In this document: one piece after another, positions 1 to 64,000 of the stretch
How the letters are laid out: each line of letters opens with the position of its first letter
Numbering within the stretch: position 1 is the stretch's first letter
Assembly: GCA_021613535.1 (NCBI GenBank)
Contig: CP075494.1
Location: 5,084,001-5,148,000 of the forward strand
Direction: 5' to 3'
Source of the DNA: Adineta vaga
Taxonomy: Eukaryota; Animalia; Rotifera
DNA length: 64,000 nucleotides
Notes under the pieces: generated by a model
What the model was told of the DNA's origin: nothing
Database searches by the model: none
What the model saw: the letters and a program-made list of their open reading frames with translations, nothing else
Made by a program: the position numbers and the translations under genes

Positions 1-1073
1 TTAAAGCTGACCCAGCTCCATTACCGCCTGCTACAGTCACTCCAACAGTGCTATTTGTATTCAAGAAAACTTTCTGAATTCGATGATTATACATGTCGGC
101 CACATACAATACGGAATTGATTTCATCAAGAGCAATTCCATAAGGATCAGATAGTTGAGTACTATCATTACCAGCTAGTCCCGTACCTGCTACACGAATG
201 CTTGTATTCGCGTCTGGTCCATTCCATTTGAGAACATGCTGACAGAACTTGGATGTAATATAGACACTTCCTTTACTGTCAACTGCAATACCTGTTGTAC
301 TAACAAGTTTGTTGAGATCACAGCCTACACTGTTATTCATCTTAGGTATTGTGAGATCTTGTGGATGAATAATTACTTTATGTAAATTGTGATCTGACAC
401 GTATATAGTGGATGTATTTGCATCGGCATAGAGAAATTCCGCAAAGTTCAATATTGGACTAGATACGACAGTCCAATCGGAGGAAAAACCTAAAGGGAAT
501 GCTTGCACTCGGACATTATACGTGTCCGCCACATATAAAGTACCGTTATCAGTTATAAATAGTCCATGTGGAGAGTTCAAGCCCGTCGTTCCACTTCCAA
601 CGTATCCGTTACTATTGCCAGCGACAGTTATTCCAACTATAGGTGCAAAAACTGAGAAAAGAAAAAATAATCCATTAGAAACTGAACTGCATATAGACGA
701 AGTTAGAGAACTTACTAGTGCTGGTCATTATTGACATTTCAGTAGTTACACTTGAGAGTAGTCCAGCTGAAGAATTTTGAAAGAAAAACGAGCCAGTATG
801 TGTTACTTCAAGATGACCATCACTCGAAGGATACTTGCTTATTAACTGACATGTATCATTATTCATCATACAGTTCCATCCAATAGCATCAGCTATTAGA
901 GCAGTACATCCACATTGAGCACATGTCATATTTGAGAATGTATTGATAATATCTCCTGTCATGAAAAATGCATTCGAAATCATATTAATACGAATCGATA
1001 AGACATTGTTGAATATGAATAACAATACAATATTGGTGTATAATACGTAATACACGGAGACGATAGAAGCCAT
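1..1073 (-). CDS. Secreted Apple/PAN-like + NHL-repeat beta-propeller protein, copy 1 (3' end runs off window); exons 1073-716 and 651-<1
   Basis: ATG at 1073, hydrophobic leader, Cys module (TCAQCGC..WNCM..TCQL) and S/T linker. 64-nt GT-AG intron at 652-715 (phase 1) splices in frame to GITVAG..LNSPHGLF..LYVAD NHL repeats. Paralog of 3834-6541. Confidence 0.85.
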
Positions 1074-3833
1074 TGCTTGAACTTTGTAAAAGAATTAGTA
1101 TCTAGAATAAGATGAACATTTATATAATTGAATAGAAGCTCGGTATTGTAATTAAAAATATGACTACACTTATGTGCGAATGATAAATGAAACACTTGCG
1201 TAGTTACATATGATGCTTTGAATTCAGATAGTAATGATGATTGAATTGCAACTTACTGTGAATAAAATTTTTCGGAAATGTCTCCAATTGAGCTTGATCT
1301 GATCTTTGTATATTTTGAGGTGAACATTGAAGAGAAGAAAAACTGAAGAACAAATGTCCTTTTAAAACTTTTCTTTTCAATTTATTTTTCAAGATTCTTT
1401 TCTCTTGAGTGAAAATATAGAATAGTTATTCATATAATTGATAGAAGAACACTTCGTTTTTTGAAAAGATATAATGGAAAACTCATTAGCAAAGTATCAA
1501 TAGAAAAAATTCATCTGAACGAGTACCCAAAAGATTTTCATAACAATGGTTTCTGTTTTTCTGCTTTTGTAGAACATGGATATTTCTATTCTGATTATTC
1601 TGTTTCTTTTGTTGTGTACTTTGAGAACAATTCAGGTCTGTCATCAAAAAGTAATGACAAACTCACTAGTTGATCACAACTAGTCCAGTATAGAATTATA
1701 TCGAAAATAATCTAGAAGAGAGTAACTGTGTCAGTATGGTTTAATCATATTAGTTTCATAGGTTATTAGTTTGAAAAAGAAAAAGTGATGTCTATGACCA
1801 ACGTAATTACCATATTGCAATCTTTGAAGCTGATACAATCAAATGTTGTACGTAAGATTGATTGCTCTGTGAATATACGACATAAATAAAAAGAATAGCT
1901 GAACTATAAGTACTTTTTTTCTAAATTCACAATGACGTTGAATTATTTTCTGCACGTATTTAAATATTAATCTAAATGTTTTTTTTTCTTTTTCTATCTT
2001 TTTACATTATTCTTCTATTAACTTTCAGTTTATTTTATTAAGCATATGTCACAAATAAGCAATAATTCAAAACATTTAACATACCAGAGAATATTCAAAT
2101 CTTGAGAGTTTGGGCGTATCTCTCATGTCATCATAAGCACAATCACACTCATTGTCATATTCACTTTTAACAAAAAGATTAATTCTTCTTTTTTCATTTT
2201 TATTGAAAAGTTTTTTAAGTGTATTTTAAGATATTCTTTCTCTTTTCTTTTTCCTTCGAATTTGTTGGAGAAAGAATCGCTTTGAAATCAAGTGATAAAC
2301 CACGAGGGGATGATTTCACTGTACCTATCAAGAATAATCTCGCCTGATCGATTTCCTTTATATCATCGCAGTGATCCATCCATGTTGATTGAATTTCGAA
2401 AAGGCAATGTGAGGATCACTATCTGAAAACAGTAGATGCAATTTACTGTTCCATTCTTGCATATTCATAATCGATGGCGCACTTCAATAGGAAGTTACTA
2501 TCGATACTTTCGATCTTTCGTTACTATACACATGATGGAATACATGAAAGTAAAGGTTACAGAGCTTTGGACCTTAGTGATTGCTTCATATATATAGTCT
2601 TCTTTTCTGAAAATATTCTCACCATTCTCATCAAGAGTACCATTTCAATCCGTGAAACAAAATAAGAATCAAGAAAGTATTTTCTCGATCGGTATTTACT
2701 ATATATATATATACATAATTTCCCACTTTGACTTTTACAAGGATATAGAAAAGTCATCATATTGAATAATCCTAAAGTATAATTGTCATTTGAACAAGAG
2801 AAGGATAGAATCAGATAATATTGAAACAAAGAAAGACTTTTGTAATTCTATCTTTAATTAAGGAGAAGAAAAATAATTTCATATTCAATAGCTTAGCAAA
2901 TGAATAAATTATCTGACAGATGCTTTATGGTAATGTTACTTATGATATTACGAATACTGAACAAGAATACAAATGCTATTATCTTCAGTCTGATTATTAA
3001 TATTCAAATGGGTTAGATCTATATCTACATAGAATATCAAGTAGCAGTCGTACTTCTACATGTGGTTTTATTTTCAGAATACGTTTTAATTGTTGATCTT
3101 ACCATTGAATATTTAAATAAGTGTCTAGCGTAGTGTCAGAATGAAATCTCCTTTGGCTAGTTGTACGATAAAAGGAATGCATCATGAATTATTATTGAAA
3201 TTGAATGGATGAAATAAAACAAATAGAGAAAAGAATTTCTTTTCATCTTATAAATACTTGACGTTTTCTTAGACTATAGATTCTTTTTTTTTTCTAGTAA
3301 AAAGTGTTATTACCAATAGAGTTCAAAAGAGTGTCTCCAATTCTCGTATATTTTCTCATTGCACAATCAATTACAGAACCTTGAATATTTTTCAAGATCA
3401 AGTGGTTTGCTTAAGTCGAATTTAATGTAAATCGATTAGTTTTCATTCATCAGCGCTTAATTCTCAATTAATTGTTAATATCCTGCATCAAAATAAAACA
3501 ATGATTGTTATTAGTGGAATACGATTTTTCTATAATCTAAAATGACACGCGTGATCTTTGAGTTAATCCTGGTAGGTCTGTATGTTCAGTAATACAATCA
3601 TTTAGCAATTCAATTTCATATAAAAGTCATCGATTTCCTACATCAAGCAAAGCATGAAAATCAAACTAGTGATCAATATTCTGAGCTGTGTTCATTTGAT
3701 TCATAACCTTCTCAACACTTTTTCGTTTTTCATATAATATTTAATTAATTTATTCTTTTCTTTTCTCGTTTTATATCTTCTCATACAGTATTAAACTAAA
3801 AAAGACATGGTTTTTCAAAAAAAGTTAAGTTTA

Positions 3834-6541
3834 TCAGCTGAGTTGAAACCGTTGTACTCTGTTGTTATTCATATCCGAAACATAAAGGAACGTTTCATTT
3901 GCGTCTAACTCCAAGTCGAATGGAGTGTCAAGAAGAACGGCTGTGTTTCCAGCTGTGCCATTCATACTACCAGCGATGAGAATGCCTTCGATAGCATTCA
4001 CCTTCCAACAAACAATTCGATGATTGCCACCATCTGCAATATAGAGAGAACCATCTTTGCGTGAAACTATTACACTAGTAGGTGAATTTAGTTGATTTAA
4101 AGCTGACCCAGCTCCATTACCGCCTGCTACAGTCACTCCAACAGTGCTATTTGTATTCAAGAAAACTTTCTGAATTCGATGATTATACATGTCGGCCACA
4201 TACAATACGGAATTGATTTCATCAAGAGCAATTCCATAAGGATCAGATAGTTGAGTACTATCATTACCAGCTAGTCCCGTACCTGCTACACGAATGCTTG
4301 TATTTGCATATGGTCCATTCCACTTAAGCACTTGATGGCAGAACAAGGATACAATATAAACATTGCCTTTGCTGTCAACTGCAATACCGGTTCCAGAATT
4401 GAGTTTGTTGAGACTACAGCCTGAACTGGTATTCCCCATAGGTATCGTGAGGTTCTGTGGATACAAAACTATTTTATCTACATTGTAATCTGATACATAT
4501 ATAGTGGACGCATTTGCGTCGACAAACACAAATTCAGCGAAATTCAATACCGAACTGGGTACGACGGTCGAACCAATTGAGGAATTTGGAGAGAAGGCTT
4601 GCACTCGGGCATTATACGTGTCCACCACAAATAGAGTACCATTATCAGTTATGAATAGTCCATGTGGAGAGTTCAAACTCGTCGTTCCACTTCCAGAGTT
4701 TCCGTTACTCTTACCAGCAACAGTTATTCCAATTAAAGGTGTATAAGCTGGAAAAAGAAAAAATCCTTTCAAAAACTGAATAAGTTATATCGAAAACATG
4801 AACGTGTCAGAGCACTTGAAAGATATGTGAGTAAAAGTTGAATTATAGTTATTGTTTTTCTCATATAAATGTGAAACAAATATTTTTGAAAAAGTCTTAA
4901 TTCCAATCATTTAGTTATTATCTCGTATAATAGACAAAACCAATAGATCATTCGTTCACTGATATCAGTGTGAGGATTTTTGATAGAAGATGCTCTAGCA
5001 CTGATGAAGCTACGCTTTCCTTTATATCTTTATATCGTATATCGCATCGTTCTCAAATAAAACAGTTACTTATATACTCCTCCGAAAGAGAAAAGATCTA
5101 TACGGATAGAATACAGCATAAGGACAAAGTGCAAAGTAAAGACAAATATAAACAGGTGACGTTTTTCACTATTTCGTCACATTTTCGCATAAAAAATGGA
5201 CGCACTCCCGAGCGTCCGTAACATGAAACGAAAAGCAGAAAAGAGACGAAGCGAAAAACGACAGAAGAGACATAAATGATGTATCAGTAGAAAACGGTAT
5301 TAAGAAATATACGATAGAATGAAAAATTAATAAATATACCATTTATGAAGAGAGTGTTAGCATCAAACATCGAGAACAAACACGGCTGAAAATGGAGCAT
5401 GACAAACGCATAAATCAACAAATAACACTGAAAGTGCAGATGGAAGCGTGACATTGAGAAGGGAGATCGCCAATCAGTGAAAGTAGACCACTTTCGTGAC
5501 TGCGACGAAGGAACCATGGAAACAAAGATGAGTAACAAGGAAATTGCACTGGCATCCACAAATTGTGGGGTAATTGTCAGTCTCACGCTGAGCATAATCA
5601 TTAACACCATTTCGTTTCGTGTCAGCGGGAATAAAAAGTGACGTAAAGATAATGTTGTTGGCCAGGATGTTAGTCGTCTTCAGAAGAAGAAGATTCGATC
5701 GGCAGGGTCTTCGATTGTGACGATATTTGGTCTAGGATACAAGAATTGGTGAAACAATGGTATATATATATACATGTGTGTGTATTTCATCGAAGAGAAA
5801 GAGACTACTACACAGCACGTTTCTTGCTCTATATATAGTGCTTGGGACGCCCAGTGTCATATAGCAGGAAAGTACACACTAAGTCAAGAACATTCGAATA
5901 CCGAACAAGAACATGTGTTGAATCCATAAATAGAAGAGAAAGAGAACTATGTGAGTGGACTTTAGATTAGAGGACAAATATGTATGTGTATATAATAGAA
6001 TCGAATGAGTATGGTGTGATCATTATAGATTTTCAAAATCAGTATGTCTCGAATATCACATAAATTTATCATAATTATTGTTAACTCTATTTAATAAGAT
6101 ATGTCAATCTATGATGATGTGTTCAGTTCACTACTCAATATAAATTTTTTATAAAATCTATGAAATCCAGAAGAAAAACTTACAAATGCTGGTCGTTTTT
6201 GACATTTCAGTAGTTGCACTTGAGAGTAGTCCAGCTGAAGAAGTTTGAAAGAAAAATAAACCAGTAAGTATTAATTCTAAATGACCATCACTAGATGGAT
6301 AATTGCTTATTAACTGACATGTATCATTATTCATCATACAGTTCCATCCAACAGCATCAGCTTCTAGAGCAGTACATGTGCATTGAGTACATGTCATATT
6401 TGAGAATGTATTGATAACATCTCCTGTGATGAACAATGCATTCGAAATCATATTAATACGAATCGATAAGACATTGTTGAGTGTGAATAACAATAAAATA
6501 TTGGTGTATAATACACAATACACGGAGACGATAGAAGCCAT
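3834..6541 (-). CDS. Secreted Apple/PAN-like + NHL-repeat protein, copy 2; exons 6541-6184 and 4747-3834
   Basis: Exon 1 is the same length (358 nt) as in copy 1. GTAAGT donor at 6183, CAG acceptor at 4748. Exon 2 carries about six NHL repeats (e.g. LSDPYGIALD..LYVADMYNHRIQK). Intron expanded to 1436 nt. Confidence 0.85.
4969..6060 (-). mobile_element. LTR-retrotransposon remnants inside the NHL copy-2 intron
   Basis: 5855-6060 is bounded by TGTCATAT..ATATCACA, and on the minus strand is followed by PBS-like TGGGCGTCCCAAGC (5853-5840). A second TGTGAGGA..TCGTCACA unit lies at 4969-5181. Sequence is absent from the 64-nt paralogous intron. The two units do not match each other and there is no TSD. 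Confidence 0.45.
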
Positions 6542-6647
6542 TGCTTGAACTTTTTAAAAGAATTAGTATCTAGAATAAGATGAACAATCATATAATTGAA
6601 TAGAAGCTCGCTATAGTGATTAAGAAATTACTACATTTATGTAAGAA

Positions 6648-7597
6648 CTAGCGGAGACACTCGCTGCAAAGAGGACATAATTTACGTTTTCCATTTACAC
6701 CAGTGCTTTTCTCAGCACCCACCGGGCCTCTCCGTTGGTATTTACCCGTCGTGTATCAAAAGATCCTCACACCCTCCTTTCCCACCCTACCTTAGCTAGT
6801 GTAATCCTTCAGATCGTCACTCGGCGTACGTTACCTGTCTTCCACACGTATTTCTCCTCCGTACTGACGCCCCTGCTATATCCCTTTTCGCTTATTTGTA
6901 CCAGGTCTTTTTCTCAGAACTTTTCGCATCTCTTCATTAGTTCTTTCCTACTGGTCTTGTCTCGCTGTGCATACGACCTACAGCTCTGTTCCTTTCAAAT
7001 CCACTCCTGCTATTCCGCTGCAACCCTCTCCCCTCGGTAGATCTGCCTATTCTTAGACGCTCGCTGCAAGCCATTCTTTAGTTTATAAACTTCCCTTCTA
7101 CTCCATACAGGTAGAGTAGTCATTCCACTCCAGATTCAGTTCTTTTTGAGAACCCTACCCAGGCATTGCAGTTGTCCATCATGGATGCAGACAACCACAC
7201 CCAGCTCTTCAAAGTTCTAGGGAAAAACGTGGAACTGACAGTTTACCAACGCTGGATGAATTCTCATTAAATCTCCTTCTCCCATCCCTTGGAGGTGGTA
7301 ACCCCCATCTCGACCTTCTGTGGAACTTAGGGAAGTCCCGTGAAACGTTTGATGTCGTCAGCTATCAGCGGTATCGAAAAATTCTTATATGCCATCACCT
7401 GAGTGAAATTTCACCCACGCTCTCCTCCACCCCCAGATGATCATTCAAACTTCATGTCGACCTCCTTATGGGCCTAGGGAAGCGTTGTGGAAAGTTCGGG
7501 AGTGTTAGCTATTACAGGGACTGAACGCAAAGCGAACAGACAGACAAATAAACGAATAAATAAATTTTCTTCTTTATATATATGGAAGATAGATAGA
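6648..7597 (-). mobile_element. Non-autonomous Helitron (950 bp)
   Basis: Minus strand starts TCTATCTATC and ends CCGCTAG, preceded by a decayed GC hairpin. Inserted between A and T with no TSD. The empty site is visible in the copy-1 upstream region (gcgaa|tgataaatg, ~1180). Also has a GACA/AATA microsatellite and elevated GC. Confidence 0.85.
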
Positions 7598-8684
7598 TAA
7601 TAAATGTAAAACTTGCGTAGTTACATATGATGCTTTGAATTTAGATAGCAATGATGATTGAAATGCAACTTACTATGAATAAAAAGTTTCAGAAATGTCT
7701 TGAATCGAACTTGATCTGGTCTTTGAAAGCACAAACCTTTAGAAAATAGATGAATTAAATTGAATGATGAGACGATGTCCTAGTTGTGTGTTCTAGTACA
7801 ATTATTGAATAAAAGAAAACTGAAGAATGAATAGTTCTTTTATACTCTTCGTTCTCGAGTGAGAATATATATGAACCATATAAAATAGCCACTCATGTTC
7901 TTCATACAGAGGATCGCACTTGTGAGAGAGCAATCACGGGAAATTTTGTGCACATTAATAATAGAAAAAATCCATTTCGACGAGCGTTTTAAAATTTTAG
8001 TAGCAGTTATTTTATGTTATTGCGTGTTATGTTCGATATGACGAGAGAAGAGACGTGAGTGTATATAGTTTGTTAGAACATAACTGACTTTATCTTTATT
8101 TAACGAAATATATATATGAAATGACTACAAGGAAAACACGATAGAAAAGTACATGAGGTGTGGATATAGATGACACGGTATATTCTATCATAACACCCTT
8201 TACTTCCTGGAACAAAAAAGAAAAGAAAAATATAACCAACATCCAATATCAGTACATTTAGAGAAGAGGAAAAAAATAGTACTGAAAGACCTGATCAATA
8301 ACAAGAACAAAAATGGAAAAGGAAAAAACATACGCGAGAAAAATATGACAAAGTTACTGAGTGTGAAATTATTTCCTATAATGGAAGTAACTTTGCTTGT
8401 TAAAGATGTTCCTTGATAAATTGGTTTCTGCTTCAATTCTCATTGATTCATCTTTAATACCAAATAAAATTCTATCATCGCTATCCTTGATATGTGTGAA
8501 TATTTTGATGCCAAATAGTCAAAGAATTTGTCTTATCAGTCGTTTTGTAAAGCGATGATAAGTGGCACGATGAATTGTAAATCTATAGCGATATTTTCTT
8601 CGTTTGACATTATGTTTGTGATTTTTTCGATGACGAACTTCGGGGGATCGAATCTTCTTCCTTGGTTACTGTGGCTGTTGTTAT

Positions 8685-9790
8685 TCTGCAGAATCAGGAA
8701 GAAGTTGAGCTGTGTCAACTGTTTCCTCTGCTTCACGACGAGTAACTGTTGTATAACTACCACCAATTAATTCATTGTCAGAAATACCTTCATATAACTG
8801 ATCTTGTTGAGTAGTAACTTGAATATTCGGTGTAGCTGGTGGTACATTATCATTATCATTAATTATACCAATGGCTGGTATACCAATTGATGCACATTGA
8901 TCAGCAAATGTTTCATCAATTTCTTCATCTGAAATTAATTCTAATTCAAAATCTAAAACATTTTTGAATGTATGACCATCAATAATCTTCTTAATTTTTC
9001 AAATTTTCACCATTCAAGGACCGGTTTAGCAAGGTATGTTGTCGCAAGACAATCATGAATCAAATATCGAATCCATTTTTCACGTGTTGTTCTTGTTAAT
9101 GTTGAATGCGTTGGCTCAAGTAATGTAGACCAATGATTAACAGTTATTGATTTATCTATAAAACCACCACCAACATAAATCAGTGCTAACTGTATAGACC
9201 ACGTTTCATTTAGTCTATATGGACTAGCTTTGTGACATATGCACCTCAATAAAGAATTATCTGTTTCCGTGGCTATAACATGAGTACCATTATATTGAAC
9301 ATTCAACGGATCACTTGTCTCACACAGAGACAATACCCAGCTATACCATTTCGAAAACAATGATTGAATATTATATTGAGTTGTTTCAATTGGATAATCA
9401 AATAAACCATTATTTTGATTAAATGATACTTCATAATTCAATGAACCCCAAGTATATAATTTATTTCCAAATTTAAATATCATATCAAGAAGTTTTTTAA
9501 ACATTATTTTACTTGATGAATCATTCGGTAATAGATGATTTAATTCGAATAGAATTATAAACATTGGTAATTCATACGGTAAAGATTGCACTTGAAGTAC
9601 TATTACTTCATTAGTTGATTTTTCTCCATCAGTATCAATCGTAAATTCACAACATTGTTCAACATGATTAATTAATAAATTAAGGACATCAATAGTGATA
9701 TATTTGTTGACATATTTCACATCATACATTATCTCTGGTACATAATATGTTGGATACTGTTGACGAAGTTGATGATTTTTTTGCTTCTTC
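8685..9790 (-). pseudogene. DEDDy (RNase D-like) 3'-5' exonuclease, disrupted; intact core ORF 9729-9007
   Basis: ExoI-like FTIDTDG..VLQVQ, ExoII region LYTWG and ExoIII YLIHDCLA. In-frame TAG upstream; coding-like acidic continuation after 9007 in another frame. Confidence 0.7.
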
Positions 9791-10535
9791 TACTGCACGA
9801 TACTCCACGATCGTGGCCGACTTGGTGTTAGATGAGGTGGCGAATTATCAATATCACGTAGATGATAATGAACATTTTTATACAACATAGTAATGTGAAA
9901 CTTATGTGAAAGATACGTCAAGAGATGATGCAACACCTACACCAGCAAGTGGTGGAACAACTAATTCAGTGGGTAATAAAATAAATTAACCACCAAGTGA
10001 TGAAAAAATTTGATCAGTAAATGAATTAATAAATGAAAAATAACACATAGGATTTTATTATAAAAGTCAAGATTCAATAATCGTAGATGAAGATGAAAGG
10101 TAGATTCAATATGATAAATAATTTGCTGAGGTAAATCTTCACATGCATTTTGGGTGATAAACACTGATGATTTAATTCCAACAATATCTTGATGATTTTA
10201 GTTGATGCGATATTTTTAATTCGATAAACGTTCGAAAAATGAATAAACATATAGAGATTAGATGTAAATTTACTAAGCAAAGAGATAAATGTTGATAAAC
10301 AAGTCGTGGAATACGTGCACAAAATAAATGAAATGAACCAAATTCGACTGTTCAAATAAATGATCGCCAAGAACAAACAATAATTCTACCACTTAAATTT
10401 TATTTCACAAGCGAAAAATAGATCTAAATGTAAGTAATAAATAAATAGATAAAATTTTAATTGTTCATATAATTAAATAATAAATAAATACCCACATTCT
10501 AATAGCGAAAAGTAAACAATATAATATTGATTATA

Positions 10536-10730
10536 CGCTCTAAAAAAATAGGAATTTTACCGAACCTATATCGAGGGGAAAATCCTTTGAGGTTTCGTAT
10601 CGATTTACCCAACTAAAAAAGGATCGATGAAGATTCAACCGAACGTTTTTTGGTTTAGTAAATCGCTACAAAATCTCAAAGGATCTTCCCCTGGATACAG
10701 GTTCGGTAAAACTCCTATTTTTTTAGAGTG
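10536..10730. mobile_element. MITE (195 bp) with long TIRs and TA target duplication, inserted in the LTR
   Basis: TA|CGCTCTAAAAAAATAGGAATTTTACCGAACC... is the near-perfect inverse of ...GGTTCGGTAAAACTCCTATTTTTTTAGAGTG|TA over more than 55 bp. Confidence 0.9.
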
Positions 10731-11870
10731 TAGTCCGTTAGAACATAACTGACTTTATCTTTATTTAACGAAACATATATATGAAATGAAAGAAAAGTAC
10801 ATGAGGTGTGGATATAAATGTCACGGTATATTCTACCATAACACTGTGACTGTAGAAGAGAAGAAGAATAGTTTTTTTTCGAACATTTTCTTTGTTTTTA
10901 TCGTATATTCAGAGAACAATATGACCTAGTCATAGAGCAATAGTGTCAAACTCACTAGTTGATTTCAATCAGTTCGTTATAGAAATACTTCCAAAATGAT
11001 GGAAGAGAGATTGATTCTGTCACCGTATTTGCAAGATATTGTTCTTATTTTGTAATTATGGGATGTGCGACAGAAGTATTTGAACTACTTCGATAGAATA
11101 AATTTGTTAGGGAAGAGTCAGATTGTTCTCTTAGTATACGACATACATAAAAAGAATGTTTGAAATAGAAGTACTTTTTCTAAATTAAAAGTGACCCAGA
11201 TTCACTTTCAGAATGTCTTGGCATACTTATCTAAGTAGATACTTTCCTGTTGTTAGTAATTGAAGATGAGAGATAAAAAGAGAATATTTTAGTAGTATAC
11301 CAACGTGATTTGGCTTCAATTCTTCTTGAATATATGGTATTGATTTAATTGAAAGTAAGAATGTCGTAAGATTTGCAATTCAAATGAAAACACGAACAGC
11401 TCTTCGTCTATTAAACCCAGTACAACGCACAATTCTTGTTCGCTCACTTTTCAATGCAGGGATTCTGATTTTGAAATTTAAAGAACGTGAAGCTTCCTTT
11501 TTAACCTACGTTAACTTAAATTACGTCGATTTTAGTAAATCTCAAAGCTCTAGTTTAAAAAAAATAAAAACTTTCATTTACGAGGCATTTTATGCACCTT
11601 TTGGCTCTGGTTTGTGTAATTCTTCATTTCAAAATGTTATCATGACAAATTACAAACCTAATCTAGACAAAGGTAGTTGTTTCTCTATTATCTGATAAAT
11701 AACTCTTTATTTTATTTTGTCAGTTTCATCTTGGTTCACAAAACACATTCAAAGAAATAATGTGTGGACACTAACATAGTTTTACTTTCACCTAAAGATC
11801 CTCTAACTTCAGAAGCAGTTAAAATCTAACTTCAAGCTGATAAAGCCTATTATACGATGATTAAAAATCT

Positions 11871-12142
11871 TGAGGGTGTGGGTGTAGATGAGCGTGAATA
11901 CAAGAGACCCTCACCCACACCCACACCCTTCGACATATTATAGCATGTGATAAATGTCAATTCGATCTTTATGAATGGTCAAAACCGACTCGAGTGAAAC
12001 AAGATTTTCAGAAACACATTTTGCTCATCTATTTCTGGTCAACAGTAATCATAGTTATAGTTGAGGATGTGGATGAGAGTCGATACAAGAGACCCTCACC
12101 CTCATCCGCATTCTCACACATCCACTCACACTCTACTCCCTC
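11871..12142. repeat. Two inverted telomere-like (TGTGGG/TGAGGG) hairpin repeats, 11871-11930 and 12062-12142
   Basis: GAGGGTGTGGGTGTAGATGAGCG..CCCTCACCCACACCCACACCCT; both units share the core ATACAAGAGACCCTCACCC. Confidence 0.7.
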
Positions 12143-12474
12143 ATATGCTACTAAAAATTTTGAGAAAAAAGAAAGCTCATGTTTACTTTACTTTTTTGTT
12201 TACGGAAGAAAATGAATGAGTTAGTAATCGTTCTGTTTTACAACAGAGAAAAGAGGCGTGGGTATTTTCATAAAATTTGAGTTGTGTTGCTTAGTATTTT
12301 CTAAAACAGATGTAACAATTCTCTCCTCAAACTAAAGGAAGAAAAATTGCGTCATTCAACAAACAAAAGGTGTGCATAGTATAAAGCTGAATATAAATTT
12401 ACATTTTCATTAGCATTCGAACGTTCGTCTCATTTCGAATAACTTTCTGATAGACATATATTATTGAAATTTCA

Positions 12475-13344
12475 ATGACTGCAAAAGTTACACGACAATT
12501 AATTAGAAATGTGATGATTATCTTTATTGATATATTTAATCTTGCGGAACAATTAGGTATTTATTTCATTTTAAAAGAGAATGATTTTGGTGAGAATGTT
12601 CAACGACGGTTCTTCTTCATATTATTTTCTATTGGTGCTGCTTCCCTACTCAAACAATCATTTAGTCATTTAAGTGTTCAAATCACTTTCAGTTTATGTA
12701 TTGAAGGTGCTGAATTGATATCATATCTATTATTGCTACCACGTACAACTAGTTTACTCGTTATAGCCATTCTATTTTTCATACTTGAAACTATTTTTCA
12801 TGCAGTCAGTATATTATGTGTGCTAACTTACAAGGGTAATTTTCCAAATCAATTTCCTCTTGCTTGGTGTACAACACCGTTACGTTTGCTTTATTATGGA
12901 CTGCTGTTTGAAACGCAAATATTATTCTTATTTGTGGATCCAAACTCACCATTTCGGAATACTTTCTATGAAATTTTGGTAATATTATCAATATTTTTCG
13001 GTTTGATCACTGTCGAAAAAGTTGTTCTCAGTACATTCAATATGGACGACCATACTAATGATGATAAGGTATATCGAATATGGCATCAACTTTTAAAAAT
13101 ATTAAGCATTTTAGAATATCCTATTCTGATGATTACAGGTATCATCTATGCTTCTAAAATGCTTCAAGATAGAGCAGCGTTGAAAATATATGATTTTATT
13201 ATATATATTCTTATTGTAATCTCATATGGATTGGGTCTATTGGCAACCGCACTCGTTCTTGGATGCACTTTGCATTGGTATATGCCAAAATCACGTTGGT
13301 GTCCGAAAAAAATACGTTTTTCTGCCAAATATGAATTGAAATAA
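12475..13344 (+). CDS. Orphan intronless multi-pass membrane protein, 289 aa (about 8-9 hydrophobic segments)
   Basis: Open ORF, TATAAA at 12380, AATAAA at ~13417; a decayed paralog exists at ~22205. Confidence 0.75.
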   Translation: MTAKVTRQLIRNVMIIFIDIFNLAEQLGIYFILKENDFGENVQRRFFFILFSIGAASLLKQSFSHLSVQITFSLCIEGAELISYLLLLPRTTSLLVIAILFFILETIFHAVSILCVLTYKGNFPNQFPLAWCTTPLRLLYYGLLFETQILFLFVDPNSPFRNTFYEILVILSIFFGLITVEKVVLSTFNMDDHTNDDKVYRIWHQLLKILSILEYPILMITGIIYASKMLQDRAALKIYDFIIYILIVISYGLGLLATALVLGCTLHWYMPKSRWCPKKIRFSAKYELK

Positions 13345-13546
13345 CTATTAAATCACTTTTCCCCTATGTCTATATTGTAACTAGACTATCACTTGAAATA
13401 CATATCCATTATTAGTAATAAAGTTTATTAAATTCAAACTCACTCACACCCATATTAGTATATATATATATTAGTTCAGAACTAAATTATGAAAATTTCT
13501 AATAGAAGAATACTAGTCTTCATCAACAAAATCAAAGTCTATAGAT

Positions 13547-16500
13547 TTATACAGAAGTTGTTTCACTTTCCAATGGTTCTGCTTGTGTTTTCAGCAATTT
13601 TGAAGCATGATGAGCCTAAGAAATGAACAGATCAGATGTACAATTAAAAATATATTCAAACAGTTTCACAATCGTTTTACCTGTAGTACTGAAAAACGTT
13701 TCAGGTCGTCAGCATCAGTCGAAACTCGACACGAATTGTCATTCTGACCGGCAAGTCTTTGAGCAAAACGACGACGGGTATATTGTGGTGTCGCTAAATC
13801 ACCTATATTTGGTGCGAAATACTTTGCAGCTACATCAACAATTGAATCTTCTATTGTATCCTCCATTTCGTCACTACTTGTAGGTGAACTTCTTCCGACT
13901 GCAGAACTCGATTTCTTCTCTGCGGCAATCTTATTTCCACGACGTGTACGTTGTTCTTGTGTTGATAGCTGAGTCTGTAAACTTTTTTCGATAGCTAGTT
14001 TCTTTCTTGGTTCAAAATAGGCAGCCAGAGCAAACTAAATCACAAAACAAAATATTCATCAAAAACTGTACTTTCATTTTTCAAATCGACTACTTTTATC
14101 AAATCAAATGGAAAAAACCAAATCAAGTTCCATATCCAAACTATTCCAGCCCATGTCCAACCACAACCTCCAACATTTGCAAACCCCCAATTGGCATAAA
14201 CAGCAATCAGTGTTGCAATAATCTGAGCGATTGTAAAAGAGAAAATTAACATAAATGATGGACGATCGAGGAAAAAGAATGTTTGAGAACGTGTTATAAA
14301 TATCAATGCATGGCTCATGATTGAAGATTGTAAATATATGATTGAGTTCAATATTGGATCATTCCATCCAGGATTAGGATCATCTGATGGACGATGTTGT
14401 ATTTTGTTGACACCGAATCTATCTTGAAAGAATGATGTTTTGATAATAATAATAAAGAATACAACTGTTGACAAAGATGAATATATTCCATAAACAGTTG
14501 CATGTGCAAACACATCTGACAATAGCCATTTGGTTGGATATGGAGATGGTTGCACACGATCTTTGGAAATTGTCATCATGGTAGCATTGTTGAGAAGAGT
14601 GAGAATAAGTAACTAGATAACAATAGTTTTCAAAACAATAAAACAAAAGGTTTTGATCGTTTTTTCTTACCATGAACGATGGAAAATCGAATTGAAAGGC
14701 AAAAAGAAGAATTGAATAACCAACTAATAGACGAACTGTCATCGCAGATGTATAAACAGAATAGTTTCTCATACATTGAAATATCTTTCTTGCACTAAGA
14801 ATGGCTTTTTAAAAGAAAAGAGAGAATAACATGTCTATTGTTTGAAACCAAAAAAAAAAGTGTTTGTTTACCTTCGATCACAACTGATAGACCAGGTTCA
14901 GTTAACACAATATCAGCTGCTGAACGTGCTGCATCTGATGCATCAGCAACAGCAATACCAACATTGGCTTTTTTAAGTGCTGGTGCATCATTCACACCAT
15001 CACCAGTCATGGCAATCACATGACCCATGTTTTGTAATCTCTCAACAATTTCATATTTATGTTCAGGATAGACACCAGAAAAACCATCAGCATGTAATAT
15101 CAAATCATCAATATCTTGATAACCTGAGTTTGAAGGTGGACCCTCTTTGAGAACTTTAGATGGAAACATATTATCACCTATGCCAAGACGACGTCCTGTT
15201 TCTTTTGCAATAGCTAACTGATCACCAGTGACCATTTTCACTTTGACACCTAATTCAAGAGCACGATCAATCGTTTCTTTGGTATCTGCACGCGGTGGAT
15301 CATAGATTGGTAGAAGACCAATCAATTTAAAACCATTTCCTTCTCCATCGACAATACCACTTGGAACATCTTCTATAGCAACAGCTAATGATCGTAAACC
15401 TCGTTCAGCAAATTCATCGACATCCTTCTCGAGTTGTTCGATCACTGCTGTTGTTTTATCTCTTGTACACAATTCCAATATTGATCGTGACATTCCTTTT
15501 GAGATACGATGCACTTTACCATCATTCAATGTTCTATAAGTTATTGCTGTTCGTTTCTCTGTTGGATTAAATCTTGAAAGAAGAAGAGGTAGAATTTGAT
15601 TTTTACATCTAATACAAATCCATTTAAACAACTTACGGTTTGAAATGTAATTCTTCAATACCTTCACGTATTTTTTTGATATCACCAAATGCTTCCGTTA
15701 CACATGTATCACTAAAACAAATCATCGAAAAGTTATTATATTTATTCTTATTCTGAAGATTACATGGCATCTTGATGTTGAGTGCGTGATGCAATAGCGG
15801 CATAATGAATAATATCATCCGGTTCAACATCGGCATATTGTTTTAAATTTTTCTTATCAATGACAAGTTTATTTAATGTTAATGTTCCTGTTTTATCTGA
15901 ACATAGAATCGTAACAGCTGCAAGTTCTTCGATAGCTGATACATGTGTGACTATTGCTTTTTGTTTCGATAATTGTCTTGCACCAAGAGCTAACGTTACC
16001 GTCATTACTGTTGCCATCGCTGTAGGAATACCACCAACTAGAGTTACAATTAAATTGTTCATACCACGTCGATATTCATAGCGGAAACCGACACTAAATT
16101 GATAAATAAAGAAATATTTTTCATATAGAAACTAAGATGACTCTCTCTTCATTAGACTACATACTACATAACTAATATTTGAGCAAGGAGAAAGACCACA
16201 ATCCAACAAATGCAAAACAGTCCAATACGACCCATCACTCTTTGGAGATTAGCTATATCGTTATTGTTACTAACTAAGCCAATCGTTCTTCCCATAAAAG
16301 AATATTTTCCAGTACCAATTACTATACGATAATGGAGAAACAATATCTCTCTTTGAACAATAAATAGAAACTTACTAATAGCTTCAGCTTCTCCTTGTTT
16401 ACAGATTGCGCCAGATAAGATTTCATCACCCACTTCTTTTTTCACAGGAAGTGATTCACCAGTTAGTGCTGCTTGATCCATCGTTAGTCGACCATATACA

Positions 16501-17243
16501 GCTAAACAATTGATAGTATTTTATATGCCTTATATTCTATGGAAAAGAGTCTTTCGTCTTACTTATGACTCGTCCATCAGCAGGTACAACATCACCTAAT
16601 TTCAAACTTATGATATCTCCTGGAACAAGATCAGATGCGTCAATCACTCTCCATTCGCCGTTACGTTTTGTTTTTGCTTCTGGTGCTAATGATGCTTGCA
16701 ATGCTTTAACAGAATTGCTAGCATTTCGTTCTTCGATAAAACTGACTGTTGCATTAACAAGCAAAAGTAGAACAATTCCAAGAAAGTCTTGCCAATTTGG
16801 AGGTTTGCCACCACCATTTGATAAAGCAATAGACACAATTGCTGCTATTTCCATCACCCAAGCTGATGGATTCCACATGAAGGAAAGAAACTTTAATACT
16901 GGATTTGTTTTCTTTTCTTCGATTTGATTTGGACCAAACTATAGTTACAGATTAGAAAACTAAAAGAAAGGCAAAGTAAGTTTACCTTTTCTCGTCGTTC
17001 ACTAACTTGATCATCAGTTAAACCATCATGTGACGCTCTTTGAATAAAAAGAATCATGTTTCAACACAATTTTGAAGAGAAAAAGAGTTTGGCAACATAC
17101 TCGAGTAGTTTAAACAGATCTTTCTCTCCCATTTTAGAAAACTCATATTTTTCGCCTTCATATAAATCTTCGACTGTGATAGTTCGTAAAGGATTTTCTG
17201 GAATATCTATTATTATATTTTTATCAGTAGATTTTTCTCCCAT
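13547..17243 (-). CDS. PMA1: P3A-type (fungal/plant plasma-membrane H+-ATPase-like) P-type ATPase, copy A; 12 exons: 17243-17101, 17037-16986, 16938-16563, 16501-16376, 16321-16165, 16093-15764, 15711-15637, 15572-14872, 14804-14671, 14612-14094, 14034-13681, 13615-13547
   Basis: Motifs [55 protein letters not shown] and TISKDRV. All introns are GT-AG. Alternative in-frame ATG at 17276. Confidence 0.92.
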
Positions 17244-18974
17244 TGTTTCACTTTTTTTCTTCGTTTTCTTCAACATATTTTAATCTAAAATAAAAAATAA
17301 TATAAATTTTCATCATTTAATCAAGTCAGATCTTTTCGATATAATCGAAAAAAGAGATCAAAAGTTCGAAAGAATATATTTGCACGAATAAATCATATTC
17401 TATTCAATATCTATGCTCTATCCGGAGAGATATCCCGTATACTCTTTTATTTGTCGTACTGACATATAAGTTCTTCTAGTGCAACTAATAAATTATGAAA
17501 GCCTTAAACAGTAAAACAACGTAGTTTATTTACAGATGATGTTCATTGACTTTTAAATCAAATATAGGTAAGTTCTATGAAAAACTTATTAGGAATGAAA
17601 GTAGGTAATAAAAACATGTTTTTCTCAAATCTATTTCATGCTCAACAGATTTATTGAGAACTTGCAAAATATATCATCCTTAAATTCAAGATAACAGAAA
17701 TAAAATAAGAAAAAGAGGTTAATCTTTATAAAAACAATCAAACGTTTCTAGCGAAGTATTTAAAGTGAATCAATAGAAAGAAAAGAATTTCAAGAAGAAT
17801 CTGAATTTTACAAAGTGGATATCTTATCTTACTTTTTGAGAGAATATATATGTATGTATCTGTGAAGATGATGTTTAAAACTATTCTATATCGACTAGTG
17901 ACCATGTTAAAAATCATGAATAGTTAGTTTGAAACATATTCTATTTCTCGAAGAATAGATTCTGATCATGATTCGTCTTTTAAGGACATATATGATCGAT
18001 TATATAATAAATGTTAAGAAAATTCTTTTGTTTTTCCTGCACTTAGTTACCATACATATATATATACTACTTGTACATACTATTTCTATATCTTTCTGAG
18101 GATCGCTATATAAATTCGTGCGAAATATCTAAATGATAATCATTGTTTTTCGTTCGGGTGTTTCACCGAAATACCGATATTGAACGAGGATTTAGGTCGT
18201 TAAGTAACATCACTATCATTTCATATAGCATAACAAAACAATGTTCGTTGAAATTTTGCTTGCAAAGAATACTACCAGCGATGATGTAATTGAACATTTG
18301 TAAAACCTAGAGAGCTTCTTCTTTACTGTCGCTATAATTGACAAAATTCTACCTACAAAAATGTTCTAGCGAATTTAATACTTACGAAAAAATGTACTGT
18401 ACCAAGATGTATATGACTATATTCTATTCTATCTCTTTCACGTTCTTCCTATCGGACACACATCATTGACTAGTTACGCTTTTGAATGCGGTCATATCTT
18501 TATCCTCTTTCCTATAAACTAAGTATTTTTCGTTCATATTCTTATTGTATGACATTATTTTTATTATATTTCTCTTTCTTTTTTCGTCCTTTCTCACCTC
18601 TTCCAATTGACCTGCTCATTCAAAGAGAAAAAAAATGAACTTTAAAGTGAAAGGTCGATTTTGGAAAGAATGAACAATGAATCCTTATGAATAAAGTTCG
18701 ATATTAAAGGCACTTTCTTATGTAGTATTATCTCCTTGTATAAACACTTTTGTGTGGGGAACAAGACGTTTAGTCAATAATTACAATCTTCAATGTTCGC
18801 AATAACATTCGATCACTTATTCGCTAAATTGGATTAATATTTTATTTATATACACATATATGTTAATCTTGCTACACTTACCTTTGAAGTTGAGGAGAAA
18901 AGTCTCAGTTCTTCAATTGTCAGCAAGAGAAAAAAAATATTACTTTTTATATCTGTATGGTGATTAGAACTAAA

Positions 18975-19376
18975 TGTAATGTTCTATCGCCTTGTCATAC
19001 TTCTACTTTATTTCCAAATCAACTGACTTATATATTTTAATGAATAGGAGACAGAGAGAGAGAGCAATATCGAGAGAAACAAGCAAAAGAATAAAAAGAA
19101 ATTATGTGGAATTGGTGACCTGTACAAAGAGAGAGATGAGATGCGATTGGTTACACCACACATATCCTAAACAGTCATATATCTGAACGCATAAAAAGAT
19201 GGAATATGGTTTTATTAGTGACACGAAAGAAAGAAAGAAATTATACAGAAGATAAAGAAACGTGAAGTCAACAAAATAGCTACTAGTTATTTACAGTAGT
19301 GGACAAAATTGTAACTATGTACTAAGGCACTTTCATCTTCTGTGTCTTATGTGCATTCGAATATCACCTCATAACC
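18975..19376. mobile_element. Possible solo-LTR remnant
   Basis: TGTAATG..CATAAC ends, GA-rich interior and an AACTGACTT motif like the 8025 LTR; no TSD. Confidence 0.3.
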
Positions 19377-20264
19377 TCTTTAAACTGATTTATTATGATA
19401 AAAAATAAAGGACAGACACATGTTTCTATAGTCTATTTCACGTAGCCGACAAAGGTCAAGAAAACGAAAGTGATAGATCATATGCGTTCATGTTTTCTTT
19501 TCTCTTAATCATTATTTTTATTCGTTTGCGAACAGTGAAGATAGTTCTTGGTACACCCCTTATTATGAATCGAAAACAGGTCATAATCTTCTCAAAACTT
19601 CAAATCCTTACACTTTTACAGGCTGATTCCACTTAGGAAAATATTTGAAATCAACTCGGTGTTTGCAGTGAGTATATTAGTGATATTGCAGCAAAAGGAA
19701 AATTAAATTTATCATTAAAAATTCGTGTTGACCAGGTCACAAACAAAATATATTTCTGTTCTTTATTTACCTTTTAACATAATGAATAGCTCCGAAGAGA
19801 TTATGAGATGATATTCGGTTGGAGAATATATGAATGTAATTATAGACTAAGTATTAAAATTCTGACAATATTTCAATGACTACTTATTTCAATCTTTTTG
19901 CCTAGATAGTTGTATGTCTCCGTATACGGATCGGAAAAGCGTTTATAAGCATAGGCATTCCACGCGAGTAGATAAAATAGGTTTTTCTAGTAGATCATAT
20001 GAAAGTATGAATTTGAGTTGTTTGATAATATTCAACTGAATTCTTTCTTGTGTCCAAATATTTATAATCACCGTAATAGAGTATCGAGAAATGAAAACTA
20101 AGCATCTAAAATGATAATTGATTCTAATATGATTTTAGTTTAAGTTATCGATCAAATATACGATGTCAAACATATTACAGTATTATTATTCATTTTATTA
20201 ATTCTTTTCTTTTTTCATTTTGTATCTTCTCACACAATATCAAAATAAAAAAGAGCGTTATATA

Positions 20265-20994
20265 TCAACTGAGTTGAAGCCGTTGTACTCTGTTCTTATT
20301 CATATCCGAGACATACGCAAACGTTTCATTTGCGTCCAATTTCAAGTCGAATGGAGTGTCAAGAAGAAGTGCTGTATTTTCAGCTGCCCATTCATACTAC
20401 CAGCGATGAAAATGCCTTCAATAGCATTCACCCTTCAACGAACAATTTGATGATTGTCACCATCTGCGAAGCCCAAAATCGAAGTAGATACGGCAGTTCA
20501 ACCAAATAAAGAATTCGGAGCAAAAGCTTGTACTCGAGTAGTATACGTGTCCGCTACATATAAAGTATCATTATCAGTTACAAACAATCTGTGTGGAGAC
20601 TTGAAGCCCATCGTTCCAGCTCTAGAGCTTCCATCACTATTGTCAGCAACAGTTGATCCAACTAAAAGTGCAAAAACTAAGAAAAGAAAAAAATCCATTG
20701 AAAATCTTCATTAATATATGTCAGTCTGTAGAACTTACTAGTGCTGGTCATTACTGATATTGCAGTGGTTACACTTGAGATTAGTCCAGTTGATGAATTG
20801 TGAAAGAAAAATGAACCAGTAAGTGTTAATTCAAGATGACCATCACTCGAAGGATAATTGCTTATTAACTGACATGTACCATTATTCATCATACAGTTCC
20901 ATTCAACAGTATCAGCTTCAAGAGCAGTGCATGTGCATTGAGCACATACCATCTTGGTGTATAATATGTAATACACGGAGACGATAGAAGCCAT
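20265..20994 (-). pseudogene. Apple/PAN-like + NHL gene copy 3, pseudogene
   Basis: Exon 1 (20994-20739) has a 102-nt in-frame deletion. Exon 2 from 20676 has TGA at 20500, a large internal deletion of the central NHL repeats and further stops/frameshifts. Confidence 0.85.
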
Positions 20995-22204
20995 TGCTTG
21001 AACTTTGTAAAAGAATTAGTATCTAGAATGAGATGAACATTCATATAATTGAATAGAAGCTCGCTATGTTAATTAAAAATATGATTACATTGATGTACGA
21101 ATGATAAATGAAAAACTTGCGTTGTTACATATGATGCTTTGAATTCAGATAGTAATGGTGATTGAAATCCAGCTTACTATATAGACGACTTTTTCAGAGA
21201 TGACTCAAATCGGACTTGACTTGATCTTTGTATGTTTCGATGTAATCATCGAATAAAAGCAAAACTGAATACTAAGTGTCCGTTCAAAACTTTTCCTCTC
21301 CATTTGTCTTTCAAGATTCTTTTTTTCCTGAAATGAAAACATTTAAAAGGCACTCATTTTATCGAGAGAAACGATTGAAACTTTTAAAAAGCTATCAAAG
21401 AATATTTTGAGGAAACCAACAATAGAAAAATTCCATTTTGACAAGCATCTTTAGGATTCTCATGACAGTAGTTTTGTGTCACTGTAAATGTAAAGCAAGG
21501 ACATTTTTATTACGAATATTTCTGTGTTATTTCACATATTTCGAAATCAATCAGCTTAAATGAAGATCTTCTTGTTAAAGCGAATATCAATGTGTTTTTA
21601 AATGAGAAATGGTCAGAGTATGAAAATGCATCATTTGAGACCGAAATTTCTTTCTATAGATTTATATCAATTTCACAATTTTGAAAAGGAAAAGAACTTT
21701 ATTTACGAGTTCAAATACTTCTTTTCTGTATGTTGACATGAGCAAAATATTCATCAGCAGAAGATATTATGCAATTTAAAAAATGCAACATAAACGTGAA
21801 CAGAGGCAGAAAAAGCTGACACTGACATCTACGTTTTTGAAGTTGAAGTTGCAATCATCTCTATCACAGTTTGTTTTTAACATGCACGTAAATATTTATG
21901 CAACAAAAAAGATGAATTAATAATCACTCTTTTGTATGCAACTAACGAGAAAGAAAAGATGATATATTTTGCTTAACGGTCTTATTCAAAAGATGTTTTT
22001 TTTCTAACTAAAAGGGATTATTCGAGATTGATTCGTTCGATAAACACATAGACGAACACAATATCCAGTTGCACATGAGTTTACATTCAAACACTCGTCC
22101 TGTTTTTAGTGAATTTCGAGAAGGAACAGCTTCACTGTATAATTAATACGGTCATTATTATTGTGATTCCATCTGTGAGTCATCAATTTTCTAAATTTTT
22201 ATAT

Positions 22205-22450
22205 CTGCAAGAGCTACACGCTAAATAATTAGAAGTGTAATGATTGTTTTTATTGACATCTTTAATCTTGCTGAACAATTACGTATTTATTTTATTGTAA
22301 AAGAGAAATAAATTCAAATAACGATTGAATCTGAAGATCGATAATTCGAATGAGTAATCTTTATACTGTGAATATAAGAGTTACATAAACACTTTTTCCC
22401 TATGTCTATGTCTTACTTGTACTTATCATTCGAAATACATATCCATTATA
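22205..22450 (+). pseudogene. Deleted remnant of the 12475-13344 membrane-protein gene
   Basis: Matches the 5' end (TTTATTGACATCTTTAATCTTGCTGAACAATTA) and the 3' UTR (CACTTTTTCCCTATGTCTAT); ATG lost and middle deleted. Confidence 0.75.
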
Positions 22451-22581
22451 TGAGAAAGAAAAACGAGAGAGAACAATAAGAAGTATTTAGCAAAACTGTG
22501 ATATATTTTTTCAAAACTAAAATATTACAATATCTAATAGAATCCTATCAGTCTTTATCAACAAAATCAAAGTTTATGGAT

Positions 22582-25500
22582 TTATACAGAAGTTGTTTCA
22601 CTTTCCAATCGTTCCGCTTGTGCTTTTAGCAATTTCGAAGCATGATGAGCCTAAGAAATGAATAGATCAGATGTATGATTGGGAGATTATGAAAACAGTT
22701 TCACATTAATTTTACCTGTACTAATGAAAAACGTTTCAAATCATCAGCATCAGTCGAAACTCGACACAAATTATCATTCTGACCAGCAAACATTCGAGCA
22801 AGATGATGACGCTGAGAGTGTGGTGTCGACAAGTGACGTGTATGTGGTGCGAAATATTTTGCAGCTGCATCAACAATTGAATCTTCTATTGTATCCACCA
22901 TTTCATCGCTACCTGCCGATGAGCGTCGGCCAACTGATAAACTTGATTCTTTTTCTGCAGCCATCATATTTCTACGACGTGTACGTTGTTCTTGTGTTGA
23001 TGGCTGTGGCTGTAAGGTTTCTTCAATAGCCATTTTTCTCCTTGGTTCAAAATAGGCAGCCAGAGCAAACTAAATTACAAAACAAAATATTCATCAAAAC
23101 TGCACTTTCATTTTTCAAATCGACTACTTTTATCAAATCAAATGGAAAAAACCAAATCAAGTTCCATATCCAAACTATTCCAGCCCATGTCCAACCACAA
23201 CCTCCAACATTTGCAAACCCCCAATTGGCATAAACAGCAATCAGTGTTGCAATAATCTGCGCAATTGTGAAAGAGAAAATTAACATAAATGATGGACGAT
23301 CGAGGAAAAAGAATGTTTGAGAACGTGTTATAAATATCAATGCATGGCTCATGATTGAAGATTGTAAATATATGATTGAGTTCAATATTGGATCATTCCA
23401 TCCAGGATTAGGATCATCTGATGGACGATGTTGTATTTTGTTGACACCGAATCTATCTTGAAAGAATGATGTTTTGATAATAATAATAAAGAATACAACT
23501 GTTGACAAAGATGAATATATTCCATAAACAGTTGCATGTGCAAACACATCTGACAATAGCCATTTGGTTGGATATGGAGATGGTTGCACACGATCTTTGG
23601 AAATTGTCATCATGGTAGCATTGTTGAGAAGAGTGAGAATAAGTAACTAGATAACAATAGTTTTCAAAACAATAAAACAAAAGGTTTTGATCGTTTTTTC
23701 TTACCATGAACGATGGAAAATCGAATTGAAAGGCAAAAAGAAGAATTGAATAACCAACTAATAGACGAACTGTCATCGCAGATGTATAAACAGAATAGTT
23801 TCTCATACATTGGAATATCTTTCTTGCACTAAGAATGGCTTTTTAAAAGAAAAGAGAGAATAACATGTCTATTGTTTGAAACCAAAGAAAAAGTGTTTGT
23901 TTACCTTCGATCACAACTGATAAACCAGGTTCAGTTAACACAATATCAGCTGCTGAACGTGCTGCATCTGATGCATCAGCAACAGCAATACCAACATTGG
24001 CTTTTTTAAGTGCTGGTGCATCATTCACACCATCACCAGTCATGGCAATCACATGACCCATGTTTTGTAATCTCTCAACAATTTCATATTTATGTTCAGG
24101 ATAGACACCAGAAAAACCATCAGCATGTAATATCAAATCATCAATATCTTGATAACCTGAGTTTGAAGGTGGACCCTCTTTGAGAACTTTAGATGGAAAC
24201 ATATTATCACCTATGCCAAGACGACGTCCTGTTTCTTTTGCAATAGCTAACTGATCACCAGTGACCATTTTCACTTTGACACCTAATTCAAGAGCACGAT
24301 CAATCGTTTCTTTGGTATCTGCACGTGGTGGATCATAGATTGGTAACAGACCAATTAGTTTAAAACCATTTCCTTCTCCATCGACAATACCACTTGGAAC
24401 ATCTTCTATAGCAACAGCTAATGATCGTAAACCTCGTTCAGCAAATTCATCAACATCCTTCTCGAGTTGTTCGATCACTTGTGTTGTTTTATCTCTTGTA
24501 CACAATTCCAATATTGATCGTGACATTCCTTTTGAGATACGATGTACTTTACCATCATTCAATGTTCTATAAGTTATTGCTGTTCGTTTCTCTGTTGGAT
24601 TAAATCTTGAAAGAAGAAGAGGTAGAATTTGATTTTTACATCTAATACAAATCCATTTAAACAACTTACGGTTTGAAATGTAATTCTTCAATACCTTCAC
24701 GTATTTTTTTGATATCACCAAATGCTTCCGTTATACATGTATCACTAAAACAAATCATCGAAAAGTTATTATATTTATTCTTATTCTGAAGATTACATGG
24801 CATCTTGATGTTGAGTGCGTGATGCAATAGCGGCATAATGAATAATATCATCCGGTTCAACATCGGCATATTGTTTTAAATTTTTCTTATCAATGACAAG
24901 TTTATTCAATGTTAATGTTCCTGTTTTATCTGAACATAGAATCGTAACAGCTGCAAGTTCTTCGATAGCTGATACATGTGCAACTATAGCTTTTTGTTTT
25001 GATAATTGTCGTGCACCAAGAGCTAGCATTACTGTCAGTACTGTTGGCATTGCTGTCGGAACACCACCAACTAGAGTTACAATTAAATTGTTCATACCAC
25101 GTCGATATTCATAGCGAAAACCAGCACTAAATAAACAAAGATATGTTTGAATTTGTAATGGAGTTTAAGATGACTCTCTCTTCATTAGACTACATACTAC
25201 ATAACCAATATCTGAGCAAGGAGAAAGACCACAATCCAACAAATGCAAAATAGTCCAATACGACCCATCACTCTTTGGAGATGAGCGGTACCATCATGGT
25301 TACCAAGTAAACCAATTGTTCTTCCCATAAATGAATATTTTCCAGTACCAATTACTATGCGTTTAAAAAAAAGAATTCTCTCTTGAGAAGCTTGATATAT
25401 TGAAACTTACCAATAACTTCAGCTTCTCCTTGTTTACAGATTGCGCCAGATAAGATTTCATCACCCACTTCTTTTTTCACAGGAAGTGATTCACCAGTTA

Positions 25501-26279
25501 ATGCTGCTTGATCCATCGTTAGTCGACCATATACAGCTAAACAATTGAGAATATTTTATATGCCTTATATTCTATGGAAAAGAGTCTTCTGTCCTTACTT
25601 ATAACTCGTCCATCGGCAGGTACAACATCGCCTAATTTCAGACTTATGATATCTCCTGGAACAAGATCAGATGCTTCAATCACTCTCCATTCGCCGTTAC
25701 GTTTAGTTTTTGCTTCTGGTGCTAATGATGCTTGTAGTACTTTAACAGAATTGCCGGCATTTCTTTCTTCGATAAAACTGATTGTTGAATTAACAAATAG
25801 AAGCAGAATAATTCCAAGGAAGTCTTGCCAATTTGGAGGTTTGCCACCACCATTTGATAAAGCAATAGACACAATTGCTGCTATTTCCATCACCCAAGAT
25901 AATGGATTCCACATGAAAGAAAAGAACTTCAATACTGGATTTGTTTTCTTTTCTTCGATTTGATTTCGACCAAACTATAGTTACAGATTAGAAAACTAAA
26001 AGAAAGGCAAAGTAAGTTTACCTTTTCTCGTCGTTCACTAACTTGATCATCAGTTAAACCATCATGTGACGCTCTTTGAATAAAAAGAATCATGTTTCAA
26101 CACAATTTTGAAGAGAAAAAGAGTTTGGCAACATACTCGAGTAGTTTAAACAGATCTTTCTCTCCCATTTTAGAAAACTCATATTTTTCGCCTTCATATA
26201 AATCTTCGACTGTGATAGTTCGTAAAGGATTTTCTGGAATATCTATTATTATATTTTTATCAATAGATTTTTCTTCCAT
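22582..26279 (-). CDS. PMA1: P3A-type plasma-membrane H+-ATPase-like P-type ATPase, copy B (12 exons, same structure as copy A)
   Basis: Same motifs and splice sites as copy A; [36 protein letters not shown]; ends ESETTSV*. Confidence 0.92.
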
Positions 26280-29200
26280 TGTTTCACTTTTTTTCTTCGT
26301 TTGTTCCAATGTTTTTTGTACCTAAAATAACAAAGAATATAAAATGTCTTTCAAGGATATATGATCGATTATATATTGATTATTACGAAGGCTTTTGCTT
26401 TTCCTGTACTCTCTCGCGTTTTTTTTCTATCGTAGTCTGACAATCACAATAAATATAGTTGGAATATTGAAAGGTTAATCATAGTTTTTTTGTTCGAGAT
26501 TCTCATCGTTTTATATAACACCTAAATAATCAATCAAAACTTATATACACACATGATTAGATAGTTACAATTGTATACGGTTCTATTTTCAGTTTCTCTC
26601 TCCTTTAAACTAACTGCTTTCTTACATATTCTCGTAGTGTGTAATTACTTTTATTATATCTCATTGACTCTCGCGATTGATCTGAGTGACACAAGGAAAA
26701 AAAACTGAACCTAAAAATATTTAGTTGTCTTTTTGTGCTTACCTTCCTTTCTACGTGATCAAAATGTTATAAATAAGAAATGCGTTTATCATATAAATGA
26801 CAAGGTGCTTGCAGTAAAGAATCGAAATGAATCAATGTGCAGCAGTGACGATAGGTATTTTAAGTGAAGGATATATATACTGTACAAAACTGTCTAATTA
26901 TGCAGTATTTTATCTTTTGCTATAAATAGATTGTCTATTCATTTTTCAGGACATTTTCGTTCGAAATATTCTAGTTTCGATAATATTGTCCTAATCGTAC
27001 ATTCATTGTAAGACTCAATGAACCGCATTCTTACACAATTTTAAAAGCTGAAAAGCCATTAGGATATGAGGAAATTGGCTCAACAGAATATAAATTATTA
27101 ACAAAGGATGGTAGAAATTCCACTTTTAAAAAGAGATGCATTGATAAGAAAAATGAATTGAATAAGCCGAAAAATAATGAATACTGTTCATAGAGAATTT
27201 TTCAATTTATATTTGTTATGAGTTAATCTTTATTTTTGATCTTAAGTGCAGTTCAAAATTGTATTATAATACCATATACACGCATCTCACAAAGCCTAGA
27301 TTATCAATAGAGCAGATTCGAATGATATGCACTCGTTGTACACCTTGTTAATTAATGATAATATCTTTCTTTTTCGTTCTTTCGTTTATAATATAACGAT
27401 ATATATTTACATACTCATTTTTGGCCTTCAAGTTCAACAGACATTTGTTCGCTTAGGACAAATTTGAAAGATGACTCATAATTAACATCAGTATTGTACA
27501 ATTCAGTTTACAACTTCAATGGCAGGTTTGATAGACTCGTCTATCTTTTATTATGGGGTGTTTAAAGTAAAGATACAGTGAATGTCATATTCTACCTTTT
27601 AAAAAAGATCTGTACAAGTCATTCTATGTAATTCTTTAGTTAACAAGTAATTTAGGAGTAAAGAGTCAGCTTATATTCATCGAATCGCCCATAAGCCATT
27701 GTTTAACAAATGCGAGGTGTGGTTATTTGTTCCGAATACGTTTTTGGTGGGATATACAAATCAAAAAGGATGATGAATAAAAAACGTAACGTATAGGTTT
27801 GCACTCAAAGTGTATAACGAATAGAATGATTGCAAGAGTGTAAACCTGTTCTCAAAGAAAGGAAAAAAATATTTTTATTTTGAAATTTCATTCTCTTCAT
27901 TATTGAAGACATCATCACAATCTCGACTTAACCAAAGTTACTTTATAATCGTAACAAGTTCTATTTTAAAAATAAATTACTTTAATTAATAAAGTTTCAT
28001 AATTCAAAACAGTTCTGATAGAAAATTCTTAAATGAATATCCAACGACTGAATTATAAATTATTGTCTGCTCGTATCTGTACCATATCTTTCGATATAAT
28101 TTTCAAAATAAAACGTTTCATTACGTTTCGAAATGCTCTTGATATACAAATAAAGATTAAAAAAATCTTGAACCAACGGGTAGATGATGAATAAAATCAA
28201 GAATAGAAAATATAAATTTATTAATTATTTGTTCTAAATCTGTTTTCCTATTCATTTTTCATTGTTGTCATGTGAACATAATAAATATTGAGAAAAATAC
28301 TAAATAATGTAATCATTGTTATAGAAAACAATGATCTCATAACTATCAATGAATAAGGCACAAAATCGCGATAGATTGATGATTGGCCATAATAACATGG
28401 GTAATACGATGAATACACTTCCATAAGATTAAGTCTGATTAATGTGTATGAGTAGAAAAGATGAACCAAATGAAACTATTGACACTCTCAAGATGGACTA
28501 ATTGTGAATAAGTATTCATTCTTCCATGAGATAAGTAAAAAGCAACGAATAGAAATATACCGACTTTATTATCCTACAGCTTTTTTAATTTTTCGAGATG
28601 AAAATTTAAATGCGATACATAAAAGAACTATTTTCTCAAGCACATTGCTAGCCTCGAATTGTGCCACAGTAATACTCAAATGATTATCATTATTAAAATT
28701 TCCGACACTTATTAATTGCCAAACGTAAGTGAACATGTTTGTTTTACGATACATTAATTTAGAAAATTCCTAGAGTCTGTGAAGAAGAAATTACATACTA
28801 TTCAGCCTTTTTGATGTGAAATAGATTATGAATATACCAAGAACTATCAATATAAGTATGAATATCGGAAGTAGACAGATAGAAATGGAATCGAAAGATA
28901 AAAATGCAGTCTTGAAATTTTAAATCATTCATTCACTGAGACGATTACAAGACTTTTGAAAAAATTTAAACATAATTTTAATTAAAGTGTTTCCTCTTGG
29001 TTTTTCCGAATCAAATACAGAGCTTCATGCGACATTTAACGAGGAGTTTTTCAGTATTATTTATTATGGTCATGGTATAGGAGAAAATATGTATGTTTAG
29101 AGACATCCTGTTTTCATAGAGTCTTCTAAACAGCATAGTTCTCAGATTGTATTTTGATTAGGATAAATGATTCTGATGTACAATCTATTTGAGTCTCAAC

Positions 29201-29432
29201 AATATAATAATTACGAAGAAGACTTTTGTTTTTAACGTAGTTTCAAAATGACATATCTTTTGACTAATTGTGCGATAAAAGAAGAAAATCATGAGTTATT
29301 CTTTGAATTGAACGCATGAAACAAAACAACAACAAGAAAGAGAGAAAATAATTTTTTTCTCATCATTTCATAAATATTTTACCTTTTCTTTGATAATAGA
29401 TTCATTTTTTTAAAGTGAAATTGTTGTCATCA

Positions 29433-30984
29433 ATGAAATTCATAAGAGCTTCTCCAATCCTTCTGTTTCTTCTCATTTTACAATCAATTGCAGAAGATAT
29501 CCAATCAGTTCAAATGTTCATAATGAAGAATTCTAAATTTCAATGTGCTACTACAACCTGTTTACCATTTAGCAATGTGATTAAGTTGAATATTTTTGAA
29601 TGTCAAATAACTTGTTTAAATCAAATTCAATGTAATGCGATTACTTTTCATTCGTCAACGTCTAACTGTGAATTATTTGTTGATATATTGAATGAAAATG
29701 AAAACATGGTGATTGACACAAATGCTGTTACAAGGATCGTTATGACTGGAACACGACTTCCACCTGGTTAGTATAGATATAGTACTGGGAATTCTATATC
29801 TAGTTAGGAAAAGTTTTAAGGAGTTTTTTTGTTGTTTATAATGGAAAGTAAAAAGAAATTCAATACTGTGAATAGGAAAAGCAGAATAGTTTTACAATGA
29901 AATCATCAGTTGAAAAGATCATGAAGAAAAGAATAAGGCTTCTGTTGATGCAAACATCGTGTAAGAAGGGCATGTATAATAAAATATCATAGTTACATAA
30001 TGAAAGACATGATGGATCATTTAATATATTCTTCCTTGTAATGAAATTATAACCACAATTGACTTAATATTAGTAGCAAAGTAGAATTTTATATAATTCA
30101 TCTCTTTAATATTATAATGATTTTTAACTCTAGAACCAAGTGCAACTTTCGCATCAACATCAGCACTGTCATCAACGTTTACTTCAATATTCTCCTCGAC
30201 ATCAGAAGTGACAGCAAGTACAATCACAGGTACAGTAATGTAAATGAAAAAAATATATGACATATTTCAAGAGTCTTAAGCAAAGAAAGATGAAAGTTTA
30301 ATTTTAAATAATTTTGATATTTTTCAAAATATTAAAACGGTTTCCGACAGTACAACTGACTCTTCTTGGGAATATTTTCTTTTGTGGAATCTTTATTATG
30401 CAAAAGTCTTTTTTTAATACTTGTATTCATTCGTAGGTGGATTATTGCCAATCAGTCTCATGTTTATTGGAAGTATCTACGGAATATTTAATACTACAAT
30501 CGGCAGCAGCAGTTCAGCATCAACATCTGGTATTGGCCCTGGTCGATATCCTGTAAGCGACATACCATCGAACGCATTCGACCATAATGTTACAACAAAA
30601 TATGGAAATCCTGGGCCATGCTTTTCATCGCAAATACTTATTACATGCGGTTTAAATACTGGAGTATACTTCGAATTGTTACAAAGTTTAGTTATCAAAA
30701 GATTACAAATCTGCACAGGTGATGATTTTCCAGAACGCGATCCATTTATAGTGTCATTAGAAGGGAGTAACCAGACAGGAACATCTCTTATATTAGGTTC
30801 TAGCTGGTCATTAATCTATAATGGTACGAGTGGTCTTCAAACAGACCCTGGTAGACGTCTATGCGGAGTATTGCAGTCATTTAACAATTCAATTTCATAT
30901 AAAAGCTATCGATTTCTTGTTTCAGACAAGCGTGCAGCTTATAATAATGTTCAGTATTCTGAACTCTATCTATATGATGCATGA
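29433..30984 (+). CDS. Secreted protein: Apple/PAN-like domain + S/T linker + galactose-binding/F5-8-like domain; exons 29433-29766, 30134-30229, 30437-30984
   Basis: Signal peptide, CQITCLNQIQCNAITF..NCELF, two phase-1 GT-AG introns splicing in frame, NAFDHNVTTKY..RDP..SYRF..VQYSEL. Confidence 0.75.
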
Positions 30985-31177
30985 AATATGAATTGTTCCT
31001 TTTCCAATTCCGTATTCATATACTACAGTTGTACCTTTTATTTTTCTTCTTTGCTTCACTTTTTCAACGTGTAATCATGCTCTTTTCAATAACATATATA
31101 TTTGAGTATGTGAATGTGGATGAAAGCATATTTTCCCACTTTCATTCACCCTCACTCTCAAATGCACACTCATAATG

Positions 31178-32852
31178 TCAAAGATATATGTTTGTGTCTA
31201 GTGATTCAACAGCCGTTTCTCCAGCTCTACGAAAACGATGAAATTGAGAGCGTATCAGTCGAAACAACATTTCAGCAATTTCCATCAGTGAAAGAAAACT
31301 TATACCAATCCATAGACCTGTATGTCCACCTACATTAGATATAACATCAACTGGAGTAATCGTTGCTTGTTGTGAAGAAATTTCTGCTCGAGTTGTTTCA
31401 CAAACGACTTCTAAAGAAACAAAGCTAGATTCGATTTCCGATGTCCATGTTGTTGACCAATTGGTGGGTAACGGAACTTTTGATGATTCAACAAATTGTT
31501 TGATACTATTCAATAAGAACTTAGGTGGTGCTAAGAGTGAACTCGATTTGATAATAAAATCATTGTAGGTACATTCTTGTGTACAATCAGAACAGAAAAT
31601 AGGCCACATACTTTTTGTATTCATAATCTCTGTTGCTGCGTCCATATAACATGTACTTTTGAAATCACAGAGTGATATGTTGATGATTTTATTAGTATTA
31701 GGAAGTACGATAGAACGAGCACTCCAACGGTATGGTTGTCCACAACCACACTTTGTATACCTAAAATATATCAACTTCAATATAAAACTAAACATAACAT
31801 ATCGGATTTACGTATATGCTTGTATACAAGCTACAAAACATAGATACAGCGAATATCCATAGTCAGTATCATGATATTCATTGAACATAGCTTGCATTCC
31901 AAGATTCAGTTTATCATTACATGTTGTATACGGTGCAGGCAAAAATGTATTGATCTTTTTTGCATATCCTAGTTTGTGATGCTTGCCAGGAGCAAGATGC
32001 ATTGCTGCTAGTTCGATAAGAGGCAACTGAGCATTGTCATGAACTAATGCCACCATACCTACACCTATGCATTACGCAAACAAACAAACAAACATCGAAA
32101 TCAAAGTTCATTCTTTCCATCCTACCATTGGACAAATATGGAACATATTGATGTTGATGAATATAAAAGCGCATCTCCAGAAGACCACTATATCCGTTCT
32201 CAGCATTGTATTTCAGACCAGTTTGACCCGTCGTTTTCATCAAAGCATTGAATGTGTAACACAGACCAAAGTTTGGTGACAGAAACCAAGTGAAATTAGC
32301 TGATGTGCATGACATACCATTGTATACACATGACATCATCATCGAATCAAGTGAATAGAACATATCAGTCAATGATTCGTTTCGATTAAGTTTATAGATT
32401 AGAAAATCTTGAATATGCAAAGCTTGTTGGATAGTGAAATTAGATGTGTCAGTTGTATTTGTGAGATTCAATGCATTTGTATAGTTTAGAAAAGGGCCAA
32501 TAAATCGATCGTATCGAAGTGGAGAATAATTGCAAACAGTCACAGCAGGAAATACTTGAGGCCATTCCAAAATAACTGTAACGGATGTTTGTGTTGGATA
32601 TTCGAAATATGCACGAATGGATTGAGTGACAAAGTAAATCATTATACCAGAGAAAATAAGTGATGATACAATCCAAAATATACGATTGGGAATCGTTTCA
32701 CTTCGTGCAATGCCTGGTATGCCATGTGTTGATGTATTTAAACTGAAATCCTGGACGATTGAGCCAACTCGTCGGCGTTTCTGATCTGATTTGGGTTGTT
32801 GAGGATTGATAGGACAAGTAGCTGCTATGTGATGAATTGTTTCATTGGTCAT
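31178..32852 (-). CDS. DEG/ENaC (ASIC-like) amiloride-sensitive cation channel, copy 1; exons 32852-32126, 32064-31812, 31760-31178
   Basis: TSTHG gating motif, TM1, FPAVTVCN, GLCYTFN, Cys-rich thumb, and TM2 ISNVGGHTGLWIGISF. Confidence 0.92.
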
Positions 32853-34205
32853 ATTTGTTATCGTAGTCAAACTCAATTTTAAGAGATTAGAACGGTATGC
32901 TTCGATCGAAGAGTAGTTACTTTGTGAAACACGGTCTAAAAGAGAATTTTGAACTGTTTAAGGGCAGAAATTTGGACCCACCTCTTCCCCCCTCCCCGTC
33001 TACAGACGCAACCGATACTTTTGAAGGTTCCATTACTAGCATGACCAAAAGAGTCAAAAATACTTTCCAGATATGACCGTAACATTGAAAAATTCGTCAC
33101 GCAGAGGTATAACCTAGACATCTAATCACTAACGCTCTCAATCTTAATTTTAATAAGCAATGTTTTCTCGATTTATTGATGATAAATTTCATTTGCAATT
33201 TGATAGAAACAAGTTTATCGTGTTTCACGTTTTTAATCCCGCAGGGATTGCGCTGGAAGTTTTTAACATACTGATTCATAAATAATTGATCCAGAAAAAT
33301 ATTGCCATATAATGAAAATATTTATTCTACGTTACTGTTGCTTTTTACCTCTCCATATTTATCGTGATCTTATGCATGGCAGAATATTTAAGTACTATAA
33401 TATTTGTAGTTGATGCAGCTGCCAGGTAATGTGATCAAACAAAATTGATTAAGTATTTTCATATTACGATCATTTTTTTAATAACAGCAAATTTATGAGT
33501 TGGTATATATCAAATATACTCTTTAGTGATACATTCCTTGTTCTGAAAACATTCATGAATCAATGACTCGCTTTCTTTTAGTACGGAAAGACGAATAGAA
33601 AATATATATATAATCAGGTGTGTTTTTTTTCGAGCAATAAAGAAGATACACATAACATAATTATAACTATTTTGAAAATGGGTCACTTGTGTGCACACGT
33701 ATGTAATTACGACACATTTAATAAAAGCACTGTAAGCGAATGTAATGAAGAACATTTGCATCTCCAGACTCTCAAAATAATTTACGAAACCTTTTAATAG
33801 AAAACCATGGAGATAACATGCGATGTAAACTTTTTCATTACAAAGTTCTGTTATTGGATTAATTGGAATAGTTCTATCAGTTTAGTGGGAACAAGCTAAA
33901 TCAAATAGGGATAGTGTTACAGTTCTATTCCATGAATATGATGAACATGTTGTCATCATCATCATCATCACTCGTGCAATGCATATTTCTTCGACTCCCC
34001 ATTCCCTTGTATTCTTTGTTATGTATGTATAAAATATCTGAGGAGTTTTCATAAAAGTCAAGGCTTATCGTTATTCAAACTTTCCATCATATTCTCACAA
34101 GATCAACAGCAAAAGATAAAACAGAAAAAAATGAACACCATATATGCTGAAAATGGATACAGTCATATTTTTTCATCCATACAGTTCGAATGAATATTCA
34201 TCAAG

Positions 34206-35880
34206 TCAAAGATATATGTTTGTTTCTGGTGATTCAACAGTAACTTCTTTGGCTCGACGGAAACGATGAAATTGAGAGCGTATCAGTCGAAACAGCATTT
34301 CAGCAATTTCCATCAGTGAAAGAAAACTTATACCAATCCATAGACCTGTATGTCCACCTACATTAGATATAACATCAACTGGAGTAATCGTTGCTTGTTG
34401 TGAAGAAATGTCTGTTCGAGTTGTTTCATATACAACTTCCAAAGAAACAAAGCTAGATTCGATTTCCGATGTCCATGTTGTTGACCAATTGGTGGGTAAC
34501 GGAACTTTTGATGATTCAACAAATTGTTTGATACCATTCAATAAGAACTTAGGTGGTGCTAAGAGTGAACTCGATTTGATGATAAAATCATTGTAGGTAC
34601 ATTCTTGTGTACAATCAGGACAGAATGCAGTCCAAATACTTTTTGTATTCATAATCTCTGTTGCTGCGTCCACATAGCATCTATTTTTGAAATCACAGAG
34701 CGGTATATTGATGGTTTTATTCGTATTAGGTAGTACGATCGAACGAGAATTCCAACGGTATGGTTGTCCACAACCACACTTTGTATACCTAAAATATATC
34801 AACTTCAATATAGAATCAAACATAACATATCGAACTTACGTGTATGCTTGTATACAAGCAGCATAACATAGATACAGCGAATATCCATAGTCAGTATCAT
34901 GATATTCATTGAACATAGCTTGCATTCCAAGATTCAGTTTATCATTACATGTTGTGTATGGTGCGGGTAAAAATGTATTGATCTTTTTTGCATATCCTAG
35001 TTTGTGATGCTTGCCAGGAGCAAGTTGCATTGCTGCTAGTTCGATAAGAGGCAACTGAGCATTGTCATGAACTAATGCCACCATACCTACACCTATGCAT
35101 TACGCAAACAAACAAACAAACATCGAAATCAAAGTTCATTCTTTCCATCCTACCATTGGACAAATATGGAACATATTGATGTTGATGAATATAAAAGCGC
35201 ATCTCCAGAAGACCACTATATCCGTTCTCAGCATTGTATTTCAGACCAGTTTGACCCGTCGTTTTCATCAAAGCATTGAATGTGTAACACAGACCAAAGT
35301 TTGGTGACAGAAACCAAGTGAAATTAGCTGATGTGCATGACATACCATTGTATACACATGACATCATCATCGAATCAAGTGAATAGAACATATCAGTCAA
35401 TGATTCGTTTCGATTAAGTTTATAGATTAGAAAATCTTGAATATGCAAAGCTTGTTGGATAGTGAAATTAGATGTGTCAGTTGTATTTGTGAGATTCAAT
35501 GCATTTGTATAGTTTAGAAAAGGGCCAATAAATCGATCGTATCGAAGTGGAGAATAGTTACAAACAGTCACAGCAGGAAATACTTGAGGCCATTCCAAAA
35601 TGACTGTAACGGATGTCTGTGTTGGATATTCGAAATATGCACGAATGGATTGAGTGACAAAGTAAATCATTATACCAGAGAAAATAAGTGATGATACAAT
35701 CCAAAATATACGATTGGGAATCGTTTCACTTCGTGCAATGCCTGGTATGCCATGTGTTGATGTATTTAAACTGAAATCCTGGACGATTGAGCCAACTCGT
35801 CGGCGTTTCTGATCTGATTTGGGTTGTTGAGGATTGATAGGACAAGTAGCTGCTATGTGATGAATTGTTTCATTGGTCAT
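34206..35880 (-). CDS. DEG/ENaC cation channel, copy 2 (3 exons, offset 3028 bp)
   Basis: Same motifs and splice sites; exon 1 protein is identical to copy 1. Confidence 0.92.
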
Positions 35881-37747
35881 ATTTGTTATCGTAGTCAAAC
35901 TCAATGTATATATGAATAAAATTAGTCGATCTAATAGATATCAGAAGTAAAGTTTGATGACAATTCATCATATAAAATCAAGAAATTCACTGCGAAGGAT
36001 AAATTATCACACATATTTGCGAGTGTCCGCACTGATAAGTATTGTTTTATCAATACTATATGTGAGTTTTACAGACAAAATATTCGCATTGCAAAATAGA
36101 ACAACTAATTTCGATCAAGTAAATACTTACTATTACATGCTTCGTGTGTGCGAGAAATGAGTGCAATACTTAGTAGGTATCTGAATATAGGAATAGATAT
36201 GATGGTAGGCAAAATTTTCGACGTATAGATCGATTCTCTTTCTTTTGCTCCTCATAGAAAAATCAACTTCGTAAAAGAAAATGAATTGACAGCATACATT
36301 TTCCCTAAAAAAGAGAGCAATGTCATGAAAATTTATAATTTCTTTTCGTTCTATACTTCTTACATTTCAAAATATGCTTTGAAAATAGGCAATTTGTCTG
36401 ATTAAAAATTCCTCTAAATTAAAAAGGAGAAAATGACTTTCAATAAGTGCAAAGCGAGTATTTTTTCTCTGAGAAGAAAAAAATCTATCATATAAATTAA
36501 TCTTCATTAGGAGTGAAGTTTTATGAATAACTATATGTTAAATATAAGCTGTTATATGAATATACTATATTATAGTATTGTAAATTAAAGATAAACGAAA
36601 TAATGGTAATTATCTTCGACATGTGTATACGATGGGGTAGATTTCGTGATACATACAAGTATATAGTAATAATATGTATTGAATAAAAATTCTAAGATGC
36701 TTTTCTATTATGTGCTTTTTCTTGTATGTAATAGTTACGGATGCATAGATTGATTTTTTTAAAATTATTTCAACGAAAACAACGAATAATTAATTGAAAT
36801 CTGCATGTATATCGATATTTTGTATTTGTCCGTGCAAAAAATCTTAATGAGTACGATGCTATCAAAAATACATGTCACTAATGCATATTTCGATCTCTTT
36901 TTTCCGCTGTAATGATCGTCGACACATATGCCATTTTCTCTACCTTAAAAAAAATAATTATCTGCTGGGTAAACGAATCCATGTCCGTGGAAATCTGATG
37001 CAAAAAATATGACATTTGAACTATTTATAATTGAATTAACAAAGGTTCTAATAACTAGCTAACACAATAATATTTTATGCATAAGAGGAAGATTCTATGA
37101 TTTTCATCGATTGTGCAATACCTATCTATTCTACTATCATTGCCTTGTATGGTTGTCATATATGAGTCATCCTCTGCTATCGGATGGTATTACATAGTAG
37201 CCATCATATCAAACAGCATATATAATCGACTAACTATTCTTTTCTTCTGTTGTACTTTTTCTTTCGTATTTAGAACGACATAGTATTATAGGGAAGATTT
37301 GTTTTATAATTGAGAGCAGACGCGTATGCGGATATTGTATTGATTTTATATTGATTTAATCGTTTTTGGTATCGATCGAATCGGCAATATTAAAATAATC
37401 TTTATTATGAGAAGAAAATCATTCCCTATATTCTTCAAATGAGTGTTTTTATCGATAGAAAAAGATTTATTTAGAAGATATTAATCTTTTATACGTTGCT
37501 GCATGATGACATCTAGTTATGCGCAACAAAACACAATCCAAAACGAGAGAAGAAAAAGAAAAAAAAATGTGCGATTCATTTGCTGTCACATGATCGTTTT
37601 TCTTTCTTTTTTTCTTCTTCTTCTATCCCTTATTTGCTAGGCATAAGGTACGTTCGTTCTCTTTTATTGACTTAAATCAAAATAACAAAATATATCAATT
37701 CCGTTTCTCCTAGCTTTTGTCGTCATTTCAGATTAGTTATTGATCGC

Positions 37748-40700
37748 ATGGATCAAGAATTATTTGATGATTATCTGAAGATATTCAGTCAATCGGAAAC
37801 CGAATATACAAGATATGCTACTGAAGCAATCTTATCAGACAAGGATGGTGATGATATTAGCTATTTTTTTCCTTTAAACACTTCTACTGAGTTAACAATA
37901 TCGAAAAATAAGTATTCAATTGGTAGTTCTAATGCAATAACTATCAAACGTATTCAAAATCATCTGACTCTATTAACTAAATCAATAACAATAGATGACA
38001 TTGAAACACAGATTAACAATGAATTGATCAATAATGTATTTTCTAAGATAGAAAATTTCCATAAAAATGCATTAAAACGAATAAATGATCGTACTGAAAC
38101 ACAGCAACAATTACAGACAGCTTTAACAATCAAAACACAAATTGAAAAGTCAACTGCAACATTAATCTTTTCACAAAACAACACTAATCAACAATTATCT
38201 TATTTTGCCATCAAATCCTTATCATCTATCTTATTAATTCTTATAAAATCTGCTCAAAAACATGATCCAGATATTATAGAAGAGATTTCAACATTAACCA
38301 GTCAGCTATGTGAACAACTTCCCATGAAATGTTTAACTTCATCATCAGATCATACTCTTCTATTAAATTCTTTGAAACCATTGATAAATTACTTTCAAGA
38401 ATTATTGTTGTCAAACGATTCAATTCGAGCTCGTCAAGCACGTATCATTCTATTAAATTTTGCTATTGCTAAAGGATCATTCAAAGACATTTTATTCTTA
38501 TTGACTGAAATGATATTTGATACAGACAATATGTATCGTGTAGGAGGCGTTCTCCTTCAATTAAATAATAACCTTCAAGAAAACAATACATTCATATCAA
38601 AAGATATAACAGGTACAAAAATTATTTGAGAGTGTATAGATGGACTAATCAAAGTTCTCATTTTCTACACTCTTTCCTATAATATAATAAGAATTTGTTT
38701 AGAAACAACTTCATTGGATTATCTTAAATCAATTGGAGAATATCCTGATTCAGAATTGACATATTCAAATGAGAAAATGTTAACAGGTCAATTGATCTCA
38801 TCAATTATTTTATCACATATCGAGTTAGATGATCAAATCTATTCATCAAAACGATTAGAACAAGGTTCACTTGAAAGTTCATTTTCATTCGAATTTCATC
38901 CAAACACATTTCATTTATTATTTGATCTTATCGAGCGATCAGCAACGCTATCAAGCACTGCCAATGCTCATATATTAACTGTTTGTTTAAGATTATTTAC
39001 TACACATCTCCGATTTCTCAGTGCTAGCCGAACAGACATACAGACATTTGCAAATGATGATCAATTAACTAAATGGTTTCATTTATTATTGAAATTCGCG
39101 TGTGATGAAAGTCAAAAATCAATATCTGTCACTGCATCCAAAGGTCTTGTAGATCTAATTAATCTACCTACATGGTCATTTATTCAAAAATTATCCTTTA
39201 TTCATCAATATATTGAAGAAAATCGATATAAAATACTACTAGAACAATTATTTATAGAACTAAATAGAGAGGAAACAATCATGGATTGGATTGAACTTTT
39301 ATGCAATAATAATGATGAGAAGATTTCAGATAAGACCAAAGCGTTGAACATATTATATTCATTCATTGATCACTATTCTATTTCCTTTGAAAAACAACGC
39401 ATACTCATGATTTTATCTTCATTCCATCAGTTGTTAATATATCGTTTAGTACCAGAATATGCTTCGTTTTCGACATCTTCTTTGTTTATTCAATATATTA
39501 CTCATCTATTTAAAAAATCAATTATGACTGATTTAATCAAGTCACTTCTTGCTTATTTACCATTGATGACGAAAACCAATACAACCTTTAATTTTAGTGT
39601 TATTCAACCGATTTTTGCAGCTATTTTACCATTATTATCTGACTTTCTTGTACTACAGATCAATCAAGATCAAAATCAACTTCGATTTATATCTTGGTTA
39701 ATAGGTAAAATGACACAAATCATGATCACAAGTTCATCCTTAGATTCATTAGAATCGAAACACATCGATAAACTTAAACTTATACTCTTTGCTAATGGTT
39801 GTGAAACATCTGTACCAAACCAAAATGAATATCTATCTCAATTATTTCAATCAAATCTTGCCATTTCTAGTGAAGTTCATCGAGACACTCAGGAAAAAAG
39901 ATCATCTACGGATGAAAAATTTCTACTCTCAATTTATAACAATATCGATGAAGGTGCACAATTAATATCTCGAATAAAGAAATATGCAAAAAATAAACAA
40001 CATTTATTACAAAAATCCATTGAACAACTAGCAAATGAATTAACTGCAGCCGTCTTTGCTGTATATATCAAACATTATCGTCGAATTAATCTTGCTCGAC
40101 GTGAACTATCTCAAACAGATGAAATAAAACCATCTATAAAGCTTCTTTCGATCTTTGATTATGCCAATCATGTTCAAACAGTATTAGCAACTATTAAAGC
40201 TCAAGATCGTGATTGTGAAGCATTTGCTAAACAGATTAAAGCGAAGACACTTGTTCTTTTGGAATCTGTCAAGGAAAGTAATGTTATTTCTATTACAAAT
40301 GAAGTATTAACATCAGCCTTCAAAGCTGTTCCTAAGAAAGAAGGATTTGCAGGTTTTGAACGACAACTTTCTCATGGAACACAAGCAAAACAAGCTATCG
40401 AATTACTTCAACAATTAATGGAAGCTTGTAATCGATTTCGAAAATCAATTGTAACAAAAAAACAAACATCCGACGTAAAAATTAATAACGAACATTTACT
40501 CAATCGTGCAATAGATCAATTTCTTTATGAAGATTTTTATAAAGTAAATACATCTGTTCCTAGTGAAACTACAGATGTAATGTTAAACGAACTTAAAAGT
40601 TGTCTTCATCGACAATACGAACGAGCGATAACGAGATTAATTACTTATCGATTTGCTCAACGCTTTGTTGAGAAACTTTGTAACTTAAACGATGAACAAT

Positions 40701-43700
40701 CTGTAAGGCTTATTTTATTTCATTATCTACCATATTTACGAAATTCAGAAGTCGAATGGTCATATCTCGAGAATATATATGCAGCAAATAATCAGCTACA
40801 AGATGAAATTCGAATGAATTATTATTTGATTATTAAAACGATTCTACAATCAACAATCTTTCAATCGATTCATATTCAACAACATGTATTCTATTTATCG
40901 AATATTAATTATAAATCAGTCGATATGGATCATCTACTTCCAGAAAAATTCTTTAAATCTGAAGATTTCGAGAAGAATGCAGTTTTGGATTTAAAATTAA
41001 CAACATTCAATTGGTTTCGATTATTTGCATTCAAATTATGTGAAAATATTCAGTTAGAATTATTTCGAGGGATAAATAATGAGAGATTAGAGCAACAACG
41101 GACGTTAGTTTTTGATAAATTCATATTAAATGAACTTCAAAAATGTCAACAAATGGATTTAGTAGAGAAATCAACAAATAATTCTTTAAAAAATATTTCT
41201 CTTGGTTGGTTTCATCGAGCGTTAACATCTGAGAAGGGCGAAATCGATCTTTATATCAATCAATATCTAGTTATTCTCTTTCGTTGTCTTCATTTCTATG
41301 AACATATTCAACAATTTTGTGCTACGATGGATTTTATCACAGAATTATTCAATATCTATCATCAAAGTAAACACAATATAACTCGTTTGCTCATATTGAA
41401 AATTACACGTGAATTAATTCCACGTCTATCACAAAAGATTGATCCAACAGCGATCATAATTGAAAAATTTATAGAAGAAATTCTCGTTACTATCGGACAA
41501 AACTTTATTGTTTCGTCAATCGAACCAGAAATAGTAACCGAATTGATAAATATCTATCGAACGATACTATCCAACAAATCTTTATGGCAAACGATGGCTA
41601 TTCAGATGATATGTAGCGCAATGAAAACAACTGAAATGAACAAAATCATCGCTTCACTTTGCATTTTAGGTGGATATATTTCACCATATTGTTTAAGTTC
41701 AATTATTAAAGTGTACAATGATGATGATTTTCGATTAGGATTGATTATCGATGTTTCTGATAATTCATCCTATACAGTTCAATGTCTTCAAACAAATCAA
41801 ATCGCATCAGTCAGTATTGACAAGATAGAACAAGAAATCGTTGTTGCACCTCCCGATCTTCTGATGTTACCAACTATAGATAATGAAGTGATTCATTCAG
41901 TACTTGATATATTAGGAAATTGGATACAATTGACAACGGAATCTTTAATAATGTTACAAATTAAACGTCGTGCTATTGCTGTACTTGCTCATATGTTAAC
42001 GAATCAAAGTATCATAGAGATTTTTATACAAAAACCATATGCAATTGCTCTTATTCAATTTGCAATTTCGGATTCATTATTATCAATACCTGATAAACTT
42101 CGACTATTCAATAAACAACATCTCGAACAATATTGTTTAAGTTTAGATAATTGTAATCAATGGAAAGATCAAGATATTACGAACGAAAAAACTAATTCAT
42201 CGAATAAATATAATCCATTAATAGTTAAAGCTTTATCTACATCAGTATTAAAATATAATGGTTGGAAACCATATGTATCAAACGATGAAATACAATTATT
42301 CAAAAAAGGTCGGTTAGGAAATGATGAAATACTTATTGTTTCTATGCCAAGTACTGCTGCAGATAGTACAGCAATGAAACCATGTGGAATGAATCATCAA
42401 TTCAATGGACGTGTTAATCCAACTAGTGATAATACATATGTTAGTCTTCCAACATTTGTTATTGACAATTTAAAAGTAAGCGAAGGAAATTGGTATTATT
42501 GTGTTCGATTACCGAAAGACGGTGTACAAATTGGTTGGGCAACGCATAAATTTAATCCTCGTGGTAATGATGGAAAAGGGCTCGGTGATGATCAGTACTC
42601 CTGGGCTTATGATGGATCGCGGGGACTTTTCTTAAATGATGGCGTATATGACAAACAATTTAATGATATTCGTTGGAATGAAAATGATGTTTGTGGTTGT
42701 GGAATTGAAATCGATGGTGAAAAGACGAATATCAAATATTGGCTCAATGGAAAACTTTTAGGAACAGCTTTTAAACATCAATCAAGGATTCCATCATCGT
42801 ATACTAATTGTGATTTGTTACCGAATGAACAAATAACACCTTTTTATCCGGGCATTACGTTACAACTTGCAGAACATCCATCGACCTACTGTGAATTTAT
42901 ATTTAGTCCCGAAGATATGCAACAATGCCCATTACCTGATGGATACAAACCTTTACTATTACCAAAACTAGTTGATACAGAAAATTCCATTGTCGCTTAT
43001 CCATTTAGTGCCTATTTAGTCGGTGATGAAACTAATGATTACATGTATACATCGCGAACAAAAGTATCAAACAGTCTTCTACGTGATTTTGTTCATGAAC
43101 GTCATCTTCAAACAGAATTTCTCCTTAATGATCAGTATTATCTAATTCTAACTGAAAATAGTACTGGTTTTCCAATATCTATGGACGAGGATGTAACATC
43201 ATTTACAATTGCATTTGATTTTCAAATTTCTACATCAGTGGAAATTATTTCACTTATTTCAGATGTGGCAGGAAATCTTATAGTAAAAATACCATTTAGT
43301 GATGAAGAAACACGTGTCGTACTTGTCTTTGATGGTAAAACAGAACAAACAAAAGTTTATATGAATCAAAACTGTCAAACATTTGAAACTTCATTTCCGG
43401 ATAAAACGATCAAGTTTTACTTGTTACCAAAAATCGAAGCAAGAATTCGAAATATTGGTATTTGGAAATACGCTCTACCTGAAGATCATGTTCAACGTTT
43501 CCTTTTGTACGGAATATTCTACGTAGCCACCGATTATCAACAGATGAAAGAATATCGAAAACGTGCAAATACATTTACCTTTGAGAAAAAAGAGTTTCCA
43601 AATGAAAGTCTTATTCCATTTGATCAATCATTTGAGAGAAATATCTGGAAACTAAAGCAAAAACAAGCGGATGCAAATGAAATCAAATACTTTTCAACTA

Positions 43701-46700
43701 CAGATTCATCAGTTCTTGAATTCTTCGGTAATAAAACTTATCTAGTATTAGAGAAATCGATAGAAACATGGTTTCAATACACTCTTATTCTCGATGTTTC
43801 CATACCAAAATGGCCGAATAAAGATAAACAATTATCACTCGTAACATTGAATGATAAAACACAGATTTTTATTACAAATAATGGTAAACTTTGTCTTCAA
43901 AACGAAAGAACAAATAATGAAGGTGAATCTGAAATAACCAACAACGAATTTTTTCGTCTCTGGATCTGTGTCGAAAATCAAAGCATTAAAATTCATATGA
44001 ATGAATCATTGGAGATTAATCTTGATACTGATGACGATCGATACGATGCAACATTAGATCATTTCGATTTCTTTCGAGAAATAAATCCAGAAAAAAATGA
44101 TACCGATGAAAATACCACGAGAGTTCAATGTCGGTCCATCACGTTTTTGAATCAAGCAAAGACGATCAGCGAAAAAATGCAAACGCCAGATCAATCACTA
44201 GAATCATTAATAACATCTCCTTTATCTGTTATTACACCGAATTTAATTGCTATTGGATACAAAAAACAATGGATTCAATCTGTAATTGAAGAATTCAAGA
44301 CAACAAATATACAAATGATAGATACCATTCTACGCGAACAAAAACAACGCTTTTTACAATTAGATACGGAAACACAACAAAACAACTATAAACAAATCTT
44401 ATCACGAATAACTCCAGAAATTGATTTTTCGAATACGATTGGTAATGGACAACTCAACAACATAGCTGAACGTATTTTAACGGAATGGACAGATGATAAA
44501 AATCAAAAAGAAACTAATGTGGATGATGATAATGATGATGATATTAAAGAAAATCAATGGTTCCATCGATCGATCAAGGGATTAGATATCACTGAGTCAT
44601 TAACAGAATGGCTTCAAGATCAATCAACAACAATATCGGAACCTGATATAATGCACCAATTATTTGATATAAATCAACAGACAGCTTATACAAAAAATCA
44701 CCAAAAATCAGTCTATTATACTCATCGAGATATTTCACAGGAGAGATATTTTGATCTACGTCTTGCTTGTGAAAATGCATTAGCAACAGTCTATGCTCGT
44801 GATACTATTCTCACTATACTTGAAGTTTGGTCGAACAATTCTACAACTCTATTTCCACTTGAAAAATTTGGTAATCCTTCTTTTATAATTCCACTCTTTC
44901 GATTAATGTCTGCAGATAAAAAGATCGATCGAATAAGTACAATACTATATTCAATCATCAAAAGTGAATACAAAGATTTGATTGAAAATCAGATGTATCG
45001 TCCAGAAAAGACTTTATTAATCATTCAATTACGAAATGAAATCGTTCTTCAATCACTTCGATTCTTATTTGAATCATCGTCATCTGAAGAGACTACGACA
45101 AAACCAATAATAAAAATTCTGAATATATTCATTAAATTATTCAAAGATAAATCCTTATTAAATGAAGATCAACTCGATCGTATTATTTCAGTATTATTTC
45201 CCACTCCGTTGATTAAAATACTGTTTGATCTATTTTTAAAAATTCATAATCATCAATCAAAAAATATTATTCTTCAACTTTTTACAACGTAAGTGAATAT
45301 ATGAAATTAGGACACAGGAATCGTACTAACAAATTTTTCTATTTTTGTATATTTTTTCCTCTGTAGACTTAGTCAAGCGAGTAGAAATTTCCAATTGAAT
45401 CGATCAATTCAAGATTTTTCAATCGAATTATTAATTACATTATCATCCGATGAATCGAAAACGAAAGATAATTTAACTAAATCTCTTCGACAAGCACTCA
45501 TGGATTTCGTATTTGTAATCTTTATGAAACAACACTCATCACGATTAACTGATTTACCACAAAATATTCGTGATCTATATACAGTTATTAATGTTATCAA
45601 TGCATTAATCGATCCAACTAAACAAGCACATTTACCAGAAATATTTTTCATACAATCAAAACATATTTTAGGTAATGTTCTTCAAATCAATCGCGATGAA
45701 TTCGACAAATGTCAAAAATACTTTAATTTCAACAGTGATCAACAATTGATTCATGCAATGAATAAAAGTCTCACACAAAATAGTTCATTTGGTGAATTTC
45801 TTCGTAATTTACCAACAGAATCAAATCCCAATGAAACTTTCTATCAGACGTATTTGTTCTTAGCAAATAATCCCACTGATAGCCTATTAATTCGAGCAAA
45901 ATTTTTATATCAATTGAATAAATTAATTGAAAAGATTCTTTCTATGGTTGACTTAAGTGTATTACCAGGTGAAAGTGTTCTCTCTGATCAAATCCGAGCC
46001 GTCAAAAGTTATCTATTAACGACAACAAAATTCGAATTATTCAAAGAATGTTTGGAGAAAACAGAAACTGATTATAATTATGATACACTTGAAATTAAAT
46101 TTGATACAGTTGAAGCTAGTTTAACAAATGAAAGATCGGATAATACGATGTTTCATCAAGCGTACCGACAGTTGCATGCCAATGCCCAAACAATCTTTCG
46201 AAGGTCAAATGAACAACTATGGCAATCACAATATGTGGGTATGCATAGTACTGATGCAGGTGGTCCTTATCGTGATTCTATAACTTGTATTTGTTCGGAT
46301 ATTTGTAGTGCACGATTACCATTATTTATTTTATGTCCAAATGGACGAACGAATAATGGATTAAATCGAGATTGTTGGATTCCAAATAGTTTTCCACCAA
46401 ATAAATCGATTCCGAATAAATTTCAAAAGCAATATCGATTCATTGGACAATTGATGGGTTTTGCTCTACGAAAGAAACATTATTTGAATTTAAAATTTCC
46501 GCCATTAGTTTGGAAACAGTTATTGAAAGAATCGATCACTGTTGATGATATTAAAGCTATTGATGTACAAAGTTTTGCGATGATTGATGAAATGGAAAAG
46601 AATATTGAAGAAGCAAAATCAATTGATACTGATAATCAAATGGATTATTTAGTTGGTACTCTCTTGAGTGAACTTCGATTTGATGTTGTTAGTTCAGCTG

Positions 46701-47395
46701 GAGAAACTTATGAATTGATTCCTGGTGGAATGGAAATTCAAATTACTACAAAGAATTTTCAACAGTATTGTACATTTTATCGTCATTATCGACTGAATGA
46801 ATTTTATCGACAAATAGAATTTATTCGTCAAGGATTGTCGAGTATTGTTCCATGTTATTATTTAAGTTTATTTACTGCTGATGAATTAGAAAAAGCCGTT
46901 TGTGGAGAAGGTGAAATTGATATACAATTGTTAAAACGAAATACTAAATATGAAAATGGTTTTACACAAGATTCGCCAGTAATTGAACGATTTTGGACAT
47001 TACTCAAAGATAGATTTAATGAAGAACAAAAAAGATTATTCCTAATATTTGTGTGGGGTCGAAGTATATTGCCTAATCGAGATGAAGATTTCACAACAAA
47101 ATTCACCATTACTACGTATGATGTTAATGATAGTGAAGTAGATAAAACACTTCCTCGTAAGTATAATTTTAGAAAAATAAATTTCAACTAATTTTACTAT
47201 ATGTTTTTAGAATCTCATACATGTTCATTTACCATTGATTTACCTCGATACTCAACAGTTGATATTATGTATGAACGATTAAATTATGCTATTACTTATT
47301 GCTCAAGTATTGATAACGATGGAACTATAAATGAAGTAGCAGAGACGATGAATTCTCAGCAGATGGATTCCAGTGATAACGATGATGAAGAATAA
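37748..47395 (+). CDS. Giant SPRY- and HECT-domain E3 ubiquitin ligase (~3141 aa; HERC/HECTD4-like architecture); exons 37748-38612, 38703-45288, 45367-47156, 47211-47395
   Basis: Exon sum is 9426 nt, in frame. SPRY (WYYCV..QIGWA..GLGDDQYSWAYDG..DVCGCG) and HECT (DAGGPYR..FIGQLMG..FVWGRS..SHTCSFTIDLPRYS, with the catalytic Cys). Confidence 0.9.
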
Positions 47396-47622
47396 AATAC
47401 ATTGATTCGATTATTTCAACATTTTTAATAACTAATTCAGAACTTATTTTTGATAATCTTATTTGTATACTTTTCGTTTTTCTCACTGATTTTTCACTTA
47501 TAATAATACAAGCGATGAACGCATCGTACTCGCCGTCATTCATGTCGTCACTGGAAACGACAAAAAATCTTGATCAATAAAGTTTTATTCACATACTATG
47601 CTCTATCTTTATTATAGTTAAC

Positions 47623-48630
47623 TCAATTACGAATATTATCTGCACATAAACAAGGAGCAGCATAATTAAGAAAACTATCGTGAATACCATTACTAAAATA
47701 ACTAAGAGCATAAGTACCGAAACGGATCAATCCACCTGTATCACTACCACGATTGCATGTTGCACCATCACGACGCTTTTTGAAAAAGTTATGAAAATTA
47801 CCATTGTACCAACGATTCCAATTTTTATCATTCCAATTTTTCCAATTCTGGATCTATTTCCAATTTTCTGCATCGCCAGTGTAGTACCAATCACGACATT
47901 TGTCGCATTTATTACAAAGACGACCGTTACAATCAAGTTGTTTGTATTTGTTGGGTGCAGCAAATTCTTGGTTTTCTATACATATATGATTAAATAGAGT
48001 ATTGATCTTTAGAATTGAAGGTGAGGATGTAAATACTACTTTTATACACATACTACACTTTAGTCTCTCGTTTTGTTTGAAAAACAAACGAAAAAGAAAA
48101 AGATTTACCATTTTGTGTTGTCGATGGTTTCTCAGAAATTGAACTATCTTTGTTTATTGTTAAAAAATGGTTCTCACTCATGAATATCATTAAGAAGATT
48201 TTGTGCATTAATTACATATTTTTTTAAATCAGAGCCATTCAATGAAACTTTAGTTTGACAGTCATTTTCAATCTCTTCCTTATAATTATCCACTGGAATT
48301 AAATAATTTTGATCCTGAAATTAACAGAGAAAGAATTTCAAATTATTAATCAAATCTATCCGACGATTTGCTCTATCTAAAATCAATCAATTCGGATAGA
48401 TTTTTTACAAACACGAGCGACTATAGAAACAAAATAGAATATCGTCAGCATTAGAAAAGAATAATTTGCATTTTTTGTTTGATGGAAAAAAACATATTTC
48501 TTCACATTTTATCTTTATCGGAATTTATTCATCATATATATTATGATGAATCATTATAACTATATCCTTTTCTTCTGCATTGTTCATTTCTTTATTCATC
48601 TTTTCGATTACTGCTTGTAAATGTTCACAA
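47623..48630 (-). pseudogene. Decayed gene for a small Cys/Trp-rich protein (CNGRLCNKCDKCRDWYYTG..NWKNW..CLC)
   Basis: Reading frame continues ~77 codons past an in-frame TAG at 47856-47854 (probable TGG>TAG) to TGA at 47623; upstream exon-like segments also contain stops. Confidence 0.5.
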
Positions 48631-48730
48631 GAAATGAACAAGTCACATTATATTTGACAGATGTTTAGATATTGCACTTTAAAAACATTCATAGAAAGAA
48701 AAAAGTACATGTTTAAACATTTACATATTG

Positions 48731-49558
48731 TTAAATAAATTGAAATATAATAAAAAGTGCCACGATGAAATGAACAATACATCCCACTAATCCTTCACCA
48801 TTAATTTTCCATTGTTCACCATCCATCAATCCTGGTGTATTCGTATAGATTGAACCTAATAATGAAGGATTGATTTGATTCCAAATAAAATGCATCATCG
48901 TCGGAGGAATCATTGAATACTGACATCGTATTGCAATCCATCCATATAGAATGGCTGAAATCCAGCATGATAAACATTGAACAATAATAGTTCGAATTGG
49001 ATATTGAACTTTACATTCTGAACGATATGATAATAGAATCATTACAGGCACATGATACAAACCCCAAACTAGTCCACTAATATTGAATGCAATAATTGGA
49101 TGAAAATGAATTAATAAACCCGGTAGAAGAAAAGATCGCCAACCGATTTCTTCTCCCAAAGCACGAATCCAACCGAAGAATAAATTACGATTATGTTCAT
49201 GTACTGATGAAAATAATTGATTTCGTTGTCGAAATGTTCCCCAACCGGTTAAGTAATTCATTAAACAACAAATAACTACGATAATAACAGGTAATAACAT
49301 ACTACATATTGACCAAAATAGGGTCGACCATTGTGGGTAAAGAAATAAAAATGAAACAAAACGAATGAATGAACGATGATATATATGAATACCGAATGCG
49401 AATACAGTTGGAAAAAACATCGCCAATGCAAGAAATATAAAAGAACGATGTCGATAAATATACACCCAAAATGCTGTACTAAATAATGTAAGGATTATAT
49501 GAACAAAGACATCAGTAAGCGATAGTGATGGAAATAGTAAAGAATCAGCCGTCATCAT
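48731..49558 (-). CDS. CPBP/Abi (type II CAAX protease) intramembrane glutamic endopeptidase, intronless
   Basis: Motifs GEEIGWR, WGLYH and MHFIWN; multi-TM; the C-terminal GE.GL motif resembles bacterial members. Confidence 0.88.
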   Translation of the reverse strand: MMTADSLLFPSLSLTDVFVHIILTLFSTAFWVYIYRHRSFIFLALAMFFPTVFAFGIHIYHRSFIRFVSFLFLYPQWSTLFWSICSMLLPVIIVVICCLMNYLTGWGTFRQRNQLFSSVHEHNRNLFFGWIRALGEEIGWRSFLLPGLLIHFHPIIAFNISGLVWGLYHVPVMILLSYRSECKVQYPIRTIIVQCLSCWISAILYGWIAIRCQYSMIPPTMMHFIWNQINPSLLGSIYTNTPGLMDGEQWKINGEGLVGCIVHFIVALFIIFQFI

Positions 49559-49876
49559 TACAAACTACCTTGATGTGTATCAGTCTCTAGTCATATCACA
49601 AAAAAGGTGAAATGTATAGGCGATAGTGATAAAATATACACGTGTTTATTGTTTTTCAGAAATGTCAGAAGACAGAAAATATTTTCATCATCAATTGAAA
49701 GAATGCGATAATACACCAACGCAATCTTGATGTTTCATTCGTTCTACACATGTAATTTGATCCTGAATGAAGAAAAAAATGACGTCATTATCTACACACA
49801 TACGCACATGTGTTAGTACTATAAAATCAAAGAAAGAAAGAAAAAATAGGCATTTCTCACGGCTCGAACACGACAG

Positions 49877-50465
49877 ATGATGGAAGTAAATAATCGTTTT
49901 CAATTATTTACTTCTATCACTGTGGACGAGGAGTTAGAAAAACCTGTTGTTACCAATCGCATTTCATCAAGTAGACGGAATCAATTAATTACTGTCAAAC
50001 AACAAGAACAACAGCCACCAAAAACTCAATGGGAAATACCAGAATATGTGGAAAAACCTATTCTATGTACACCAATGGTGAAAGAAAAAGCACCAGTAAC
50101 TAAACCGGTTAAGTGTAACAAAAAATCATCTACTAAGCAAAAAATCAAACCATCTGTCGACATTGACGAATATGAAGAACAAGAACAAGAAGAAGAAGAA
50201 GAAATACAAAGTTCGAATGTAATTTCAGAAGAAAATCAACCTATTCAATGGTCGTATCATCCACCACAACCTCACAAATTCAAACAAACAACATCAAGTA
50301 AATAAAATCTTACTTTATTTGATTTTGAAGCTGTTCTATGTTTAATTTCTTTTCTAAATAGATCATTCCAATCAAACAATGTCGAAATTTCCTCGAACAA
50401 TGAATGTCGTACCAAAACATATACCATCCAGAGGCAATACAAAAGCATGTACACATAAAATCTAA
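49877..50465 (+). CDS. Hypothetical low-complexity charged protein; exons 49877-50297, 50362-50465
   Basis: ORF with a GT-AG intron splicing in frame; divergent from the CPBP gene. Confidence 0.55.
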
Positions 50466-51583
50466 TCATTTCAATAGAATTATATGGACTTCATTAACGA
50501 AATGCTTGGATTTTCATGGATTTATTATTGATTATTTTTAAAAGAAAAAAGGATTAATTCTTTGTTGAATAAGACTTAAAGATGAAGAGATCATTCGCCA
50601 GAAGTGATTATAAATGAAAAAATATTTTCTATTAGAATACAAATTAATTTGATGTTACAAACGAAAGAAATAAACTTCTATTTAAATGAGAAAAGTTAAA
50701 AATAGTATATCTGTCATTTTATGAATGTTCGATAGAAATCATTTTGTTAATCATTTGAACCCCACATACAATCATTATATGATACCATACGTAATCAATT
50801 GTACGCAAATCATTTTGAGTGTCATCTGTATGATTTAAATATATGTCGAACTATAAATACTATACGAGTTTATTTCAATGTATTCAATTCAAGCTGATGA
50901 AGATTATTACTGATTTTCCTGACGTTTTCGTAGTATTTTCTTACATTTGATTCTCATCAATATCGAGAAAATACAAGTGAAATTAATAAATCGAATCACC
51001 TTAAATTGTAGTTGTTATTTGAAATTGTTAAGGGAATGATTTGTAGCGATATTATCTCTACTGTTAATGTCTGAAATGAGAGTGCAATCTTGCCTGTTAT
51101 TTGTAAATCTTTTCGCTGTGGCTCTTTGTTGAAACGTTTCAAATATGTTATAGATGCTATTTAATGAACAGATATTTAAACAATCTGAGGAAAGTTTTTG
51201 ATGGACAATTGAGTTACATATCGTCAGTTTGTAGATCATATTTGATATAATTGAAGCAATATGAACAAAGATCAATGAACTAATCGCATCGTATAACGAT
51301 CTGACCTGTAATTATATGTTGAAGATTCATGATTGTGTGTAAGAACACGTTTGAAATCAAACCATAATTAATATCTTCATTAATCAGTATACTTTTATGT
51401 ATATAATATCATAAATTAATGATAAACAAAGTTCAGAAAACATCACACTAAATTCCCTGAATTTATCTTCATCGAAAAGTCGATAATCGTAATCTAGATA
51501 AAAAACAATTTTAGAACGGGAATCTACTTTTGAATGGTAGCAAATATGAGGAGAATAATAAACAACTGTGTTTCAAATTAAAT

Positions 51584-54141
<2,558 letters not shown>

Positions 54142-54932
54142 TGGTATTCAATGCATCAAAGAGAAACTTGTTCTTTTCTTTTGTTATCGAAATAATAAAA
54201 ATATAACCTTTTTATTTCTCATTTCAATCATAGTATCGATTACTATAGGCAAGGAATAGGAAAATGACGTATGTAGAAGTCACGTTTAGTTTGATAAAAA
54301 AAAAAAGAATAATATTTCAAATTACGCAAAGAAGATGGGAGAAGCCAACCATCAATATTGATCGAGATTGTCATTAACAATGAAAAGTATATTGATTTAA
54401 ATAAAAATGCAATGATATCAACGAATCCTTCGCCATATATCAAACGAAAACTCGTTTACATTTAAATGAATGACTATATCACAGGTCATTCATCAGATTG
54501 TTTTTCACTGATGGCACGTGTTTGATTCTGTTTCATATGCAATTCTAGCATTTATCAAATTTATCAACAAATAATACATCAATCACATATAGTCATGGTG
54601 ATGACAAGTTCAACCTGTAAACAAGATTGATCTAACGTTTCAATATTTTGTTATGGATTTGATTTAATTTACCGTCTACTTATTTCACTCTTCATTTTCA
54701 GATTAAGTAGTATAGCTCTATATATTCGTGTTATTTATCAAAACGACGAGTTCAGTAAAAGATGACTCTTCTTTGTGTAGCTGGATGGTTACTTAACATA
54801 AAATATTCAAACATTTCTTGATTCATCATTTTTGCTAATAGACTTGAATCGATTCGTTTTTTTTCAATCTATCTGGTTTAGGTACAATTCGAAAAAAGAT
54901 AGTAAGATTATTTTATTGTTAAGCATTGATTT

Positions 54933-55610
54933 TTATGGAAAATATTTTGTCACACAATCAGAGCATATATCCGTTTGAGGACAAAAGTGTAAACGCTGTT
55001 TATCCTCATTAAGTGTATATTTTTTACCACATACATCACAGAGTGCTGTACCTCGTCGTCCATAGCCGATTTCTTTACATGCTGTTGTATGATTACTGGA
55101 TATTTTCTTCAAAATTGTAGAGAGAAAATGTATTTGATCCGATTGTTGTTTCACTTGAGCATTGAGTTCGTTTATCAATGGCCGGACTTTCATCAGTAAA
55201 CAATTATTCACATGATCTGCTACTTCATCTTGTTTTCCTGTCCAATCACATTTCAAATTGGCTGCTGGACACAACAGTTGTCTTTGCGAACACTTTTCAA
55301 TATGATCTTTAAGATTACCTCGTTGAATATTGTTTTGAGAACATAATTGACATTTAACAAGTAATTGATTAAGCTGATTGAGAAGTGGACGTATATTAAC
55401 AGTATGAAAATCTTCAAGTGTTAAATCGCAGCGGCATACTGGACATGTCGACATTGTATAAAAGCTATTAGTAATACATACTCGACAAAATGTATGGCCA
55501 CATTTATTAGCGCATAATGGTTCTACTAATGGATCTGTACATAATGGACATAAAAGATCTTCGTGAATAGAAGATTCATTCATATATTCGTAATTGTTCG
55601 TTGTTGTCAT
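54933..55610 (-). CDS. RING finger + TRAF-type zinc finger + coiled-coil protein (E3 ligase-like; no MATH domain)
   Basis: C3HC4 RING CPLC..CGHTFCRVC..CPVC, HIEKC..CPA..C..HVNNC, and a C-terminal Cys cluster. Confidence 0.85.
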   Translation of the reverse strand: MTTTNNYEYMNESSIHEDLLCPLCTDPLVEPLCANKCGHTFCRVCITNSFYTMSTCPVCRCDLTLEDFHTVNIRPLLNQLNQLLVKCQLCSQNNIQRGNLKDHIEKCSQRQLLCPAANLKCDWTGKQDEVADHVNNCLLMKVRPLINELNAQVKQQSDQIHFLSTILKKISSNHTTACKEIGYGRRGTALCDVCGKKYTLNEDKQRLHFCPQTDICSDCVTKYFP

Positions 55611-58464
55611 TGTTGACTTACTGCTTCAGTGTACTTCAACTGGGAAAAAAAAACAATATATGTAATTTTTTTTCGGTTCTGTATGCAGAAGTTGAAAATG
55701 GTTATGTTTTTTTTGTTTTCAAAAGTCGCTTATTAGAACACGTAGGAAAAAAATATTTTATTTTCGACGTCGTATCGTATAAGTAAAAAAATAGAATATC
55801 AAAAGGTGGCAGTATATGTAAATGTAATTTAACGTAAAAAGATGGATGTATTTTTTTATTACAAAAATAACTTTATCAGTAAAATATTTTATTTTTATTA
55901 GATTTATCTTGTAAAATGTTTAAATCATGTGGCTTAAGTATAAAAAGGTGGATGAGGGTTTTATTGTTTATGAACAAGCGTACTTCGCAGTTTCAACAAA
56001 ATAAATAACAACAATTCAATCAGAAAAGAATTAAACAAGAGAGTCTCATCTTTTCTAATCATAAAATAGGAAAATATTCAATAGATTTGAGTTTTTATCA
56101 AGAAAATTTCCGAGAATTCAAAAGTATTAGTTTTCATAACTCACATTTTCAACCGAAAAAGAAACATAGTAATGTATTACGTTGCTTTTTCTTACTTGAA
56201 CTTTCAACATAAAAAGATTCATTTCGAAAAATAAAAGAACTATTCGTTATTAACGAAAAAAAGTACGAGCGAAATTAAGCATGAATTGGAATATAGGAGG
56301 ATGTCCTTTTGTATTATTTTTTTCCATTTTAAAGAATATCTGTGTAGTAAGAAAGTTTCGTTTTTACCTACTTTTTCGTTTATCTGATCAAAAGAAAGTT
56401 TACTTTTTAATAGCAGAAGTATTCATCGTTGGTACTACCAAATACAATACTATCAATGACATAAGATCACATCTTCAACATGTTTTACGAGACGTAAGTT
56501 TGATGTTAAGCAATAAAAGACTGATTTAATGATTATTGTCATAAGAATTATCATCAATCAAAAATTAGAAGAACTGAGCATGACAGATGAGAATATGGTC
56601 ATGAGTGCCATGATCGTAGCTGATATATATATCCACTGGATTAGCAAGAATTTTCTTGAATCCTATGCAATAGTTGAGGACTAACCATCATTATCAACGA
56701 AGGATTTTCGACGCGACAGAGATATTCATTGTAATTCTAAGTTATCTTTAATTAGAGAATATAATTTGAATATTTTTGATAAATCAATGTCCTCGACAGA
56801 TCATTCATCTAAAAAACATTATAATCTCATGATTTTGCTACTGTGTTCATATGCATCTAACATAAGAATCTTCTTTTTTTGGACTGTGAATTAAAACTCA
56901 ACCATCAATATCTATCTATTACTTTCGAAAGATAGTTTCTGTTACAAAAGATGGATCGCATGTCAGCAATGATGATTTTATAGCAAAGTTATCAGGCAAT
57001 GTCATCGCTACACTATACGACTGTCAATACAAACGGTCTGACAATTCTGACGCTATAGCATGATACTTATCATATTATAGTAAATCAAATCACTATTATA
57101 TTTGTATCTTTTCTGCATAATCATGTACTGATATTTAGCACCCCTTTGAAGCGAAACTTACCGAGAAGATGAAATATGACTCTGTAAAAGAATGCAATTC
57201 GAAGGAAACTTGTCGGAGTTGATTTAGAGATCCAAGCAACTGACAAAAATGATTTAATTTATGATACAGTTCTTGACAAAATCCATTGTAACAAGATCAT
57301 CTTGCTCTGTGATTATTTTTCATAACACAGTGAATTCGAACTAATATCACTTGTTTTTATCCTATCGTTCTATTTATTTGATGATAGAATTACAATTGAA
57401 CTTGTGCATGCTGACAGCATAGAAACTATCCGGCGTTCCTTTGGAAGAAGATGATGCAATTGTGCGTTTAGTTAATAGAATGTGTATGCATATAGAGGTC
57501 TGAAAGCGATGAATTCTATTTTAATTGTTCAATATGTGATGATCTTAATTTAAAATGAGGGACTACGCAATGAAAATGAGATATTTTACTGATATACCAA
57601 TATCATCGTAGTTTTCACTAGATATTCCAATGTGATTAGGTTCATCATTTCGAACGGCAAGGAGATGACGAATACAAATTACAAATTGACTTTGTCATCT
57701 GTAGATTTCTTTCAGTTCTTGGAAAAAAGAAGATATTCAGATTGTTCATTGAGTAAAAATATAAAGCGATTAGAAATATTAAGAACATATTTGTTGAGAG
57801 AAGTACAGCATGATTGTCTGAAGTAAGGTGAGATTTAAACTGAACTGCAAAGAGAATACAGAACCGTCGAGTATTTGTATAATTTTTTGAAATAGGTGAG
57901 AATAATGTATGAAACCTAGTTTAACATTTCTCACTTATTGGAGTGAATTGTATTGCTTCTACATAAGTGTTACAAAGTACGAAAACAGTACTGTCAGTTA
58001 TTTATGCACAGTCAAATGACAGTCATAGGAACAACTAAAGTATGCCACTTAAGCGATTGCAAGTGTAGTAGAATATATAAAAACTAGAATTTGGTTTCTT
58101 TATCACTCAAACGATATACTTCCATATGAGATTTTTCGATCTAACAAAAAAGGTGTTGTTTTTGTTACAATAATTAGTAAGAGAAGAAATGATTGTACTT
58201 TAGTTCAAAGTCTATTCTTAAATACACAAAAAGAAAGAGAGAAACAGTATTAATGTATTGATTTTGCAGTTTTGTTCTTCATTAGCATCAGTTTTGGCAA
58301 GTATTTTTCAAATTGTTTGCTATTTAAAAGTCGATTAAGATTGATGTGTATATAAGAAATTTGTCTTACTTAATTTAAAAGCATTTTTTAGACAGTATAT
58401 TTAGTTTATCGATCATTTTATTCTCGTGAAATTCCTTACGTATTCGGATTGATAAAAAACAAGG

Positions 58465-60167
58465 ATGAAAAATACTCAGATGCTGATGGGTCGATCAGCA
58501 GCAAAAGCTGTAAGTTTATCATGTGACATAGTATTAGTATAGATGGGTAGAAGATGATAGATATTACAGGAATCTCGTCCGGCGGCTACGAAAGTCTCAG
58601 CGAATATGAGAGAGATCCGCGTTGTAGAATCAAAGAGAACAAATTCATCGTATGTATTCATTTTTCTTGAATCTGTGATTAATGTGTAGAATTGAATATC
58701 ATAGATTTTGGACAAGAAGACGACGTTTTATTGCATTATCATTGATCGGTGCATGTATTGCTGGTGTTTTAGTAGCTGTTGGCATTCTGATTCCTTCTAT
58801 GGTGAAAAGTGATAATAAAGGTTACGTCAAGTCTAATCGTGTGTGCTCACTCATTTGTAGTAATAATGTGATGACTAGGATGATAGTTTGAATCTAATTA
58901 CTTGATGTTTTTCGTTGAAACGCTCGCAAATATTAAATTGCCAAAACGATTCAGTCGATTGATCCTTATAAAATGCAGTTTCATATTTTATTTTTAAACC
59001 GTAATGTTTCATCTAGATATGTATAAGTGAGACTATTTGTACTGGTTAGGTCAAGAATGGCTATAACAGTATTAAAAAAAATTGGAAGAGATTCGTTGTG
59101 TAATATTCTTTTGAGAATTGATGGTCAACTTCAGAGACATGATTTGTTTGAAGTGAGATATCAATACGAGATTTATTGACTCCGAGCAAATAGTAAAGCA
59201 TTTGAATTATTCATAAAAATAATCATTTTTCTCAAAAATATCTTATAAATCTCTTAATTGTTGCTTATCGAGCTCTTGCCCTACTTAATCGCAGTTCTTT
59301 ACGCTTCAAGTCTTTAGATAATATTTTTTTTGGTTTAGTTACAACAACCAATTCACCTCCAATAACTTTATTATCATCAGCAGCGAGTGGAACATCAGTG
59401 ACACCAGGAGGAACAGTATCATCTTCAGCACCATTACAATCTACAACTACAACGACACCAATGGCATCTTCAACTACTAAAAGGGGTTCGCCATCAAAAT
59501 CATCCCCATCACCCTCCTTACAATCTACAACTACAACGATACCGATGGCATCTTCAACCACTAAAAAGGGTTCGCCATCAAAATCATCATCAACAACCAC
59601 AGCGAAAAAGTCTGCGTCATCGTCATTATCATTCACAACAACAACACCTATAACCGATTCCTCGTCTTCACCATCGTCAACTACAACTATAACTGGTTCT
59701 TCATTATCAACAATGCCTGGAACAATCGCACCGAGTGCTCTGTCAGCAGTGGCAGCAGACCAGGAGCTGATCAACATTAACGATCCGTAAGTGTTATTAT
59801 GTCAAATATCTCGTGCTGTAGACAACAGTAGATTTTAGCTATGATGAATAATATCTAGTTAAAACTTATTATTCGTTTTAAATCAGTCGAATATTTGAGA
59901 ACAGTTTCTTTACAAAATGTAAGACATTTTGCTCCAGAGAATGAAATATTTCAGATTATTTTATTAGTCTTTTGTTCGAATGCTATAGATACATAAAACT
60001 CTCGAATATGTACATCGTCTCTGACAATTGTTTTTCTATTTAGAAATAAACCATTGGACAGCAACAACGATGACAACAATATCGTTGACAATGATCAAGA
60101 CTTTTCTCAGATATTGTATTAATTAATAATCGTATTTATTGCTACAACAATAGTTCATCACAGATGA
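58465..60167 (+). CDS. Probable type II membrane protein with mucin-like S/T stalk (tentative exons 58465-58509, 58570-58649, 58690-58820, 59339-59787, 60044-60167)
   Basis: RRRR followed by a single TM helix, an S/T-rich exon and in-frame GT-AG junctions; both ends uncertain. Confidence 0.55.
59432..59588 (+). repeat. Coding tandem duplication with 87-bp period (LQSTTTTxPMASSTTKxGSPSKSS x2)
   Basis: Direct repeat at ~59433 and ~59519. Confidence 0.85.
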
Positions 60168-60428
60168 CTTTAAGAATAACTTGTATTATTATTGATCATT
60201 AAAAGTATTACGAAATACGAATGATGGTGTCGGTATAATTTCATTATACTGGAAGATTCAAAATTGAACATTCTTAAACATAATCTAAATAATTTATTTT
60301 CTGTCAATATAGAAAAAAAAGGATTTCTTATTCTATGATAAGAGATAAGCACATAAAAAACTCGTTACATCACATTACTTTTCTTTTCTCTTGATTTCGA
60401 TAACCTACTTTCATTTTATTTCATCAAC

Positions 60429-61655
60429 ATGAAACGTTTTCTGTTAGGATCGTTTCTTTTGTTCTTAACAAGTCCTTCTGTGCATACTTTCGGTCATTCA
60501 TTATTGCCACTTTTTTCACTTGATCCATCTTATATCAATATTAATCATGGTTCTTATGGTTCAGCACCTAAATATGTTCATGATAAACTTCATGAATATC
60601 AAATGATGGCTGAATACAATCCTGATCGATGGTTTCGTATTGACCTTCAAATTGAAATGGAAAGATTACGAAAGAGATTAAGTGAATATATCAATTGCGA
60701 TCCCGATGATATAGTTATTCTTGAAAATGCATCAGCAGGTATCAATTCTATTCTTAGATCATTAAAATTTCGATCGAATGAAACAATTCTATATTATAAT
60801 ATTGCATATGGTATGGTGAAATTAACATTACAATATGTTTCCACGGAATTATTTACACAAGAACAATTGATTCAAATTAATCTTAGTTATGAAACAATTC
60901 AAAATACGGATTTATTATTAAAGCAAACTCAAGAAGCATTAAGTAAAATTTCAAATGTTAAACTAGCTGTTTTTGATCATATTAGTTCGATGCCATCAGT
61001 TCGATTTGATGTTGAAACAATGATAAAATTCTTTCGTAGTAAAGGTATTTTAACTCTTGTTGATGGTGCACATGCCATCGGTGGAATTGAACTTGATTTG
61101 AAAAAACTAAATCCAGATTTTTATATAACAAATACACATAAATGGTTGTATACGCATCGAAGTTCATGTGTACTTTATGTGAACAAAGATTTACAAAAAT
61201 TAATTCATCCAATCATAACATCTTTTGGTTATTTACAATCTTTTCAGGATGAATTCTTTTGGTTAGGAACCAAAGATTATAGTGCATATTTAACAATATC
61301 GGATGCATTAGATTTTCGACAAACAATTGCAAATGAAACAGAGATCGTTTCTTATAATCATCAATTAGCTATTCAAGCAGGAAATCTTCTGGCACAAATG
61401 TGGAATAGTTCAACGTTAACAACAGATGAAAAATCTATTAGCACAATGAATAATATTGAATTGCCAAGTATTATTGATACATCCGATAAAATGAATGATT
61501 TATATCGAAGATTGGTGAATGAACATAATATATTTTTACCAATGGTAGAATTTGATAATAGATTTTACTGTCGTATTAGCGCTCAAATATATATGGAATT
61601 AAGTGATTATCAAACAGTTGGACATATTGTTTTAAATACTATACATTTGCGATGA
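60429..61655 (+). CDS. Class V PLP-dependent C-S lyase (Egt2 hercynylcysteine sulfoxide lyase / L-cysteine desulfhydrase / CefD-like) with N-terminal signal peptide, intronless
   Basis: INHGSYG, DHISSMP, VDGAH, NTHKW (PLP Lys), GTKDY and RISAQIY. Confidence 0.88.
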   Translation: MKRFLLGSFLLFLTSPSVHTFGHSLLPLFSLDPSYININHGSYGSAPKYVHDKLHEYQMMAEYNPDRWFRIDLQIEMERLRKRLSEYINCDPDDIVILENASAGINSILRSLKFRSNETILYYNIAYGMVKLTLQYVSTELFTQEQLIQINLSYETIQNTDLLLKQTQEALSKISNVKLAVFDHISSMPSVRFDVETMIKFFRSKGILTLVDGAHAIGGIELDLKKLNPDFYITNTHKWLYTHRSSCVLYVNKDLQKLIHPIITSFGYLQSFQDEFFWLGTKDYSAYLTISDALDFRQTIANETEIVSYNHQLAIQAGNLLAQMWNSSTLTTDEKSISTMNNIELPSIIDTSDKMNDLYRRLVNEHNIFLPMVEFDNRFYCRISAQIYMELSDYQTVGHIVLNTIHLR

Positions 61656-61769
61656 AATTTTAAAAGAGCAAATATTGATTAAAGATTTTTTTGATATTTT
61701 TACTTTTGAAAAAAGAAATGAAACGTACTCGTACATTGTCATAGAATTTATCGAATGCTTTTCATTAGA

Positions 61770-62493
61770 TTAATCACTCCATGTAATACTAATCTGTCCA
61801 TAGCGTGGATCAGTTTTCGAAATGCCAAGTGCAGTCCATACAGCTGGTGATCCATCTACAATATTATTACGACATGGAGGTTGTCCAGCATGTTCATCAT
61901 CACATCCATGTATAGAATCACATTCATCTACAACCATAGCTCTCGTTGACTTTCCATTTCCATAAATAGTTACCATTTTTCCACATCGACTTCCTCCATT
62001 GTACCAACCTGTTGACAAGGCTACAACTTTTTGAGAATCAGGATAGAACAATCCATAACATGCACCGCCCCATCCACCGTCACCACCTTGTTGAAAACTA
62101 TTCAGCGTCAATACAGCCGAAGATTTTGATGATGGAGAACATTTATATTGTTGATAACTGACACCTGTTTTACAGCATTCAGAAAAATTGTCTGTATTGC
62201 ATGCAGTACTATGAAAAGAAGCATATATATAATCTCGTTACAAACCAATGGCAACGTTCTTACCTAGTGCCATGCAATACGCCAAAAGGTGTGCATATTT
62301 TATCTTGATCAATATTTTCACGATCACCACACTTTCCACTCAAACAGATCATGTCTCCATCGCAATCATTATATGTTGAACAAGGATCACCAGCACAGTG
62401 ACCTATCCAAGAACAAGTAGAAGATCGTGTTTTTCGAATAAGTTTCGATCCTGTAGTGGTAAAAAGTAATAAGAAAACGAATAAAGAAATCAT
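61770..62493 (-). CDS. Kiwellin / ripening-related protein (kissper + barwin-like DPBB domain), secreted; exons 62493-62264, 62208-61770
   Basis: Signal peptide; [19 protein letters not shown] (kissper); C..N.SECCK.G..Y..YKCSP; LTLNSF..GGDGG; [17 protein letters not shown]; [31 protein letters not shown]; ITWSD. Confidence 0.92.
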
Positions 62494-63305
62494 GTGAAAA
62501 TCTAAAAGATGATAGAATCGTACGTATTGTATTTAAAACAAAACGTTTAAAAATAATCTGATTTTAATCGATTTTTTAGAATAAAAATCGATTGAAATGT
62601 CACAATTTTAGTCGAATTTTTAATTGAAAAAGAATCTTTTTTAATCGATTTTCAATATATCTCTATCAAAATATCGATTTTAAACAGATTTCTAACGGTT
62701 TTTTTCTAATCTTTATCGAACGAATCCTGACAAAATGTCGATGCATTCGTGCTTTTTTAATATTGCATATTGATCAAAGAATAACTTTTCAGGTCAATCT
62801 CGATCTTTCTTTCTTTCCTTTTTCTTTTCTTTTCTTTCAATGTATATAGGCGTATTATTTCGATAAATAAAGTTAGAGAAAAGAGTAAAGCCCGCGGCAC
62901 GTTCGTCTACTTACATTATATTTATTATCATAAATAACATCTCTAATAATGAGTATCTTTCAATCGATCAAATCTGTTCTCTGTTGAATAATTAGTTTGA
63001 TATAAACTCTCCGATTTGCTGCAACAGTATCACAAAAAGTCACATAACAGTTTTAAATAAGATCAAATCATCTCACTATAGAGGAAATCGTTTATATATA
63101 CAAATAGTATTTCAATTCAGCCACATATGTCAAATCAAATATGAACTTCAGTGGTGCTAGAAATTGCGTCATATTTTGAACTTTATTTTTGCTTCATTAG
63201 ATAGATCACGACTTTTTTGAATGGATAACATTAACAGATTCGTTGTCATAGTAATTCCTTGTAACGTTCGATGTTTTCATTGTTTTGTTTTAGAATTCAA
63301 ATGAG

Positions 63306-64000
63306 ATGGAAGAAAGAAGACTTGACGGAGAAATAGATTTCAAATTTCGTCATGAAAACACTGAAGAAAATATACAGAGGTCACTAGTCAATATGTATTT
63401 GCCCATGACTGGTTTACAGTTCTTTTTCTTGAGCGTTTCAGTCGGAAGAACAGAAAAGAAAAGATTGACGATATTTTCATCATACACGTGAAAATGGCCG
63501 TATAAGGATAATATTGTATATTACTCAAATAAACTTAAATATTCTGTTGCAATACTAACATATACAATGCATTGATTTCTGCTTTTTTACTTTAAAACAA
63601 TGTGCATCGGTTTGCGACGTTTTTTCTTTAGACAAATACAAAAACGATCTTTCACTACTCGAATGACTGAGTCGGAAAATCCAGATGATTTATCCCATAT
63701 TCCAACTGATACAGAATCATATTCTTCTGTTTCAACACATCCTGAAATCAAATATCGACCAATGCCTGATCCATTATCTGTTTATGTACCATTGAATTCG
63801 TTAACTCAGAAAACTATTGATTCTATTGTGTCAACAATTCATCAATCTGAAAAAAGAGATTGGCACTTTGGTAGACGTACTCTTCTTGCTTTTCTACTTG
63901 CAATCCATAATCAATTGAAAGTAATCGAACAAAATAAAGATCGGGAAAATAAATTCGATGAAAAGACAATTCAACATGCATCAAAAGTTCGAAAATGGTT
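63306..64000 (+). CDS. 5' part of a hypothetical multi-exon gene (runs off window)
   Basis: ATG at 63306 with donor ~63395; open exon from the acceptor at 63631 to the window end (..RDWHFGRRTLLAFLLAIH..). Confidence 0.5.

Follow-up and report, generated by a model that had tools for sequence, protein, structure and literature searches.

The window analysed here, a stretch of 64,000 nucleotides of Adineta vaga DNA, contains two tandem genes for P3A-type ATPases on its minus strand, referred to as copy A and copy B (Table 1). Each copy consists of 12 exons and 1022 codons closed by a TAA stop, with an intact reading frame and 11 GT..AG introns of 47-71 nt, in agreement with the sequence-only reading of this DNA, in which both open reading frames had looked intact. 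Exons were searched singly, and the joined coding sequence was used for the frame check, the alignments and the dN/dS estimates. The two proteins differ at 70 of 1022 residues, with a dN/dS of 0.17 between the copies; the protein of copy A ends in ETTSV, while in copy B the first in-frame ATG is codon 12 (26279-26277). On the minus strand, exon 9 ends in FDFPSFM followed by a GTAAGA donor and a 58-nt intron with a CTAG end, and exon 10 starts at 14612 in copy A and at 23646 in copy B. The dash with which the earlier reading had written "FM-LL" corresponds to this splice site only, and the alignment to AHA2 runs through it without a gap. Spliced contigs of both copies were found in four public runs from three studies: those of runs X6 and X5 agree exactly with copy A and have the same exon joints, and those of runs X1 and X2, 3.1 kb long, deviate from copy A at precisely the sites at which copy B does. 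Both copies are transcribed and correctly spliced, and a silent gene or pseudogene was rejected on the basis of the spliced transcripts, the intact frames and the low dN/dS.

Table 1. Features of the two P3A-type ATPase genes in the window (residue numbers of reference proteins as given).
Feature	Position	Strand	Remarks
Copy A, P3A-type ATPase CDS including stop	13547..17276	-	joints match spliced contigs; frame and splice sites checked
Copy A, exons 1-6	17101-17276, 16986-17037, 16563-16938, 16376-16501, 16165-16321, 15764-16093	-	
Copy A, exons 7-12	15637-15711, 14872-15572, 14671-14804, 14094-14612, 13680-14034, 13547-13614	-	
Copy B, tandem paralog	22582..26312	-	12 exons as in copy A, mapped by blastn; frame intact
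Exon 10, copy A, helix 6 to helix 10	14094..14612	-	helix 6 TLLNNAT; AILNDGT in Asp-bearing homologs
Exon 10, copy B	23128..23646	-	protein as in copy A; 3 nt differences
Asn718 codon, copy A, at AHA2 Asp684 position	14586..14588	-	AAT; phmmer alignment
Equivalent Asn codon, copy B	23620..23622	-	AAT
Helix-2 Asn (AHA2 N106)	copy A 16753..16755; copy B 25789-25791	-	AAT; kept
Helix-5 Arg (AHA2 R655)	copy A 14731..14733; copy B 23765-23767	-	CGT in copy A; kept
Outer-loop PPDWQD to PPNWQD (AHA2 D92)	copy A 16795..16797; copy B 25831-25833	-	AAT
Helix-4 core P-T-A-M-A, copy A	16012..16023	-	Thr at AHA2 Ile287; Ala GCA (16014-16012) at AHA2 P290
Helix-4 core P-T-A-M-P, copy B	25045..25056	-	Thr at Ile287 position; second Pro CCA (25047-25045) kept
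Probable gene-conversion tract, helices 5 and 6 inside	14079..15878	.	copies 98-100% identical including introns; flanks 78-95%

Helix 6 of both copies reads L-N-N-A-T. In phmmer alignments with PDB sequences, the second Asn aligned without a gap to the Asp of the AHA2 motif LNDGT (residue 673 of the 5ksd chain, Asp684), which bears out the central claim of the sequence-only reading, namely that Asp is replaced by Asn at the proton acceptor in both copies. The acceptor Asp (AHA2 Asp684, Pma1 Asp730) is likewise absent from all members of the clade described below, which carry Asn. Of 119 full-length homologs from rotifers and fungi, 117 carried the motif [LI]NDGT, and three other P3A genes of the same genome, located on three other chromosomes, keep LNDGT. 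Since this motif is so widely carried and Asn is invariant across clade lineages that are only 68-84% identical, the alignments indicate that Asn at the acceptor position is more than chance. According to the literature, Asp684 is conserved throughout the P3A H+-ATPases (PMC3355532; PMC10654040), and AHA2 mutants of this residue, except D684E, hydrolyse ATP without pumping H+ and accumulate E1P, the D684N-type mutant being an uncoupled, vanadate-insensitive ATPase (PMC5387105). Searches of the literature uncovered neither a bdelloid P3A pump nor a natural replacement of Asp684, and a Dunaliella paper on H+-ATPase-like putative Na+ pumps makes no mention of these site residues. Other non-Asp P3A-like matches were single sequences from Brassica and Spinacia (fragments), Papaver (a partial protein) and Coemansia reversa (one protein), rather than members of a demonstrated conserved clade.

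The alignment of orthologs revealed Asn, and not Asp, in every clade member, comprising Rotaria sordida, two Adineta ricciae proteins and five metagenomic lineages; the codon is AAT in most and AAC in one. These sequences are tblastn-anchored exon alignments rather than verified gene models, and most come from metagenome contigs assigned to organisms by inference only, while the named species represent two bdelloid families. In the P3A tree, the Asn clade is nested among rotifer and Mucoromycota sequences, within the rotifer family and adjoining the Asp-type protein of Adineta steineri. Its support in the careful tree was 100/98, and that of the Asn clade together with its Asp-keeping sister lineage was 100/100, with a long stem of 0.32. 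Descent from P3A pumps was also apparent from the structure database, where AHA2 was the best PDB match of every exon tested (E 5e-7 to 1e-50); all motifs of the P-type ATPase superfamily are present and TIGR01494 was matched. On these sequence grounds, both genes are members of a subfamily that is specific to bdelloids and lies within the fungal-type P3A genes carried by rotifers. Pairwise dN/dS within the clade ranged from 0.09 to 0.24 in the core and from 0.08 to 0.32 in the membrane part, compared to 0.16 for the canonical paralog pair, and the Asn subfamily is under purifying selection in several rotifer lineages. As judged from the orthologs, the change from Asp to Asn is old and common to related rotifers, and no recent lesion.

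The two copies of the window, in both of which the earlier reading had noted Asn, do not count as independent evidence, since exons 6-10 have probably been homogenised by gene conversion and the tract spans the codon; conversion is indicated by the higher identity of the tract as compared to its flanks. A recent mutation spread by conversion was rejected, since all orthologs have Asn. At the sites where copies A and B differ, the A. ricciae protein P0400 shares seven copy A states and zero copy B states, whereas the tree of residues 60-345 joins copies A and B (99/100). This pattern may have arisen through parallel change, or through concerted evolution after an old duplication.

Further sequence analyses revealed intact TGES, DKTGT, DPPR/DPLR, TGDQ and GDGVND motifs in the two copies and the orthologs alike, and showed that the helix-2 Asn and the helix-5 tyrosines are kept. 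The earlier statements on DKTGT, TGES, GDGVND, the helix-2 Asn and the change of PPDWQD to PPNWQD were all correct for both copies. The helix-5 Arg, also listed there as a retained partner, is indeed found in the window copies, which share it with A. ricciae, but it is replaced by His in R. sordida and by Asn in five environmental lineages, so that the claim holds for Adineta and not for the clade. In helix 4, copy A reads AMATV and copy B AMPTV; in a gap-free alignment, Thr320 corresponds to SERCA Glu309 and Ala/Pro323 to SERCA Pro312. Of the two prolines of the helix-4 motif P-x-x-x-P (P308 and P312 in SERCA), the second is present in copy B and most orthologs and is replaced by Ala in copy A and by Ser in A. 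ricciae P0400, the latter weakening the view of the copy A substitution as a random lesion. Copy A shows other changes at conserved positions, NPLSW to NPSAW and NAGN to NASN. One subgroup, here called PTEMP (L013, L014, L019 and L021), has a Glu two residues past the helix-4 Pro; a new membrane-helix carboxylate that might stand in for the Asp was present only in this subgroup, the window copies, R. sordida and A. ricciae having none.

The clade-wide replacements in helices 4-6 are, in AHA2 numbering, I287T, A680T, D684N, G685A/T/V, F660Y and L280T, of which Thr287, Thr680 and Asn684 are invariant in the clade, while in most members Gly685 has given way to Ala, Thr or Val. In addition, the helix-3 Glu is changed to Gln and the outer-loop Asp to Asn or His throughout the clade. 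Clade-wide replacement affected 9 of the 30 positions in helices 4-6 that Asp-bearing homologs conserve, compared to 15 of 215 such positions elsewhere (Fisher p = 7e-4, with helix boundaries chosen after the data were seen). This clustering favours a rebuilt transport site. The sequence-only reading had proposed a repurposed P3A pump with another substrate, or an uncoupled or regulatory role; the clustering speaks for repurposing, while the functional part is something that we infer. Those refuting conditions of that reading that were checked, Asp in the orthologs and silent genes, did not apply.

Compared to the plant and fungal P3A pumps (AHA2, PDB 5KSD; Pma1), the rotifer proteins have the same catalytic motifs and helix-2 Asn and, in Adineta, the same helix-5 Arg. 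They differ in having Asn for Asp684/Asp730, Thr at Ile287 and Ala680 and Tyr at Phe660, in the neutralised helix-3 Glu and outer-loop Asp92, and in being encoded in an animal genome by genes with 11 short introns. The change at the acceptor is identical in residue and position to that of the laboratory mutant AHA2 D684N; however, the mutant is a single change in a proton pump, whereas the rotifer change is natural, ancient and selected, and is accompanied by about two dozen clade-wide replacements. The canonical bdelloid paralogs (C1, C4 and C2 of the same genome, A. steineri P0257 and R. sordida P0264) and the Mucoromycota/Zoopagomycota relatives form one acquired family with the clade, at 61-67% identity. 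They also have in common with the clade a C-terminal tail containing DLKRFS and HHASKLLK, the final T-x-V occurring only in some members, including R. sordida P0264, while A. steineri P0257 ends differently. In contrast to the Asn clade, AILNDGT, the helix-4 PIAMP and the helix-5 Arg are conserved in every one of these relatives. Chlorophyte and protist P3A pumps that have lost Arg655 and yet are functional have been described (PMC3355532). Several Asn-clade members have lost this Arg too, but the chlorophyte and protist pumps keep Asp684, which the Asn clade lacks.

Because the Asn change is old, common to related rotifers and kept by selection, the Asn-type pump is probably no longer an ordinary proton pump. 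The reading that we prefer, with a probability of roughly 0.45, is that of an ATP-driven pump whose proton site has been rebuilt as a neutral polar pocket and whose ion specificity has probably changed. On the stem of the subfamily, the helix-6 acceptor Asp became Asn while several residues of helices 4-6 turned polar simultaneously (Thr for Ile287 and Ala680, Tyr for Phe660). The protein would still run the ATP-driven E1/E2 cycle, but its central site would hold no carboxylate to be protonated and then deprotonated by the helix-5 Arg, and would instead form a neutral pocket of hydroxyl and amide groups. In SERCA, the equivalents of Arg655 and Asp684 are, respectively, Glu771 and Asp800 (PMC5387105). 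Polar side chains would stand at all five positions of helices 4-6 at which SERCA binds Ca2+ through side chains. The most likely outcome would be transport of another species, such as a monovalent cation or a hydronium held on neutral oxygens, and not classical proton pumping. Later steps were lineage-specific, with the helix-5 Arg kept in Adineta and changed to His in Rotaria and to Asn elsewhere, and with one subgroup acquiring the new helix-4 Glu. Light-driven Na+ and Cl- rhodopsins derived from proton pumps show acceptor Asp replaced by Asn or Thr as specificity leaves H+, although this is an analogy only, with an unrelated protein family and an unrelated energy source. The helix-5 Arg that the window proteins keep without a carboxylate partner does not favour cation binding. 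If the Adineta proteins are not proton pumps, an anion substrate is possible, because this Arg would lie unpaired in the membrane core.

According to the alternative that survives best, although we consider it unlikely, the protein still pumps protons or hydronium by another route, either through water or hydronium in the more polar cavity or through the helix-4 Glu of the PTEMP subgroup, and Asn only shifts pKa and coupling. The retained helix-2 Asn and helix-5 tyrosines, the Arg of Adineta, the C-terminal regulatory tail that the canonical paralogs also have and the new Glu of that subgroup are consistent with it, and P3A pumps have been suggested to bind hydronium at the unwound helix 4 (PMC10654040). 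It is opposed by the behaviour of AHA2, where transport survives only in D684E and the remaining Asp684 substitutions leave ATP hydrolysis without pumping (PMC5387105), by the missing replacement carboxylate in the window copies, Rotaria and the A. ricciae proteins, and by the neutralisation of the helix-3 Glu and outer-loop Asp as well.

Somewhat more doubtful still is a non-transporting or uncoupled ATPase, kept as a regulator, as an oligomer partner of the canonical pumps or as a sensor, with a membrane domain conserved for folding and assembly only. P3A pumps form hexamers, and mixed oligomers are conceivable; moreover, R. sordida carries its Asn-type gene and an Asp-type paralog on one contig. 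The site variation among orthologs (Arg, His or Asn in helix 5, Ala or Glu in helix 4), to which the loss of the second helix-4 Pro in copy A and P0400 can be added, could equally represent a disused site drifting within structural limits, and D684N-type mutants are uncoupled ATPases (PMC5387105). However, it is improbable that several lineages would maintain an enzyme that wastes ATP at a dN/dS of about 0.1-0.2, and the directional changes from hydrophobic to hydroxyl or amide residues at canonical ligand positions, together with the invariance of Thr287, Thr680 and Asn684, suggest a new rather than an abandoned site. A decaying gene pair, or a recent mutation copied between the tandem copies by gene conversion, is highly improbable, as the identity of the copies around the codon and the unusual NPSAW, NASN and AMATV of copy A are outweighed by Asn in every ortholog examined from two bdelloid families, which refutes its main form, and by the intact, selected and correctly spliced genes.

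Taken further, the neutral-pocket reading leads to a more tentative proposal, that a horizontally acquired fungal proton pump may have evolved, within bdelloids, into a pump for a substrate other than the proton, which would be the first natural example derived from the P3A ATPases. Na+, K+ and hydronium bound by neutral oxygens would be the candidates, and the site would still be undergoing stepwise rebuilding, the helix-5 residue changing from Arg through His to Asn and a Glu being added in helix 4. With its ATPase machinery under selection, the Asn clade represents a natural experiment in which a P-type pump changes or loses its ion, and it departs from the view, held in reviews, of Asp684 as the universal P3A proton carrier (PMC3355532; PMC10654040). 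Graded intermediates are available for expression and direct comparison, namely the Asp-bearing sister lineage, the three helix-5 states, and proteins with and without the helix-4 Glu or the second helix-4 Pro. The clade also bears on the fate of foreign genes after their acquisition by animals. Full-length orthologs scored 1009-1030 bits on the NCBIfam equivalog TIGR01647 (cut-off 615.5), and profile annotation gives them the label "proton-efflux ATPase" at more than 1000 bits despite the missing defining residue.

On the minus strand, the window carries two tandem P-type ATPase genes, copy A and copy B, in each of which the joined exons gave 1022 codons and a TAA stop (script on the window sequence). 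Exon 9 ends in FDFPSFM followed by GTAAGA, and after a 58-nt intron exon 10 begins [20 protein letters not shown] in both copies. Exons were queried one by one against PDB sequences. Exon 10 had Arabidopsis AHA2 (5KSD) as its only match among all PDB sequences (phmmer, E = 6e-48), and the gapless alignment of the helix-6 motif with AHA2 LIIAILNDGT placed the Asn on chain residue 673, which is AHA2 Asp684. Single-exon searches also equated model Asn138 with AHA2 Asn106 and model Arg689 with AHA2 Arg655, and aligned helix 4, GGIPTAM(A/P)TV, with AHA2 GGIPIAMPTV; in an ungapped match to SERCA, Thr320 corresponds to Glu309 and residue 323 to Pro312. TGES, DKTGT, DPPR, TGDQ and GDGVND were all kept, and the outer loop reads PPNWQD. 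Every element of the sequence-only reading was borne out, according to which helix-6 LNDGT had become LNNAT in both copies, the other pump motifs were kept, and PPDWQD had become PPNWQD.

Coordinates of features in the two ATPase genes (window positions)
Feature	Position	Strand	Value or remark
Copy A, 12 exons	13547-17276	-	
Copy B, 12 exons	22582-26312	-	
AAT codon of second helix-6 Asn, copy A	14588-14586	-	read from sequence
AAT codon of second helix-6 Asn, copy B	23622-23620	-	read from sequence
A/B nucleotide identity	13629-14078		78-89 %
A/B nucleotide identity, introns included	14079-15878		98-100 %
A/B nucleotide identity	15879-16925		84-95 %
A/B nucleotide identity	16926-17225		99-100 %
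Last codons (T-x-V end)	13550-13564 and 22585-22599		also in P0398, P0399, L017, L019
First ATG of copy A replaced by ACA in copy B	26277-26312		

Transcript contigs from four public runs of three studies, identified as RNA only by guess from their records, were aligned to 13500-17300. They omit eleven intervals with plus-strand bounds CT..AC, which are GT..AG on the gene strand. Contigs of runs X6 and X5 showed zero differences from copy A, and contigs of 3.1 kb from X1 and X2 depart from copy A by exactly as much as copy B does: 64 letters in the last large exon, matching the 82% A/B identity over 355 nt, and 3 letters in exon 10. The Asn codon was unaltered. A non-RNA source is unlikely, because the contigs are intron-less and none of the five P3A loci of the genome is an intron-less copy. 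Spliced contigs of both copies, the RNA evidence that the sequence-only reading had proposed to seek, are therefore present in public runs, and both copies are transcribed and correctly spliced. Translation of copy B probably begins at codon 12, a Met found in both copies; the same codon may be where copy A truly starts.

The two copies differ at 70 residues, and their mosaic identity has the form expected when old duplicates undergo gene conversion, so that the two Asn codons count as one piece of evidence. Each copy has 14 derived core residues; in copy A, among others, helix 1 has NPSAW for NPLSW, the segment beside the helix-2 Asn has VNATV for VNSTI, and helix 4 has AMATVM for AMPTVL. Of the two Asn-type proteins of Adineta ricciae, P0400 has seven copy-A states and P0399 has the copy-B states at the same sites, the reverse never being seen; the second helix-4 proline position is Ser in P0400 and Ala in copy A. 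Despite these shared states, a tree of residues 60-345 grouped copies A and B together. Either the duplication would predate the two Adineta species, with partial homogenisation, or the same changes arose twice, and under both scenarios the oddities of copy A look selected rather than accidental.

A search of the genome (100.8 Mb, 6 contigs; the window is 5084001-5148000 of C5) revealed three P3A loci beyond the tandem pair, on chromosomes C1, C4 and C2, with exon-10 identities of 57-62% and all with AILNDGT; in trees, these canonical paralogs adjoin A. ricciae and A. steineri proteins. The C2 paralog (L005 / L008, G000:C2:11239011-11239490) diverges most of all copies (57% identity) and has the canonical AILNDGT in helix 6; one in-frame TGA within its match may reflect an intron or a disrupted frame.

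Fixation of the Asn among orthologs, which the same reading had left to be checked, was examined by searching exon 10 against 5.8 billion proteins. The search returned fragments 68-83% identical, with the common signature WLL(S/T)DVF, whose helix-6 motif was read upstream of the called ORFs on their contigs; full-length annotated orthologs were recovered by profile search. The ortholog sequences are tblastn-anchored exons, the majority from metagenome contigs of presumed origin. Helix 6 reads LLNNAT on a Rotaria sordida contig and in one environmental lineage (L010-L012), LFNNTT in two lineages (L009; L013-L016), FFNNTA in a further lineage (L019-L021) and FLNDGT in one (L017, L018), and in the annotated proteins LLNNVT (P0398, R. 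sordida), LLNNGT (P0399) and LLNNAT (P0400). Asn is thus present in R. sordida, A. ricciae and environmental members of the clade, encoded by AAT at eight loci and AAC at one. Among full-length rotifer and fungal homologs, 117 of 119 have [LI]NDGT, and the few other non-Asp sequences among the matches are fragments or single sequences. One of these, the 820-aa 'plasma membrane ATPase 1' of Coemansia reversa (P0108), reads SINVIL in place of ILNDGT in helix 6 and may be another natural proton pump without the acceptor.

In a careful tree of residues 600-882, the Asn clade had a support of 100/98 and its union with L017/L018 a support of 100/100; the stem of this union measures 0.32 substitutions per site. 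The union adjoins an Asp-type A. steineri protein inside the rotifer family; outside that family, the closest sequences are H+-ATPases of Mucoromycota and Zoopagomycota. A larger quick tree from which the motif's own columns were left out had the same topology (support 93 and 100). Because the trees group all Asn members, with the Asp-keeping L017/L018 as sister, the Asp-to-Asn change is placed as a single event, after divergence from the Asp-keeping lineage and before the Adineta/Rotaria split.

Ten Asp-bearing homologs (the three A. vaga paralogs, plus seven full-length representative proteins that were from plants or fungi or unnamed) defined the positions conserved at 85% or more; among these, the ones altered in 80% or more of the clade were listed as clade-wide replacements. 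In AHA2 numbering these included A80S in helix 1, D92N/H in the outer loop, L280T/A, I285V, I287T and S294T in helix 4, R641C and F660Y in helix 5, A680T, D684N and G685A/T in helix 6, and L720S in helix 7, together with Glu to Gln in helix 3 and Val to Ser/Thr in helix 8. The altered fraction of eligible positions was 9/30 in helices 4-6 vs 15/215 elsewhere (odds ratio 5.7, Fisher p = 7e-4), an enrichment that is indicative only, the helix limits having been drawn after the list was seen. L017/L018 retain the ancestral Arg641, Ala680, Asp684 and Gly685, with some other clade changes already present.

AHA2 Asp684 superposes on SERCA Asp800, and Arg655 on Glu771 (PMC5387105). When SERCA ligands were mapped by this superposition, the helix-4 alignment and a four-residue helical offset, the Asn clade had polar side chains at 5/5 side-chain ligand positions of helices 4-6: Thr at E309 (Ile in canonical P3A), Arg, His or Asn at E771 (Arg), Thr at N796 (Ala), Asn at T799 (Asn) and Asn at D800 (Asp). 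The helix-5 residue is Arg (CGT) in Adineta, His in R. sordida and Asn (AAT) in five environmental lineages, codons that fit a two-step path CGT to CAT to AAT, and four loci have PTEMP in helix 4, with a Glu two residues past the proline. The site has thus gone on changing within the clade. Loss of the helix-5 Arg has precedent in chlorophyte and protist pumps (PMC3355532); for helix-6 Asp loss in a conserved clade, the literature searched gave none.

The dN/dS ratios, also proposed by the sequence-only reading, were estimated by Nei-Gojobori from codon alignments anchored on copy A, exon by exon. Within the clade they were 0.09-0.24 in the conserved core and 0.08-0.32 in the membrane part, as compared to 0.16 for the canonical C1/C4 pair and 0.17 for copy A vs copy B; the tail past helix 10 was faster (0.3-0.8). 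Synonymous divergence between lineages was 0.3 to >1, values >1 being saturated, and Asn has therefore outlasted many chances of single-transition reversion. The altered site is upheld by selection in expressed genes, and gene decay is very improbable.

The NCBIfam equivalog for plasma-membrane proton-efflux ATPase (cut-off 615.5) matched full-length orthologs at >1000 bits. Judged by sequence, the Asn-type genes are P3A ATPases by descent, and their proteins fail on the residue defining proton pumping. In the predicted proteins the phosphorylation and dephosphorylation machinery is intact, the proton-accepting/releasing carboxylate is gone, two more acidic residues, in the membrane and on the outer side, are neutralised, and the pocket is richer in hydroxyl and amide groups. 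Tentatively, with a probability of about 45%, we infer an ATP-driven pump whose site was rebuilt for a different bound species. Arg655 is considered the driver of deprotonation and a built-in counter-ion (PMC5387105, PMC10654040, PMC3355532); the Arg left unpaired in the Adineta proteins suits a cation site poorly and is the chief ground for caution about a rebuilt site. Transport of protons or hydronium would have to take another route past the missing carboxylate, and is unlikely. In AHA2, transport survives only D684E, and with other Asp684 substitutions the enzyme still hydrolyses ATP but does not pump and builds up in E1P (PMC5387105); an ATPase that is uncoupled, as these mutants are, or regulatory is slightly less likely still.

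Most rotifer-family proteins end in T-x-V (ETTSV, QTTSV, QTTHV, QATSV, ETTPV), a terminus of the class I PDZ-ligand type that is also reminiscent of YTV, the 14-3-3 site with penultimate Thr in plant pumps. Upstream of it, the tail motifs DLKRFS and HHASKLLK also occur in the canonical paralogs. In R. sordida, P0398 and the Asp-type P0264 apparently lie on one contig (~36 kb) in each of two assemblies (L023 and L024), on the same strand and roughly 16-20 kb apart with a few genes between, the same 459-aa and 83-aa genes being present in both loci, and this proximity suggests that the Asn type arose through local duplication. As a possible case of conserved synteny, an NHL-repeat gene adjoins the Asn-type ATPase gene in several environmental contigs (L010, L013, L019).
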